Source: a virus (Duplodnaviria; Caudoviricetes). Taken from it: a stretch of 59,880 nt of DNA. Numbering within the stretch: the first letter of the stretch is position 1; every line of letters begins with the position of its first letter. The DNA is taken from IMG/VR virus record IMGVR_UViG_3300030419_004277, positions 1-59,880 of that record. One strand, written 5' to 3'. Under the pieces are notes generated by a model that was not told where the DNA came from, did no database searches, and saw only the letters and a list, made by a program, of their open reading frames with translations. The position numbers and the translations under genes were made by a program. Shown piece after piece: positions 1-59,880 of this stretch.

Positions 1-8598: not shown

Positions 8599-10008
8599 CT
8601 AAGAACATATTTTAACTATCCAATCAGAAGCCATAGTTTTACTTGGGTTTAGTTTACTTCTAACAACACGAATTGCTTCTTTCCACATATCATTGTTAGG
8701 AACACATACATCGTATGAGTTTAATTCTAATAAGTTATTTCTCTCCACAGAATTTAAGGACTTTACATACTCTGTCAAGTCATAACCCCAATCCCTTACA
8801 AATTCTCTATTTGAAACACCAGTCCATATTCTCATCATTCTACCTAAAGTTTGTATTGGAGTATCAACTATTTCTTTAGATTTTAGATTTGAACTTGTCT
8901 TTTTATCTGTTTTTCTAAAAGAAAAATAGCTTTTAATATTGTGGACATTCATTCCACACTTCCCCTTGTTCACAAAAAGGACAATATTTGATGGATGATC
9001 TGGATTGTTTAAGTTTTTAATCAATGTTTCCTCATCTGACCTTTCATATGATAACTCATAGGTGCCATTGTTAAAATTTGTATTTACAATATTTACATAT
9101 CCCTTGAAATTATTTGTGATTTGAACTATAGTTTGTGAGGTAAAATCCCCCAAACTAACATATTCACTCTTTAGCAACCCAAGTATATTTTCTATTGTAT
9201 AACCCATTGAACCATTTGCTGCTTCACAACTTATCATCATTGTTCTTTTTCCAAAGAGATTATTCTTCTCAATATGTTTATTAAAAAACTCAGAAAATAT
9301 GTGACCTACTTCATACGCATTTTCAATATCAAAATAGGTTACGCCACCCATCCATCCACAAACACTAATGATTTCATTCGTTGATGGGTAAGTATTAATG
9401 ATTTTGAACTTCATGTCACCAACAGGCTGAAGAAGATGTTTGTGTTCATTAGTAGGAGTTGCGGTTGTTCCAAAAACATAAGGAGTTGTGGCTGAAACTT
9501 TAGCAACCATTTTATATAAAACACCACCATATAGAGCATTATAATTACCAGTTACGTCTTTATAATTTTCAGGACTTGAACACCCCAACCAAGTATGAGG
9601 TTCATCTACAAACCAAGATGTTTTATATCCAATGCTAACAATCACATCAAGAAAGTGTTGATTTTGTAATATCATCTGATGAGTTACAGGAAGGAAAACT
9701 TTAAATCCTTGACCAAGATAATATAGTGCTTCATCTAAGTCTTTACAAAGTTGAACATTATTAGTCATCCTTAAAACCGCACACGCATCATCTTGATTAT
9801 AAACCTCTGTAGTTGGATATGAAAAGATAACCAAGTCTAAATCTTTTTTATTAAATAAATGTGGGATAAAAGTATTGAAAGTCGTATAGGTCTTACCTAA
9901 ACCGGTAGTACCGACAATCATATTAAAGACATTATTATCAGTAGAAAAACTCTTTTCAGTAATTCTTTTCATGAAAGGTTTTATTAAGTATTTATCGTTT
10001 AGATTCAT
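8599..10008 (-). CDS. superfamily 2 helicase/ATPase-like protein
   Basis: GTTGLGKT Walker A, VDEPH Walker B, TAT motif III, QTLGRMMR motif VI. Confidence 0.8.
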   Translation of the reverse strand: MNLNDKYLIKPFMKRITEKSFSTDNNVFNMIVGTTGLGKTYTTFNTFIPHLFNKKDLDLVIFSYPTTEVYNQDDACAVLRMTNNVQLCKDLDEALYYLGQGFKVFLPVTHQMILQNQHFLDVIVSIGYKTSWFVDEPHTWLGCSSPENYKDVTGNYNALYGGVLYKMVAKVSATTPYVFGTTATPTNEHKHLLQPVGDMKFKIINTYPSTNEIISVCGWMGGVTYFDIENAYEVGHIFSEFFNKHIEKNNLFGKRTMMISCEAANGSMGYTIENILGLLKSEYVSLGDFTSQTIVQITNNFKGYVNIVNTNFNNGTYELSYERSDEETLIKNLNNPDHPSNIVLFVNKGKCGMNVHNIKSYFSFRKTDKKTSSNLKSKEIVDTPIQTLGRMMRIWTGVSNREFVRDWGYDLTEYVKSLNSVERNNLLELNSYDVCVPNNDMWKEAIRVVRSKLNPSKTMASDWIVKICS

Positions 10009-10036
10009 GATTTATTATCCTTATTAATTATAACTA

Positions 10037-10066
10037 AAGCTAATGATAAAACACTATACGAGTCAA
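10037..10066 (-). promoter_or_regulatory. sigma70-type promoter TTGACT-N18-TAGCTT
   Basis: repeated motif upstream of the helicase gene. Confidence 0.75.
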
Positions 10067-10097
10067 GTCTTTTTTGCATTAATCTCCAAATAAGTCT

Positions 10098-11042
10098 TTA
10101 AATGTTATGTAACTCCATGTACTTTTTTACAGCAAGTTCTTTGTGTTTTGCCTCAATCATAATATCAACATCATTACCATAAGTGTCAATATAATCGTAG
10201 ACATAATCAGAATGGGCTTGAGGTCTAATTGACTCGTCAAGTCGTTCCTTACTGCGACTCTCGCTATAATGGACAACTGGTGTAATCCCCTCAGGCCAAG
10301 TTGATATAGCCATCTCCAAAGCCTCTTGTTCACTAAGCCCACCATCACAAAACCTGTGGTGATGGTAGTCAAACACGATGGGCACGCCAATATTTTTGTA
10401 CACTCCATTGTATAACTCCTTTACTGAATACATTGTTTGTTTGTCATCATTCTCTACCGTAAGACGAGATTTAACTCTGTTAGGTAGTCTTTCAAAATTT
10501 TTACAAAATCTCTCCATTGATTTAGGTTTATCGCCATATGCTCCACCAATATGAATATTGATTTTGTTGTATGGTGTACGACTCAAATTCATCATATCAA
10601 ACACATCACCGTGCATTGTCAAATCACCGATACAATTCTCAACAACATGGTCGTGTGGTGATGTTAGAACATTGAAAGGACCAGGATGAGATGTAATTCT
10701 AACGCCGTGTGTATCAACCTTAACACCAGCAGAATGTAAATACATCTTAATTTGTTTTAGGTCTTTTAAGTCTGTCCATTCATATTCAGACTTCCAAGGT
10801 GCTAGTCCACTTGTGATACGAAAAAACTTGTAACCATTTAGTATGTTCCAATCTATAATCTTATCTAAGTCCATAGAATTTGCTAGCGTAAGTTCACTAG
10901 CATAATCAACACCTTTAGTATCAAAGGTTCTCTTAATCATACTACGACCTGTAGTGATTGGTTTTACTCCTTTTTCTTTTCCACCCCACATTTGTGGATA
11001 AGAAAGTTGCATATTTATACACGCATAACCAAATTTATTCAA
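10098..11042 (-). CDS. uvsE: UV damage endonuclease
   Basis: GYACIN, FFRITS, SHPGPF, ENDD, FDYHHH, HYSES, HSDY, MIEAKHKE. Confidence 0.93.
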   Translation of the reverse strand: MNKFGYACINMQLSYPQMWGGKEKGVKPITTGRSMIKRTFDTKGVDYASELTLANSMDLDKIIDWNILNGYKFFRITSGLAPWKSEYEWTDLKDLKQIKMYLHSAGVKVDTHGVRITSHPGPFNVLTSPHDHVVENCIGDLTMHGDVFDMMNLSRTPYNKINIHIGGAYGDKPKSMERFCKNFERLPNRVKSRLTVENDDKQTMYSVKELYNGVYKNIGVPIVFDYHHHRFCDGGLSEQEALEMAISTWPEGITPVVHYSESRSKERLDESIRPQAHSDYVYDYIDTYGNDVDIMIEAKHKELAVKKYMELHNI

Positions 11043-11154
11043 TATTCTGGTCTCCTTCCAAAGTTATTTTTATCTATTCTTTTTTTCAAATGTTTCTTAT
11101 ATCTATGTAATAATATAAGGTTTTTTATTGACTTAATCAAGCTTTTTATCATTA

Positions 11155-11943
11155 TTAATTACCAAATAACTCTTTGAAGGCTTTATTAGCGGCTTTTGAT
11201 TGTTTAATTTTTTCTTGATTATCTTTATCTATCTTTTCCATCTCTTCTTTGGGTTTACCATTACCAAATTCTGTATTATATGGATATTGGTCGTGGTCGC
11301 CTCTAGCCCATTCATCATATTCAATCTTACTAGCCATCATATCAGCTTGGTGTAGAATATAAGCAATATTGGTCGCCAACTGATTGTCTTTGCTCCAATT
11401 CATGTAGTAAGTCTTGTTAGCTTCTTCATATAATCCGTCTGTCAATCTTAACCCAATATACTCATTCTCTGACATATTGATACCAAAATGTTGAAGTAAC
11501 CAACAGGCTCTATCAGTAACGGTCATATATTGTAACTTTGGGTTGTGTTTATAAATCATACCTTGATTCTTTCTGTGCCAGTCTGAATCATTATGTATAT
11601 AGTTATCCTCTGTTAAGTCTCCAACTTTACCTAAGTCGTGATGAAGAGCAGCAAATACAAGTTCTTCTTTTGTAAAGTTATTAACTGTAGCGCCATTCTT
11701 TTCCCAAACATCATATAATTGTTGGGCAAAATCAGTAATGTGTAAAATATGTTCTACATATCCACCAGGATGGGCATTGTGAAAATGTTCCTTACCACTA
11801 GCAGGTGCCAAACACATTCTTTCTTCAAAGTAGTCATACATCTCGTTCATTCTTTCAAGCCTCTCTCCGCTAAAATTATCAGTAATGATACTTCTTAATT
11901 TACTCCAATTATCTTGAATTTGTTCTGGTGTTAGTTCTTTCAT
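11155..11943 (-). CDS. HD-domain phosphohydrolase
   Basis: APAS...H.AHPGGYVEH, ALHHDLGKVG, LHQAD. Confidence 0.85.
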   Translation of the reverse strand: MKELTPEQIQDNWSKLRSIITDNFSGERLERMNEMYDYFEERMCLAPASGKEHFHNAHPGGYVEHILHITDFAQQLYDVWEKNGATVNNFTKEELVFAALHHDLGKVGDLTEDNYIHNDSDWHRKNQGMIYKHNPKLQYMTVTDRACWLLQHFGINMSENEYIGLRLTDGLYEEANKTYYMNWSKDNQLATNIAYILHQADMMASKIEYDEWARGDHDQYPYNTEFGNGKPKEEMEKIDKDNQEKIKQSKAANKAFKELFGN

Positions 11944-11959
11944 TATAACCTCTTATTAT

Positions 11960-12583
11960 TTACCAAAATGTTTTAATACCTAAAAGTCCTAATATATCGC
12001 TATTTACATAGGTATCAACAACTAAATGTATCCTATCAACATCACTATTGTTTTGTACAGCGTGTGGCGCTCGGACATCTACATAGTAATAATGACCTAC
12101 TTCGAGATAGTTAGTTAACTTTTCTCTACTCTCCCAAAGATAAAATTCTACTTGGTCGTTAGTTCTAATCGGAACATGGATTCTAACAATCTTACCATCT
12201 TCTAATCCAAAGTCCTTATCAATTTTATCTGAGTGTTTTCCAATACCTGAGTTAGCTTTTATCTTCATCAATCTAACTCTTTCGAATGTCGATGGTATCT
12301 TTGCCAATACATCGTTGATAACTTGAAATCCCATTTCATTTATTAACGAAGTGTCTTGTAATTTTGCTTGTTCGTTAACTCCACTTTTCAACACATTTGG
12401 TTTTAGAATATCCAACGGGTCTGGTCCGTAACCTCGCAAAGATATTGCTGTCCAATCATCACCCTTACTATATTTTGTTTTAACCTTAGAAAATTCTGTG
12501 TTATCTATATAATCTAAAACGCCATTGAAGTTTAATAATGATGGTTCAATATCTAAATGTTTTATTACACCTAAGTCACTCAT
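11960..12583 (-). CDS. aspartyl/asparaginyl beta-hydroxylase family 2OG-Fe(II) oxygenase
   Basis: RVRLM...IGKHSD...RIHVPI.TN...HAVQNNSDVDRIHLVVD. Confidence 0.85.
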   Translation of the reverse strand: MSDLGVIKHLDIEPSLLNFNGVLDYIDNTEFSKVKTKYSKGDDWTAISLRGYGPDPLDILKPNVLKSGVNEQAKLQDTSLINEMGFQVINDVLAKIPSTFERVRLMKIKANSGIGKHSDKIDKDFGLEDGKIVRIHVPIRTNDQVEFYLWESREKLTNYLEVGHYYYVDVRAPHAVQNNSDVDRIHLVVDTYVNSDILGLLGIKTFW

Positions 12584-12801
12584 ATTACTCTTTCATCTAT
12601 CTTATTTTTTGGATTAGTTTTATTTCGTAGTGAGCGTAACTCTAAGAGTTGTTCTTCCATCTCAACACAAAGTTTGTATGCTCTATTTATAACTTGATTT
12701 GCCTGTTGTAAACTTGTTTGAAATAAAGCCCATAATAAAATAAAACCAAGAATGAAACCACCAGTAAAATTTATTATATCTTTTCTTTTATTTGTATTCA
12801 T
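12580..12801 (-). CDS. small membrane protein
   Basis: single TM segment FTGGFILGFILLWALF. Confidence 0.6.
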   Translation of the reverse strand: MNTNKRKDIINFTGGFILGFILLWALFQTSLQQANQVINRAYKLCVEMEEQLLELRSLRNKTNPKNKIDERVI

Positions 12802-13273
12802 ATCCCTCGTAGTGTGGTTTTTGCTCTAGTAAATATACTTTACCTTTAACTTGTTTTGTCTTTCCCCACTCTATGTCACTAACAACCCTAAATCCATAGT
12901 TTTCATAAAAAGCCCTAGCTCTATCATTCTCTGAACGAACCGAAAGTAAAACATCCCTCTCAAAGTTACCATCATTAATAAACTTCTCAAAAACTTTTTT
13001 AGCACTTCCATTACCTTGGTCACGAGCAGCAATTTGGTGTAATATACAATCACCCTTTTGTGCTTGATATTCACCGACTTTTTGTTTTCTTTTATATCGA
13101 TTCCAAGTTATCAAAACTCCATCTTCCCAAACGACATTTTTACTATCAATCATTCTTTTTATTTTATCTCCACGAATGTGTGGAAAGTAGGCTTTGTGTA
13201 ACTTGAATACATCCATTATTTGGTTGTAATCATCCTCTGTGGCGTGACTTAAAACTTTATGTATTCTATCCAT
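12788..13273 (-). CDS. GNAT family N-acetyltransferase
   Basis: QGNGSAK acetyl-CoA motif, LSVRSENDRARAFYENYGF. Confidence 0.88.
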   Translation of the reverse strand: MDRIHKVLSHATEDDYNQIMDVFKLHKAYFPHIRGDKIKRMIDSKNVVWEDGVLITWNRYKRKQKVGEYQAQKGDCILHQIAARDQGNGSAKKVFEKFINDGNFERDVLLSVRSENDRARAFYENYGFRVVSDIEWGKTKQVKGKVYLLEQKPHYEGYEYK

Positions 13274-14877
13274 TATGGTTTGTGAAAAATAAATATTGGT
13301 TCATATTTTAGTGTTACTCCATCTACATCAACTTTGTTTTTTACATTTGACTGGTCAACACCTATCATAGATGCCATAATCATTTTTAACTTACCTTTAT
13401 ACTGACCACCAAGTGCTTCTATAATATCAATAGAATCTTGCTCAAGTGGATGAAAATTATTTCCACTTAACTTTATGTCGGCGATATTCCAAAGTAAATA
13501 TCTATCACTTTTTAGACTCTCGTAAGCATTTGTTAATGTTGGTTTTAGGAAGTTATCTCTCCAATCGTGATACATCGGATAAGCCTTAAATGATTGTTCG
13601 TCATCATCAGAATATTGTTCTCTATCAAAATAAGGTGGTGAAGTAAATACCATATCTAACTTACCTTTGTATTGTTGAAAGTCAGGATGGTCACCAATAT
13701 GTTCAGAACCTAACTGAAAATAATGATAGGTATTCTTTGACTCTTCCCAAAATGGATTTGTTTCTAAACCGTGTTCATTAAAAAAGTCAGCAACATATTC
13801 GTATCTTGACTTATCTATCTCGTCTATCCAATTATCTGTATTCGGGTCTGTTCCAATATAATGTATTTTTTTCTTGGAAGCCATAGCACCAAGAATCCTA
13901 CCACCCCAACCACTTGAAGGATCGTAAATGTTAAGCGGTTCATCTTGTTCAATGTGGTCTGTATATTTTTCATACAGAAGTCTTGCTGTAAGTGGTGGAA
14001 AATTAACTGCTGGTTGTGAGTTCAAACTCAATCTAAATATCTGAAATGCTTTTGGAAACAATCTAGTCTTCAAATCATAATACCTAATCATGAAAACATT
14101 TTTTCTAACATTACCACCTTTTGTGGATACAGTATCAGTTAGGTCTTCCACAGATAATTTTGTTTTCAGAGTAGGGCACCATAAGTTAGTCACCATCTCA
14201 TCTGTGATTAATCCTTTGTCATAACCCAATTTTATTTCATCAGCATTTAATGTGACATAATGTTTAAGATATTTTTCTTGATGTGACTTAGCAATCCACA
14301 ACCTATGATTCTTAAACTTTAATTTGTTGTCTCGATAATATTCTAACCAAGTTAAGGCATCTTCTCCATTCCAATAAGGCAATTTATTCTTTGTATTTTC
14401 TTTCCTATCTAATGAAATAGACTTACTAAAAGTATACATTGAATCTCTACGAAGACCTCTTCTCATAGCTTTATAAAATAAATCTTTATTTACATCCTCT
14501 TTTATTCTGTCATAAATAGAATTTAATCCATCTCCCATATCTCCGATACGAGTCTTTAACATTGTAGGAAAGAACTGATTTACACCATTCGCAAACTTAT
14601 TAAAGTTTCTGATTACATTTCTTTGTCCATCATCAGCTTTTTCTATAAAGCCGTGTATGTCATATTCTCTCAGTTTTTTAAATGACTTAATTATGTCCTC
14701 GATTGATTGACCAACCATAGGAGGCGTTCCTCGCTCATCCCAATCTTCAATTATATATTGACGAACTTGTTCTATCCAATCATCAAGCTGCTCATCAGTT
14801 TTACAAAATAACTCATGATATGTAATATTGATTTTTGAATCTAAAATACCACTCTTTTCGTAGTAGTATTTATTCAC
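13273..14877 (-). CDS. DNA amino-methyltransferase (second paralog)
   Basis: YDPSSGWGGRILG and FTSPPYFDREQY. Confidence 0.85.
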   Translation of the reverse strand: MNKYYYEKSGILDSKINITYHELFCKTDEQLDDWIEQVRQYIIEDWDERGTPPMVGQSIEDIIKSFKKLREYDIHGFIEKADDGQRNVIRNFNKFANGVNQFFPTMLKTRIGDMGDGLNSIYDRIKEDVNKDLFYKAMRRGLRRDSMYTFSKSISLDRKENTKNKLPYWNGEDALTWLEYYRDNKLKFKNHRLWIAKSHQEKYLKHYVTLNADEIKLGYDKGLITDEMVTNLWCPTLKTKLSVEDLTDTVSTKGGNVRKNVFMIRYYDLKTRLFPKAFQIFRLSLNSQPAVNFPPLTARLLYEKYTDHIEQDEPLNIYDPSSGWGGRILGAMASKKKIHYIGTDPNTDNWIDEIDKSRYEYVADFFNEHGLETNPFWEESKNTYHYFQLGSEHIGDHPDFQQYKGKLDMVFTSPPYFDREQYSDDDEQSFKAYPMYHDWRDNFLKPTLTNAYESLKSDRYLLWNIADIKLSGNNFHPLEQDSIDIIEALGGQYKGKLKMIMASMIGVDQSNVKNKVDVDGVTLKYEPIFIFHKP

Positions 14878-15043
14878 CAGTCACCTCTTGTAAATTTTCT
14901 ATTGTTACAAGTTTACCTAAGTGACTCATATTTTCAAGATACTTAATAGCATCTTCTTTACTTTCAGCCAAAAATATAAAACCCTCGTTGGTTGTCCATT
15001 TTTTGTAATGAACGAACTGCTTATTGGTGTTTTTCTTTGTCAT
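14870..15043 (-). CDS. small hypothetical protein (not in ORF track)
   Basis: MTKKNTNKQFVHYKKWTTNEGFIFLAESKEDAIKYLENMSHLGKLVTIENLQEVTGE; GAGGA RBS; TTGACA-N17-TAAATT promoter at 15067-15095. Confidence 0.6.
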   Translation of the reverse strand: MTKKNTNKQFVHYKKWTTNEGFIFLAESKEDAIKYLENMSHLGKLVTIENLQEVTGE

Positions 15044-15072
15044 GGTTTATCCTCATTGTTTCTATTAATTTA

Positions 15073-15777
15073 CTAAGATTTTGGTAATTTGTCAAGCACT
15101 TTTTTCTTAAATTCTACAATACCATCAGCTAAATTTGCTTCCCAATCTTCGTGTGCCTGTTCATCTGCACCATCAGTAATATACTTAAATGATATAAAAG
15201 GAACATCATATAAATAACAAACCTTGGCTAGAGCATATGCTTCCATATCCACAACTTCACCATAGTAATTAGTTTTATCTTCTACAAAATTATCTCCTGT
15301 ACCACAAGTTGCATTTCTTCCAATTGGATTAAATTCTATATTTTGTTGTTGTATAATAACAGGTGGATCTTGTTCGAATGGCGTCTCACCTCTCATAAAT
15401 CCTAGACCTGTAACATCCATATCTCTTTGTACAAACTTTGTACAATCAACAAGCGTTTTTCTTTTTATTTTACGACTACCAGCAGTTCCATAGTTGATTA
15501 TCAAACTATAAGGAATATGGCTACCGTGTTTACCAAAATGTTTTGTTAATTCATATGTAGCATTTACTTTGCCGACACCTGTGTACAAAACATTGTAATC
15601 TTTTAACTTACCTTGTGTCTCTACTTCAAGAGCAGATACTATTAATATTTTTTTCTCTAAATTTCCATAACTCATAAGATTCTTATTCCCTTTTGTATGT
15701 TTAGGTTCGTATGGACACATTAAACAACCATGTCCACAACAATAACCTCTTTGTATTAAAAACTCTCTTGATAACAT
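15073..15777 (-). CDS. mtnN: MTA/SAH nucleosidase (PNP_UDP_1) with N-terminal Cys-rich DUF5522-like extension
   Basis: TGVGKVNA, NYGTAG, TGDNF, VDMEAYA, KYITD; N-terminal RGYCCGHGCLMCPY. Confidence 0.8.
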   Translation of the reverse strand: MLSREFLIQRGYCCGHGCLMCPYEPKHTKGNKNLMSYGNLEKKILIVSALEVETQGKLKDYNVLYTGVGKVNATYELTKHFGKHGSHIPYSLIINYGTAGSRKIKRKTLVDCTKFVQRDMDVTGLGFMRGETPFEQDPPVIIQQQNIEFNPIGRNATCGTGDNFVEDKTNYYGEVVDMEAYALAKVCYLYDVPFISFKYITDGADEQAHEDWEANLADGIVEFKKKVLDKLPKS

Positions 15778-16502
15778 TAGTCATGACTTAAATCTACTTT
15801 ATGTTCATCTTCATATGTTTTTAAAATTCTTTTTACCAACGGATGCCTAACACAATCCTCTCTATTAAATGCCATATGATTTACGCCTTTTACACCTTTT
15901 AATCTAAACCACACATCGTAGAATCCACTCTTCTCGTAATTAGTGGCACCATTTGTTTTGTATTTATCACATTGACTCATATCACCTTGAATAATCATTT
16001 TACAATTATCTGATATTCTGGTCATTAGGGTTTTGATTTGCATTGGTGATACATTTTGAGCTTCATCTAATATTACATAACAATTTTCTAAGTTAACTCC
16101 TCTTAGAAAGTTTAACACTCCAATTTCCAATTTACCATCAGAAATCATCTTTGTGGCTCTAGCTTTACCAATAATTTTATCTAAAATTGTAAATGTAGAT
16201 TCGTTATATTGTTGTATCTTCGCTGATAACTCACCTGGTAAAAAACCTAACTTATCTTCGTTGCCAACATCTACTGTTGGATTTATTATTATTAGTTTTT
16301 TATATGGTGTTCCCCTTCTCAAAACATCTTGTAGAGCTTTATAAACAGACACATAAGTTTTGCCTGTTCCGGCTATTCCGTGACATAAAATAAGTTGAGT
16401 TTCATCATCACCAATTATGTTGTAAAATAAATTTTGATTACTTGTTTTAGGAGCAAAATTATTAACGATTTTAGGTATTACTCCAAGTTGTTTTTTATCC
16501 AT
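15777..16502 (-). CDS. phoH: PhoH-like ATPase
   Basis: GIAGTGKT, LGFLPG, FLRG, ILDEAQN, GDMSQCD, VRHPLV. Confidence 0.93.
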   Translation of the reverse strand: MDKKQLGVIPKIVNNFAPKTSNQNLFYNIIGDDETQLILCHGIAGTGKTYVSVYKALQDVLRRGTPYKKLIIINPTVDVGNEDKLGFLPGELSAKIQQYNESTFTILDKIIGKARATKMISDGKLEIGVLNFLRGVNLENCYVILDEAQNVSPMQIKTLMTRISDNCKMIIQGDMSQCDKYKTNGATNYEKSGFYDVWFRLKGVKGVNHMAFNREDCVRHPLVKRILKTYEDEHKVDLSHD

Positions 16503-17010
16503 ATTGTATTAAACTTTTAACTTCTGATGTAAACCAATCAACTCTCGGAACATATTGTAAATCAATTAAAACTAATTTATCTATCACTAAATAACCAGCA
16601 GCTCTACACAAATTGTTTACTGTTTGTAAAGTTCCACCAGTGGCTAAAACATCGTCAACTATTATTACTTTACCATTCCCACTTTTCATTTCTAATTCAT
16701 CTGTACTATATTCAGTTTTATACTTGTAACTTACAGTAGGACCTGGTAACTTACCTCTCTTCCTACACATTAAAACTCCACCACCAAATATGATTGAAAG
16801 TGCGGAGGCAAATATAAAACCCCTAGCATCTACCCCAACCCAATAATCTGGTTTTTCATCTGATGGATGAGGTTCAATTAAATTACCCATATCTTTCACA
16901 GCAGACCTAAATGTTTCTTGATTTCCTAATAATTCCGATATGTCTTTAAACGACACACCATCTATTGGAAAATCAGGTACTTCTTTTATATATTTCTTAT
17001 ACCCATCCAT
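16495..17010 (-). CDS. apt: adenine phosphoribosyltransferase
   Basis: PDFPIDGVSFKDI, DARGF, RKRGKLPG, IVDDVLATGGT. Confidence 0.93.
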   Translation of the reverse strand: MDGYKKYIKEVPDFPIDGVSFKDISELLGNQETFRSAVKDMGNLIEPHPSDEKPDYWVGVDARGFIFASALSIIFGGGVLMCRKRGKLPGPTVSYKYKTEYSTDELEMKSGNGKVIIVDDVLATGGTLQTVNNLCRAAGYLVIDKLVLIDLQYVPRVDWFTSEVKSLIQYG

Positions 17011-17704
17011 GTGCTTTACTCCATATTTTTGTTGTTTTTGGAAATGTTTGATTCATAAATTTTAATAAAACCTTTGCATATTCTTGTATTTCTATTTGTG
17101 CTGTTTTTTCATTTCTTAACTCTATAAAGTTCATAACGGCTTGAAATGATGCCGTCCAATATACTTCAGTATATAAAGTTAATGGCAATATACATCTGGC
17201 TTGTTCTTTTGCCATACCTTTTTCAATTAAACCTTGATAAGATGTTAATGCCATATAATGTGATTGTTTCCATTTAGCTTGAATATCTAGAAGTTCATCT
17301 CTATCTTCAAAATGCCCCTCACTGGCTTGTTTATTGTCTTTTGATTGTTTTCTCCAAACATCAGGCTCGTAAAAATCTTGATATTGAACATAACGACCAC
17401 TTATTTCATTCCAAGCGTGATCTTTAACAGAACTATTAGATGTGGTTTCGATACCTACAATATGTTTGTACCATTGTCTCATTACAAACTCAGGTGCTTT
17501 GATGTGAAACTGAATCTGTAAATGTCTAAATGGAGAATAGTGTTTATGTTTAGCGAGATAATTAACCAGCTTTTCATCTGATTTATCCCAATATTTTTTT
17601 CTTTTACCGAATGATACACGAGCTGAATTGACAACTGTTAAATCATTTCCTAATGAATCTACAACCTCAACAAAACCCTTGTCTAAAACATTAATTTTTA
17701 GCAT
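16997..17704 (-). CDS. thyX: FAD-dependent thymidylate synthase
   Basis: ARVSF, HYSPF, RQWYKH, NEISGRY, KEQARCILP, AQIEI. Confidence 0.93.
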   Translation of the reverse strand: MLKINVLDKGFVEVVDSLGNDLTVVNSARVSFGKRKKYWDKSDEKLVNYLAKHKHYSPFRHLQIQFHIKAPEFVMRQWYKHIVGIETTSNSSVKDHAWNEISGRYVQYQDFYEPDVWRKQSKDNKQASEGHFEDRDELLDIQAKWKQSHYMALTSYQGLIEKGMAKEQARCILPLTLYTEVYWTASFQAVMNFIELRNEKTAQIEIQEYAKVLLKFMNQTFPKTTKIWSKAHGWV

Positions 17705-17711
17705 TAAAACC

Positions 17712-17813
17712 TCATCGTCTTTTTTTGAAATATACTTTTGGTGGTCCTACTCTTTTTTTTAATTCTAATAATGTCGTTTTTTTGGACATTTTACCTTTTT
17801 GTTTTTTTGTCAT
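17712..17813 (-). CDS. small basic protein (not in ORF track)
   Basis: 33 aa MTKKQKGKMSKKTTLLELKKRVGPPKVYFKKRR; ATGA overlap with the SelW-like stop. Confidence 0.4.
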   Translation of the reverse strand: MTKKQKGKMSKKTTLLELKKRVGPPKVYFKKRR

Positions 17814-18043
17814 GTTACTTTTTGATAGCCCTCTAATAAATCCTCTATTTCATTTTTAGTTGGAAACCTACCTAAATCTTTTTTACTAAAAATTAAGCTG
17901 TTATTTAGTGTGACTTCGAATACACCACCAGAACTTTCAATCATTTTGGCTTTAATACCAAATTGTTTTTTTAGTGATTCTCTCAAACTGAGAGCTCTAG
18001 GTTCATAGTTTCACATCATACAATATTCAATTGTAATGTCCAT
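17810..18043 (-). CDS. SelW/SelT/SelH (Rdx) family selenoprotein, CxxU; in-frame TGA at 18011-18013
   Basis: AGGAG RBS; MDITIEYCMM-U-NYEPRALSLRESLKKQFGIKAKMIESSGGVFEVTLNNSLIFSKKDLGRFPTKNEIEDLLEGYQKVT; Rdx signatures I-E-Y-C-x-x-U-x-Y, GGxFEV, FSK-x4-RFP. Confidence 0.9.
17980..17994 (-). promoter_or_regulatory. putative bacterial SECIS hairpin
   Basis: CUCUCA-GUU-UGAGAG; loop G 22 nt 3' of the UGA. Confidence 0.7.
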
Positions 18044-18056
18044 TGTGTCTCCTATG

Positions 18057-18185
18057 TTAGTCAAATATTTTCATACACCTTAGAAATCTTTTAATAACCC
18101 TTTCAATGATATGTGGTTTATCGTAATTTCTAGCAATCATGAGAATAGCCTGACTCCGCACAGCAGATTCTTCTCTTTCGCTCAT
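18057..18185 (-). CDS. small hypothetical protein (not in ORF track)
   Basis: MSEREESAVRSQAILMIARNYDKPHIIERVIKRFLRCMKIFD; GAGGAG RBS. Confidence 0.55.
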   Translation of the reverse strand: MSEREESAVRSQAILMIARNYDKPHIIERVIKRFLRCMKIFD

Positions 18186-18188
18186 TAT

Positions 18189-18686
18189 TTACTCCTCTGA
18201 TGGTTTATCAACTAAATCTTCTTTTTTAGCCGCTTTTTCTGTTTCAATTTCTTTTACAAAAGCTTTCTTTTTCTCGCCGTGATATTCGTAAGCGTGTCCC
18301 TCAGCCATAAGTATGCCATTCACGCTAATCAATCCTTCTTTGGTTTGATTTACACCATAATACTTTGCCTCAGACTCCATAATACCTACTGACTTTGGCT
18401 CTACAAATATCTCACCAAGAACTCTACCAAATTTACCTGTGCCATAAGATACAATCTTAAATATACCAGCCTCTAACAACTCTTTGTTACGAGCCTTAGC
18501 AGCAAGTCCTTTGACTTTCTCTTCTTTATCTCTTGTCCTTGATTCCCAGGTGTCAATTCCCATGTACCTAATTCTTTTTTTAATTTTTAAATCGAAACCC
18601 AAATCAATCCAACAATCAATTGTGTCCCCATCTAAAACTTTAATTAATGTTCCGTTATATTCAAACGAAGCTGGTTTTTTAGCCAT
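18189..18686 (-). CDS. thermonuclease (SNase) family nuclease
   Basis: VLDGDTID, RIRYMGIDTWE, GKFGRVLG, EGHA. Confidence 0.88.
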   Translation of the reverse strand: MAKKPASFEYNGTLIKVLDGDTIDCWIDLGFDLKIKKRIRYMGIDTWESRTRDKEEKVKGLAAKARNKELLEAGIFKIVSYGTGKFGRVLGEIFVEPKSVGIMESEAKYYGVNQTKEGLISVNGILMAEGHAYEYHGEKKKAFVKEIETEKAAKKEDLVDKPSEE

Positions 18687-18689
18687 TTT

Positions 18690-18971
18690 TTATCTCCAAA
18701 GGTTTTTATCTTGTTTTAACTTACAGACATATTCTAACAATCTTCCACACACCTCACAAGAGACAGGTGTAATTTTTTCGGTGTTAGAATAAATTCTTAA
18801 TTGTTCTTCTATGTAATCCTCTATAAGTTTCCAATCGTGTTTACTTTTTACATTTAAAATGTCACGGCTCGTATCCAATCCACAACAAGATGTAAAATCT
18901 TTATCACTCTCTCTTTTCGGTCTATCTTTGTATTTAAAATAGTCCCTATCTAGAGGCTTATTGCCTTTCAA
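18690..18971 (-). CDS. Cys-rich hypothetical protein
   Basis: SCCG...CEVCG. Confidence 0.55.
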   Translation of the reverse strand: MKGNKPLDRDYFKYKDRPKRESDKDFTSCCGLDTSRDILNVKSKHDWKLIEDYIEEQLRIYSNTEKITPVSCEVCGRLLEYVCKLKQDKNLWR

Positions 18972-19380
18972 TTTTCTTACTCAACTTCTTCTTCGCTTTT
19001 CTTAAAACTTCTTTCTTTTTGTTATGTCTATCAAGAAGTATTTGCTCTTTACTTCTTCTTTTTGTTTTCTTTTTAGGTTTTATTTTAGTAGGTGGGAGTG
19101 TGCCTTTCAATTTAGGTTGTTCTACACCTTTATGAAACACATTACCATTTACATCTACAAACTCTACCATAAAATGCCAACCCGCAGGTCTACCTGTAGA
19201 TTTTCTTTTAGGTTTATCTTCGTGTAACTCAGGAAAATTAATCATTATTTTTCTATTTACACAAGTTGGACAGGTTACTGATACAGCAGTTTCTCCTACT
19301 GATATATAGTTACCACATGAACACATCATATAACGAACTCCTTTTTCTTCATATGTTGGTGATTGTTGTTTTCTTTTCAT
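18958..19380 (-). CDS. Zn-ribbon basic phage protein
   Basis: CSC...CPTC, GRPAGWHFM.EFVD.NGNVFHKG. Confidence 0.7.
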   Translation of the reverse strand: MKRKQQSPTYEEKGVRYMMCSCGNYISVGETAVSVTCPTCVNRKIMINFPELHEDKPKRKSTGRPAGWHFMVEFVDVNGNVFHKGVEQPKLKGTLPPTKIKPKKKTKRRSKEQILLDRHNKKKEVLRKAKKKLSKKIERQ

Positions 19381-19391
19381 TATGTTAACTT

Positions 19392-19421
19392 AATATAGTC
19401 ATATATAACTATATAAGTCAA
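19392..19421 (-). promoter_or_regulatory. sigma70-type promoter TTGACT-N18-TATATT
   Basis: repeated tgcTTGACTtata motif. Confidence 0.65.
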
Positions 19422-19439
19422 GCATTAAATCTCATAATT

Positions 19440-19604
19440 TTATACATCTATTGTTTTCATACAGACATATAGTTTGTTATCTTTTTGTAAAATCGTGTCG
19501 GCCAATGTCCATTGTGATTTTAATTCATCACTATTATAATGGGTATCAGCCGACACAATGCCGAGAACGATGTAACCGTTATCACCTATGGTGATAAGTT
19601 TCAC
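19440..19604 (-). CDS. small hypothetical protein coupled to hsp20 (not in ORF track)
   Basis: GTG start overlaps the hsp20 TGA; 54 aa MKLITIGDNGYIVLGIVSAD...LYVCMKTIDV. Confidence 0.5.
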   Translation of the reverse strand: MKLITIGDNGYIVLGIVSADTHYNSDELKSQWTLADTILQKDNKLYVCMKTIDV

Positions 19605-20077
19605 CCGATTTTAACTGAGTGTTTTTTTGGCTTGGCAGGCTCTATTTTTGGAATTTCTATAGATAAAACCCCATCTTTGAAATTAGCTTTGATGTCATTA
19701 CCATCAAGCATCTCACCTAAAGTGAAAGACCTTTTAAAAGAAGATTGTTTCAATTCTCTACGAAGCACTTTAGCCTTCGCATCATCCCAAACACTATGTT
19801 TGTCGCCTGAAATGGTTAACACACTATCTTCTACTTCCACATTAAGTTGTTTTTTTGATAGACCTGGAATCTCAGCAACAATACCAATTTTATCATCGTA
19901 TTCGTATACATTGACTTTTGGATATGCTGAACCTTGGTAGGGTTTGACACCGACTTGTTTAACCACCTCAGGAAACTGACTTTCCACAAGATTATCAAAC
20001 ATCTTATCAAATGGCGTTAAAAACTCATCCCTATCTAGTAAAGGGAAATTAGCTGTGTGAAGCATTAATTTTGTCAT
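19601..20077 (-). CDS. Hsp20/alpha-crystallin small heat-shock protein
   Basis: PKVNVYE, AEIPGL, LTISG, FKRSFTL, ANFKDGVLSIEIPK. Confidence 0.93.
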   Translation of the reverse strand: MTKLMLHTANFPLLDRDEFLTPFDKMFDNLVESQFPEVVKQVGVKPYQGSAYPKVNVYEYDDKIGIVAEIPGLSKKQLNVEVEDSVLTISGDKHSVWDDAKAKVLRRELKQSSFKRSFTLGEMLDGNDIKANFKDGVLSIEIPKIEPAKPKKHSVKIG

Positions 20078-20147
20078 TTGTTTCTCCTATGTTATTCATT
20101 TGAACTAACTACATCCCACTTTGTGGCGATGTTCTTGATATAATATT

Positions 20148-20190
20148 TACAATATCTATACCAAATCTTTATTTATGACAAAATGTCATA
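20148..20190 (-). promoter_or_regulatory. sigma54-like -24/-12 element plus palindrome upstream of hsp20
   Basis: minus strand TGGTATAGATATTGTA (20148-20163); TATGACA-N3-TGTCATA (20174-20190). Confidence 0.55.
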
Positions 20191-20202
20191 TAACTTTAAT
20201 TA

Positions 20203-20466
20203 TTAAAATTTGTCTATGTCAGGATTAGTGTGTTCGTCTTTCCACCACTTATATTTTAACTTGCCCATCTGTCTGTTTTGTAAAGTGGTTTGGAATTTTG
20301 TTTCATATTCTTTTTCACTCATCACTTCCCATAACTTGTCAAATTCTTCCTCTTTTACCCTCTTTCTACCAACAAAATACATCTTAGCAGAATTTTTACC
20401 ATAATCAGAATGTAAATCGGTTCTACTAACAATATTATCATACTTATCAACAAGAAACCATTTCAT
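20203..20466 (-). CDS. hypothetical protein
   Basis: 87 aa with AGGAG RBS. Confidence 0.65.
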   Translation of the reverse strand: MKWFLVDKYDNIVSRTDLHSDYGKNSAKMYFVGRKRVKEEEFDKLWEVMSEKEYETKFQTTLQNRQMGKLKYKWWKDEHTNPDIDKF

Positions 20467-20476
20467 AACTTATCTC

Positions 20477-20896
20477 CTACTCATTATCAACTACTTTCAC
20501 TTTTACTGAGTTTAAAAAATTATGACCACAATCATCTGTGTAAGTGCCGTAAATAGTAATTGTCTCACCAATAAATTCTTCCCAAACAGCAAAAACAATT
20601 TTGCCATTACCATCTTCATCTGTCATACTTGCTGGATTAACCAAACTTGTCCACTCACCACTAATTTGTATTTGCCAATCAGAGTCCCATTTTATATGTT
20701 GATTAACACCACACTCGGTTGTACAACTCAACACAGAATAAGTTTGTGCTAAATCTTGATTGTACTCTATTTCATAAACTCCATTAAATTTTGGTAAATC
20801 GGATGATATTTCAAACGAACAATCGCAATCCTCAGGCATCATTGTGTTTGAACATCCAATAACAAATAACCATGTTAATAAAAATAACCTTTTCAT
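20477..20896 (-). CDS. lipoprotein
   Basis: MKRLFLLTWLFVIG-C lipobox. Confidence 0.7.
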   Translation of the reverse strand: MKRLFLLTWLFVIGCSNTMMPEDCDCSFEISSDLPKFNGVYEIEYNQDLAQTYSVLSCTTECGVNQHIKWDSDWQIQISGEWTSLVNPASMTDEDGNGKIVFAVWEEFIGETITIYGTYTDDCGHNFLNSVKVKVVDNE

Positions 20897-20898
20897 TT

Positions 20899-21114
20899 TT
20901 ACTCCTTTTCTATTTCTATATCTTTCATTTTAATGATTTTTATTTTGGTTTCCTCTAACCAACTAATCCATTCATCAATTTGTGTAATGATTTTCATCTT
21001 ATCTACATCGTGGTCTTCATTATCAAGTATTTTATCAACCCATTTTTTAATCATAGCAAGATAACCTGATAACCAAGTAGCAATCTCTTTTCTCTCTGTT
21101 GTCCATACACTCAT
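20899..21114 (-). CDS. hypothetical protein
   Basis: likely start MSVWTTERK after AGGAG and the promoter at 21128-21157. Confidence 0.65.
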   Translation of the reverse strand: MSVWTTERKEIATWLSGYLAMIKKWVDKILDNEDHDVDKMKIITQIDEWISWLEETKIKIIKMKDIEIEKE

Positions 21115-21127
21115 AATGTTACTCCTA

Positions 21128-21157
21128 AAGCTAACTAACATTACCTATATTAGTCAA
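21128..21157 (-). promoter_or_regulatory. sigma70-type promoter TTGACT-N18-TAGCTT
   Basis: repeated motif. Confidence 0.75.
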
Positions 21158-21283
21158 GCACTTTATAAACTAATTTATAGTTTATTTGTTGTGAAGAGGT
21201 TTTCACCCACTTCTTTATGAACGGAGTAAAGGATTGTGTCGCTGAGTTTTTTATTTTATATTTCATTTTCTTACCTATAAATA

Positions 21284-21874
21284 TCAAAAAGTGTACTCTA
21301 AACCAACCTTACCCTTGTAAAATTGTTTTGCTTGTAGTTTAGAGACTTCTCCCAAATTATACAACCTTATTTTATCAGTTAGTTTCCAAGATACTTTAAA
21401 TTTGTCTTCAAATTCAAATGTAGTATTTTCACCATTTTCGTCTGGTGGTAAGTAACCATCAAAAGATACCTCAACCTCAACCTTACCATCTTTATATGTT
21501 TTCTTTTTGATGATACCTATGGAGGCAAAAGTTTTAAATTTTAAACTAAATACATCGTCTTCATTATTACGGCTAGTGAATCCCCAACTTATACCTCTCC
21601 ATTTTTTTCGCCAGTCTATTTTCAAATACTTAACATTTTGACTCTCTTTATTCATATATTCTGGTTTAAAATATAAATCATTATCATACTTCAACCAAAT
21701 TAAATCGTCAAGATAGTATTCACCAAGTTCTCGTTCCCATTGTCGATTAATATAAAAGTTGTTATGACTTAGACCAACACTAACTTCATAATCATCAGGA
21801 TTTGGTTGAACATTAGGTGTTCTAACAGCAAATGAGTTGAAAAACATTACGCCTACTAACAAACTGTCTAGCAT
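21284..21874 (-). CDS. putative outer-membrane beta-barrel protein
   Basis: hydrophobic N-terminus, alternating aromatic strands, C-terminal YKGKVGLEYTF beta-signal-like end. Confidence 0.55.
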   Translation of the reverse strand: MLDSLLVGVMFFNSFAVRTPNVQPNPDDYEVSVGLSHNNFYINRQWERELGEYYLDDLIWLKYDNDLYFKPEYMNKESQNVKYLKIDWRKKWRGISWGFTSRNNEDDVFSLKFKTFASIGIIKKKTYKDGKVEVEVSFDGYLPPDENGENTTFEFEDKFKVSWKLTDKIRLYNLGEVSKLQAKQFYKGKVGLEYTF

Positions 21875-22123
21875 TTATTTCTCCTTATCTTTGACATATT
21901 TTACAGAGTAAGATGACTTCCATTTTTTGGTGTTTTTGTTTCTAATTTTAGTAACAACTATTTTTTCCCATTTTTTGTGCAACATACAAAATTGAGTTAA
22001 TTTTTCATTGTCTAATGGCAAAAATAATTCGTCCAAGTTATCTTGATATTGATGCATCGTGTCATCGATAGCTTTAACAGAATAAAGATTAGCCTGAATT
22101 AGAAGAAAAACCAGATAAATCAT
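21875..22123 (-). CDS. small secreted/membrane protein
   Basis: hydrophobic N-terminus, 82 aa. Confidence 0.5.
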   Translation of the reverse strand: MIYLVFLLIQANLYSVKAIDDTMHQYQDNLDELFLPLDNEKLTQFCMLHKKWEKIVVTKIRNKNTKKWKSSYSVKYVKDKEK

Positions 22124-22257
22124 TTTTTTCTTCTTTGGTCTAACCTTTTTTCATTTTTACGCTTTCTTGGTTTCTTAATCCTTCGGTCATCACCACTTCT
22201 TTTATCAACGCCAATCCATCGTTTTAATGTTTCAATTGCTTTAATAAATTTACTCAT
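22120..22257 (-). CDS. small basic protein (not in ORF track)
   Basis: 45 aa MSKFIKAIETLKRWIGVDKRSGDDRR...; AGGAG RBS. Confidence 0.5.
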   Translation of the reverse strand: MSKFIKAIETLKRWIGVDKRSGDDRRIKKPRKRKNEKRLDQRRKK

Positions 22258-22470
22258 TTATTTACTCCTAGTTGTTTTATCGATTTCTGACAGGTCAATT
22301 TCATAAGGACCACCATTCTTATCTATCTTACAAGCATTAGTGCTGTAAACTTGTCTCTTACTTGAACCTGTTGTATTAAATATCTTTTCCCACCTTTTAT
22401 CCCATTCTTTAGGTGAAATATTTCTTCTTAATTTATCTCCCTTTCCTGCATCGCTATATTTATTTTTCAT
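22258..22470 (-). CDS. hypothetical protein
   Basis: likely start MKNKYSDAGKGDKLR at an ATGA overlap. Confidence 0.6.
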   Translation of the reverse strand: MKNKYSDAGKGDKLRRNISPKEWDKRWEKIFNTTGSSKRQVYSTNACKIDKNGGPYEIDLSEIDKTTRSK

Positions 22471-22625
22471 AAATTCCAGCCCATAATAACAAAATGAAAA
22501 TAAGTATAACCAAAAACAATCCACAAAAACATTTTGAAATTTTCCCATTTAACATCTGAGTCTGTTGCCCTTGCTTTATCGTGTGCATCTCTTATAATTT
22601 TTTGACCTAACCAATTTCTAGCCAT
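22467..22625 (-). CDS. small membrane protein (not in ORF track)
   Basis: 52 aa MARNWLGQK...FLWIVFGYTYFHFVIMGWNL; AGGAG RBS. Confidence 0.55.
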   Translation of the reverse strand: MARNWLGQKIIRDAHDKARATDSDVKWENFKMFLWIVFGYTYFHFVIMGWNL

Positions 22626-23174
22626 TTAGTCTCCTAATAACTTAGAACCCATTTTCGAGTTTTTTATTTTATTCAAATCACTTTTTATATCGGCTAAACC
22701 AACTTCTATTTTTTTAATCTTTTTGTTAAAGTTATTATTTATCTTATCTAAATCAGCTGATAACTCTTCAATTAAGTCATATTGATCGTCATCATCGTGT
22801 TTACTTGCACCTAACCTAAAATCATTTTGAACTGTGTAAGCTTTATACTCCTCTAAAGTTACCATATCACCTAATTTTTTGTTAAGTTTTTGTTGTTGAT
22901 TTAGTATATCTATTAGAGCATTATCTAACTCTTGACCACTCTCTATAATTTTACCAAGTCTACTCATATTATCTAACATATCATTTAATTGTTTTATATA
23001 AGAACGAACTGTGTTAGGATCTGACACTTCTACAAACGCAGAAACTTTATCATCTGTTTCTTTATATTTTACATCCCATTTAGCCGTTTGCTCTTCAACT
23101 TTTGTAACGCCAAGGTATAAACCACCTACAAAACAAAATAAACACCCTAGTGAAATAATTATCATATTTTTCAT
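22626..23174 (-). CDS. membrane-anchored coiled-coil protein
   Basis: N-terminal TM helix, heptad repeats. Confidence 0.65.
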   Translation of the reverse strand: MKNMIIISLGCLFCFVGGLYLGVTKVEEQTAKWDVKYKETDDKVSAFVEVSDPNTVRSYIKQLNDMLDNMSRLGKIIESGQELDNALIDILNQQQKLNKKLGDMVTLEEYKAYTVQNDFRLGASKHDDDDQYDLIEELSADLDKINNNFNKKIKKIEVGLADIKSDLNKIKNSKMGSKLLGD

Positions 23175-23182
23175 AATTTACC

Positions 23183-24304
23183 TTACTTTAATATTGTTAT
23201 CTTTACAGCATCATTATCATTTATGATGTAATAAATACCAGCAGGTAAATTGCCTGTATTCCAAACATATTTACCCTCTAAGTCGAATTGTTTTATTAAT
23301 CTACCAGTAATATCATAAATAATTGTATAGCCGTTGCCAAAAATACTCACATTATTATTTGATGGGTTAGGAAAAGCAATAACTTTAGATTCACTCAATA
23401 ATGAGTATTGTTTTGTTAACCGCTCAAATTCTGATGGTGATACTATTGATTCAAGGTATCTAATAGCTCGTTGTTGATTTCCACCTATAACCTGTTGTAA
23501 TAAAAAAATAACATCTAAAACATTTATTGTACCGTCATCATTAATATCCGCACTTTCTATTGAACACTCATTATTAGCATAACCTAACACTAAATCTACT
23601 AACATCAATATGTCAAATAAATTAACAAAATTATCACCATTTAAGTTACCTACATAAAAAGAAATGTTATCACAAGGATCACAATAATCACCAATGCCGT
23701 CTAAATCATAATCCTCTTGGTTAGGATTGTATTCCTCTACACAATTATCAACATCATCTAATACACCATCCTCATCCATATCTAATATTAGCGTAGATAA
23801 ACCTGTTTCTATTGCCGTAATTATAGCACTTTGATTAAAACCAGATTGGGAATATATAACTTGACCAGCACCATTAATAACGATATTATGTGGCACATAT
23901 CCAACACCAAATAAAGAATAGATATTACTACCATTATTATCATCTAAAACCGGTAATGTTTGACCAAATGATGTCGCCCATCCCTCACAACTGTAAGGTT
24001 GATTCCAATCCATACCTGCTGTAACTACTTCCACTCTTTGTCCTAAATACTCTTGATAAATATACTCAATGATCGGAGCCTCCGATTGACAAGGTCCTCA
24101 CCAAGTTGCGAATGAAGCTATGAATACAACTTTGTTATGTCCAACAGAATCATAAGACCAATAACCATCGCCGTTGTAACATATTTCCGCACCAAAATCT
24201 TCTACAAAATCACCCTCAACATATGTTTGTGCTAAAACTAAATCTGATAAACCAGAAAACAAAATGAACCCAATCATCCAATATAATATTTTTTTGATTA
24301 TCAA
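23183..24304 (-). CDS. secreted thioredoxin-fold (TlpA/AhpC-TSA) selenoprotein, UxxC, with TSP3, dockerin and T9SS-like C-terminal domains; in-frame TGA at 24098-24100
   Basis: ORFs 24098..24304 and 23183..24034 are in frame and joined by 21 sense codons: VVFIASFATW-U-GPCQSEAPIIEYIYQEYLGQRVEVVTAG; DxDxDG..D..DNC repeats; GNLNGD/ADINDDG dockerin pair; FPNP...IYDITGR...LPAGIY...KITILK. Confidence 0.9.
24066..24089 (-). promoter_or_regulatory. putative bacterial SECIS hairpin
   Basis: UCA-AUCGGA-GGC-UCCGAU-CAU-UGA; loop G 17 nt 3' of the UGA. Confidence 0.75.
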
Positions 24305-24408
24305 AATATTCTCCTTATTAAATTAATTAACAGATACCAAAGTGTAAATGAAGTCGTGGGTAACAAAATTACCCAAACAAATAAATTAAACCAGTCTATT
24401 TTTCTCAC
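24301..24408 (-). CDS. small membrane peptide (not in ORF track)
   Basis: 35 aa MRKIDWFNLFVWVILLPTTSFTLWYLLINLIRRIF; overlaps both neighbours. Confidence 0.4.
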   Translation of the reverse strand: MRKIDWFNLFVWVILLPTTSFTLWYLLINLIRRIF

Positions 24409-25028
24409 TCCATTACCCATCCTTGATTTAACAGGTTATGTGCCTTTTTGTATTTTAATACTTTAACAGCATCACCTCTTTTAATCGTTACTAACTGATT
24501 TCTACCTATTTTCTTTTCCACTTTAACAGTTGTTTCTCGTTTTCTATCTTGAACAGTTTTACCATTCAAGTGATCTATTTCATGTTGAATACAAACAGAC
24601 TCAAGTAATCTTTGTTCTTGGTCGTGTTTAGACGAAACTTCCCAAGTGCCTTTGGTATCTTTTGAAGACTCAGCTCCACTAAAATACCATTTTGATTCTT
24701 CTTGCTCTGTACTTATAATTATATCCCTATACCTTTTTGTGGATACTGCTCTGCCAGGAAAAGATAAACAACCTTCATAATAATTAACCTCATTTTCCTT
24801 TGATATAATCTTCGGATTGATGAGAACCAAAGGTTTACGAACATTGACAACGGCCACTTGTGCATCAATTCCCACTTGATTAGCTGCCAACCCAATACCG
24901 TCCCCTCTTTTGTTAAGTATTTGAAATAGTTCTGTCGCGATAACCAATCCTTCTTCAACTGTAACCTCACGAAGTTTTTTGTTAATGATAGGGTTGTGTT
25001 CTTTTATACAATTTATTACTTTCTTCAT
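24405..25028 (-). CDS. def: peptide deformylase
   Basis: GIGLAANQVG, EGCLS, QHEIDHLNG. Confidence 0.95.
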   Translation of the reverse strand: MKKVINCIKEHNPIINKKLREVTVEEGLVIATELFQILNKRGDGIGLAANQVGIDAQVAVVNVRKPLVLINPKIISKENEVNYYEGCLSFPGRAVSTKRYRDIIISTEQEESKWYFSGAESSKDTKGTWEVSSKHDQEQRLLESVCIQHEIDHLNGKTVQDRKRETTVKVEKKIGRNQLVTIKRGDAVKVLKYKKAHNLLNQGWVME

Positions 25029-25059
25029 TCCTATAAATTACGAAGAAATAATCAATTTG

Positions 25060-25230
25060 TCAAGGTATTTTTTTTATAATATGGGATGGTATTACATAAA
25101 CAGTACCTGTACCAGTAACTATTCTGGTGAATCCCTCAGCAGCCTGTCCCTCAATAACAACTTTCTCTCCACGATGAAGAGCACCTTTGTCATTATAAAA
25201 GTCTTTAATTAATATTGCTTTTTGTTTCAT
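25060..25230 (-). CDS. small SH3-like hypothetical protein (not in ORF track)
   Basis: 56 aa MKQKAILIKDFYNDKGALHRGEKVVIEG...VYVIPSHIIKKIP. Confidence 0.55.
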   Translation of the reverse strand: MKQKAILIKDFYNDKGALHRGEKVVIEGQAAEGFTRIVTGTGTVYVIPSHIIKKIP

Positions 25231-25766
25231 TTATAAAACCTCTCTGATGAAGGCATATGACCATTGTGTGATAGAAAACAATTCGGGCATAACAATCTAA
25301 GATTATCAAGATGATTGTTAGTAACATCACCATCTATATAATCTAATCGAAGAGCAACTGAGTCTTTGCCTATTACCATTTCATTATATCCACAAGAGCT
25401 ACACTCCTCTTCAACCCATTTTTCTTTTATAAGTCTTCTTTTAATATACCCAGCTCTCATTCGATATTTCTTACTTCCATCTAGTATTTGGTCAAGTGAT
25501 TTTATCCACCTTCCATAACCTTTTTTTATTCCCACACCTGCTGGATTCAGGTGTTTTTCAAATAAACCGTATATTCTAGCGTACTTACGATAAGTTAAAT
25601 AGCTTACACCAAGCCATCTCGCAGCTGCCATATTTGATTTAGTTTGTGATTGAGCATCTTCAATCATTTTTTTAGTTACGACTAAACGATGTCCTTTGAT
25701 TCGTATTGGTTTTTGAAAATTACGACTTGACATAAATTTTTTCGTTAGGATCAAATTGTATTTCAA
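25227..25766 (-). CDS. HNH-like endonuclease with N-terminal HTH-like region
   Basis: CSSCG...LDYIDGD..NN.LDNLRLLCPNC; start may be 25733. Confidence 0.75.
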   Translation of the reverse strand: MKYNLILTKKFMSSRNFQKPIRIKGHRLVVTKKMIEDAQSQTKSNMAAARWLGVSYLTYRKYARIYGLFEKHLNPAGVGIKKGYGRWIKSLDQILDGSKKYRMRAGYIKRRLIKEKWVEEECSSCGYNEMVIGKDSVALRLDYIDGDVTNNHLDNLRLLCPNCFLSHNGHMPSSERFYK

Positions 25767-25941
25767 CTCCCTCTTTCAAATCAAGAGCAAAGTTATCATT
25801 TGTTTTTCTATATATTTTTGAGTCATTATTCATGAATAAACGAAAAACTTCACCAGGATTTATTTCAGAGAATCTATCCTCATCAAACTCACTACCCACA
25901 CTCGGTGGATCGTATCTATCTTTAGCGTGATCATTTGCCAT
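25720..25941 (-). CDS. hypothetical protein
   Basis: 73 aa ORF. Confidence 0.6.
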   Translation of the reverse strand: MANDHAKDRYDPPSVGSEFDEDRFSEINPGEVFRLFMNNDSKIYRKTNDNFALDLKEGVEIQFDPNEKIYVKS

Positions 25942-25943
25942 AA

Positions 25944-26171
25944 TTAATCAACCACCCTTTCAGAGTCCTGTAAGTCTCTTATTGTTTTTGAAATATATTC
26001 AAAATTTTCAGATATTAAATCAAATGGATTTACCTCTGAATAACTAACCTTAGCAGCCCTATTCTTTTTATAAAGTGAAACATTCAATTTATTATAGGCA
26101 TCGTCCATAGCTGCTCTAATTTTTTTTAGTTCTACGCTGGCATCATTACTTATTTTCATTTTTGTCTCCAA
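25944..26171 (-). CDS. hypothetical protein
   Basis: 75 aa ORF. Confidence 0.55.
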   Translation of the reverse strand: METKMKISNDASVELKKIRAAMDDAYNKLNVSLYKKNRAAKVSYSEVNPFDLISENFEYISKTIRDLQDSERVVD

Positions 26172-26493
26172 AGTTAAATTCTAATTGTTTTTCTTCCATT
26201 TCCTCTCTCAACACACAACTTAAATGGTCTGTGCCTGATAAATTTTCATATTCTATTTTATGTGTTGGTTTTTTACATACATCACAAGTCCAATACTCTT
26301 TGTAGTTTTTATCACCTATTTTCATTTCAGGTTTGTTATTCAAAACTTCATCATATTTTATTAAAAAACTACCAATGTCGTGATTTATTTTTTGTAATTC
26401 ATTTAAAGCTAGTTTTCTGCTGAAGTTTCTTTCATCATCATCAATTATTGTAGCCATTAAGTTACTAACATATAAACCTAATTTATCTTTCAT
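26146..26493 (-). CDS. hypothetical protein with CxxC...HxxC
   Basis: WTCDVC...DHLSC; GAGGT RBS. Confidence 0.65.
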   Translation of the reverse strand: MKDKLGLYVSNLMATIIDDDERNFSRKLALNELQKINHDIGSFLIKYDEVLNNKPEMKIGDKNYKEYWTCDVCKKPTHKIEYENLSGTDHLSCVLREEMEEKQLEFNFGDKNENK

Positions 26494-26521
26494 TATAACC
26501 TCTTATTACACTTATAAATAG

Positions 26522-27754
26522 TTAGTTAGTCTTACAAACAATCAAGTTTTTTTCGTAAGTCTTTAATGATTTTATGTAAAATTTAAAAATATCAAACTCC
26601 ATCTCTCCGATCTCACCACTATCTTTTAGCATTTCTGACAAATTCACTAAAACTTGAAAGTTTTCATTATTCAATTTGCTAGCATCAAATTCTACACAAA
26701 TATCATGTATATTAGATATTTTGTTGTTACCATACAATTTTATTCTTTCATTTAAATCAAAAGATGTGTTTGGTTGTTCTTCCTCTCTATACTCATTCAT
26801 ATAATCTGAACCAGCGTCTAGATATATAACATTACACCAAGGCTCTAATTCATACAACATCTGTTTATTACAATTGTAAGCAACGAAACCAATATCGTAT
26901 TTCGGTGGGACTATCGGTTTTAAGTAATCGTCATGTTTAACCATATGTCCCCACTTACGAATAAAATTTCGTGTTGACCTTAGATTCTGAGCTAACCACT
27001 CTGATGATTCTCTACCTTTCATGAAGACTTGACCTGCTGGGTTTCTCATAGCACCATCTTTGAATCTACTACCTCTACAAGTCATATGATAAACATAACC
27101 TTCCCAAGTTTGTATTGTCTCGTAACCAGCTAATTGAAACCTATTGAATATATCAGAGTCCTCTTTGGATTGTGGAGCATACAACTGGTCATGCCCACCT
27201 ATACTAGTAAAATCATCTTTGTATATTGCCCAAGGAGCAAAGATACCCTCAGTAGTTTTATCTTCTGGCATTCCTTCCCAAGTCTGATTTATAAAATTTA
27301 ATAATCCTTGTTCATCGAACTCCTCAGGCTCTATACCAAAGTCTTGTAATACCTTTTCAGGACCATCTGGATGTAGTGGTGGTTCTATTCGTGTTGCACT
27401 CACTACTTTACCTGGTTCTAAATGTTTCAACACTTCTTCATCTAATTTAGGACAGGCGTACATATCAGCGTGATATATCATCACGATGTCACTTGTAGCA
27501 TATTCATTGATTAGTGTATCGTAAAGTATCGTGTGACCTAATCTTGTAGGACCTTCATTACGATGTATCTTAACATTTCTATCTTTCTTTGCTACCTCGT
27601 TCATCCACTCCCAAGTCCCATCATTTGAGAAATCATCAGCCCAACATATTTCATGTCGATACCCTAAGTTTTTACGAATACTATTATACGACCATTTCAA
27701 ATACTTTAAATTATTTCTACTTGGTTGTATAAAACTTATTACTTTGTCACTCAT
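26522..27754 (-). CDS. glycosyltransferase family 2
   Basis: DDFSNDGT, HADM, EDSD. Confidence 0.88.
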   Translation of the reverse strand: MSDKVISFIQPSRNNLKYLKWSYNSIRKNLGYRHEICWADDFSNDGTWEWMNEVAKKDRNVKIHRNEGPTRLGHTILYDTLINEYATSDIVMIYHADMYACPKLDEEVLKHLEPGKVVSATRIEPPLHPDGPEKVLQDFGIEPEEFDEQGLLNFINQTWEGMPEDKTTEGIFAPWAIYKDDFTSIGGHDQLYAPQSKEDSDIFNRFQLAGYETIQTWEGYVYHMTCRGSRFKDGAMRNPAGQVFMKGRESSEWLAQNLRSTRNFIRKWGHMVKHDDYLKPIVPPKYDIGFVAYNCNKQMLYELEPWCNVIYLDAGSDYMNEYREEEQPNTSFDLNERIKLYGNNKISNIHDICVEFDASKLNNENFQVLVNLSEMLKDSGEIGEMEFDIFKFYIKSLKTYEKNLIVCKTN

Positions 27755-28631
27755 CTATTATTGCCCTTCCCTTTAAATTTTTCCAATCTTGTTCTGGTCT
27801 AACCTCTAAGTTTTTTTCCCAAACTCCATACAAAACGGTTGGCTCTATTCCAATAGTCTCTGCAAAATCAATCATGGCCTGTATATCTTTTGGAAAACAA
27901 CTACCACCAAATCCAAACTTACCATCGTGACCTGGCACACCCAAGTGTGAGTGTCCAATCCTACCGTCAGATACAAATCCACTTACAGCCGCATTCCAAT
28001 CAGCACCTATCTTTTCTGCTATCTGATACATCTCATTCATAAAAGATACTTTTGTAGCAAAAAAACAATTACTCATATATTTGATCATCTCAGCAGTTTC
28101 ATAACTTGTCTCTAAGATAGCCACACAATCACCAAACCTATCTTTTATTAAATTTTTAAAACTTTTAGATTGTTGTTTACTTAAATCAGAATCATCACTA
28201 CCAATAATAAAACGACTTTGATTTATAAAATCAAAATTAGCAGATCTTTCGGTTAAAAATTCAGGATTAAATAATAAATTTAGATTACTATATTTTTGTT
28301 GTAAAGACCAAGTAGTTCCTGGAACAACAGTAGACCTGATTAAAATAACACCTGAATGGCTTTGGGTTTGTTCAATTTGATTTATTTCAGACAACACATC
28401 GTCTAAAATGTCTATGTTAATTGAACCATCTTTGTTTGCTGGAGTTGGAACTGATAAGAAAATAAAATCCGATTTATTTATTGTTTCCTCTAAAGTGTGA
28501 GTAGAGCGGTTTGGGTTTTTGTCATAAACTCTTACCTCGGCATCACATCCCACATTTGGTGAAAATCCGTATTGAACTGCTCCACCTACAAATCCGTTAC
28601 CTACTACTCCTATTTTCTGTTTTAGTTTCAT
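27747..28631 (-). CDS. UDP-glucose/GDP-mannose dehydrogenase family (short form)
   Basis: GNGFVG, SVPTP, RSTVVPG, NPEFL, GFGGSCFPKD. Confidence 0.9.
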   Translation of the reverse strand: MKLKQKIGVVGNGFVGGAVQYGFSPNVGCDAEVRVYDKNPNRSTHTLEETINKSDFIFLSVPTPANKDGSINIDILDDVLSEINQIEQTQSHSGVILIRSTVVPGTTWSLQQKYSNLNLLFNPEFLTERSANFDFINQSRFIIGSDDSDLSKQQSKSFKNLIKDRFGDCVAILETSYETAEMIKYMSNCFFATKVSFMNEMYQIAEKIGADWNAAVSGFVSDGRIGHSHLGVPGHDGKFGFGGSCFPKDIQAMIDFAETIGIEPTVLYGVWEKNLEVRPEQDWKNLKGRAIIDE

Positions 28632-29297
28632 TTATACAACCTCATAATATCCACCTATACCAAACGGTATCTTAGTGTTAATTGTTAAGTGATTACTCTC
28701 TATGTATCTTGATTTGGGTATTACTCTAAAATCAAAACTAACTCTTGTTACTTTAGTAACATTTTGTTTATTCCCATGTGTTAATTTACTAGCATTCCAT
28801 TCTACACATTCACCATAATTAGCTCGCATCTCTTTAAAATCACCCCTATCTTCTTCTGTTTCTGCCCAAATCGTGTTAGTTCCATAAGCTTTGGTTAAAG
28901 GTACAAAATAGTTTAGTTCTTGTACCTTATTAGCCCACTCCTCATTACGATAGTGTTTGTCTTTATGAAACTCACCTACTGCTATATTTCCAGGTAAATG
29001 AACCCTAAATGTTGGTATCTTTTGGTAAACTATTTGCTCGTTAAATCTTGGTTTAATTACATCATTTAAAAAATCAACATATACCTCATCAAAACTACTA
29101 TCTTCTCTAATGTTTTTGTAAAAACATTTATGCCATATTGTTGATTGGTCATTTTTTCTCTCGAACAAATCATAAGTTCTTTTGATGTGTAAATTAGAAA
29201 TACCACCTGTTGGTAACATATCGTCATTCAAAAACCAACTCTCAACTATATTAAGAAACTGGTAAGTTGTTACATCATAATTTATTTTATCCACCAC
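28632..29297 (-). CDS. StrG-like Fe(II)/2OG dioxygenase
   Basis: YQKIPTFRVH, FHKD, HGN..N....TRVSFDFR. Confidence 0.75.
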   Translation of the reverse strand: MVDKINYDVTTYQFLNIVESWFLNDDMLPTGGISNLHIKRTYDLFERKNDQSTIWHKCFYKNIREDSSFDEVYVDFLNDVIKPRFNEQIVYQKIPTFRVHLPGNIAVGEFHKDKHYRNEEWANKVQELNYFVPLTKAYGTNTIWAETEEDRGDFKEMRANYGECVEWNASKLTHGNKQNVTKVTRVSFDFRVIPKSRYIESNHLTINTKIPFGIGGYYEVV

Positions 29298-30123
29298 GCA
29301 AATCTCTCTGTTTTTTCCACTCTACAACATCATTTGATATTTTACCATAGTTATCAAAAACTTCAAATGTGGACACACCCTTATAGTGAAAAATAAAAGA
29401 TGTTTTACAAACTCCTGGAAAATCATTGTTAGGAATTAACTTACTCCAATTAAATTCATCTTCATTCTTGGTCATATTGAAGTCAGGATTAAATAAAACA
29501 TCATTATCATGTTCATAATTAATTATATTTCTGTTCATCATAAAGAAAAAACCATTAAACATCTTCATTCTAGTTGTGTCTAGCATATACAGATTGTTAG
29601 ACTTTTTGATATTCTTTTTGACATCTAACATTCTATCTTGTATCTCTTGATAATAATTAGGATCGTTACAAGATGGTCCTATACCCTCATAATAATTTTC
29701 TACAGACTGAAATTGAGCATTAGAACCGGCACCATAGGTTGTAGATAATGGAACTATCAATGAATAAGGCCATTGATAAAATGATTCAAGTAGTTCATTT
29801 ATAGCTCCATTTGGAATTAATATATCATTATTAGCTATGATTAAATACTCATATTGGTCATCCATGCCATTTGAGTTACAAAACCAATGTCTCTTAAATC
29901 TCTGATACCCTAAATTCCAAGAGTGAGTTAAACCTTTACCCTCACTTTTTGTTATAACCTCATATCCATATTCACTACAAAGTTCAACAGTATTATCTGT
30001 ACTATAATCATCAACCACTAACACATCAAAGTTGTCGTCTAATTTTTTTAAAGAGTCAAAACACAACTTAGTATATTCAGATTGATTATAAGTTGTTATT
30101 ACTAATAATGTTTTACTCATCAC
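29287..30123 (-). CDS. glycosyltransferase family 2
   Basis: VITTYN, VVDDYSTDNT, NNDI. Confidence 0.88.
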   Translation of the reverse strand: MMSKTLLVITTYNQSEYTKLCFDSLKKLDDNFDVLVVDDYSTDNTVELCSEYGYEVITKSEGKGLTHSWNLGYQRFKRHWFCNSNGMDDQYEYLIIANNDILIPNGAINELLESFYQWPYSLIVPLSTTYGAGSNAQFQSVENYYEGIGPSCNDPNYYQEIQDRMLDVKKNIKKSNNLYMLDTTRMKMFNGFFFMMNRNIINYEHDNDVLFNPDFNMTKNEDEFNWSKLIPNNDFPGVCKTSFIFHYKGVSTFEVFDNYGKISNDVVEWKKQRDLRGG

Positions 30124-30781
30124 CTTCTCCTCGTAGAACTAATACTGCTAAGGACTCTTCCTCATCTATTTTTTTAAACCACTTTAATATACCGTGATAA
30201 TATGGTCGGTTATTGAAATCGTGAAATAAAAGAAAACCATTTTCTTTTATCAAGTCTTTAGCAACATAACCACACATAGCCCTCGCTCTACCATCGATTA
30301 AAATTGTATCATATTTTTTATAAGGCAACTCTAACGGTTTCCTTATATAATCCATATAACAATGCCAATCTTGTTTCCCTCTAGTTGTCCAATAAACTAA
30401 GTCACCATCTTCAGGTGTCGTATTATAAGGAACACCACCTAAATTTTTTATTGTGTAAAGTTCCTTAATGTTCACACCATCACCTTTTAGTATGTCAAAC
30501 GCATTATCATCTAACTCTTTATTAAATTTTTTAGAATGATATGGCACTAAATGAACCTCTGTATTATTATTTTTATGTGACAAGATAATATCATACCAAG
30601 ACTTGTTATCTTCAACAGACACAAATTTGTTAACCATATTAGAAAAATATAAAGTGCTTCCACCAGCACCCCATTCTAACATTAAATCTTTACCCTCTAG
30701 ATACTCCTCACATTTTAATATTTCCCAATCAGACATTGAAAAATCTATAGGCACATCTGATTTATTCATTTTCTGCTCCAT
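30113..30781 (-). CDS. class I SAM-dependent methyltransferase
   Basis: LEWGAGGST, LIDGRAR, FHDF. Confidence 0.85.
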   Translation of the reverse strand: MEQKMNKSDVPIDFSMSDWEILKCEEYLEGKDLMLEWGAGGSTLYFSNMVNKFVSVEDNKSWYDIILSHKNNNTEVHLVPYHSKKFNKELDDNAFDILKGDGVNIKELYTIKNLGGVPYNTTPEDGDLVYWTTRGKQDWHCYMDYIRKPLELPYKKYDTILIDGRARAMCGYVAKDLIKENGFLLFHDFNNRPYYHGILKWFKKIDEEESLAVLVLRGEGDE

Positions 30782-31653
30782 CTACCAGTACCACCTTGTT
30801 TTACACAAAAACGCTGTCCACAAAATGAGTTGTCATGTAGTTGACTAGTTTTTTTAGTGTTCGGATTATCTTCTATATACTTTTTTATTTTTTCCATCTC
30901 TTTCTCACTATAATATTCATATCCTCTTATATTGCTTTCTCTATCTCTATTAAAAACATCTCTACCTTCAGTTGAGGTTATGTCCTGTTTATTAGTTCTC
31001 CAAACATTATTATGTCTCACTTCCCAATCTAAAACGACTCTTGTGTTTTTCGGTAATATTTTACAAATCTCTTCATACCACCAATCATCTAATACATTAG
31101 GGCACAATCTATTATTAATAATAAACCATTTTTTTGGTAAACTTATAGGACCAACAGCTGGTTTTCTTTTACGATTTGCATCACGAAAGAAAAATATATA
31201 ATTTTGCCCACGACCTTCTCTTATCAATGTATCCCAACCTGAATATTTTTCGTTATGTAAAAGTTCAAAATCATCTGTCCAATGAAATAAATATTCACCT
31301 TTGGCAACATACATTGACTCATCGTTACATCTATTCAACAAAGAATAACCCCATCGTTTACCATATATAAATCGCATAGATACATTAAACTTTTTAGAAA
31401 AAGTATTTATAACTTTAAAACGAGAAGAACCCCACTTAAAAGCGTGATTAACTGTATCGGTAGATATTTTATCCACATTGTAGTATCTCATCACTTTTTT
31501 CATAGTTGAAATATCATCAACATCAAACCTGAATAAAAATTCGATATTAGATAAATTATCAGCATTATTTATGATAGAATCTATACCTTTGGTTAACATT
31601 TTGTATCTTTTTCTTGTCGGAGTAAAAACAGATATTTTCATTAAAAAGGCCAC
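30766..31653 (-). CDS. GT-A fold glycosyltransferase
   Basis: ISVFTPTRKR, FDVDD, WTDD. Confidence 0.75.
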   Translation of the reverse strand: MAFLMKISVFTPTRKRYKMLTKGIDSIINNADNLSNIEFLFRFDVDDISTMKKVMRYYNVDKISTDTVNHAFKWGSSRFKVINTFSKKFNVSMRFIYGKRWGYSLLNRCNDESMYVAKGEYLFHWTDDFELLHNEKYSGWDTLIREGRGQNYIFFFRDANRKRKPAVGPISLPKKWFIINNRLCPNVLDDWWYEEICKILPKNTRVVLDWEVRHNNVWRTNKQDITSTEGRDVFNRDRESNIRGYEYYSEKEMEKIKKYIEDNPNTKKTSQLHDNSFCGQRFCVKQGGTGRWSRK

Positions 31654-32552
31654 TCTATTCGGTTTGGATTATTAGTTCCCCTTATTGGTACTACAAATGA
31701 TTCTTCATCTTCTTGTGGTAGTCTGCCCCATTTTTGTATAAATCTCTCTGTTGCTCTTCTCTCCCACTCTATCAGATGTGGTGGTCTTTTATTATTATCT
31801 AACTCTCTTGTACCATTAGGAAACCTCGAAGTTCTTGATGTAAAATGCCAAATAACAGATTTACTTGTCATTATAAATTTATATCCTTCCATTTGCATTC
31901 TCATAAACAAATCTTTATCTTCCCAATACATTGGTTCAAATATCGGGTCATTACCACCAATGTAAATGTGATCTTCAACCCTACAGAAGTAACCAGCTCC
32001 ACCAGCTTTTCTGACATGAATATCATTATCATGTGTAAATTCAGCAGCCCAATCATCAAAATAATTCTGTTCAAAATTATCCTCGTGTTCACCAAATTTG
32101 TCAAATGGAACAAAAACTGTTCCAGGTCTATAAGGAGGATCGTTTGGAAATATGTTCGGTTGAACTCTGAATGAAGAAGCTATTAATCTCTCACCTGGTT
32201 TTATGTCATCATATAATTTTAATAGTTCAATATCTTGATTAGGACCTAACCAAAAATCTGAATGTAAGATATTAACAAACTCTGTCTTTACTTGACTAAC
32301 ACATAAATCAATACCACCACCGATACCTCGTTGTTCCTTATTGTCTGTTTCTATATAATATTGTAAACTAAGTTTGTCAGCATTTTCTGCTAACCATTCG
32401 TTTGTACCATCAGTACAATTTTCAGCAAATATAAAGATAGGCATATCATTATAATAACAATTTTGTCTAACAGATGTAACTGTTAATTTTAGAAATGGTA
32501 AGTTGTTGTAAGTTGGAATTACCGATGTAATTTTATGCATTGACCACCCCAC
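31641..32552 (-). CDS. glycosyltransferase family 2
   Basis: SVIPTYNN, CTDGT, HSDF, WEDKD. Confidence 0.85.
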   Translation of the reverse strand: MGWSMHKITSVIPTYNNLPFLKLTVTSVRQNCYYNDMPIFIFAENCTDGTNEWLAENADKLSLQYYIETDNKEQRGIGGGIDLCVSQVKTEFVNILHSDFWLGPNQDIELLKLYDDIKPGERLIASSFRVQPNIFPNDPPYRPGTVFVPFDKFGEHEDNFEQNYFDDWAAEFTHDNDIHVRKAGGAGYFCRVEDHIYIGGNDPIFEPMYWEDKDLFMRMQMEGYKFIMTSKSVIWHFTSRTSRFPNGTRELDNNKRPPHLIEWERRATERFIQKWGRLPQEDEESFVVPIRGTNNPNRIEWPF

Positions 32553-33573
32553 TCATGTCACAAAAAAAATTATACCAATACATACAAAAATTATGAGCTG
32601 AATATAATTCATCATAAACCTTTCGATTATTATCAATAATATACGATAATTTATTGGGATTGTCAAGCATTTTTAATACTATTTCATTTAAATTACTCCA
32701 ATCTAAATTTACTGGTATGTAAGTTTCATTTTCTATATATGGGTTGGGATGAGTATTAACTCTCTCCATAGTAGGTTTAATCATAACAACACCAAACTCT
32801 GGTATTTCAAAATCACGGTAACAGACTTCTCCTTGACCAAATGGTGAAAGAGCCATTTTAGATTGATACAAAGATTGAATATATTCTTGGTAAGGTAATT
32901 TATCTTTACGAAAAGTATAACCTGGATTGTCACCTATGACTTTCCAAGCTCCATGTCTGTGGTTCATATAATAAGAAGCATTCTCAGCATTATGATCACT
33001 ACTCGGCTTGTGGTCAGCAGAATATATAGCAGATAAATCAATGGTCTTATTTGGATTAACAGGATGCCATTTTTGAACCATAGGTCTGAATCCATTTGGT
33101 GCCATGTAACCTAAGTTCCAACCTGATAGTTTTATCCTATCCCAATTTTCTTTTGGTATGTCATACCCTAAGTCCAAACCAGAACCATTACCAAAGAACC
33201 ACTTATTGAATGATGTCTTTTCTTTGTAATCCTCTCTGTTTTTTAACAACTGATTTTTAAATAAAAACATGGCATTGGATTGTTCAAGAACCTCATATGA
33301 ACCCATTAAGGAAGTTGAATCAGAACCATCAAATATAAAACAATCACCACCACGAGCATACTTGTCGATGTTTTTCAATCCATACTCGATGCTCTCTTGT
33401 AGTCCAATTGACTTGTCAAGTATGTCATCAGCACCCAAGAAAGCATAATCAAAATCATCTGACTCAGTTAATTCAATACTGTAGTCTCTCAACATATCTC
33501 TCATAGCCACAAAACCTTGAAAAGATATTCTGTTTTTACCAGCTAAAGGATTAAATATTTTTATTTTAATCAT
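32533..33573 (-). CDS. GT-B fold glycosyltransferase (exostosin/Glyco_trans_1_2-like)
   Basis: SKMALSPFGQGEVCYRDFE. Confidence 0.75.
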   Translation of the reverse strand: MIKIKIFNPLAGKNRISFQGFVAMRDMLRDYSIELTESDDFDYAFLGADDILDKSIGLQESIEYGLKNIDKYARGGDCFIFDGSDSTSLMGSYEVLEQSNAMFLFKNQLLKNREDYKEKTSFNKWFFGNGSGLDLGYDIPKENWDRIKLSGWNLGYMAPNGFRPMVQKWHPVNPNKTIDLSAIYSADHKPSSDHNAENASYYMNHRHGAWKVIGDNPGYTFRKDKLPYQEYIQSLYQSKMALSPFGQGEVCYRDFEIPEFGVVMIKPTMERVNTHPNPYIENETYIPVNLDWSNLNEIVLKMLDNPNKLSYIIDNNRKVYDELYSAHNFCMYWYNFFCDMSGVVNA

Positions 33574-34532
33574 TTAAGTAATTCCAAATCGTTTTGTACC
33601 ATTTTAGAAACCATTTGTTCAAAAGATGTTCTTGGATACCAACCTAACATCTCACGAGCTTTTGTAGAATCTCCACAGAGAACAGCAACTTCTGCTGGTC
33701 GCATAAAACGAGGATCTTGCTTTACATATTTTTCCCAATCAGTAATATCAACTGAATTAAAAGCAGCACTTAAGAAATCTCGTATAGAATGTTCTACACC
33801 TGTAGCAATAACATAGTCATCTGGCGCGTCTTGTTGTAACATCATCCACATTGACTCCACATAATCAGGTGAATATCCCCAATCTCTTTTAGAATCCAAG
33901 TTACCTAGTGTTATATAATCCTCTAAACCAAGTTTTATTTTGGCGACACCATCTGTAATCTTTCTTGTTACAAATTCAATCCCTCGTCTTTCCGATTCGT
34001 GATTAAATAGAATACCACTAACATTAAACATATCATAAGACTCTCTATAATTTTTGGTAATCCAATGACCATATAATTTAGCAACACCATAAGGACTTCT
34101 TGGATAAAATGGTGTAGTTTCTTTTGCTGGATTCTCAATCATTCTACCGTACAATTCAGAGGTTGATGCTTGATAAAATCTCACATCTTTAAGTTTGGAC
34201 TCTCGTATTGCTTCTAACATTCTTAAAGCTCCAAGACCTGTAACATCACCTGTTTGCTCAGGTGTGTTCCAACTCTCACCTACAAATGACATAGCAGCGA
34301 GGTTATAAACCTCATGAGGATCAGATTTTACTAAACACCTAACCAGTGAATTTTGATCCGTTAAGTCACCATTCAAAAATGTTATCTTACCCTCTAAATG
34401 TTTGGTGTTGATTCTGTTAGGACTTGATGTTCGCCTTTCCATACCATACACTTCGTACCCCTTTTCTAAAAGAAAATCCGCAAGGTGACTTCCATCCATA
34501 CCGTTAATACCTGTAATTAATACTCTTTTCAT
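33570..34532 (-). CDS. gmd: GDP-mannose 4,6-dehydratase
   Basis: GINGMDGSHL, QASTSE, YPRSPYGVAK, FNHESERRG.EFVTRK, RDWG, RPAEV. Confidence 0.93.
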   Translation of the reverse strand: MKRVLITGINGMDGSHLADFLLEKGYEVYGMERRTSSPNRINTKHLEGKITFLNGDLTDQNSLVRCLVKSDPHEVYNLAAMSFVGESWNTPEQTGDVTGLGALRMLEAIRESKLKDVRFYQASTSELYGRMIENPAKETTPFYPRSPYGVAKLYGHWITKNYRESYDMFNVSGILFNHESERRGIEFVTRKITDGVAKIKLGLEDYITLGNLDSKRDWGYSPDYVESMWMMLQQDAPDDYVIATGVEHSIRDFLSAAFNSVDITDWEKYVKQDPRFMRPAEVAVLCGDSTKAREMLGWYPRTSFEQMVSKMVQNDLELLK

Positions 34533-35533
34533 TTTAACTCCAATATTTTTTTTAAATCATCATACTCTTTAAATTTACCTTGTTCTGTGACAAGAGTTTG
34601 TATATTTTGTTTTGACATACTTAAAAACTTTTGAAAATTATCATTTTTATCACCAATAAAAGAGTAAGGATTGTCTTCACCTTTGACATACATTCTCTTT
34701 TGAGGGTGTCTCCTAGCGTGAACATGCAACACATTTTTAACAACAAATTGAATAAACTTTTCTCCAAGTAATTTTTGTGACATTACCGATAAACCTTCAT
34801 CATCATTGTATAACAAACAAGGTGGTATGTTTACACCAGACTTAATTAAATCAGATGATAACACTAAACAAGCACCACTTATCTTCGGATATTTTATGTA
34901 AGAAAAGTCAAAGTCATCAGCCTTCGAGTTTATTTCATTCATTTTTTCTATAGACATCGGTGATTTAGCTTGATTTGGATTTAAGTGACCTTTGTCATCA
35001 TCTATAAATTTTAAATTAACATAATCATTATGAACTAAAGCATCCCAGCTAGCATCCCACATCTTTCTATCAGAAAAACTAAGTAAATATCTATGTATAT
35101 TTTGTTCATCTGTGTATTTTGCTAGGGCTTCTACCACTTGAAACGCCTCTTTTGGAAAAAAACTGTCTGTTTCCCCCCACATCACATAGTCCACTTTCTT
35201 ACAATAGTTATAATTTAAGTCTCTTCTATAATCCGCGTGAAAATAAAACTCGTCATTATCTTTTATTTTCGAATTAACCCAATAACCTAACTCTTCTAAC
35301 TTGGCAACACCTTTTTTAAACTTTATAACTATTTCATGCTTCTTAATTTTATCGGTATCAATTTTTTCAAAGTGTTGTAGTAAATTTAAACACAAATCAA
35401 TTGTCACATTCTCTTTGTTCTCTACGGTTTCTAATAGATTTAACATACCATCAATAAAGTCTGCATACATCTCAATTTCAAACCACATTACATGAGTTCC
35501 AATTACATATGTCTTGTCTAATTTAACTCCCAT
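34529..35533 (-). CDS. putative GT-A glycosyltransferase
   Basis: WGETDSF DxD-like motif; context in glycan island. Confidence 0.55.
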   Translation of the reverse strand: MGVKLDKTYVIGTHVMWFEIEMYADFIDGMLNLLETVENKENVTIDLCLNLLQHFEKIDTDKIKKHEIVIKFKKGVAKLEELGYWVNSKIKDNDEFYFHADYRRDLNYNYCKKVDYVMWGETDSFFPKEAFQVVEALAKYTDEQNIHRYLLSFSDRKMWDASWDALVHNDYVNLKFIDDDKGHLNPNQAKSPMSIEKMNEINSKADDFDFSYIKYPKISGACLVLSSDLIKSGVNIPPCLLYNDDEGLSVMSQKLLGEKFIQFVVKNVLHVHARRHPQKRMYVKGEDNPYSFIGDKNDNFQKFLSMSKQNIQTLVTEQGKFKEYDDLKKILELK

Positions 35534-36032
35534 AAATAACTCCTGTATATAGATCTATAGTTTCGTAGTCTCTACCAATATGTTCTGAAATATATTCCAT
35601 AACATCTGAATCTTGTGTTCTATGTATATCATCAAAAATCATAGGTACATCGGTGTTGAAGTTATCTATATGTTTATAAAAACCACCTCTACCCCATCTT
35701 CCACCTGGTCCGTCCACCAAAATTAAATCATACTCCTTCGGTAAGTTAGGGAACAAATCATCAGGATCATACCATCCTGTTTGGTTAAATATATTTTCTG
35801 GTGCTGGATAGTTTGAGTCATAATATCTTATCTTACAATTTATATATGTGGTATGATTTGGAAACTTATCCATCCATTCTGGTTGATTTTCAACTGAGTA
35901 CATTTTGTAACCAGCATCAGCTAACCAAGTCGTTCCCTCTCCACTACCAAACTCTAATATAGTGCCACCACTAGGTAACAATCTTTTAATTAAATTGACA
36001 CAATTTTCGTTTATTGATATTCCTTCGGCCAT
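35523..36032 (-). CDS. class I SAM-dependent methyltransferase
   Basis: LEFGSGEGT, LVDGP, FDD. Confidence 0.82.
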   Translation of the reverse strand: MAEGISINENCVNLIKRLLPSGGTILEFGSGEGTTWLADAGYKMYSVENQPEWMDKFPNHTTYINCKIRYYDSNYPAPENIFNQTGWYDPDDLFPNLPKEYDLILVDGPGGRWGRGGFYKHIDNFNTDVPMIFDDIHRTQDSDVMEYISEHIGRDYETIDLYTGVIYGS

Positions 36033-36811
36033 TATTTACCCTTCCATAGATGATTATAAGTTTTTTCCATCCAATGAAATGTCAATTTATCATCCACATT
36101 ATTTGGAATGCTATTATACTGATAAATCCATCCCCACTTAGTAAAAGTTAAATCTTCATCTAATAATTCTTTTCTGAACATATCACACATATTGTATTCA
36201 TATGGTAATCGTTTATAATTTATATCTAAAATATGTGTCAAAAAATTAACAGGTGTTTGATCTGTTCCAGCGTGCCATTGACTTTCGACCTTCAGTAAAT
36301 TATCTCTGTTATCATGAAAAAAATTTATTATTTTTTGAAAAAATTCCTTATGTTCTTTATTGAATATCAACATACCTGAATCAAAATAATCTGTCCAAGG
36401 TATCATATAACCATCAAAAAAATATTTACTGTAATTTTCTATACTTCGCAAAATCCAATCATAACTACCTTCATTGTGAACAAAACAGAACTTTCTTTCG
36501 CTCATTTCAAATACATTAGGACAATTAGGATGTGGGATAGTATCAGCGTCCACATACATAACTTGGTCGTAATTTATATTATTTGCCTCTAATAAATCAA
36601 ATACATAATATCTTTGCCAAGACACTGGCATTGTGTCATGAGGTAAGACTTCTTCATTTAAGACAAACAACTCACAATCATTTTTATCACACCATTTCTT
36701 CCAAGACTTAGTGCAAAACACATATGGATCACTACGAGTTTCAGCCCATCTGCCAACATCTCTTTGTGAGCCTTTTAGTGTTATGTCTACTATAAAAACT
36801 ACATTTTTCAT
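36032..36811 (-). CDS. GT8-like glycosyltransferase
   Basis: YVDADT, FDSG, DQTPVN. Confidence 0.8.
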   Translation of the reverse strand: MKNVVFIVDITLKGSQRDVGRWAETRSDPYVFCTKSWKKWCDKNDCELFVLNEEVLPHDTMPVSWQRYYVFDLLEANNINYDQVMYVDADTIPHPNCPNVFEMSERKFCFVHNEGSYDWILRSIENYSKYFFDGYMIPWTDYFDSGMLIFNKEHKEFFQKIINFFHDNRDNLLKVESQWHAGTDQTPVNFLTHILDINYKRLPYEYNMCDMFRKELLDEDLTFTKWGWIYQYNSIPNNVDDKLTFHWMEKTYNHLWKGK

Positions 36812-38154
36812 AAGTTACAAATTACTCCCTCTCTACCTGTAAATGAAATCCGTTCATTATTCATATTATAACAAACAAAACCATTATATTCGCCAATATG
36901 TCTACTAATTGGTAAATTACTTTTTCTTATAGCATTTTTTATTGAGCCGTCTTCCTGTCCATAATCATCGAATATCAAAATCATCTTTGAATTATTCTCT
37001 AACAATCGCCTAATGTCATACGATACCAAATCAGTTGAGTGACCAGCATCAACAAATGCTACATCTATATTATTTGGTATTGTAAAATCAGAGCTATATA
37101 CATCCATTTGATTATACTCTACATTATCAACATCAAAACATTTCTCTTTCATGTGTTTTATATTTTCTTCAGACCTTTCAAATGAATGAACTTTTTTGAA
37201 ACATTCAGCAAATACTCTTGTCGTATCACCTTTACATGAACCCAACTCTAAACAAACTAAATCTTTTCTACCAGTAAATATTCTAAGTATGTCCTCTTTA
37301 AATTTTCTCGAAGTTGTTTTACACCACTCGCCCTTGTGAACTAGCTTATTCAAAAAATGATTTTCGTCATAATTATGTTTTACCAAGTCCCAAGTTTGAC
37401 TAATTATTTCAGTTCTTTGGTCTTTCGGCAATCCGCTAAAACCCCATACATATCCATATTTGATAAAAAAAGGTGTACGATCTTCATTCAACTGCCAACT
37501 AAAATTAAACATTTCTTTACGATGAATATGACATAATTTATAGCTGAATGGTAAATCTAAATTTATATCGACATTATTAATCTGTAACCAATAGTTTAAA
37601 GGTGTTTGTTCAGTTCCCTTTCTCACAGTTTTATCTTGTAACTCAACAAATTTGTCTACATTATCATGATATAATTTTTTAAAAGAATTGAAAACATCTT
37701 TGTGTTGTTCGTTAAAAATTATTAGACCTGAACTAAAATATTTTTCTTTGTCAAATTTATAACCATCAAAAAAATAGTTATAACCAACTATACTTTTGTA
37801 TGTCCACCCTAAATTATCTGTGTCTCTCCAAGCAGTAAACTTATGGTTTGTTAATTCAAATACATTTGGTGTGTCCCACTTTATTATATTCATACCATCT
37901 ACTAAATATATTTGGTCGTAATTAACACCAGCATCATCCAATATATCAAAACAATATATAGCTTTTTGCCAGTTTATTCTAAATTTTGTTAAGTCTTTTT
38001 CTATTGGTTCTTCCATAGGGAAAAATATGACATCGTGTTTTTTACACCAATACTCCCAAGACTTTCTAGTGATGTCCATCCATTCCCACCCACCGTATTT
38101 CTCAGAGTATTGTTCATTTTTGACTCCCACCCAAAAAACTACATTCTTTTTCAT
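36808..38154 (-). CDS. GT8-like glycosyltransferase fused to SAM methyltransferase
   Basis: N-terminus paralogous to the preceding gene (EQTPLN); C-terminal LELGSCKG, FVDAGH, FDDY. Confidence 0.8.
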   Translation of the reverse strand: MKKNVVFWVGVKNEQYSEKYGGWEWMDITRKSWEYWCKKHDVIFFPMEEPIEKDLTKFRINWQKAIYCFDILDDAGVNYDQIYLVDGMNIIKWDTPNVFELTNHKFTAWRDTDNLGWTYKSIVGYNYFFDGYKFDKEKYFSSGLIIFNEQHKDVFNSFKKLYHDNVDKFVELQDKTVRKGTEQTPLNYWLQINNVDINLDLPFSYKLCHIHRKEMFNFSWQLNEDRTPFFIKYGYVWGFSGLPKDQRTEIISQTWDLVKHNYDENHFLNKLVHKGEWCKTTSRKFKEDILRIFTGRKDLVCLELGSCKGDTTRVFAECFKKVHSFERSEENIKHMKEKCFDVDNVEYNQMDVYSSDFTIPNNIDVAFVDAGHSTDLVSYDIRRLLENNSKMILIFDDYGQEDGSIKNAIRKSNLPISRHIGEYNGFVCYNMNNERISFTGREGVICNL

Positions 38155-39074
38155 ACAACGACCTCGTTATAATATCTTAAAACAGTTATTTCTTTTGGGT
38201 AAGGTGGATTAATATTTTTTCCATCAATTAATTTTAATATCATCTCAACAAAATTTATTCCGGCTAAACTAGCAAAATAAGTACCACCACCAAATCTTGG
38301 ATTTATCTCAACAAATTTAAGGTTAGCATTAATATCTTCTTTCATCTGCAAACATATCGATCCCTTTAACTTTAAAAATCTACATATGTCAGAACAAGTT
38401 TTTTCTATATAACTATTCCTAACAACTTTAGCTTTTGTTGAAACACCTTCTTTGGTTTGTAACCTTTTTCTAGGGACTATCGAAAGTGGATTTGAATTCA
38501 TATCACACAAAACATCAATGGTATATTCTTGACCAGGTAAATATTCTTGGTATATGTATTCTTTTTTATTAACATCCAAACAATTAATATCCTCTTTGCG
38601 ATAGCAAACTTTAATACCTCTGCTACCAGCAGAATGTTTTCTTGGTTTAGCAAAAAGAGGAAATCCAATATCTTTCACATCTAAAGAAGTCTTTGGTAAT
38701 GAAAAGTTACTTTTACATTTATTATAAAAATCTAATTTATCAGAGCAAGTCATAATTGATTCGTGACTAGACATAAATAAATGAACATCAAGATGTTCAA
38801 ACATCTGTGAATGTTTAGAAATAGTTATTATTTCGTTAGAGCTGGTGGGTAATATTAAGTTTATATGTTCTTTCTTAACTATATTTAATAATACCCCTAT
38901 GTAATCATCATCAAAGGCATTTGGTACTGTGTAAAAACTATCTGATAAGTAAAACCCAGCAGACATTTTATTTGAGTCAACACTAACTATGTTTCCACCA
39001 AAGTTAATATCTCTTAACGATTTTATAACACCGTGTGAAGCAGGTCCGCCAGCACTAAGAACTAATATGTTCAT
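38151..39074 (-). CDS. ATP-grasp ligase (carbamoyl-phosphate synthase-like)
   Basis: KPR...GSRG, QEYLPGQEYTID, EINPRFGG. Confidence 0.88.
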   Translation of the reverse strand: MNILVLSAGGPASHGVIKSLRDINFGGNIVSVDSNKMSAGFYLSDSFYTVPNAFDDDYIGVLLNIVKKEHINLILPTSSNEIITISKHSQMFEHLDVHLFMSSHESIMTCSDKLDFYNKCKSNFSLPKTSLDVKDIGFPLFAKPRKHSAGSRGIKVCYRKEDINCLDVNKKEYIYQEYLPGQEYTIDVLCDMNSNPLSIVPRKRLQTKEGVSTKAKVVRNSYIEKTCSDICRFLKLKGSICLQMKEDINANLKFVEINPRFGGGTYFASLAGINFVEMILKLIDGKNINPPYPKEITVLRYYNEVVV

Positions 39075-39379
39075 TTACTTAAACCTTCTATCTTATACCA
39101 CTCCTCATTATTGATGCCTTTATCATCAATAAACAAATCATAATCTGGTTTACCTAACTTGACACTATGGTACTTAACACCCCAATCATCTAATTGATCT
39201 AATGTGAACTTAAACCAATCTATTTTAGATTTAGTACCCCTTGATGAAAAAAACTGAATGTGATGGCCTTCATCGTATTTTTTATTTATCCACTCGATAA
39301 CCTCAAGATATGGGACAGCATCTTTATATTCACAATTAGTGCTACATATAGTACCATCTATGTCAAAACAATATCTCAT
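39071..39379 (-). CDS. small HAD-family phosphatase
   Basis: FDIDGTI, SRG, GKP, FIDDK. Confidence 0.85.
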   Translation of the reverse strand: MRYCFDIDGTICSTNCEYKDAVPYLEVIEWINKKYDEGHHIQFFSSRGTKSKIDWFKFTLDQLDDWGVKYHSVKLGKPDYDLFIDDKGINNEEWYKIEGLSK

Positions 39380-39987
39380 TATATAACAACTCTTATCGCT
39401 TCATAACATTCAGCATATTCACAACCAACTTGTAAACCCCTAGTTCTAGCAACATCAAAAATATACTCTTTACTCATAAAAACTCTTTCACCTTGAGTTT
39501 TATAACAATCAACCATCTCATATTTTTTATCAATATCTATCTTGCTTAATTTAATAAAAATATCTGTAGAAAATGTTCTGTTATTCCAAGGCATCTCATA
39601 GCCAAAAATATTTGTTCTTTTAAAAGCACGAAAACACTCTTGATATAAAACCTGGTGGTCTTGGTGATTGTCATATGATGATGGACATAGAACTAAATCA
39701 TAATTATTGTCTTTATTTCTGTTCCAAAGAAAATCTAAAATATCTTGTCTTTGTTGGTGGAACATACGAGGAGTAAAATCTAAAAACTCTCCTTCGATAT
39801 TTAAAATAGACATAGCAGATTTAAATTCTTCAACCGGATCTCCAATTGATAATGGTTGAGCTGAAGAAAATGAAATAGAATGAATTTCTATGTTTGGGTT
39901 TTCATTTTTTAGTTTAGATAAAAAACCACCACATCCTAATTCTATATCATCTGTATGTGGCGCTAATGCTAAGACCTTATTATACAT
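39379..39987 (-). CDS. PIG-L/LmbE family deacetylase
   Basis: APHTDDIELGCGG, HQDH, YKTQ. Confidence 0.88.
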   Translation of the reverse strand: MYNKVLALAPHTDDIELGCGGFLSKLKNENPNIEIHSISFSSAQPLSIGDPVEEFKSAMSILNIEGEFLDFTPRMFHQQRQDILDFLWNRNKDNNYDLVLCPSSYDNHQDHQVLYQECFRAFKRTNIFGYEMPWNNRTFSTDIFIKLSKIDIDKKYEMVDCYKTQGERVFMSKEYIFDVARTRGLQVGCEYAECYEAIRVVI

Positions 39988-40021
39988 TTATAACCTTTAC
40001 TTTGTATATATATAAATATAG

Positions 40022-40795
40022 TTAAATAGTTGAAACACCATGTTTTTGAACCACTATTTTAGTGCAATCTTGAGCAAATGATATTGCTGAAAAAATATTT
40101 TTTGTTTTAACATATTCTTTGGTTAATCCAGCAAGAAAGGTATCACCAGCACCAGAAATGTCTTTGACTGGAACATCATCAGTTGAATAAATTTTACCTT
40201 GAAATTCACAACCATTTCTTCCCTTAGTTATTATAGTTTTCTTAAGAATATGATGATTGCCAGGTGTTTCAAAAAAATCTTTGTTTTGTTCATACTCTAA
40301 ATCATTAATTTTTAAATAGTCACAATCTACTATCCACTTACCTAATCTCTTTTTTGTGTCAACAAAGACATTAGTATTATTTTCACATATAAATTTAATA
40401 TCATCTTCAAGTAAAAACCCTTTATCATAATCTGATATAATTATGGCGTCTACCTCTATTTCACCTGTCATTGGTATATGACATTTATTATTTTGAATAG
40501 TTGATAAGATAACCTCATCTATCCTATCACAATAATCATGATTGTCTACCCTTAAAACCAATTGATTAGATTTATCATCAACATATCTTACTTTTTCAAT
40601 ACTATTTGTATTAGTTATGGTATGAATGGTTACACCCAAAGCCTCAATATTTTTAGATACATTACGAGCCATGCCATCATTTGTCCTTGTCTTTATTGGA
40701 TTAAAAACTGCAACAGGAGCTTCTGGTGCTAATCTTTTTACTTTGCCGTATATGAATACATCTTTACAACTATCACCAACCACTAATATCTTCAT
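40022..40795 (-). CDS. PfkB-family heptose-7-phosphate kinase (HldE/RfaE domain I)
   Basis: VVGD..D, RLAPEAPV, ISDYDKG, DISGAGDT. Confidence 0.85.
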   Translation of the reverse strand: MKILVVGDSCKDVFIYGKVKRLAPEAPVAVFNPIKTRTNDGMARNVSKNIEALGVTIHTITNTNSIEKVRYVDDKSNQLVLRVDNHDYCDRIDEVILSTIQNNKCHIPMTGEIEVDAIIISDYDKGFLLEDDIKFICENNTNVFVDTKKRLGKWIVDCDYLKINDLEYEQNKDFFETPGNHHILKKTIITKGRNGCEFQGKIYSTDDVPVKDISGAGDTFLAGLTKEYVKTKNIFSAISFAQDCTKIVVQKHGVSTI

Positions 40796-41226
40796 AATAA
40801 AAAGTCCTCTTTTTTTAACTTGTCGTAAACTTCTTTTTGGCTATCACCTGGTGAAACCCTATAAGAATCTGAATCTTTATGATGAGTTGATACTTCAAAT
40901 ATCTTACCATCAGTAAGAGCTTCTAATTGATGTGGTTGTCCTGGATATTGTCTAACTACCCAACCTGGTGATATTGTCATAGATTGTTTAAGTGCAGTTT
41001 CAGTATCTATAAAAGAATAATAAAAATTTCCTTTTTCTACCCACCAAGTTTCATCTTTTTCCATATGAAAATGCATTGAAAACTTACAACCCTTTTTAAA
41101 CTCTAATATCTTACCACAATACATTTCATTGTTTTCTATGATAATTTCTCTCCCCCAACCTTTTGGTATTGTACAACACTCCTCTACAAGCGCATCGGTT
41201 CTTATTTCACCATTTCTCATTGTCAC
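40792..41226 (-). CDS. cupin sugar isomerase
   Basis: KGWGRE, SMHFH..KDETW, PH, EVST. Confidence 0.8.
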   Translation of the reverse strand: MTMRNGEIRTDALVEECCTIPKGWGREIIIENNEMYCGKILEFKKGCKFSMHFHMEKDETWWVEKGNFYYSFIDTETALKQSMTISPGWVVRQYPGQPHQLEALTDGKIFEVSTHHKDSDSYRVSPGDSQKEVYDKLKKEDFLL

Positions 41227-41618
41227 CAGCTAACCTCCCAATCTTTAAACTCAGCAGCGATACAATCTATTTTATAATCTTTCCTACTATTATCATTAAC
41301 ATGATCTTGTATAATGTTTTTTGCTGTATTTCTAATACCATTCAATCCGTGAGTTAAACCAAGATTCCCATCCCCCTCACCTGCTCTATACTTTGTTTCG
41401 TTGTGCCATATATGTAAATTCATCTGAGCTAAAACAATAATTGCTCTTATCATTTCACCACTTGGTTTTTCCCAATTCATCAACATATCTATATCATGAA
41501 CTATATCCTTAATCTCTTTTGCATATTCTTTTTTATGTTCTGGAATAAAAACCTCTTTCAACTGAATAATAGAAAGTCTATCTATCAACTCAGCCAGAGT
41601 TGGTAAGTATTTTCTCAT
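41223..41618 (-). CDS. hypothetical protein (DUF4254/DUF6165-like) of glycan loci
   Basis: LAELIDRLSI...N..IWH.E...N..RN. Confidence 0.6.
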   Translation of the reverse strand: MRKYLPTLAELIDRLSIIQLKEVFIPEHKKEYAKEIKDIVHDIDMLMNWEKPSGEMIRAIIVLAQMNLHIWHNETKYRAGEGDGNLGLTHGLNGIRNTAKNIIQDHVNDNSRKDYKIDCIAAEFKDWEVSW

Positions 41619-42472
41619 TTAATATTGTCCTCTATTGTTTTAGTTATGCTTTCAACATCCAAACCAAAATATTTTCTAGCGTCATTAACATCGCCGTATT
41701 TTGTATAAAACTCATCTCTTATACCAAACTTTTTTACTTTATCTTCTGAAACTTCATTTATTGCTTCATACAATCCGTTTACATCTTGAAAAACAATAAT
41801 ATTAGTATTATTATATTTTTGTATTAAATCTTTGTCTATCGGTTTGATAGTATGAAAATAAAGTAAATTAACATCTAACCATTTAGCTGCTTCGTATACA
41901 TTAGTTAATATAGGACCAGAAGTAGCTATTGTTGTTTTAGATCCTTTATTAATCATTTCTACTCCTTTACCAAACTCAACATCAATATTTATTTCATGTG
42001 GAAAGTCTGATAGTCTGTAGTATGTAGTCTTTTCATTATCGTACTGACTTCTAACTAAAGTGTCAACCTCTTTATTAGATCCTGGTTGTAATACCTCTAT
42101 ATTAGGTAACATTCTTAAATTAGAAATATCATTATGACAATGGTGTGAAGCACCATCATAAGCATAATCAAATGTAGCACCACAGGTCACTATGTTACCA
42201 TTAAAATCATTATAAAGCATATCTAATTTTATTTGTTCATAACTTCTGTCGGACAAAAAGGGATTGATAGTGTGAACAAATGGAATTAATCCTTGAGATG
42301 ACAGTCCAGCAGAAACACTAACCAATGAATTTTCCCCAATAGCTAAATTAAAAACTTTATTTGGATTTTTTATTTTAAAATCATCGAAAAGATAAACACT
42401 AACATCACCAAGTATTAAAACTATTTTTTCATCGTTTATATCTATAATAGTTTCTTTAAATTGTTTTCTCAT
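41615..42472 (-). CDS. split transketolase, C-terminal subunit
   Basis: NLAIGE, RSYEQIK, GASHH, IKPID. Confidence 0.85.
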   Translation of the reverse strand: MRKQFKETIIDINDEKIVLILGDVSVYLFDDFKIKNPNKVFNLAIGENSLVSVSAGLSSQGLIPFVHTINPFLSDRSYEQIKLDMLYNDFNGNIVTCGATFDYAYDGASHHCHNDISNLRMLPNIEVLQPGSNKEVDTLVRSQYDNEKTTYYRLSDFPHEINIDVEFGKGVEMINKGSKTTIATSGPILTNVYEAAKWLDVNLLYFHTIKPIDKDLIQKYNNTNIIVFQDVNGLYEAINEVSEDKVKKFGIRDEFYTKYGDVNDARKYFGLDVESITKTIEDNIK

Positions 42473-43241
42473 TTAACTCATCCATAAAAATTTTATAATA
42501 ATCATCATTTGGAACTTTACTATGCCACTCAAACTTGTTTTCAATCAGAGTTCTACAAGGATAGCCTTTTATAGTTTCAGCAACTATAACAAGTGGTTTA
42601 TTTTTTTTCCCACATTTAAAAGCGTTTTTAATTTTATTTACATCATGTCCAAATATTTTTTCAACGGCACAACCAAATTCTTTACACACTCCATCGATGT
42701 TACTTAATTGTAAACCCCTTGTTTGAGATTTATTAACATCGAAAATTATAACTAAATTATCTAATTTTTCATTAACAGCAATCATTATTGATTCCCAAAC
42801 AGAACCTTCGTTTGCTTCGCCATCACCTACTAAGACATAAACTTTTCTATAACTTTTTTTTATTTTAAATGCTAGTGCCATACCTACAGCAATTCCAATA
42901 CCATGACCTAAAGAGCCAGTAGAAGACTCCACGCCAGGAACTTTTAGTCTATCTGGATGACCACCAAATTTACTGTTATATTTTTTTAATGTTTTTATAT
43001 CATCTAATGCAAAGTAACCATGATGTGATAGTATGGTATAATAAGAAAGAGAAGCGTGCCCTTTACTTAAAATAAAAATGTCTCTACCTTCCCAATTTGT
43101 ATTTTTTGGATTGTGATTCATATGATTATAAACAGAATCGATAAGTTCAACTACAGAGTAATCTGTCCCTAACCTACCTTGAGTAGTTGTTCTAGCAAGA
43201 TTTAATATATCTTTTCTAATATCAATATACTTTTGTTCCAT
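42456..43241 (-). CDS. split transketolase, N-terminal ThDP-binding subunit
   Basis: LSKGH, GHP, GSLGHG, GDGEANEGSVWE, TIKG. Confidence 0.9.
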   Translation of the reverse strand: MEQKYIDIRKDILNLARTTTQGRLGTDYSVVELIDSVYNHMNHNPKNTNWEGRDIFILSKGHASLSYYTILSHHGYFALDDIKTLKKYNSKFGGHPDRLKVPGVESSTGSLGHGIGIAVGMALAFKIKKSYRKVYVLVGDGEANEGSVWESIMIAVNEKLDNLVIIFDVNKSQTRGLQLSNIDGVCKEFGCAVEKIFGHDVNKIKNAFKCGKKNKPLVIVAETIKGYPCRTLIENKFEWHSKVPNDDYYKIFMDELNEKTI

Positions 43242-43750
43242 TATCTATCTCTCTTAGACAGTATTGGATTATCTATAGGCCAATCTATACCTATTCTCTT
43301 ATCATTCCATTTAAGGGTAAATTGATCACTAACATCAGGATAGTCACCATCATATGACCATTTATATGTTAAAACAGAATGTTCACTCATCACACAAAAA
43401 CCATTTACAAAGTAAGGTGGAACTAAAACCATTTTTTTGTTATGTTGTGATAGCATAACCCAATCCCATTGTAAATATGTTGGGGAATTTTTTCTGTAAT
43501 CCACTACTACATAATACAATTCGCCGTGTAAACAAGTTGCTAATTTCCAAGATTTAGTATCACCGTGTAATCCTCTAATGACATTCTTACGAGAAGTTGA
43601 AACTTTATCATGATTGAATTTTATGGGATAATCCCACTCATCTTCTTTCCAAGTAGTCCACAACTCGCCTCTGTAATCTACAAAAGAACTTGGTTGTATT
43701 ACGCTAACTAAACCTTCGAATATTCGTTTGTTCATAATACTTTTCTCCAA
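43241..43750 (-). CDS. NDP-4-keto-6-deoxyhexose 3,5-epimerase (RmlC-like)
   Basis: DYRG, VIRGLH, VVDYRKNSPTY, WND..IGIDWP. Confidence 0.88.
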   Translation of the reverse strand: MEKSIMNKRIFEGLVSVIQPSSFVDYRGELWTTWKEDEWDYPIKFNHDKVSTSRKNVIRGLHGDTKSWKLATCLHGELYYVVVDYRKNSPTYLQWDWVMLSQHNKKMVLVPPYFVNGFCVMSEHSVLTYKWSYDGDYPDVSDQFTLKWNDKRIGIDWPIDNPILSKRDR

Positions 43751-44700
43751 TATTCTAATAAATCTTCACATACATTAGTTAAATTTTTTCTAGGCGTCCA
43801 CCCAAACTGATTTCTGAATTTATTAGTATCTGGTATCTGTAAAGTAATATCTGTAGGTCTTACTCTATCTTTGTCTAATTTTTTTTGTAATCCATCCTTA
43901 GTAGACATACTAATTAGTTTATCTAAAGCATCACCAACTGTACAAGTTTCACTCCCACCGATATTGTAAACCTCTCCAAATTTATTACTATTAGAGCACA
44001 CCCAATAAGCACTTATAGCATCATCAATGTGAGCGTAAGTTCTTGTAGATTCTAAATTACCGTGTCTTATAAATCCATCACCCTTGCCTTTTTCGTTTAA
44101 TACGATTTGATGAGCAAATGAAGATAGAGCAAATTGCTTACCCCTACGAGCACCCTCATGACTAAACATACGAGTTATGATAATTTTCATACCGAATGCT
44201 TTATGATAATACTGAGACATTAGATCATGTCCAACTTTTGAAATTGAATATGGATTAGCTGCTCTGATAGGGTTTGTTTCTTTAATTGGAACTTCACTCT
44301 CTTCTGGCATACCATAAACTTCACTGGTTGATACGCTAACAATTATAGGATCATATTCAGAATCTTTTATTGATTCTAACAAATGTGTCGTACCAACGGT
44401 ATTGGTTTGTAAAGTTATGACTGGTGTCTTAAAACTTACTTCAGGAAAACTTTGAGCAGCAAAATGAAATATTTTACTTGGTTTAGATATATCTACCGCT
44501 CTCTTAATACTTAGACTATCCAATAAATCACAATCAATAAATTCTAATCTATCGTCATCAATATGATCTAAATTTTTAGTGTCTTCCATCCATCGTTTTG
44601 TACAATATATTTTTTGGTTTGGTTTTATGGCGTATTCTAAAATGTAATCAATCATGTGACTACCGACAAAACCTGTACCACCAGTTATTAATATATTCAT
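43732..44700 (-). CDS. GDP-sugar dehydratase/reductase (Gmd/Rmd-like SDR)
   Basis: GGTGFVGSH, AAQSF, STSEVYG, PYSISK, RPTD. Confidence 0.85.
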   Translation of the reverse strand: MNILITGGTGFVGSHMIDYILEYAIKPNQKIYCTKRWMEDTKNLDHIDDDRLEFIDCDLLDSLSIKRAVDISKPSKIFHFAAQSFPEVSFKTPVITLQTNTVGTTHLLESIKDSEYDPIIVSVSTSEVYGMPEESEVPIKETNPIRAANPYSISKVGHDLMSQYYHKAFGMKIIITRMFSHEGARRGKQFALSSFAHQIVLNEKGKGDGFIRHGNLESTRTYAHIDDAISAYWVCSNSNKFGEVYNIGGSETCTVGDALDKLISMSTKDGLQKKLDKDRVRPTDITLQIPDTNKFRNQFGWTPRKNLTNVCEDLLEYWRKVL

Positions 44701-45860
44701 AACGAATTTAACTCCTCACACAAACTAAGAATATCTTCTCTAACTAATTCAGGATGATTACCAATATATAAACCAAACGAATGTATGTGATCTACATTCT
44801 TCAAATCATGTTTGATTATATCATACCCCTCTAAATAAGGTTGTCTAGCTTGGTTACCACCACCAGCAGTTCCAACTCTATACTCTATCTTTTTTTCAGC
44901 TAATAATTTACAACATTTATTGAACAAATCCAAATCTTTTTTAGTCAAAATTAATGGTAATGCAAAATTACTATTCCCATTTTTTTCATAGTCAACCATA
45001 AACTTATCAGAATTTAAATTATCAACCCAAACAATAAAGTTTTTTGACCTTTGTTCACAATTAAAATCCAATCTTTTTAATTGTTGTAAACCTAATACAG
45101 CATTAATTTCTTGATTTCTAAAATTATAACCAGGCACAGCAAAAGTAAACAATGGATTTAAATCAGAATACTTTTTTTTGTATTCATTTATTAATGAAGG
45201 CGAGGCTTCTCTTGTCATACCGTGTGACCTAAACAATTTAGCTAAATCATATATGTCACTATTATTAGTACATACCATACCACCCTCAATAGTGGTTATA
45301 TGATGACCAAAGTAAAAAGAAAAATTAGAAACATCACCAAAGTTACCAACTTTAATTCCGTTGTGTTCAACTCCATGAGATTCACAACAATCTTCCATCA
45401 AAAATAAACTGTTCTTTTTACAAAAATCTACCAATTCCTCACTTATAGCATTGAAACCCAACACATGAACTAAACAAACACCAACAGTATAGTCGGTAAC
45501 TGCTGCTTTTATATTCTCTAAAGTAATGGACATATTTTTAAAATCAACATCAACAAATACAGGAGTAAATCCTAGATTTATTAAAGGAGCTACATCTGAA
45601 ACCCATCCTAAAGGCGAAACAATTACCTCTCCCAACCCATGTGTTTCTTTCATTATAGAAGTCATCATATAATTCGCAGAAGCACCTGAGTTTACAAAAA
45701 CAGAATGCTCACATCCTAAATATTTAGACCAGGCCTTTTCAAACTCCTTTACTTTAGCACCATTAGTGAATCGTTGATTAGGTGTATTAATAAAATCCAC
45801 CATCGCTTTTTTATCACCGCTTGTTATACTATCATTTATTAATTGCCATTTAAATTCCAT
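44697..45860 (-). CDS. PLP/PMP-dependent sugar 3-dehydratase (ColD/RfbH-like, DegT family)
   Basis: NSGASAN, EDCCES, SFYFGHHITTIEGG with His in place of the aminotransferase Lys. Confidence 0.82.
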   Translation of the reverse strand: MEFKWQLINDSITSGDKKAMVDFINTPNQRFTNGAKVKEFEKAWSKYLGCEHSVFVNSGASANYMMTSIMKETHGLGEVIVSPLGWVSDVAPLINLGFTPVFVDVDFKNMSITLENIKAAVTDYTVGVCLVHVLGFNAISEELVDFCKKNSLFLMEDCCESHGVEHNGIKVGNFGDVSNFSFYFGHHITTIEGGMVCTNNSDIYDLAKLFRSHGMTREASPSLINEYKKKYSDLNPLFTFAVPGYNFRNQEINAVLGLQQLKRLDFNCEQRSKNFIVWVDNLNSDKFMVDYEKNGNSNFALPLILTKKDLDLFNKCCKLLAEKKIEYRVGTAGGGNQARQPYLEGYDIIKHDLKNVDHIHSFGLYIGNHPELVREDILSLCEELNSL

Positions 45861-45864
45861 ATTA

Positions 45865-46785
45865 TTACCCTATTTCTATTGTATCGTGGATATAAGATAC
45901 TGGTATTTTATCGTATTTATCATCTTTAAATCTATTATAACATTCTTGTAAAGTTTCATTAGCTTTAACAAATGTTTTTTTGCCAACCTTTAAAATTTCA
46001 CTTATGTCAATCTGACTCATCTTTCTACCACTATCTTTTTGTTTTAATATACCATCTGAACTTTTTAGTTTTAATCCGATGTCTATGGAAACTCTTAACC
46101 CACCGTTATTTTTGAGTGTTCTATGTAGACAAGCGTGATCGAAAATAGTTATAGTTCCAAATTTCAAGTTACTAATATGTTCAAAATCTGTAAAAGTTTT
46201 TTGTCCATTAGAATAATTAGGTTGAGTATCAAAAAATGATGGTTGAACTTCACCGATTACTTTATTAAATTCTAAAGATGTAGTTTTATCTCCTAACACA
46301 CCAATAGTTAATATAGCGTCACCCTTATGACCAGCCCACGCATCGGAGTGTAATCTTGATGTTGCTGACAATCTTGAATCTGCATTGGAAACTTTACCAT
46401 CAACTATTCTTACTGTAGTAAGATCAAAAGAACTAAACTGATTAACTAAGTTTTTTTTAATTAAAATATCATTAATGTGACTTTGTATTTTATTATAAAC
46501 ATCTACATTTTCAACTTTTGGGTAAAAAGCACCATTTGGCGTTCTATTTGGTAAATTTAAAATATTATTTTTATACTCTTTTAAAAAATTATCTGATTTT
46601 TTAAATGTTTTTTTGTAGAACTCATTACAAGTTTTTATTATGTATTCTTCAAGTAAGTTTTTTAATTTTTTATTGTCAACTTCATCTATTAATAATTCTA
46701 AACAGACACCGCCGTCAAAAGATACCTCACATTCTCTACGAATATCATCGTATAATTTCTCTCTATCACTAAGATTATTCAACAT
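45865..46785 (-). CDS. putative Fe(II)/2OG oxygenase
   Basis: LHSDAW...LHRT...RVSID. Confidence 0.6.
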   Translation of the reverse strand: MLNNLSDREKLYDDIRRECEVSFDGGVCLELLIDEVDNKKLKNLLEEYIIKTCNEFYKKTFKKSDNFLKEYKNNILNLPNRTPNGAFYPKVENVDVYNKIQSHINDILIKKNLVNQFSSFDLTTVRIVDGKVSNADSRLSATSRLHSDAWAGHKGDAILTIGVLGDKTTSLEFNKVIGEVQPSFFDTQPNYSNGQKTFTDFEHISNLKFGTITIFDHACLHRTLKNNGGLRVSIDIGLKLKSSDGILKQKDSGRKMSQIDISEILKVGKKTFVKANETLQECYNRFKDDKYDKIPVSYIHDTIEIG

Positions 46786-47722
46786 CTATAAAATCCTTAA
46801 TTTTATTAAAAATTGAATCAGCCGATAAGCCATTTTTTTCTAAATGATAATCTCTATCACCATTTTCAAAAATATATCTCTCTGGTAAACCTAATCTAAG
46901 AACGGGTTTTAAAGTTTTATTGTCTGACAAACCCTCTAAAATTACAGAACCAACTCCTCCTGATAAAGTTTGTTCCTCAACAGATACAATGTGTGTGTAA
47001 TCAGTAAAAGTTTTTTTACTTATTGGATTAGGTTTTAATTGATGTAAGTCATAAAGACTAACTTGATAATTTTCACTCTGTAATTTATCCCATACATCTA
47101 AACATCTTCCAAGAATATAACCGTGTGAAACTAAAGCTATTCTTGGATCATTAAATATGCTAAGACTGTCATATAATCCTGGTTTTAGTAACTCGATACC
47201 AGAACCTAAACCATCTGTATCGTTGTCAAATCTTGTATCATAATTTCTCTCTAAGCGGATGTATCTTAATTTTTGTTTTTCATACGATAATTTAACTAAC
47301 TCTTTTGTTTTGTATATGTTACGAGGACAATTAATCTCTATACCTAATAAAGATCTCATATAGGCAATATCCTCAGTTGGAGCGTGTGCAGGACCTGCTG
47401 GCATATAACCCAACCCAACACCCGATCCTAAGATGGTGATTGGATTGTTTCCCATGGCACACGAGTATCTAATTTGTTCAAAACATCTGGCAACCCAAGC
47501 TCCCATAAAATAAACATATACTTTCTTACCTTGGGCAGATAATCCAGCAGCGAAGTTTATTGTGTGTTGTTCTGAAATACCAGTAGCAAAAAACTGACTT
47601 GGTAATTCATCTCTCCATTGATCTAACGCGGGCGCTCCCATGTCAACACTAAGCATTAAAACATCTTTATCTTTTTTAGCTATTTTAAATAAATCATCTA
47701 TAAAAGTATCCCTCTGTGTCAT
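46775..47722 (-). CDS. split transketolase, C-terminal subunit (second pair)
   Basis: GISEQ, RCFEQIR, GPAH, YIRL, VEE. Confidence 0.87.
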   Translation of the reverse strand: MTQRDTFIDDLFKIAKKDKDVLMLSVDMGAPALDQWRDELPSQFFATGISEQHTINFAAGLSAQGKKVYVYFMGAWVARCFEQIRYSCAMGNNPITILGSGVGLGYMPAGPAHAPTEDIAYMRSLLGIEINCPRNIYKTKELVKLSYEKQKLRYIRLERNYDTRFDNDTDGLGSGIELLKPGLYDSLSIFNDPRIALVSHGYILGRCLDVWDKLQSENYQVSLYDLHQLKPNPISKKTFTDYTHIVSVEEQTLSGGVGSVILEGLSDNKTLKPVLRLGLPERYIFENGDRDYHLEKNGLSADSIFNKIKDFIDVE

Positions 47723-48489
47723 GATAACTCCTCTAATCCTGTTTTTATATCTTCATCTTTTTTTGGTATTATAGTGTGGTATTGCCAAACACCTTCCATA
47801 TAACTAACACCCTTGCCTTTAATTGTATTTGCTATAATAACCTGTGGTTTATTATTAGTTTGCGCAAATACAGTTCTCATTTTGTCAAAATCATGACCAT
47901 CAACACTAACAACATCAAACCCAAAGCTTTTAAATTTATCCTCAAGTGGGTTTAATTTTAATAATTCTTCAGTATTACCCAAAATGCCTAATTGATTTCT
48001 GTCTACAATTAATTTTATATTATTCAAATTGTGATGGGATATAAACATTAAAGTTTCCCATACTGAACCCTCGTATAACTCGGCATCACCTAACATCACA
48101 TATACATTTTTGTCACTATCATATGCTAATCCACAAGCATAACCTATGTTATTTCCTAAAGAACCACCAACATGGTAACAACCAGGTATTGTCCAATCTG
48201 AGTGTAGTCTTAAAATACCCTCTGGTGTACAATATTTTTCTAACTCGTCTTTTGGAAAATATCCCAAATCGGATAATATAGGATAAACTGCTGGAGAGCC
48301 GTGAGCTTTACTGAATATCATTATGTCTTCTTCATGGTTAAAGATAGTTTTTTCATCACAGTATAATGAAACTAATATGTCAACATTAGACAAACAACTT
48401 GCTAGATGACCTATTCCACTTTTTGTTTTAAAGTTAAAAATTCTTTTTCTAACTGATTTTGCTTTATCTTTTAATATTTCATTAGACAT
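47719..48489 (-). CDS. split transketolase, N-terminal subunit (second pair)
   Basis: GHLASCLS, SKAH, GSLG, GDAELYEGSVWE, TIKGKGVSYME. Confidence 0.88.
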   Translation of the reverse strand: MSNEILKDKAKSVRKRIFNFKTKSGIGHLASCLSNVDILVSLYCDEKTIFNHEEDIMIFSKAHGSPAVYPILSDLGYFPKDELEKYCTPEGILRLHSDWTIPGCYHVGGSLGNNIGYACGLAYDSDKNVYVMLGDAELYEGSVWETLMFISHHNLNNIKLIVDRNQLGILGNTEELLKLNPLEDKFKSFGFDVVSVDGHDFDKMRTVFAQTNNKPQVIIANTIKGKGVSYMEGVWQYHTIIPKKDEDIKTGLEELS

Positions 48490-48505
48490 TTCTACCCTCT
48501 TAATA

Positions 48506-49177
48506 TTAATTGTTAAAAATAATTCCTATACCTCTAGAATCACCAGATGATTTATAACCTTGATTGTATTCTATTCTATGTGTCGGACTCCAATCCATCA
48601 AAGCGTCTTTAATATATTCGTAATCAAATCTTTGTTCTTTACCATCGACTATGTAAGTATCATAACCTAATCTATTAGAATCATCTTTATCTAATTCACC
48701 CCACACTGGAACAAATATATCATGGACCATAATTATCCCTTTATTTTTAGGTAAAACTTTTATTTCATCATTTATAGGCCAATAAGATTCAGCTTTACTC
48801 CCAAGACCAGCAGCACTCATATGAGCATCTAAAAAGAAAATCGTATTATCAAAGTTCATTGTATCCACTAATTTAGATAAAACATCTGGCGAATTTCCAT
48901 TAAAAATTTTAAAGTTACTTCTTGAATTGTTTAATAATCTATTCGTTGTTTCTTTTACATACTTTTCTGAAATTTCTATACCTATTATTTCATCAACCAA
49001 AAAAGATAATTCAGTAGTTGATCTACCCTCATATGTGCCACACTCTACTATCGTGTCTATGTTATACTCCTTTATTATCTCATAAACTCTATCTAAAAAA
49101 TAAGTATCGGCAGTAGCATATCCTTTATTATTCGGCCTATCATAAGTTTGTTTAATAAAATTTTTTGGTAGATTCAA
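48506..49177 (-). CDS. class I SAM-dependent methyltransferase
   Basis: VECGTYEG, FFLDAH, VHD; start is TTG. Confidence 0.8.
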   Translation of the reverse strand: MNLPKNFIKQTYDRPNNKGYATADTYFLDRVYEIIKEYNIDTIVECGTYEGRSTTELSFLVDEIIGIEISEKYVKETTNRLLNNSRSNFKIFNGNSPDVLSKLVDTMNFDNTIFFLDAHMSAAGLGSKAESYWPINDEIKVLPKNKGIIMVHDIFVPVWGELDKDDSNRLGYDTYIVDGKEQRFDYEYIKDALMDWSPTHRIEYNQGYKSSGDSRGIGIIFNN

Positions 49178-49178
49178 A

Positions 49179-50726
49179 TTATTCTCCTAATATTTTTCTT
49201 TTCAATTTTACTTTAGTATTTTCTAAAATGTTATTAGCAGCTACATCACCATATTTTTTTCTTACTTTATCTAAAAATGGTTTGTAAGTATGATACTCCA
49301 AGTAAGCTTCATCCCTAAATTTTAATATTTCCTCTGGTGTTAATTCATCAGTAGGTAAAGGTTTTGTGGTGTAAGCATGAAAAGAATATCCAGCATAATC
49401 TTCAGGCATTTCTACACCAGCATCGACTGCCTCCTTATACAACTGACTGCCTGGTAAAGGCATAGCAGCATAGGCATTCCAAGCCATAGAGCACAACTCC
49501 TTACTTAAATCTAAAGTTTTTCTCATAGTTTCATGTGTATCTCCTGGTAAACCGAACATATAATTAGCCATAACATTTATACCAGCATCCTCTATTCTTT
49601 TTACAACATCAGTTATATCTACATCTTTAAACTTACCCTTAGATACTTCTAGTCTTACATTTCTATCGGCACTTTCAATTCCAAGACACAACCACTTTAT
49701 ACCAGCTTTTCTAACTAATTTTAAAATTTCAGGCTTACTTATTGTATCAACTCTTGAATAAGTCCACATAATTAAATCATCAGAGTATTCTCTTTCAGAT
49801 AATAATTTTATTAGAGGTAGATAATACTTTTTGTTAAACAAAAACATTTCATCAGCTATCCGGATAGTTTTTACACCCATATTATTAAGTTTATCAAATT
49901 CTTTAATAATAAAATCAGGTGACCAGAATCTCATCTTATTGTAATTACTCGCGACACCCGTTTCCTCTAAATCGTCTCTATTTAGGATATTAATCATACA
50001 GAATGAACATTGAAAAACACATCCTAAAGAAGTATAAAGAGCAGCATATGGTGTTCTTTTTTTATGGTCGTATTCTCCATGCCACATCGGTGAACGATAC
50101 AAATCAAGTGGTTTTTCTTTATAAGGTAATAAATCCCAAGCGTAACCTGGTAAATCTAAATCCATCCTCTCTTGTGGCACTATCTTTTCTGGCGCGGTTA
50201 AAAATGGTTTACCATCTTTTACAAACCCAATTCCCTTTATGTTCTCTAATTCTCTTAGATCTGTTAAATCTTCTAATTTTAGTACATTCCATAAAGAATA
50301 AACACCTTCGTTTGTAAAAATAATGTCTATGTTCGGCTCCTCATCTAAAACTTTGTAAGGTAATGCTTGAACATGAGAACCAACAAATGAGACTGGTATT
50401 TTTATGCCTTTATCTTTAATCGCATTTGCCAATCTAACCGCACCACTCATCTGTGTAGTTCCAGAATTTACATTTTCTCCATATACACAAAAAGTAATTA
50501 GTCTAGGATTTACTTTTTCAATATGTTTTACGGCATCGTCTATCAACATTTTTTCTGCCAGAACATCTAATACACCGACATCATAACCTTGTGATCTACA
50601 AGATTGTGAGAGTAATAACAACCAATAAGGCGTCCCTATACCAGAATAATCAGTAGATAATCCTTGATAAACATCCTTAGCACTTCCAGGATTTATAAAT
50701 AAAACATCCACTATACATCTCCCCAA
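49179..50726 (-). CDS. cobalamin-dependent radical SAM protein (class B methyltransferase-like)
   Basis: N-terminal B12-binding domain (INP, GSH, EG), GCVFQCSFC, GIES, FGLPGDT, PLPGS. Confidence 0.9.
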   Translation of the reverse strand: MGRCIVDVLFINPGSAKDVYQGLSTDYSGIGTPYWLLLLSQSCRSQGYDVGVLDVLAEKMLIDDAVKHIEKVNPRLITFCVYGENVNSGTTQMSGAVRLANAIKDKGIKIPVSFVGSHVQALPYKVLDEEPNIDIIFTNEGVYSLWNVLKLEDLTDLRELENIKGIGFVKDGKPFLTAPEKIVPQERMDLDLPGYAWDLLPYKEKPLDLYRSPMWHGEYDHKKRTPYAALYTSLGCVFQCSFCMINILNRDDLEETGVASNYNKMRFWSPDFIIKEFDKLNNMGVKTIRIADEMFLFNKKYYLPLIKLLSEREYSDDLIMWTYSRVDTISKPEILKLVRKAGIKWLCLGIESADRNVRLEVSKGKFKDVDITDVVKRIEDAGINVMANYMFGLPGDTHETMRKTLDLSKELCSMAWNAYAAMPLPGSQLYKEAVDAGVEMPEDYAGYSFHAYTTKPLPTDELTPEEILKFRDEAYLEYHTYKPFLDKVRKKYGDVAANNILENTKVKLKRKILGE

Positions 50727-51724
50727 TATCTTTCAATTTCATTTGATACTGATTTAAAACTATTCAGTTCATTAACTTTTTTCCATGCGTGTTGCACAAC
50801 TTCAAATCTTTTGGTGGGATTATTCATATACTCGACCATTTTCTTTTCTAAAATATCTTCATCAATAGTCGCTGTTTCAGGATAGTATATATGATGGTGA
50901 TGATTTAATCCACCTATATTAATAGAACCTACCATAGCAACTTGAACAACTTGTGTGCCTGGATGTATGGTGGTAGGATCTAAATTAAAATGATACAAAT
51001 AAGGACTCCATAAGTCTATAAATTCTTTATGCCCTAAGTGTGCAAAATCTTGTCCACCTTTAAGTGGTTTTGTTTTTACTGGTAAATTATATTTATCACC
51101 TATATAATTAGCAAATTCGTATGTCCTACCCCTACGATGTAATGGATTGGGTATGTACGCATAAATACCATTAATTTTTTCATCAGAATAAAAATTATCA
51201 TAATAGTAATCAATATTCTGTGGTTGTTTGAAAAATTTGATTTTCATGCCAGTATACTCTTCTATAGGACCGAACACTTTCATCGTTTCCTCATTCTTAG
51301 GACACTCAGCGTGTAAATCATCACAAGATTTTAAAAACTTAAATCTATTTTGAACTCTATGTTCCTTGACATTAACTTCTTTTAAAGAACCTATAACTCT
51401 AGCACTAGGATACCTTTTCTTTATTCTTTCAACACTATAATCATTCCAACAATGGTTATCTAGTCCTTGTCTTTCACAAGCATAAAATATTAAGTCTACA
51501 TCCAAATCAGGAAAATTTATCCCTTTATCAACCCACTCACTTAAGTTTAAAAAACTACTTCCCTTTCCAAACCATTGATAATTATGAATTACTGGAAAAC
51601 ATTTTGACGACATAGAATGATGAAAGCTATAGGGTTTGTTCGTCCAATAGCTAAACGCCTCTCCATTCTTAACATAATAAGAATCTATGTTGATTGCCGA
51701 ATCCCAAAAAACCGCTACTTTCAT
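50711..51724 (-). CDS. putative GT-B glycosyltransferase
   Basis: C-terminal GT-B-like segment; context in glycan island. Confidence 0.5.
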   Translation of the reverse strand: MKVAVFWDSAINIDSYYVKNGEAFSYWTNKPYSFHHSMSSKCFPVIHNYQWFGKGSSFLNLSEWVDKGINFPDLDVDLIFYACERQGLDNHCWNDYSVERIKKRYPSARVIGSLKEVNVKEHRVQNRFKFLKSCDDLHAECPKNEETMKVFGPIEEYTGMKIKFFKQPQNIDYYYDNFYSDEKINGIYAYIPNPLHRRGRTYEFANYIGDKYNLPVKTKPLKGGQDFAHLGHKEFIDLWSPYLYHFNLDPTTIHPGTQVVQVAMVGSINIGGLNHHHHIYYPETATIDEDILEKKMVEYMNNPTKRFEVVQHAWKKVNELNSFKSVSNEIERYWGDV

Positions 51725-52599
51725 TTATTTACTACTTTACTTATATACTCAGATAGTTTTTTCTTTGGTGACCAATCTAATGTTTGATTTGCTTTTGAAT
51801 AATCACATAATGTAACATCATATTCGCCAGGTCTTGCTGGAATGTACTCAACCACATCTTGACCGAACATTTCAGTTACTTCCAAAATTGAATGATTAAC
51901 TCCACTACCTAATTCAAATATTTCTCCAGCATATCTCATATCAACAACACCATGCATAGCTTCGTGACATTTTACAATCCCATCAACTATATCGTCTATG
52001 TGTGTAAAATCTCGTCTTTGTTCTCCATCACCTGTAACTGTAAATGGTTTACCCTCACGATATTGTTTTTCAAAAATCCCTATTACTGTTGCATAAGTTC
52101 CACTCTCTAACTGATGAGGACCATAAACATTATAAAACCTGCAGATTGTTGTTGGTAAACCATAAACTTTACTGTAAAGTTCGCACAATTGTTCTCCACC
52201 AAACTTAGACCAAGCATAAGGACTACCCCACAATCCGTGATGAAAAGAACTAGAACCAGCAAAAACAAGAGGACATTGTTTACTTCTAGCCCACTCTAAT
52301 ATATTAAGTGTACTATCAAAATTATTTTGAATAGCAGTTACTGGATCTTCGATAGATGGTTGTATTCTAGCAAGTGCTGCTAAATGGAATATTGTATCTG
52401 GTTTTTCCATAAAAAAATCATAGTCATAAACATGACATAAATCCACATCAAAGTATTGAACATTTTTATGTTTTATCTCGTTACTTTTTTTACCAGTTGA
52501 ATAATTATCTAAACACACGACTTTATGGTCATCAGCCAACAATCTCTTTATTAGGTTTGTTCCTACAAATCCAACTCCACCTGTGACTATTATTTTCAT
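51721..52599 (-). CDS. NAD-dependent NDP-sugar epimerase/dehydratase
   Basis: GGVGFVG, YAWSK, RFYNVYG, GDGEQRRDF. Confidence 0.9.
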   Translation of the reverse strand: MKIIVTGGVGFVGTNLIKRLLADDHKVVCLDNYSTGKKSNEIKHKNVQYFDVDLCHVYDYDFFMEKPDTIFHLAALARIQPSIEDPVTAIQNNFDSTLNILEWARSKQCPLVFAGSSSFHHGLWGSPYAWSKFGGEQLCELYSKVYGLPTTICRFYNVYGPHQLESGTYATVIGIFEKQYREGKPFTVTGDGEQRRDFTHIDDIVDGIVKCHEAMHGVVDMRYAGEIFELGSGVNHSILEVTEMFGQDVVEYIPARPGEYDVTLCDYSKANQTLDWSPKKKLSEYISKVVNK

Positions 52600-53219
52600 T
52601 TCAAAATCTCTGAATATTTTTTGTTTTGCTCCATTTGTCTATCTATTGTTTTTGGGTGAATAATAGAGTATTTTTGTTCCATTGGTAAGTGAGCATAAGT
52701 TTGAAAACCTGTTATCATCTCGTGAACTGGTCTTTCCCAACGAATATTTGGTCTGTTACGAAAAACACGACCTTGCCAGTCGGGATAATTTACCCAACCT
52801 TTTTCATTTACTTGCCAACGCCAATAACGAATATGTTCCTCTGTTAAACCCTCTACAGTATTTATTCTAGGCAAGTAAATTAAATCAACTTGATTACCCT
52901 CTAATATCTCATGAATATCCTTCATAAACCAGTGAGATATTAATTCATCCGCATCTAAATTAAAACTGTAATCGCCTGAACACATATTTTTTAAGTAGTT
53001 CTTTTGTGTGGCAAAATCACCTAAAAGATTTCTTTGCTCAAAAACTATGTTTTGAGTGGACACATAAAAATCTAAAATTGATTTAGTTTTTTTATTATCA
53101 GAGAAGTCGTCAAGTATTACAATTTCATCTTGTGGTTCTTTATATTTAACCAAACAATCTAATAGCTTTTCAAGACTATCTGTTTCATTATGAACTAATA
53201 TAGAATAACTAATTTTCAT
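52596..53219 (-). CDS. glycosyltransferase family 2
   Basis: LDADE, PDWQGR, VHE. Confidence 0.85.
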   Translation of the reverse strand: MKISYSILVHNETDSLEKLLDCLVKYKEPQDEIVILDDFSDNKKTKSILDFYVSTQNIVFEQRNLLGDFATQKNYLKNMCSGDYSFNLDADELISHWFMKDIHEILEGNQVDLIYLPRINTVEGLTEEHIRYWRWQVNEKGWVNYPDWQGRVFRNRPNIRWERPVHEMITGFQTYAHLPMEQKYSIIHPKTIDRQMEQNKKYSEILK

Positions 53220-53674
53220 TGAATAAATTCTGAATTTATTTGTGTAACCTTTAATGATGATAACTTAGTAAGTTTATACGACCTATATGCTTGCTGAAAA
53301 TATTTATCAGATGATACAACATCACTATAAAATCTATTAGGTGACATAGCACTTCTTTTCTTTGAATTAGATATTTGAATACGAAAATAATCTTCTTTTA
53401 AAGATAATAGATTTTCAACCTCGTCTATCTCAGTTTTTTTAAAGTCAGTAACTTGAAATAATTTTTTTAATTTAGTTGGATTAAGATAATTTAAATTTAG
53501 TCCATCTAAATTTTTATTTTTTTTATTATTATTTAAAAAAAGAAGTATAGGTCTTGAATCAGTTACACCTTGCTCTGAATAATTAAATGTAAGTATCATA
53601 CCAGGTAATAACCTACTAGCAGCAATAGTTTGAATAGATTTAATTATTCTTCTGTTGTTGTATCTTGTGGCCAA
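53216..53674 (-). CDS. T4 gp2-like DNA end protector-related protein
   Basis: PGMILTFNY...RPILL...GLNLNYL...YRSY pattern. Confidence 0.5.
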   Translation of the reverse strand: MATRYNNRRIIKSIQTIAASRLLPGMILTFNYSEQGVTDSRPILLFLNNNKKNKNLDGLNLNYLNPTKLKKLFQVTDFKKTEIDEVENLLSLKEDYFRIQISNSKKRSAMSPNRFYSDVVSSDKYFQQAYRSYKLTKLSSLKVTQINSEFIQ

Positions 53675-54056
53675 TTAACTTCTCCAATTTTTCTACCATT
53701 TTAAAAGCATCTGTAAATAATGGTACTACCACTTCTGTTTTAGGATCTAAATGAGCAAAAACCCTCCACTTTAATTCTTTTTCTTTAACCATAGGTACGA
53801 CTTGATAATTTTCTGTAGTAAATACAGACGGTGCCCAAAATCTTTTACCTAGTTTTCTACAAACATCCTTAAACTCTTGTGGAAATGGATTATCACTTAT
53901 GTGGTCTTTCATATTATTATTAGAACCAAACCCACAACCCAAGCACTGCATATTCTGTTCCTCATCTCCAAGTAAAACAAGATTATCTCCAGTATTTTCC
54001 TCTCCATCGTCTTCTAAACATACAGGACATTTGACTCTTAGTATAAAGTCTTCCAT
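53640..54056 (-). CDS. Zn-finger hypothetical protein
   Basis: CPVC...CLGCG. Confidence 0.65.
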   Translation of the reverse strand: MEDFILRVKCPVCLEDDGEENTGDNLVLLGDEEQNMQCLGCGFGSNNNMKDHISDNPFPQEFKDVCRKLGKRFWAPSVFTTENYQVVPMVKEKELKWRVFAHLDPKTEVVVPLFTDAFKMVEKLEKLIGHKIQQQKNN

Positions 54057-55411
54057 TATGTTACCTTTTTTAGTTTAGGTAATTTTAACTTCTGTGGTTT
54101 TGGAGATTTTCCACTTACTTTTTTAAGTTTAGGTAATTTTAAGTTGACTGATTGAGGAACTGACTTTAAACATTCATCTAAAATTTTATTAAACTCTTTT
54201 GCCATAGCACCTAAAGAAAACTCTCGTCTATTTTTCTTACCCAAACGGTTAGCCTTTTTCTGTATTAATTTTCTTTTCTTGTAAAAAGTTCTAATCTTTC
54301 TAACCACATCAGCCTCATTTACATTAAACCATTTTGATGGTTCAATGATGATGTTTTCCCATAAAACACTTTTTGGAACTTCTTTAATAAAACCATCAAT
54401 CAACATGGATTCTGAATCAGTAAGAAAGTCAAGATGACCACTCCACTTTGAAGCAATCACAGGCAAGTCACAACAACTAGCCTCTAACATTGGTCTTCCA
54501 AATCCCTCACCATGAGTACAAGTAATGAAAGCACCAATTTTTGGATGATTATAAAGAGTTGACATTTCCTCTATCGTAAAATCACCGTGTATCAAGTAAA
54601 CATTTGGCAAGTTAACACCTGAAAACATATCTTTAACTTGTTGTATTTTCTTTTTTATTTCATGTTTATCAAGAATACTAAAATTGGCTCCATTTGTTTT
54701 TAAAACTAACGCAGGAGCGTTTTTTATATTGGCAAAGGCTTTAAAAAACGATTTAATTAAAATACCAATATTTTTTCTGTCTTCTCCAAATCTTTGTTGT
54801 CCCCATTGACCAACATGAAGATAAGCAAATTCCTCTTTAATAAGTTTATCTAATTCTTCGTATAAATTTTTCTCTAAATCATGTTTTTTCTTCGGACTAT
54901 ACACATCAACATCAATACCCTCGAATAAAACTTTGATAGGTCTTTCATTTTTTACCACGCCAACTCTTTGTTTTTGACCATTAGGTAAATCTTCCATTTT
55001 GTCGTAACTACACTTATTAAAAGTATTCGCAGTAAATCTAGATGGAACAATATTTAAGTTCATTCGGTTCATTCCATCCAAAAATTGTGGCGAAACAACA
55101 TCGGTTTCCACACCAGCAGTTATACCAATATTTACCTTTGCCCCATTCGCAAACTCGTTAGGTATTCTAATATCAATTAAAACATCTGGTTGTCCTTGTA
55201 TTTTATCACTAGAGGTAAAACAATCTAATAACTTTTTGTGTCTTGGGACTTCTGGTCGTAAGTGGTTTCTTGGAGTGCTTCCCCACCTAACATCGAGACA
55301 TTGAATATTTAAATCCTCTCTATCCATAATCGAATAAAATATAGAACGAGCATGGTCACCATAACCACTACGAGTGTTAAAAGGTGCAATCATAACTACT
55401 GAGCGTTTCAT
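54056..55411 (-). CDS. glycosyltransferase family 4 (GT-B)
   Basis: SGYG, DRKNI, GEGFGRPMLEA, WSGHLDF. Confidence 0.88.
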   Translation of the reverse strand: MKRSVVMIAPFNTRSGYGDHARSIFYSIMDREDLNIQCLDVRWGSTPRNHLRPEVPRHKKLLDCFTSSDKIQGQPDVLIDIRIPNEFANGAKVNIGITAGVETDVVSPQFLDGMNRMNLNIVPSRFTANTFNKCSYDKMEDLPNGQKQRVGVVKNERPIKVLFEGIDVDVYSPKKKHDLEKNLYEELDKLIKEEFAYLHVGQWGQQRFGEDRKNIGILIKSFFKAFANIKNAPALVLKTNGANFSILDKHEIKKKIQQVKDMFSGVNLPNVYLIHGDFTIEEMSTLYNHPKIGAFITCTHGEGFGRPMLEASCCDLPVIASKWSGHLDFLTDSESMLIDGFIKEVPKSVLWENIIIEPSKWFNVNEADVVRKIRTFYKKRKLIQKKANRLGKKNRREFSLGAMAKEFNKILDECLKSVPQSVNLKLPKLKKVSGKSPKPQKLKLPKLKKVT

Positions 55412-56766
55412 ACTGCCTCCATCACATATTTTTTCTTAGGTGTCCAATTATCAAACGCACCATTCATAGACTTAATAAAATTTTCACCCATAGCTTTTGA
55501 TGTCATCATATTTTCTTTACAAAAATCTATTCCCATTGAGCCTAATCTTTTTCTTTGTTCTCTGCCCATATCATATAAATTTTTTAACTGAACAGCGGCA
55601 TCTTCAGGCTTACACCTATCATCCCAAATATAAGGAGTCATGGGTGAACCTTGTAATGACCTATTAGAAGGATAGACAGGAAAAACCCACTCACCGTGGT
55701 CTGTATATGTTGCTTCATGATTAGATCCTAACTCCACATAGTCTTCAGGTGTTAAATATTTTTTATTCTTTTTAAATCCACATTGGTCTTGAAGTCCACC
55801 TGTAACATTTACTATAATTGGTGTTCCTACTGTCATCGCTTCACAACTACCTAAACCAAATCCCTCATTACTAGCTAAATTAATATAAACATCAGCCGAA
55901 TTGAATAATGTATTCATTTCTCCATCATTAAAAGCTCTATCATCGGTATTATAAGTAAAACAAACATCATAATTAGGAATTAAATGTTTGTGAACTCTTG
56001 GTAAATCTGTTCCATTTTCATCACTTGGTTGACAATGAAATATTAACACACATTCTTTTTGTTGTTTTGGTGTTAATTCGTCCATAAAGTATTTATAAGC
56101 AAGTAAAACATCACCTGGTTGTTTTCTTCTAATGTTCCTATTACTATAAAGTATCTTAAACTTTTTGTCGGTCAGATTGTGTTTAGCATCAAAGTCCAAA
56201 ATTTTAACATCATCATCTTCCATCTTAAAGAACCTTCTAGGAGAAATACCGTGTGGAACATATGTTATTTGCCAATCTTCATACTCCGGTAATAATCTTT
56301 TATTAATACCGTAAGTTTGTTTGGATATTCCCATCAATAAATCAGAACTCTTGTAGTAGTTTGTATTGTACTGTGGATCTGGTAAATCGTCCCAAATATT
56401 GTAATAAAATATTGGCATGGTTTGTCTGATTTCAGCTTCCATATTATAAAACCAAATCCAAAAACGAGGATCTGTATAATGAAGAATAGCATCAGGTTTC
56501 TCTATTTGAATAACTTCTCTTAATATATCTTCATTACCATATCCATCCACAGGATATATTTTTAAATAACCATTTTTGATACCAAAGTCTTCAAGACCTT
56601 GAGACATATCAATAATTTTACCTTTTTCAGGATGATTTATGGCACCACCTATCTGAACCCAATCATATTCATTTAATGTTTCAAATACAATGTCTTTAGA
56701 TACAGTAGCAACTCCACTATGCATCCTTAAATCATCTGACATTAGTAATATTTTTTTCTTAGCCAT
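55408..56766 (-). CDS. glycosyltransferase family 4 (GT-B)
   Basis: SGVA, RNIRRK, NEGFGL..CEA, TGGLQDQ. Confidence 0.88.
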   Translation of the reverse strand: MAKKKILLMSDDLRMHSGVATVSKDIVFETLNEYDWVQIGGAINHPEKGKIIDMSQGLEDFGIKNGYLKIYPVDGYGNEDILREVIQIEKPDAILHYTDPRFWIWFYNMEAEIRQTMPIFYYNIWDDLPDPQYNTNYYKSSDLLMGISKQTYGINKRLLPEYEDWQITYVPHGISPRRFFKMEDDDVKILDFDAKHNLTDKKFKILYSNRNIRRKQPGDVLLAYKYFMDELTPKQQKECVLIFHCQPSDENGTDLPRVHKHLIPNYDVCFTYNTDDRAFNDGEMNTLFNSADVYINLASNEGFGLGSCEAMTVGTPIIVNVTGGLQDQCGFKKNKKYLTPEDYVELGSNHEATYTDHGEWVFPVYPSNRSLQGSPMTPYIWDDRCKPEDAAVQLKNLYDMGREQRKRLGSMGIDFCKENMMTSKAMGENFIKSMNGAFDNWTPKKKYVMEAV

Positions 56767-57001
56767 TTATAAGTTTCCTCGTATCATCTCCACTATAATC
56801 TTTTGGAAAATATTTGTTTAAAACACTTAATTTATCATCATATTCTGCTATTACTGCTAACTCTTTTTCAATTGTCTCCATTATGTCAGGATGTTCGGCA
56901 ACACCTACTGTATTTTGTAGTAAGTTTTCAACATTCATACGATGTTTTTCAATCTCTCCTTCAAAATTAATCTTACAAGCTCTTATTAGTTCATATCTCA
57001 T
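56759..57001 (-). CDS. conserved phage hypothetical protein
   Basis: VGVAEHPDI motif. Confidence 0.7.
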   Translation of the reverse strand: MRYELIRACKINFEGEIEKHRMNVENLLQNTVGVAEHPDIMETIEKELAVIAEYDDKLSVLNKYFPKDYSGDDTRKLING

Positions 57002-57204
57002 TAAAACTGACTCCCACTCGTGTAGAGTTTATCGTAACTTTCAATTTGTTCTCTAATAGAGTTGTCGTGGATATATTGATGAACAGACCTATTCACTAAC
57101 TTTTGTAAATTCATTGATGTATTCACAGTTTTAAACTTAAATTGTTCATATAATGATTTAATTATTTTAACAGAAGTTAGTTTTGTTAAATTATCTTTTT
57201 TCAT
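57001..57204 (-). CDS. ribbon-helix-helix-like small DNA-binding protein
   Basis: LTSVKI...LYEQFK...LQKLVNRS. Confidence 0.55.
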   Translation of the reverse strand: MKKDNLTKLTSVKIIKSLYEQFKFKTVNTSMNLQKLVNRSVHQYIHDNSIREQIESYDKLYTSGSQF

Positions 57205-57248
57205 AACCCATTCCTTGTTATTATAACTCGTATATATAAATATATAAA

Positions 57249-57665
57249 TTAATTAATAACAATAGTTTTTTTTCCAAATTTTTTAGCATAACCTATCGTA
57301 GACATAGAACCTGGTGAATCAACTCCTCTTGGAATAAATGCCACTACATATTCTGAATAGATAGCAATCTGTTTATTACGAGCAAAAAAGTTTTTTACAC
57401 TATATGGTTTTCCATAATTTCTTTTATGTAGGGGACAATATAAATTGTGTGCTTTATGTGCTGGTGGATATTCTTCATATTGTAAACCTAACTCAAGAGC
57501 ATATTTCTTAGCATAAAAATCAGCTCCTTGCCGACATCCACCACTCACTATTATAGTGTCATCACCTTTATCATGTTTTAACTTAAATATAAACTCTTTA
57601 ATTTTCTTTCGGTTTTCGTATTCACGACTACCTACTATTCCCACCTTTAAAGGATTTTCCCCCAT
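57249..57665 (-). CDS. SLOG/YspA-like (DUF2493) protein
   Basis: GIVGSR, VSGGCRQGAD, RNKQI, SPGS..TI.YA. Confidence 0.8.
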   Translation of the reverse strand: MGENPLKVGIVGSREYENRKKIKEFIFKLKHDKGDDTIIVSGGCRQGADFYAKKYALELGLQYEEYPPAHKAHNLYCPLHKRNYGKPYSVKNFFARNKQIAIYSEYVVAFIPRGVDSPGSMSTIGYAKKFGKKTIVIN

Positions 57666-58510
57666 TTACAATGCTCCGTATCATAAAATTCACAAAACTT
57701 ACAAACCTTACCTGGTTTGGCCGCATAAGTCCTCTCTAATAAATAATTACCTTTCTCATCAAATACACTAGTTCTAAACTCCTCAAACTTTTTCATTGTT
57801 TTATTTATACTTGGAACTCCATTTGCTGGTTCAAATTTTTGTAGCCTTATAACAGGAAAGTCAGGATCTTTTGGTATTTTTCTTTTTAAAATCAAAAACA
57901 TCACATCAATTTTGTCCAAAGAAACATCAAATAGCTCAGAATAGTATTTTTTGTAAAGTAATAATTGAGATTTTTTGTTGAAATCTTTTTTCTGAAAGTC
58001 TGTCCAACCACGAGTCGCAGTTTTTAAATCAATAATAACAATTCTACCAGATATTTTGTTTCTCAATACAACATCTAAAAAGCCCATCATTTGGACACCC
58101 TCTTGAATATCTTTAAGTATAGGAAACTCTATGCCGACTAACTCCCAATTCTGTTTCATAAAATATTTATTACGATATTTTCTGAAGTGTCCTAATATAG
58201 AAACTCCATCTTGATAAAACTCCATCATCTCATCTTGAGTACAAGGTAATATATCTTGGCTTTCTTTTATCTTAGTAAATTCTATAACCATCTCTTCCTT
58301 TAAACGAGACTCCATATCAAGTTTGTCCGCCGCAACGATAGATTTGTTATACATTACAGATAAATACTCTTGTATGACCGTATGCATAGCAGAGCCAAAT
58401 AATGTATGTATGTTACCTACGAACACTCCTAGCTTATCTATATACCGAAGTTTCCATTTAAGGTTACAATCGTTATAAGTGGTAAACTGACTATGTGATA
58501 TATGTGCCAT
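57647..58510 (-). CDS. PD-(D/E)XK RecB/Cas4-like exonuclease
   Basis: SHSQ...C, FGSAMH, GFLD, IIDLKT, QLLLY, CKFCEF....C. Confidence 0.88.
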   Translation of the reverse strand: MAHISHSQFTTYNDCNLKWKLRYIDKLGVFVGNIHTLFGSAMHTVIQEYLSVMYNKSIVAADKLDMESRLKEEMVIEFTKIKESQDILPCTQDEMMEFYQDGVSILGHFRKYRNKYFMKQNWELVGIEFPILKDIQEGVQMMGFLDVVLRNKISGRIVIIDLKTATRGWTDFQKKDFNKKSQLLLYKKYYSELFDVSLDKIDVMFLILKRKIPKDPDFPVIRLQKFEPANGVPSINKTMKKFEEFRTSVFDEKGNYLLERTYAAKPGKVCKFCEFYDTEHCKWGKIL

Positions 58511-59109
58511 TAAATAATCTCGTCAATCATTCCATACTTTAAACAAGTCTCGGCATCCCACATTAAATCATGTTTTAGTATTTCGTCCAATTTTTTCATA
58601 GGTAGTTTTGTGTATTGTTTGTAAATATTTTTTATAGATTTCATCATCAAATCAAGGTTCTGTTTTTCATCCTCAAAATTAGAGTATGTACCCCAAAAAC
58701 CAGTTGACAATTGATGAATTAACATATAAGAGTTTCTACTCATGAACCTTTTCGTTCCAACTACTGTCATAAAAGTAGCAGCACTTGCCGAGAATCCATC
58801 AACATAAGTCCACACAGGTACTTTACACCTTATGATTGTGTCCATCGAAGCAATCCCACTCACAATCGTTCCACCACCAGAGTTTATCAAAAGTTTTATA
58901 GGTGGTTTTTCAATATCAAGAGTGTTGGATAAAGTAATTGATTTAGTTTCTAATTCACTCACTTTTTTGTTTAATTCACTACAAGCATTTCTATTTACAC
59001 TCGAATAAAAGTAAATTTTATTATCCTGAACTGATATGTGTTTTTCAACGGCTTCACCAGCAGTTTTCCTAATTGGTTTTACTTTTTTTTCACCCCAATG
59101 TCTTTCCAT
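58510..59109 (-). CDS. clpP: ClpP-like serine protease subunit
   Basis: INSGGG, SASAAT, LIHQ, HDLMWDA. Confidence 0.85.
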   Translation of the reverse strand: MERHWGEKKVKPIRKTAGEAVEKHISVQDNKIYFYSSVNRNACSELNKKVSELETKSITLSNTLDIEKPPIKLLINSGGGTIVSGIASMDTIIRCKVPVWTYVDGFSASAATFMTVVGTKRFMSRNSYMLIHQLSTGFWGTYSNFEDEKQNLDLMMKSIKNIYKQYTKLPMKKLDEILKHDLMWDAETCLKYGMIDEII

Positions 59110-59519
59110 TATTTACCCCATTTTTCATTTTTAACGATTGTTGCCATAATACCATAGTTAGATACATCAAGATAAGCATCTTCTAGTGGTTCGTCTACTG
59201 CTGATTCTCTATCATTCATTAACAAGGTTTTTAACCTTTGTATTTTATCATTCATCCTAAACCAAAGACCTGTGAGTGATAACTTTATTTCCTCTGGTGT
59301 TTGTAAGTTAGTTCCAACCGAAATATTACCTGGACCATAATCGTGTTGTTTGTGTAGAAACAATTCGTATTGTTCTCGTTGTAATCTACGAAACTCAGCG
59401 GTCATAACAGGCCACTCTCTCTCCATCATCGTAATTATATCTTCTTTTTTATTTTGTTTTTTTGAAGAATTATTTTTCGTATCTTCAATTACTCCAAGTT
59501 CTTTTTCTTTTATTTGCAT
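59109..59519 (-). CDS. nucleotide modification associated domain 1 (DUF1599) protein
   Basis: KQHDYG, RMNDKIQRL, EPLEDAYLDVSNYGI. Confidence 0.8.
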   Translation of the reverse strand: MQIKEKELGVIEDTKNNSSKKQNKKEDIITMMEREWPVMTAEFRRLQREQYELFLHKQHDYGPGNISVGTNLQTPEEIKLSLTGLWFRMNDKIQRLKTLLMNDRESAVDEPLEDAYLDVSNYGIMATIVKNEKWGK

Positions 59520-59527
59520 TATAACCT

Positions 59528-59872
59528 CTACTTTATAATTAAATGTGATAATTGTATAATAATAATAATAACTGACAAAAACAAGGAAATAATTGTTCTT
59601 GTATCAGGTAACTCGTTCAAAACCAACCAAGTTAATATACCCATTGTTAATGTTGCCATACCAAATCCTATCGGTCTTACATACCAATAGTTTTGAAAGT
59701 ATTCGTAATACCACTTTGTTCCATAGAAAAAACAAAAACTTATAGGTATCCCACCAAGAACTATCCACCATAAACTTTTCATCCACTCATATCTAAATTG
59801 ACCTTGCATATGAAACCAGGCTATAATATGACCAACAAGAGATATAGACATAGCCATAAGTAACTTACTCAT
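59528..59872 (-). CDS. four-TM membrane protein (SMR/DMT-like)
   Basis: four hydrophobic helices in 114 aa. Confidence 0.6.
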   Translation of the reverse strand: MSKLLMAMSISLVGHIIAWFHMQGQFRYEWMKSLWWIVLGGIPISFCFFYGTKWYYEYFQNYWYVRPIGFGMATLTMGILTWLVLNELPDTRTIISLFLSVIIIIIQLSHLIIK

Positions 59873-59880
59873 AATTTCTC

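What the first reader, a model, noticed from the sequence alone, without database searches (positions are those of the whole stretch)
17810..24304. A phage selenoproteome that appears to depend on host Sec machinery
Two unrelated genes 6 kb apart each have a TGA at a catalytic Cys position followed by a 6-bp stem with a G-led 3-nt loop. That coincidence argues against random nonsense mutation or error. No selA, selB, selD or tRNA-Sec is recognisable in the window, and other genes use TGA as a normal stop. Inference: site-specific Sec recoding by a virus, which would restrict the host to Sec-utilising lineages and mean standard gene callers under-count such viral genes.
Basis: inference. Interest (0 to 1): 0.85.

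Follow-up and report, generated by a model that had tools for sequence, protein, structure and literature searches.

The report
Two selenoprotein genes in marine phage
A large uncultured marine phage carries two redox genes whose internal UGA "stop" most likely encodes selenocysteine, apparently using the host bacterium's selenium machinery; I found no such report for a phage.

Summary

**The two genes**
- Gene 1 (17810-18043, minus strand) is an Rdx/SelW-like protein with a CxxU motif.
- Gene 2 (23183-24304, minus strand) is a signal-peptide thioredoxin-fold protein with a WUGPC motif, TSP3 and dockerin repeats, and a T9SS-type tail.

**The UGA is conserved**
- SelW-like family: TGA in 165 of 167 readable loci.
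- Trx-like family: TGA in 9 of 9 viral loci and in the 26 best Marinimicrobia matches.

**The hairpins**
- Each reported hairpin is its family's own SECIS, at a fixed distance from the UGA with a G-led loop.
- Both show covariation: 92.6% and 90.7% of cells paired, reached by 0 of 500 shuffles.
- The hairpin decays in five Cys-form homologues.

**Viral origin**
- A syntenic 66-kb relative continues into a T4-like replication module.
- A 94-kb relative carries gp23.

**Sec machinery**
- No tRNA-Sec, SelA, SelB or SelD was found in 17 viral records. All are fragments, at most 51% complete.
- The closest cellular homologues (64% identity, same architecture) are in low-GC Marinimicrobia, which have the selABD genes and tRNA-Sec.

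**Limits and context**
- Sec insertion itself is inferred, not shown.
- Eight literature searches found no report of a phage selenoprotein.
- This scan has noted similar cases on other phage DNA (282 notes, at least 211 genomes).

The parts
17810..18043 (-). Rdx/SelW-like selenoprotein gene, 77 codons plus a TGA stop, with an AGGAG ribosome-binding site upstream
   Evidence: With the TGA read through, Pfam Rdx PF10262 matches at E=1.1e-18, 67.7 bits (cut-off 22.6), over residues 3-70, which spans the TGA.
18011..18013 (-). Sec codon UGA (codon 11, CxxU motif)
   Evidence: TGA at the aligned codon in 8 of 8 viral loci, 79 of 79 readable genome loci and 78 of 80 metagenome loci. Unchanged in two independent DNA runs.
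17980..17994 (-). SECIS hairpin of gene 1: 6-bp stem CTCTCA/TGAGAG with loop GUU
   Evidence: Same place in 143 aligned family members. 92.6% of cells paired against 73.0% in shuffles (0 of 500 reach it); 185 double-change cells against 74.9.
23183..24304 (-). Secreted thioredoxin-fold selenoprotein gene (373 codons): signal peptide, Trx/AhpC-TSA domain with WUGPC, TSP3 repeat, dockerin, T9SS-type C-terminal domain
   Evidence: Pfam: AhpC-TSA 35.4 bits, Redoxin 34.5, Thioredoxin 28.3 and Dockerin_1 25.3 are all above cut-off. Por_Secre_tail scores 26.3 against a cut-off of 27.
24098..24100 (-). Sec codon UGA (codon 69, first position of the UxxC redox motif)
   Evidence: TGA in 9 of 9 related viral loci and in the 26 best Marinimicrobia matches. 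Cys stands at this position in five homologues. Unchanged in two DNA runs.
24072..24086 (-). SECIS hairpin of gene 2: 6-bp stem ATCGGA/TCCGAT with loop GGC, starting 11 nt after the UGA
   Evidence: 37 Sec-form sequences: 90.7% of cells paired against 79.7% in shuffles (0 of 500 reach it); 17 double-change cells against 5.1. Cys forms pair at 15 of 30 cells against 197 of 216 in Sec forms.

Best explanation
Both genes are genuine bacterial-type selenoprotein genes carried by a T4-like marine phage as auxiliary genes.

Proposed mechanism:
- On each phage mRNA, a short hairpin just downstream of the UGA is bound by the host's SelB elongation factor, which carries Sec-tRNA(Sec). This hairpin is the SECIS of the respective gene family.
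- The ribosome therefore inserts selenocysteine instead of terminating.
- The phage supplies only the mRNA signals. tRNA-Sec, SelA, SelB and SelD come from the host, most likely a low-GC marine member of Marinimicrobia (SAR406/Fidelibacterota).

Products:
- A small cytoplasmic CxxU redox protein of the SelW/Rdx family.
- A thiol-disulfide oxidoreductase with a UxxC motif that has a signal peptide and a T9SS-type sorting tail, so it is probably exported to the host cell surface during infection.

What is shown and what is inferred:
- Shown: conservation of the UGAs, covariation of the hairpins, the phage context, and Sec machinery in the closest cellular relatives' genomes.
- Inferred: actual Sec insertion, SelB binding, host identity, the exported location and the benefit to the phage.
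For: Family membership across the TGA: Rdx at E=1e-18; AhpC-TSA, Redoxin and Thioredoxin above cut-off.

SelW-like family:
- None of the 120 listed database homologues has Cys at the U position. 110 have W, which is a code-4-style call; P0004 even reads the true TGA stop as W.
- At DNA level, 165 of 167 readable loci have TGA.
- The 6-bp hairpin with a G-led 3-nt loop sits in the same columns in 143 sequences, with strong covariation. This includes changes that alter the amino acids on both sides, CUC/AGA to UUU/AAG.

Trx-like family:
- 9 of 9 viral loci have TGA.
- All 13 full-length database calls that I fetched (of 16 fetched) have W-W-x-x-C. The other 3 are truncations that start after the TGA.
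- The hairpin covaries.
- Five Cys-form homologues keep the Q-x-E-A-P residues but lose the pairing: 15 of 30 cells paired against 197 of 216.

Codon choice in both hairpins is strongly atypical for this genome.

Viral context:
- The window is an IMG/VR record estimated at 32% complete.
- G002 shares 49 ORFs at a mean of about 79% aa identity, in the same order. It runs on into a DNA polymerase (phrog_262, E=6e-195), clamp loader, RNR, DnaB-like helicase and UvsX.
- G021 has the Trx-like Sec gene and a T4 Gp23 capsid gene (E=2.7e-74) on one contig.
- The peptide deformylase's nearest Atlas clusters are 100% viral.
- Both genes lie on one contig also in G010, and within 2 kb of each other in L098, L099, L101 and L102.

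Host:
- 139 of 401 Marinimicrobia genomes match the Trx domain. The best matches are 64% and 63% identical, have one in-frame TGA, the same or a near-identical hairpin, about 32-34% GC and a Por_Secre_tail at 45.6 bits.
- 200 of 401 carry a SelW-like TGA gene; the best is 62% identical.
- Five such genomes have SelA (5 of 5), SelB (5 of 5), SelD (4 of 5 over cut-off) and tRNA-Sec (4 of 5 over gathering score).

RNA-library contigs span both UGAs.
Against: - No protein-level evidence for selenium.
- The window and all 16 related viral records are fragments (2-51% complete). Absence of tRNA-Sec, SelA, SelB and SelD therefore does not prove that the phage lacks them.
- Host assignment rests on homology of one or two transferable genes, GC content and the sorting tail. 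The only control phyla searched were two small unnamed ones (0 of 20 and 0 of 167 genomes at E<=1e-20) plus 5 single genomes. Bacteroidota proper was not sampled.
- In the tree, phage and Marinimicrobia Trx-like sequences interleave. Some 'MAG' copies could be mis-binned phage DNA, although the flanks of L234 and L235 (DUF6029, a second redoxin) look cellular.
- Some relatives have imperfect stems (L003, L006/L007, L178), and L172 has a different hairpin.
- The window protein's T9SS tail scores 26.3 bits, just under the cut-off of 27.
- RNA-library contigs may contain DNA.
Confidence: 0.8

Rival explanations
1. The phage carries part of the Sec machinery itself (for example tRNA-Sec, selD or selB) in the roughly 68% of the genome that the window does not show. 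If so, it is less dependent on the host than the first reader supposed.
For: All 17 viral records searched are fragments, 2-51% complete. Large T4-like phages often carry tRNAs: two relatives carry tRNA-Gly(UCC).
Against: None of the 17 records (about 590 kb in all) has tRNA-Sec, SelA, SelB or SelD. The two sub-threshold tRNA-Sec matches are ordinary 73-nt tRNA-Gly genes.
Confidence: 0.1
2. The contig is cellular DNA, such as a Marinimicrobia genomic island, wrongly filed as viral. The two genes would then be ordinary bacterial selenoprotein genes.
For: The window itself has no capsid, portal, tail or terminase gene. It holds a glycan-synthesis island of about 30 kb. Both gene families are common in Marinimicrobia.
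Against: - All genes lie on one strand, and the window carries PhoH, ThyX, Hsp20, peptide deformylase, GIY-YIG, a ClpP-type prohead protease and phage exonuclease families.
- The syntenic G002 continues into a T4-like replication module.
- G021 links the same neighbourhood (SNase, Trx-like Sec gene, Hsp20, deformylase) to Gp23.
- The deformylase's nearest Atlas clusters are 100% viral.
- Flanks of the Marinimicrobia copies share no other gene with the window.
Confidence: 0.04
3. The UGAs simply terminate translation. The genes would be split or decaying, and only the downstream parts (58 aa and 283 aa) or the upstream stubs are made.
For: Gene callers produce exactly these pieces. Two metagenome variants have TCA in place of TGA, and one of them is visibly decaying.
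Against: - The frame, the TGA and the hairpin are conserved down to 49-54% aa identity in viral relatives.
- The N-terminal parts are conserved: IEYCxxU in gene 1, and the signal peptide plus half of the Trx fold in gene 2.
- Hairpin covariation is tied to the presence of TGA.
Confidence: 0.03
4. The UGA is read as a standard amino acid (Trp, Gly or Cys), through a changed genetic code or a suppressor tRNA.
For: Public gene calls translate these genes with W at the UGA. Some phages are known to recode stop codons (title and abstract of PMC9523058, seen in the search listing).
Against: - TGA ends 20 of 55 long ORFs in the window, and it ends gene 1 itself.
- Those same W-calls read through real stops (P0004, P0142, P0145).
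- No suppressor tRNA was found.
- The position is the redox Cys/Sec site, where Trp or Gly would inactivate the motif.
- The same TGA plus hairpin occurs in many bacterial phyla, in genomes that have SelB.
Confidence: 0.03

Closest known systems
Bacterial SelW-like (Rdx family, CxxU) selenoproteins, the most abundant selenoprotein family in ocean metagenomes (11.3% of selenoprotein genes in GOS; passage read in PMC9402790)
   Same: Pfam Rdx match, CxxU motif, and the TGA and 6-bp G-led hairpin in the same columns as in 79 bacterial genome loci from many phyla.
   Different: It lies on a T4-like phage contig. It belongs to a low-GC marine clade of 54-96% identity whose flanks hold other genes of this phage in 22 of 39 metagenome loci. 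Only 2 of the 80 cellular loci have such a match, and both are weak.
Thioredoxin-like and Prx-like selenoproteins of bacteria, here the T9SS-tailed Trx-like selenoproteins of Marinimicrobia
   Same: WUGPC or WUPSC motif, the same hairpin position and sequence core, TSP3 and dockerin repeats, and a Por_Secre_tail. Up to 64% identity in the Trx domain.
   Different: The phage protein is shorter: 373 aa against about 495-530 aa. Phage and cellular copies interleave in the tree, which implies repeated exchange; starred branches force at least 5 changes of the viral label.
[quoted passage not shown]
   Same: A hairpin in the coding region a fixed short distance after the UGA, with a G in the apical loop. 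In gene 2 the stem starts 11 nt after the UGA, the spacing I recall for the minimal fdhF element.
   Different: The stems are much shorter (6 bp, 3-nt loop). Binding by any SelB was not tested.
Poxvirus glutathione peroxidase selenoproteins (molluscum contagiosum and fowlpox; passages of review PMC8310308)
   Same: A virus carries a host-derived selenoprotein gene and relies on the host's Sec machinery.
   Different: Those are eukaryotic viruses with eukaryotic SECIS elements. Here it is a bacteriophage with bacterial in-ORF SECIS elements and two different protein families. That review names no phage case.

Membership tests
Bacterial selenoprotein gene with in-ORF SECIS | In-frame UGA at a position where homologues have Cys, within a conserved ORF | tested here: met
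   - Trx-like: five Marinimicrobia homologues have W-C-x-P-C at the aligned site.
- SelW-like: the UGA lies at the second redox position of CxxU, and the Rdx HMM spans it. No Cys form was found among near relatives: 0 of 120 proteins and 0 of 167 loci.
   The loops start 22 nt and 17 nt after the UGA and read GUU and GGC. All 114 cellular SelW-like sequences examined have a G-first loop.
Bacterial selenoprotein gene with in-ORF SECIS | The structure is conserved by covariation and tied to the UGA | tested here: met
   (0 of 500 shuffles reach the observed pairing; slid controls give 18-53%). Cys forms pair at 50% of cells against 91% in Sec forms (only 5 Cys forms).
Bacterial selenoprotein gene with in-ORF SECIS | Selenocysteine demonstrated in the protein, and SelB binding to the hairpin | not testable with these tools
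   This needs 75Se labelling, mass spectrometry or a binding assay.
Rdx / SelW-like family (PF10262) | Profile match above the curated cut-off, and a CxxC/CxxU motif near the N-terminus | tested here: met
   67.7 bits against a cut-off of 22.6; motif C8-M-M-U11.
Thioredoxin-fold AhpC-TSA / Redoxin | Profile match above the curated cut-off, and a CxxC-type motif | tested here: met
   AhpC-TSA 35.4 against 26, Redoxin 34.5 against 26.6, Thioredoxin 28.3 against 23.5; motif W-U-G-P-C.
T9SS cargo (Por_Secre_tail, PF18962) | C-terminal sorting domain above the curated cut-off | tested here: inconclusive
   The window protein scores 26.3 bits against a cut-off of 27. The Marinimicrobia homologue in L235 scores 45.6 bits. 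Whether the host has a T9SS was not tested.
T4-like (Straboviridae-type) myophage | Gp23-type major capsid protein and a T4-type replication module | tested here: inconclusive
   Neither is in the window itself. They are present in relatives: Gp23 in G021, and DNA polymerase, clamp loader, helicase and UvsX in the syntenic G002.

The most novel reading that the evidence does not exclude
A whole lineage of T4-like marine phages that infect the uncultured SAR406/Marinimicrobia keeps a linked pair of selenoprotein genes with working SECIS elements.
- The phages swap these genes repeatedly with their hosts, so phages would be vectors that spread selenoprotein genes among Sec-decoding bacteria.
- They would tie phage fitness to selenium supply in the ocean.
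- The T9SS-tailed UxxC oxidoreductase would be put on the infected cell's surface, where it remodels surface redox state. Possible benefits are superinfection exclusion or protection during the latent period.
Probability: 0.3. Interest if true: 0.8.

Novelty: new member of a known kind. Interest (0 to 1): 0.68.

Why it matters
If the UGAs are read as selenocysteine, bacteriophages join poxviruses as viruses that encode selenoproteins, here through the bacterial SECIS/SelB route.

- **Host range:** only Sec-decoding bacteria could express these genes. This gives a new genomic clue for assigning hosts to uncultured phages, here the abundant but uncultured SAR406/Marinimicrobia.
- **Ocean chemistry:** viral infection would be linked to selenium availability in the ocean.
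- **Annotation:** standard gene calling systematically mishandles such genes. In the public protein sets both families appear as truncations or as code-4 mistranslations with Trp at the Sec site.
- **Gene transfer:** the interleaved phage and host tree suggests that phages move selenoprotein genes, complete with their SECIS, between cells.

Tried and rejected
**Searches that gave nothing**
- Megablast of window 15-25 kb against named phage records gave no match.
- Rfam at gathering score found nothing in the window. I did not run the permissive E-value mode on the hairpins.

**Further selenoprotein candidates**
- The scan of the window plus 20 related stretches gave 42 raw TGA-plus-hairpin candidates. 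Beyond the two families none looked real on inspection. The one with a UxxC-like context (L229:6820) lies inside another frame's long ORF.

**Sub-threshold tRNA-Sec matches**
- Two matches in G009 and G021 are tRNA-Gly(UCC).

**Host controls**
- The MAGs titled Bacteroidota and Cytophagia turned out to belong to small phyla of 20 and 167 genomes. They gave 0 matches at E<=1e-20.
- Five genomes of other phyla gave 0 matches at E<=1e-10.
- These are weak controls, and Bacteroidota proper was not searched.
- L087 is a Marinimicrobia MAG contig with a SelW-like gene 65% identical over residues 17-76. One third of it is masked with N, so it was uninformative.
- The Atlas search with the deformylase gave only viral clusters, hence no host clue.

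**Reads laid on the region**
- Parts of the 6.7-kb stretch have no RNA-library cover. I draw nothing from that.

**Literature**
- Eight searches in all. Searches looked for phage selenoproteins, for Marinimicrobia with selenocysteine, and for Marinimicrobia phages. They found no report of a phage-encoded selenoprotein.
- BSepDB (PMC13326102) and deep-Sep (PMC12013277) contain no occurrence of 'phage', 'virus' or 'viral'.

- Structure prediction, fold search, complex prediction, the search of protein representatives and the listing of cluster members. The Pfam matches sufficed.

Full report
**1. What is in the sequence**

The window is an IMG/VR virus record of 59,880 bp. It is linear, with a CheckV completeness estimate of 32%. 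It has about 31% GC, and essentially all genes lie on the minus strand.

Gene 1:
- It starts at ATG 18043, preceded by AGGAG.
- It has TGA as codon 11 (18013-18011) and ends at TGA 17812-17810.
- Read through, it gives a 77-residue protein with the motif C-M-M-U.

Gene 2:
- It starts at TTG 24304, preceded by AAGGAG.
- It has TGA as codon 69 (24100-24098) and runs on to 23183.
- It gives 373 residues with the motif F-A-T-W-U-G-P-C.

With the TGA read as a residue, Pfam gives these matches:
- Gene 1: Rdx (SelW-like) at E=1.1e-18 over residues 3-70.
- Gene 2: AhpC-TSA, Redoxin, Thioredoxin and Dockerin_1 above their cut-offs; a TSP3 repeat below cut-off; and Por_Secre_tail at 26.3 bits against a cut-off of 27.

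In both genes the match spans the TGA.

**2. More than chance?**

- A hairpin of that quality in that distance range follows 2.6% of positions on this strand, or 0.56% if the loop must be exactly 3 nt.
- The hairpins are built from codons that this genome avoids. TCG is 4.7% of Ser codons, CCG 6.7% of Pro and CTC 0.7% of Leu. The probability of the observed synonymous choices is 6e-4 for S-E-A-P and 2.4e-4 for L-S-L-R.
- TGA is a normal stop here. It ends 20 of 55 minus-strand ORFs of at least 150 aa, and it ends gene 1 itself.
- Contigs of two independent DNA runs cover both sites with no change listed there.

**3. The SelW-like gene belongs to a family that is almost always a selenoprotein**

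A protein search gave 181 homologues. Of the 120 listed:
- none has Cys at the U position;
- 110 have W, 4 have S, 1 has R, 1 is a misaligned fusion, and 4 are truncations.

The W calls are code-4-style mistranslations. P0004, which is 99% identical to the window protein, also reads the true TGA stop as W.

At the DNA level, the codon aligned with U is TGA in:
- 8 of 8 IMG/VR loci (54-96% aa identity);
- 79 of 79 readable loci from bacterial genomes of many phyla (one further locus is masked);
- 78 of 80 metagenome loci (the other two have TCA).

The search patterns lay downstream of the site, or specified TGG, so they could not favour TGA. Some loci are the same contig held in two collections; 142 of the 51-mers are distinct.

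The hairpin occupies the same columns in every member: the stem at nt 20-25 and 29-34 counted from the T of TGA, with a 3-nt loop. The loop begins with G in all 114 cellular sequences examined.

On 143 aligned sequences:
- 92.6% of cells pair, against 73.0% in shuffles (0 of 500 reach it);
- 185 cells carry changes on both sides, against 74.9 in shuffles;
- slid controls give 34-53%.

Within the low-GC marine clade the stem changes from CTCTCA/TGAGAG to CTCTTA/TAAGAG, CCTTTA/TAAAGG, CCCTTA/TAAGGG and CTCGTA/TACGAG. Some of these changes alter the amino acids on both sides together. One of the two TCA variants (L128) has also lost the Cys of the motif and the G of the loop, as expected if the UGA, the motif and the hairpin form one functional unit.

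**4. The Trx-like gene behaves the same way**

- Of 238 database homologues, most cover only about 74-80% of the query. They are calls that begin after the TGA.
- I fetched 16 of them. All 13 full-length calls have W-W-x-x-C, several also read through their TGA stop, and the other 3 are truncations.
- All nine full-length viral loci (49-87% aa identity) have TGA in W-U-G-P-C or W-U-P-S-C.
- The hairpin starts 11 nt after the TGA. Its inner pairs lie in the invariant E-A-P codons. Its outer pairs covary: ATCGGA/TCCGAT becomes ACAGGA/TCCTGT, AGTGGA/TCCGCT and GTCGGA/TCCGGC.
- On 37 Sec-form sequences (10 viral, 27 Marinimicrobia), 90.7% of cells pair against 79.7% in shuffles (0 of 500 reach it). 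There are 17 double-change cells against 5.1, and slid controls give 18-42%.
- Five Marinimicrobia homologues with Cys at the site keep Q-x-E-A-P but pair in only 15 of 30 cells, against 197 of 216 in Sec forms. That sample is small.
- Exceptions: L003 and L178 have mismatched outer pairs, and L172 folds into a different, longer hairpin.

**5. Is it a phage?**

The window has no capsid, portal, tail or terminase gene. It does have these genes:
- PhoH, a phosphoribosyltransferase, ThyX, a staphylococcal-type nuclease, Hsp20 and peptide deformylase;
- UvdE, two DNA methylases and a GIY-YIG protein;
- an exonuclease and a ClpP-type prohead protease;
- a glycan-synthesis island of about 30 kb.

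Evidence from relatives:
- Record G002 (66 kb) shares 49 ORFs with the window in the same order, at a mean of about 79% aa identity. Beyond the window's end it continues into a DNA polymerase (phrog_262, E=6e-195), clamp loader, ribonucleotide reductase, DnaB-like helicase, exonuclease and UvsX.
- Record G021 (94 kb, 51% complete) has the same neighbourhood (nuclease, Trx-like Sec gene, Hsp20, deformylase) and a T4 Gp23 capsid gene at E=2.7e-74.
- The deformylase's nearest Atlas clusters are 100% viral.
- Among the 39 low-GC marine metagenome loci with the SelW-like gene, 22 have flanks that match other genes of this window. Only 2 of the 80 bacterial-genome loci have such a match, and both are weak.

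The two selenoprotein genes are also linked elsewhere. Both lie on G010 (39.7 kb), and they are within 2 kb of each other in L098, L099, L101 and L102.

**6. Sec machinery and host**

No Sec machinery was found in the viral records:
- no tRNA in the window;
- no tRNA-Sec above threshold in 17 viral records (two weak matches are tRNA-Gly(UCC));
- no SelB or SelD in 17 records, and no SelA in 17 records.

All of these records are fragments, so this is absence in what was searched.

For the host I searched 401 genomes of the phylum of a Fidelibacterota/Marinimicrobia MAG:
- 139 match the Trx domain at E<=1e-12. The 26 best places all contain an in-frame TGA, and the best are 64% and 63% identical.
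- These genes have the same motif and the same hairpin; L235's is identical to the window's. Their local GC is 30-34% in the closest ones.
- They share the Trx, TSP3, dockerin and Por_Secre_tail architecture, with the tail at 45.6 bits. Their neighbours look cellular: DUF6029 and a second redoxin.
- 200 of the 401 genomes have a SelW-like TGA gene. The best is 62% identical, against at most 58% over the full length in the other phyla.
- Five of these genomes have SelA (5 of 5), SelB (5 of 5, adjacent to selA), SelD (4 of 5 over cut-off, itself with a TGA) and tRNA-Sec (4 of 5 over gathering score, the fifth at 46.5 bits against 47).

A maximum-likelihood tree of the Trx domain was built from 41 rows, namely all motif-bearing sequences from 9 viral loci and 31 Marinimicrobia loci. 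L175 was left out as a duplicate of L174, and L265 had no motif. Viral and Marinimicrobia Sec forms interleave, for example L177 with L235 (100/95) and L172 with L234 (100/87). Starred branches force at least 5 changes of the 'viral' label. That fits repeated phage-host exchange.

The controls in other phyla were weak. The host call therefore stands at roughly two in three.

**7. Expression**

- The region is held near-identically in 18 DNA runs from at least 6 studies of marine, seawater and estuary metagenomes.
- Contigs from two RNA libraries span the UGAs: X19 at 17700-18071 and 23766-24199, and X20 at 24032-24294. No change is listed at the UGAs.
- Such libraries can contain DNA, so this is only a hint of transcription.

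**8. Mechanism and comparison**

The simplest mechanism is the standard bacterial one. SelB carrying Sec-tRNA(Sec) binds the hairpin as the ribosome reaches the UGA. This step is inferred.

The genes are members of known bacterial selenoprotein families and carry those families' own SECIS elements. What is new is the carrier.

- The review of viral recoding that I read in passages names only poxvirus glutathione peroxidases as viral selenoproteins (PMC8310308).
- A GOS trace-element study says selenoprotein families have no or very few viral sequences (PMC9402790).
- Two recent bacterial selenoprotein resources do not mention phages.
- Eight full-text searches found no report of a phage selenoprotein.
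- This scan has noted similar candidates in other phages (282 notes, at least 211 genomes). I treated those as leads only. Notes on this same window had already proposed Marinimicrobia as host, which my independent search (made earlier) supports.

**9. Verdict**

- It is a new member of a known kind, with real interest for phage biology, host prediction and annotation practice.
- It still lacks protein-level proof and a complete genome.

Noticed in passing
window 26522-56766: A glycan-synthesis island of about 30 kb in a phage genome: GT2, UDP-glucose/GDP-mannose dehydrogenase, phrog_2170 glycosyltransferases and many overlapping genes of about 300 aa. It is syntenic with G002 but much more variable (28-100% aa identity) than the flanking genes.
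   Followed up: partly
L213:218-620 (G021, about 19.5-20.0 kb): ARAGORN calls a 403-nt tmRNA with a tag peptide ending in ...YAYA, next to a tRNA-Gly(UCC), on the 94-kb T4-like relative. It may be a phage-borne tmRNA or a false call.
   Followed up: no
proteins P0004, P0127-P0148 and others: Public metagenome protein sets hold both families as code-4-style mistranslations (Trp at the Sec codon and read-through of real TGA stops) or as truncations that start after the TGA. These families are therefore systematically mis-annotated.
   Followed up: yes
L120:1435-1479 and L128:748-792: Two marine metagenome variants of the SelW-like gene have TCA (Ser) instead of TGA. L128 has also lost the motif Cys and the loop G, which looks like decay after loss of Sec.
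   Followed up: partly
G283:C1:261800-271574 and G271:C37:83188-110740: Some Marinimicrobia genomes hold clusters of four to five paralogous Trx-like genes, most with one in-frame TGA. SelD in four of the five genomes checked is itself a selenoprotein.
   Followed up: no
window 58510-59109 and 57647-58510: A ClpP-type prohead protease (phrog_94, E=1.6e-36) and a PD-(D/E)XK-type exonuclease (phrog_69) lie at the window's end. In the syntenic G002 they directly precede the T4-like replication module.
   Followed up: partly
window 7366-8589, 11960-12583 and 13273-14877: Two paralogous N6/N4 DNA methylase genes and an Asp/Asn beta-hydroxylase-like gene, possibly for DNA modification.
   Followed up: no

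What the first reader, a model, noticed from the sequence alone, without database searches (positions are those of the whole stretch)
23183..24304. Hidden secreted selenoprotein: UxxC thioredoxin fold + TSP3 + dockerin + T9SS-like tail in a phage-like genome
Seen: the ORF track splits this gene at TGA 24098-24100. The frame continues without a stop into the 283-aa ORF, giving a 373-aa protein. The TGA falls exactly at the first Cys of the thioredoxin motif (FATW-U-GPC, compare F-x-A-T-W-C-G-P-C). A hairpin (AUCGGA-GGC-UCCGAU) with a G-led loop starts 17 nt after the UGA. Known: this is the layout of bacterial Sec insertion, with a SECIS just 3' of the UGA. Inference: the phage encodes an exported or surface-anchored Sec redox enzyme that uses the host Sec and secretion machinery, which is unusual cargo for a phage.
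Basis: partly seen in the sequence, partly recalled or inferred. Interest (0 to 1): 0.9.

Follow-up and report, generated by a model that had tools for sequence, protein, structure and literature searches.

The report
Phage-borne exported selenocysteine redox enzyme gene
A fragment of a large marine phage carries a gene, apparently copied from its likely bacterial hosts, for an exported thiol-redox enzyme whose internal "stop" codon most likely encodes selenocysteine, something known for two animal poxviruses but not reported for viruses of bacteria.

Summary
Confirmed. The gene at 24304-23183 (minus strand) is one 373-codon frame interrupted only by TGA 24100-24098, at the first Cys position of a W-C-G-P-C thioredoxin-type motif. 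That column is TGA in 103 of 103 homologous loci (window, 15 viral, 7 MAG, 80 metagenome). More distant relatives in Marinimicrobia (Fidelibacterota) MAGs carry TGT/TGC there (9 of 9 fetched).

A hairpin starts 11 nt after the UGA (loop GGC 17 nt after) and covaries: one pair reads CG 54, AU 13, UA 9, UG 2, and 0 of 500 shuffles reach the score. A 7-sequence clade replaces it with a different hairpin. TGA is an ordinary stop elsewhere in the window.

Related records carry T4-type capsid and terminase genes. Phage copies form one clade nested among Marinimicrobia copies, whose genomes hold SelA, SelB, SelD, tRNA-Sec and the T9SS translocon SprA.

Verdict: a phage-borne, host-derived, exported ResA/TlpA-like selenoprotein read by host machinery. 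The protein family was probably catalogued in 2008 (GOS 'Prx-like' UxxC fusions). I found its presence on phages in no paper, but this scan met it before on other phage DNA (e1-6107812, e1-6252474). Selenium insertion itself is untested.

The parts
23183..24304 (-). Whole gene: 373 codons plus TAA, TTG start, one in-frame TGA (codon 69)
   Evidence: the read-through frame matches homologs over residues 1-373
24311..24316 (-). Shine-Dalgarno-like AAGGAG, 6 nt before the TTG start
   Evidence: read from the sequence
24230..24304 (-). Predicted signal peptide, residues 1-25 (hydrophobic helix, ...VLA/QTY)
   Evidence: AF2 helix 2-25 with low pLDDT at 17-26; all full-length homologs have a hydrophobic N-terminus followed by conserved Q-T-Y. 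No signal-peptide predictor was run.
24098..24100 (-). UGA read as selenocysteine (U69), first position of the U-G-P-C redox motif
   Evidence: TGA in 103 of 103 loci; Cys codons in distant homologs
24072..24086 (-). Core SECIS-like hairpin AUCGGA-GGC-UCCGAU (6 bp, loop GGC)
   Evidence: 86.5% of cells paired vs 72.9 +/- 1.2 in shuffles, covariation 0.337 vs 0.103, 0 of 500 shuffles as high
24065..24093 (-). Extended stem-loop in the minimum-free-energy fold (lower helix CUUG/UGAG around the core hairpin)
   Evidence: single-sequence fold only. An equivalent lower helix CUGU/ACAG appears in many homologs; covariation there is weak.
23831..24160 (-). ResA/TlpA-like thioredoxin-fold domain, residues 49-158
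   Evidence: Pfam AhpC-TSA, Redoxin, Thioredoxin; Foldseek ResA 1su9_B E 1.9e-10, TM (target) 0.82
23672..23782 (-). Thrombospondin type-3-like Ca-binding repeats with conserved C188, C208-x-x-C211, residues 175-211
   Evidence: Pfam TSP_3 17.6 bits, below cut-off; many strong matches to TSP3-repeat proteins over residues 175-212; invariant D/N/C columns
23495..23644 (-). Dockerin type I-like domain, residues 221-270
   Evidence: Pfam Dockerin_1 25.3 bits, cut-off 22.9; helices 229-298 in the model
23186..23374 (-). C-terminal beta-sandwich resembling the T9SS sorting domain, residues 311-373
   Evidence: Por_Secre_tail 26.3 bits vs cut-off 27; 32.9-45.6 bits in relatives; strands 309-371 in the model

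Best explanation
The gene encodes an exported selenoprotein. A signal peptide is followed by a ResA/TlpA-type thioredoxin-fold domain whose attacking residue is selenocysteine (W-U-G-P-C, resolving Cys72). Then come Ca-binding TSP3-like repeats, a dockerin-like module and a T9SS-type C-terminal domain.

During infection the host ribosome reaches UGA-69. Host SelB carrying Sec-tRNA(Sec) is recruited by the small stem-loop that starts 11 nt downstream, inside the coding sequence, and Sec is inserted instead of termination. The product is then exported by the host Sec translocon and probably passed to the cell surface by the host type IX secretion system. There it acts as a thiol-disulfide oxidoreductase.

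The carrier is a large T4-like marine phage. The gene was captured from Marinimicrobia (Fidelibacterota), the likely hosts, and trimmed by about 125 residues.

Shown here: the conserved UGA, Cys homologs, the covarying hairpin, the fold, phage context in relatives, and machinery in candidate-host genomes. Inferred: actual Sec insertion, host identity, export route, substrate, and benefit to the phage.
For: UGA and frame:
- The column is TGA in 103 of 103 loci, as U-PSC 63, U-GPC 36, U-PTC 2, U-SPC 1, U-SSC 1, with no TGT/TGC/TGG.
- The frame is coding on both sides. Codon-position entropy upstream (-48..-1) is 0.78/0.52/1.17, and 11 columns upstream of the UGA are invariant.
- This is not global recoding. 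71 minus-strand ORFs of at least 300 nt cover 54,231 of 59,880 nt under table 11, ending TAA 42, TGA 24, TAG 5. Only 2 in-frame TGA junctions have at least 45 aa on both sides.

Cys homologs:
- P0152, P0156, P0167, P0174 and P0254 have Cys at the column.
- TGT/TGC was confirmed in 9 of 9 fetched MAG loci, including tandem Sec/Cys paralogs in L192, L195 and L196.

Hairpin (85 distinct sequences):
- Pair 26/36 reads CG 54, AU 13, UA 9, UG 2, other 7; 0 of 500 shuffles reach the covariation score; slid controls are at most 0.128 vs 0.337.
- The Glu codon inside the stem is GAG in 78 of 85, while the next Glu is GAA in 77 of 85.
- The 7 exceptions all fold into a different hairpin at the same place, -10.3 to -11.3 kcal/mol.
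- 10 of 10 further cellular Sec homologs keep GGAGGCUCC. The 3 Cys homologs that keep E-A-P do not.

Fold:
- AF2 mean pLDDT 77.6, with helix 71-85 starting right after U-G-P-C.
- Best PDB matches are ResA, DsbE, CcmG and Etrx.

Phage context:
- gp23 capsid in G007 and G008 (E 2e-76, 3e-74) and terminase in G008.
- The window shares 7 ORFs with G008 and is collinear with G006.
- PhoH, thymidylate synthase, HNH and deformylase are present.

Origin:
- All 14 viral rows sit in one clade (SH-aLRT 99) nested among MAG Sec copies.

Host machinery in 5 MAGs:
- SelA 5 of 5, SelB 5 of 5, SelD 4 of 5, tRNA-Sec(tca) 3 of 5, SprA 5 of 5.

Second Sec gene:
- A SelW/Rdx-like CxxU gene with its own hairpin lies at 17810-18043.
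Against: - No direct evidence of selenium in the protein.
- RNAalifold predicts no consensus structure on the 85-sequence alignment.
- No Rfam family matches, even at E up to 10.
- The single-sequence fold is not better than shuffles, and the core pairs are in the MFE of only 53 of 85 sequences.
- The hairpin (4-6 bp, 3-nt loop) is much smaller than the E. coli fdhF-type SECIS.
- The stem overlaps invariant E-A-P codons, so part of its conservation is protein-level.
- One Cys homolog (L193) also folds well in this region at -11.1 kcal/mol, so folding energy does not separate Sec genes from Cys genes.
- The window has no virion gene. Its phage nature rests on IMG/VR's call, typical phage genes and relatives.
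- The host is inferred from gene sharing only.
- The T9SS-type tail is 0.7 bit under Pfam's cut-off in this copy.
- The tree is a quick search with a midpoint root, so the direction of transfer is not proven.
Confidence: 0.85

Rival explanations
1. The UGA is read through by an ordinary tRNA (Trp, Cys or Arg near-cognate), with the hairpin acting only as a read-through stimulator. The protein would then be full-length but hold no selenium.
For: No direct Se evidence. The hairpin is short and matches no Rfam SECIS model. No Sec machinery was found on the partial phage records.
Against: The UGA sits exactly at the catalytic Cys of a CxxC motif, where distant homologs have Cys; this is the classical Sec/Cys signature. 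A Trp or Arg there would abolish redox chemistry, yet the site is kept in 103 of 103 loci. All five MAGs with homologs have SelA and SelB.
Confidence: 0.05
2. The record is not a phage but a misclassified piece of a Marinimicrobia chromosome or island. The gene would then be an ordinary cellular selenoprotein of an already catalogued family.
For: No capsid, portal, tail or terminase gene was detected among the ORFs I scanned. About 30 kb is a sugar-biosynthesis cluster. CheckV completeness is only 32%. Close homologs occur in MAGs.
Against: The window shares 7 ORFs (40-79% identity), including this gene and the deformylase, with G008, which encodes gp23 capsid and terminase. PhoH, thymidylate synthase, HNH endonuclease and UvdE are typical phage cargo. 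All long ORFs lie on one strand. Its protein has the short architecture seen on viral contigs (295-307 aa after U), not the 425-460 aa cellular one. It also lacks the DUF6029/Omp28/TlpA neighbourhood of the MAG copies.
Confidence: 0.06
3. The TGA is a real stop. The locus would be a decaying or split gene giving a 68-residue peptide and/or a 283-residue protein from the internal GTG at 24034.
For: Gene callers annotate it this way. 96 of the 120 listed database homologs start after the column.
Against: The upstream 68 codons are under protein-level constraint in the same frame. The split falls inside one thioredoxin fold. The stop is at the same codon in 103 of 103 loci, with no second lesion. 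The truncated database entries are what standard callers produce for any selenoprotein gene.
Confidence: 0.03

Closest known systems
[quoted passage not shown]
   Same: Marine thioredoxin-fold selenoprotein with a UxxC motif and a weak Pfam AhpC-TSA/Redoxin match. The paper's fused 'Unknown_3' domain has three conserved Cys including a CxxC, which fits C188 and C208-x-x-C211 here.
   Different: The paper assigns no organism and no phage origin, and does not describe dockerin or a T9SS-type tail in the passages I read. Identity with its sequences could not be checked because the supplements are closed.
ResA / TlpA / DsbE(CcmG) extracytoplasmic thiol-disulfide oxidoreductases (e.g. PDB 1su9, 3gl3, 2b1k)
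   Same: Best structural matches: E 1.9e-10 to 9e-8, TM (target) 0.72-0.84 over about 140 residues. Exported, W-C-x-x-C-type motif at the start of helix 1, conserved Pro138 loop.
   Different: Those enzymes use Cys, are single-domain or membrane-anchored periplasmic proteins, and are recycled by CcdA/DsbD. This one has Sec and three extra modules that point to the cell surface. No reductant partner was identified.
[quoted passage not shown]
   Same: A TlpA-type selenoprotein.
   Different: Its motif is UGC, not W-U-G-P-C / W-U-P-S-C. That review has 0 occurrences of 'phage', 'virus' or 'viral'.
Poxvirus glutathione peroxidase selenoproteins (molluscum contagiosum, fowlpox), the viral selenoproteins named in Atkins et al. 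2021 (PMC8310308; passages read)
   Same: A virus carries a host-derived redox selenoprotein gene and relies on host Sec machinery. In fowlpox the SECIS lies in the coding region.
   Different: Those are eukaryotic viruses with eukaryotic-type SECIS and SBP2. Here it is a virus of bacteria with a bacterial-type in-frame hairpin just 3' of the UGA.
Bacterial SelB-dependent in-ORF SECIS (prototype E. coli fdhF; bSECISearch rules).
   Same: Stem-loop immediately 3' of the UGA, apical loop 17 nt after it, and G at the start of the loop.
   Different: Much shorter (4-6 bp core, 3-nt loop). No Rfam hit. Binding by SelB is untested.

Membership tests
Bacterial selenoprotein gene (UGA-Sec with in-ORF SECIS) | In-frame UGA conserved among orthologs, with coding constraint on both sides | tested here: met
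   TGA in 103 of 103 loci; codon-position entropy 0.78/0.52/1.17 upstream and 0.88/0.62/1.04 downstream
Bacterial selenoprotein gene (UGA-Sec with in-ORF SECIS) | Homologs with Cys aligned to the UGA, at a redox-active site | tested here: met
   Cys in 5 of 8 distant N-terminal homologs; TGT/TGC in 9 of 9 fetched MAG loci; the site is the first Cys of WCGPC at the helix-1 N-terminus
Bacterial selenoprotein gene (UGA-Sec with in-ORF SECIS) | Stem-loop just 3' of the UGA, supported by covariation | tested here: met
   Named-structure count: 0 of 500 shuffles reach the covariation score or the paired share, and slid controls are lower. Against: RNAalifold predicts nothing, there is no Rfam hit, and the single-sequence z-score is -0.10.
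Bacterial selenoprotein gene (UGA-Sec with in-ORF SECIS) | SelA, SelB, SelD and tRNA-Sec present in the cell that translates it | tested here: inconclusive
   In MAGs that carry homologs: SelA 5 of 5, SelB 5 of 5, SelD 4 of 5, tRNA-Sec 3 of 5. That these are the phage's hosts is inferred. Phage records: tRNA-Sec 0 of 5, selD 0 of 5, all incomplete.
Bacterial selenoprotein gene (UGA-Sec with in-ORF SECIS) | Selenium demonstrated in the protein | not testable with these tools
   Needs 75Se labelling or mass spectrometry
TlpA/ResA/DsbE-like thiol-disulfide oxidoreductase | Thioredoxin fold with a C(U)xxC motif at the N-terminus of helix 1 | tested here: met
   Pfam AhpC-TSA 35.4, Redoxin 34.5, Thioredoxin 28.3 bits, all above cut-off; AF2 topology; ResA E 1.9e-10
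TlpA/ResA/DsbE-like thiol-disulfide oxidoreductase | Export signal and a membrane reductant partner (CcdA/DsbD) | not tested
   The N-terminal hydrophobic helix was seen by eye and in the model. No predictor was run and no partner was sought.
Type IX secretion cargo | C-terminal sorting domain (PF18962) above the family threshold | tested here: inconclusive
   Window copy 26.3 bits vs cut-off 27. Phage relative L010 scores 32.9; cellular L087 and L083 score 45 and 45.6. Some phage copies (L011, L013-L015) lack the tail.
Type IX secretion cargo | T9SS present in the producing cell | tested here: inconclusive
   SprA (TIGR04189) over cut-off in 5 of 5 MAGs with homologs and in 0 of 14 control genomes. 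The host link is inferred.
Dockerin type I | Pfam PF00404 above threshold | tested here: met
   25.3 bits vs cut-off 22.9, residues 221-270. A cohesin partner was not sought.
[quoted passage not shown] | UxxC Prx-like domain fused to a domain with three conserved Cys including CxxC | tested here: inconclusive
   The features fit: invariant C188, C208, C211, against the paper's description. The sequences are in closed supplements, so identity was not tested.
T4-like (gp23-type) tailed phage | gp23-family major capsid protein and large terminase | tested here: inconclusive
   Not found in the window. Found in related records G007 and G008 (gp23 in 2 of 5, terminase in 1 of 5). The window shares 7 ORFs with G008.

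The most novel reading that the evidence does not exclude
Large T4-like phages of Marinimicrobia carry a small selenoproteome of their own. This 60-kb fragment alone holds two candidates: the exported U-G-P-C redox enzyme, and a SelW-like CxxU protein at 17810-18043. Both would be decoded by host SelB through host-style minimal hairpins with G-led three-base loops (GGC, GUU). These would be the first selenoproteins of bacterial viruses. Phage fitness would then depend on selenium supply, and the exported enzyme would remodel the redox state of the infected cell's surface.
Probability: 0.7. Interest if true: 0.8.

Novelty: new variant of a known kind. Interest (0 to 1): 0.7.

Why it matters
Selenocysteine decoding needs a dedicated tRNA, elongation factor and mRNA signal. 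A phage gene that depends on it shows that viruses of bacteria can exploit this recoding system. It ties phage success to a trace element and adds a class of auxiliary genes that standard annotation truncates or, under table 4, mistranslates as Trp.

In print I found viral selenoproteins only for two poxviruses (PMC8310308, passages). A 2021 marine survey states that selenoprotein families lack or have very few viral sequences (PMC9402790, passage). A 2026 review of prokaryotic selenoproteomes never mentions phage or virus (PMC13188914, term count).

The gene also gives a host clue, Marinimicrobia, for an abundant group of uncultured marine phages. It offers a very compact natural SECIS-like element with abundant natural covariation that could be tested in reporters.

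Tried and rejected
- Rfam: gathering thresholds on the whole window and E up to 10 on 23900-24250 gave no hit.
- RNAalifold on the 85-sequence alignment gave no consensus structure. I therefore relied on counting a named structure.
- Single-sequence folding: z = -0.10.
- Folding energy as a discriminator between Sec and Cys genes was dropped. My pattern caught only one Cys homolog (L193), and it folds at -11.1 kcal/mol against a Sec mean of -9.38.
- ARAGORN found no tRNA in the window.
- PHROGs has no family for the protein. GenBank phages (tblastn) gave only 2 weak partial hits to the redoxin domain.
- Exact full-length matching of database 'W' proteins to my loci found 0 of 18. With 41-aa stretches, 7 of 24 were found.
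- The search of protein representatives was swamped by TSP3-repeat proteins; only 8 of the 150 listed cover the N-terminal domain.
- Read laying: run X2 laid nothing and X9 gave only short, partly fitting pieces. These say nothing either way. The RNA-library contigs (X19, X20) may derive from DNA in those libraries.
- The careful tree search did not finish in 300 s, so the quick tree (SH-aLRT, midpoint root) is what I report. Three exact duplicate rows (L010, L014, L209) were dropped before the tree.
- The second in-frame TGA junction at 59606 looks like chance: the downstream frame is low-complexity.
- Global TGA reassignment (tables 4 and 25) was rejected on stop usage.
- Paper searches for phage selenoproteins found none. 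The 'phage' hits in PMC5029168 are 'phagedenis'.
- Supplements of PMC2398784, which hold the GOS selenoprotein sequences and Figure S1D, were closed. The match to 'Prx-like 3 / Unknown_3' is therefore by description only.
Full report
**Observation**

On the minus strand a TTG at 24304, preceded by AAGGAG at 24316-24311, opens a frame that runs to TAA at 23185-23183. The only interruption is TGA at 24100-24098. Read through, it gives 373 residues with F-A-T-W-U-G-P-C.

Pfam on the read-through protein:
- AhpC-TSA 35.4 bits, Redoxin 34.5 bits, Thioredoxin 28.3 bits, over residues 49-158.
- Dockerin_1 25.3 bits (cut-off 22.9).
- TSP_3 17.6 bits (cut-off 25).
- Por_Secre_tail 26.3 bits (cut-off 27).

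The hairpin AUCGGA-GGC-UCCGAU lies at 24086-24072. Its stem begins 11 nt after the UGA and its loop 17 nt after. On this sequence alone the fold is no better than shuffles (z -0.10).

**Not a different genetic code**

Under table 11, 71 minus-strand ORFs of at least 300 nt cover 54,231 of 59,880 nt. They end in TAA 42, TGA 24 and TAG 5. On the gene strand only two in-frame TGA junctions have at least 45 residues on both sides. One is this gene; the other, at 59606, looks accidental. No tRNA gene is in the window.

**Conservation of the UGA**

A protein search gave 238 homologs. Of the 120 listed, 96 begin after the column (241-312 aa), 24 show W at it and none shows C. The W is an artefact of table-4 gene calling. 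For 7 of the 24, the identical 41-residue stretch lies in a locus I hold, and the codon is TGA in all 7. The other 17 could not be checked.

At DNA level the column is TGA in 103 of 103 loci: the window, 15 IMG/VR loci, 7 GTDB MAG loci and 80 metagenome loci. The motifs are U-PSC 63, U-GPC 36, U-PTC 2, U-SPC 1 and U-SSC 1. The scan patterns did not include the TGA. One pattern would even have favoured TGG-TGG, so the sample is not biased towards TGA.

Sixteen codons upstream show coding periodicity in the same frame (entropy 0.78/0.52/1.17). Eleven columns upstream of the UGA are invariant among 14 proteins.

**Cys homologs**

Among more distant relatives that cover the N-terminal domain, 5 of 8 have Cys at the column, 2 have W and 1 has Ser.

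I sampled 201 genomes of the phylum of MAG G001. Its record is titled Candidatus Neomarinimicrobiota, and treekit labels it Fidelibacterota. Forty genomes had matches at E <= 1e-20. By my reading of that table, 33 matches spanning residue 69 contain an in-frame TGA and 12 contain no stop. I fetched 9 of the 12, and all 9 have TGT or TGC at the column. Three genomes carry a Sec gene and a Cys paralog in tandem (L192, L195, L196).

**The RNA element**

In 85 distinct 72-mers the third codon positions inside the stem are nearly fixed. The Glu codon is GAG in 78 of 85 while the next Glu is GAA in 77 of 85; the Ala codon is GCT in 78 of 85.

For the helix at columns 24-29/33-38:
- 86.5% of cells pair, against 72.9 +/- 1.2 in shuffles.
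- The covariation score is 0.337, against 0.103 in shuffles. No shuffle of 500 reaches either value.
- Slid controls reach at most 0.128.
- Pair 26/36 reads CG 54, AU 13, UA 9, UG 2, other 7. One side is a second codon position and the other is the synonymous third position of Pro.

The seven exceptions form one clade in which three stem positions changed together. All seven fold into another hairpin at the same place (CUGA...UCAG, -10.3 to -11.3 kcal/mol).

The pattern holds in the 77 distinct sequences that are neither from MAGs nor of the long cellular type. Ten of ten further cellular Sec homologs keep GGAGGCUCC, often on top of a lower helix CUGU/ACAG. The three Cys homologs that keep the residues E-A-P use other codons.

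Results against the element:
- RNAalifold predicts nothing.
- Rfam finds nothing.
- The core is in the MFE of only 53 of 85 sequences.
- One Cys homolog, L193, nested among Sec genes in the tree, also folds well here. It may be a recent Sec-to-Cys convert, but that is a guess.

**The protein**

The AF2 model (14-sequence alignment, mean pLDDT 77.6, pTM 0.49) shows, in order:
- an N-terminal helix (2-25);
- a thioredoxin fold (38-170), with helix 71-85 starting right after U-G-P-C;
- a loop-rich TSP3-like stretch;
- dockerin-like helices (229-298);
- a beta-sandwich (309-371).

Foldseek's best PDB matches are ResA (1su9_B, E 1.9e-10, TM target 0.82), DsbE, CcmG and the surface-exposed pneumococcal Etrx2. 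So the catalytic domain is of the exported thiol-disulfide reductase type, not a peroxiredoxin proper.

**Phage context**

The window is a whole IMG/VR record, linear, 32% complete by CheckV.

Its genes include:
- UvdE, two DNA methylases, a nucleoside phosphorylase, PhoH, thymidylate synthase and an HNH endonuclease;
- peptide deformylase directly upstream of this gene;
- a PD-(D/E)XK nuclease;
- a roughly 30-kb sugar-biosynthesis cluster.

I found no virion gene in the ORFs I scanned. However:
- Records G007 (131 kb) and G008 (94 kb), which carry homologs of this gene, encode gp23-type capsid proteins (E 2e-76, 3e-74), and G008 encodes a terminase.
- The window shares 7 ORFs (40-79% identity) with G008.
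- It is collinear with G006 over 27.9 kb.

The five partial phage records searched hold no tRNA-Sec above threshold, and five hold no selD.

**Origin and host**

Cellular copies are longer (425-460 residues after U) than phage copies. Phage copies have 295-307 residues after U, or 228-230 where the tail is missing.

In two MAGs the cellular gene lies just downstream of a DUF6029 protein, near a small TlpA-like redoxin. In one of them it is also near Omp28.

In a quick ML tree all 14 viral rows fall in one clade (SH-aLRT 99) together with two MAG rows. That clade is nested among MAG Sec copies, with Cys paralogs outside. The root is a midpoint only.

The five MAGs tested have:
- SelA in 5 of 5 and SelB in 5 of 5, adjacent to each other;
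- SelD in 4 of 5, each itself with an in-frame TGA;
- ARAGORN-confirmed tRNA-Sec(tca) in 3 of 5;
- the T9SS translocon SprA in 5 of 5, against 0 of 14 control genomes.

I therefore read the gene as captured from Marinimicrobia and decoded and exported by their machinery. This last step is inference.

**Other support**

The stretch occurs in 20 public runs of 8 studies of marine samples. Contigs from two RNA libraries are identical to the window across the TGA (23766-24199 and 24032-24294). DNA carry-over in those libraries cannot be excluded.

It matches Pfam Rdx at 67.6 bits with C-x-x-U. It keeps the TGA in the one related viral contig found, and has a hairpin CUCUCA-GUU-UGAGAG. The distant Sec paralogs in MAGs have CAUCG-GUU/GUA-CGAUG. 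So three different genes show short stems with G-led three-base loops.

**What is known**

Zhang and Gladyshev 2008 (PMC2398784, passages) list marine 'Prx-like 1' and 'Prx-like 3' UxxC selenoproteins. [quoted passage not shown] That fits C188 and C208-x-x-C211 here. The sequences are in supplements I could not open. So the protein family is probably not new.

For phages I found nothing in four searches:
- Atkins et al. 2021 name only two poxvirus selenoproteins.
- Xu et al. [quoted passage not shown]
- A 2026 review never uses 'phage', 'virus' or 'viral'.

This scan has met the same family on other phage DNA (e1-6107812, e1-6252474) and other phage selenoprotein candidates.

**Verdict**

Observation confirmed and interpretation supported. 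The best reading, at about 0.85, is a phage-borne, host-derived, exported ResA/TlpA-like selenoprotein. The function at the cell surface and the benefit to the phage remain open. Candidates are redox maintenance, protection from oxidants, or alteration of surface proteins.

Noticed in passing
window 17810-18043 (minus strand): Second candidate selenoprotein gene: a 77-residue SelW/Rdx-family protein with C-M-M-U at codon 11 (Pfam Rdx 67.6 bits). It has a hairpin CUCUCA-GUU-UGAGAG after the UGA and uses TGA again as the true stop. The TGA is kept in the one related viral contig found (L210, 96% identity).
   Followed up: partly
window 26522-56766 (minus strand): About 30 kb of tightly packed sugar or polysaccharide biosynthesis genes: GT2, two GT1, UDP-glucose dehydrogenase, DegT aminotransferase, B12-radical SAM and methyltransferases. 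This is unusual bulk for a phage fragment. The region is the most divergent part against the collinear record G006 (63-80% identity, with gaps).
   Followed up: partly
L087 921-2906 and 366-881; L083 952-2904, 90-920 and 4524-5042: In two MAGs the cellular homolog lies directly downstream of a 650-661-residue DUF6029 protein and near a ~171-residue TlpA-like redoxin. In L083 it is also near an Omp28-like protein. This looks like a conserved envelope redox gene neighbourhood.
   Followed up: partly
L192, L195, L196 (Marinimicrobia MAGs G040, G171, G203): Tandem paralogs of this family, one with TGA and one with TGT at the catalytic column. The Sec paralog has a different downstream hairpin (CAUCG-GUU or GUA-CGAUG), starting about 17 nt after the UGA.
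   Followed up: partly
L193 (MAG G125): A Cys homolog (FATW-C-VPC) sits among the Sec copies (grouped with three Sec rows, SH-aLRT 93, in the quick midpoint-rooted tree) and still folds into a 7-bp stem in the SECIS region. It may be a recent Sec-to-Cys conversion.
   Followed up: no
G001:C1:12992-13918, G003:C23:9610-10530, G004:C7:396580-397506, G002:C157:3-674: The selD genes of the candidate-host MAGs each contain one in-frame TGA, so SelD is itself a selenoprotein there.
   Followed up: no
L100 218-620 (phage record G008, about 19.6-20.0 kb): ARAGORN calls a tmRNA gene (tag ending ...PTYAYA) next to a tRNA-Gly on the T4-like phage record that also carries the selenoprotein homolog.
   Followed up: no
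database proteins P0005-P0026, P0111, P0115 and others: Public protein collections hold this family either truncated after the UGA (96 of 120 listed) or translated with Trp at the UGA (24 of 120), apparently from table-4 gene calls on short contigs. Anyone checking the Sec column by protein alignment alone would be misled.
   Followed up: yes
L087 and L083 proteins, about residues 290-410: Cellular copies have an extra ~120-residue module between the dockerin and the T9SS tail that the phage copies lack. It has no Pfam hit. By eye it recalls a cohesin-like beta domain, which would pair a dockerin and a cohesin in one protein.
   Followed up: no
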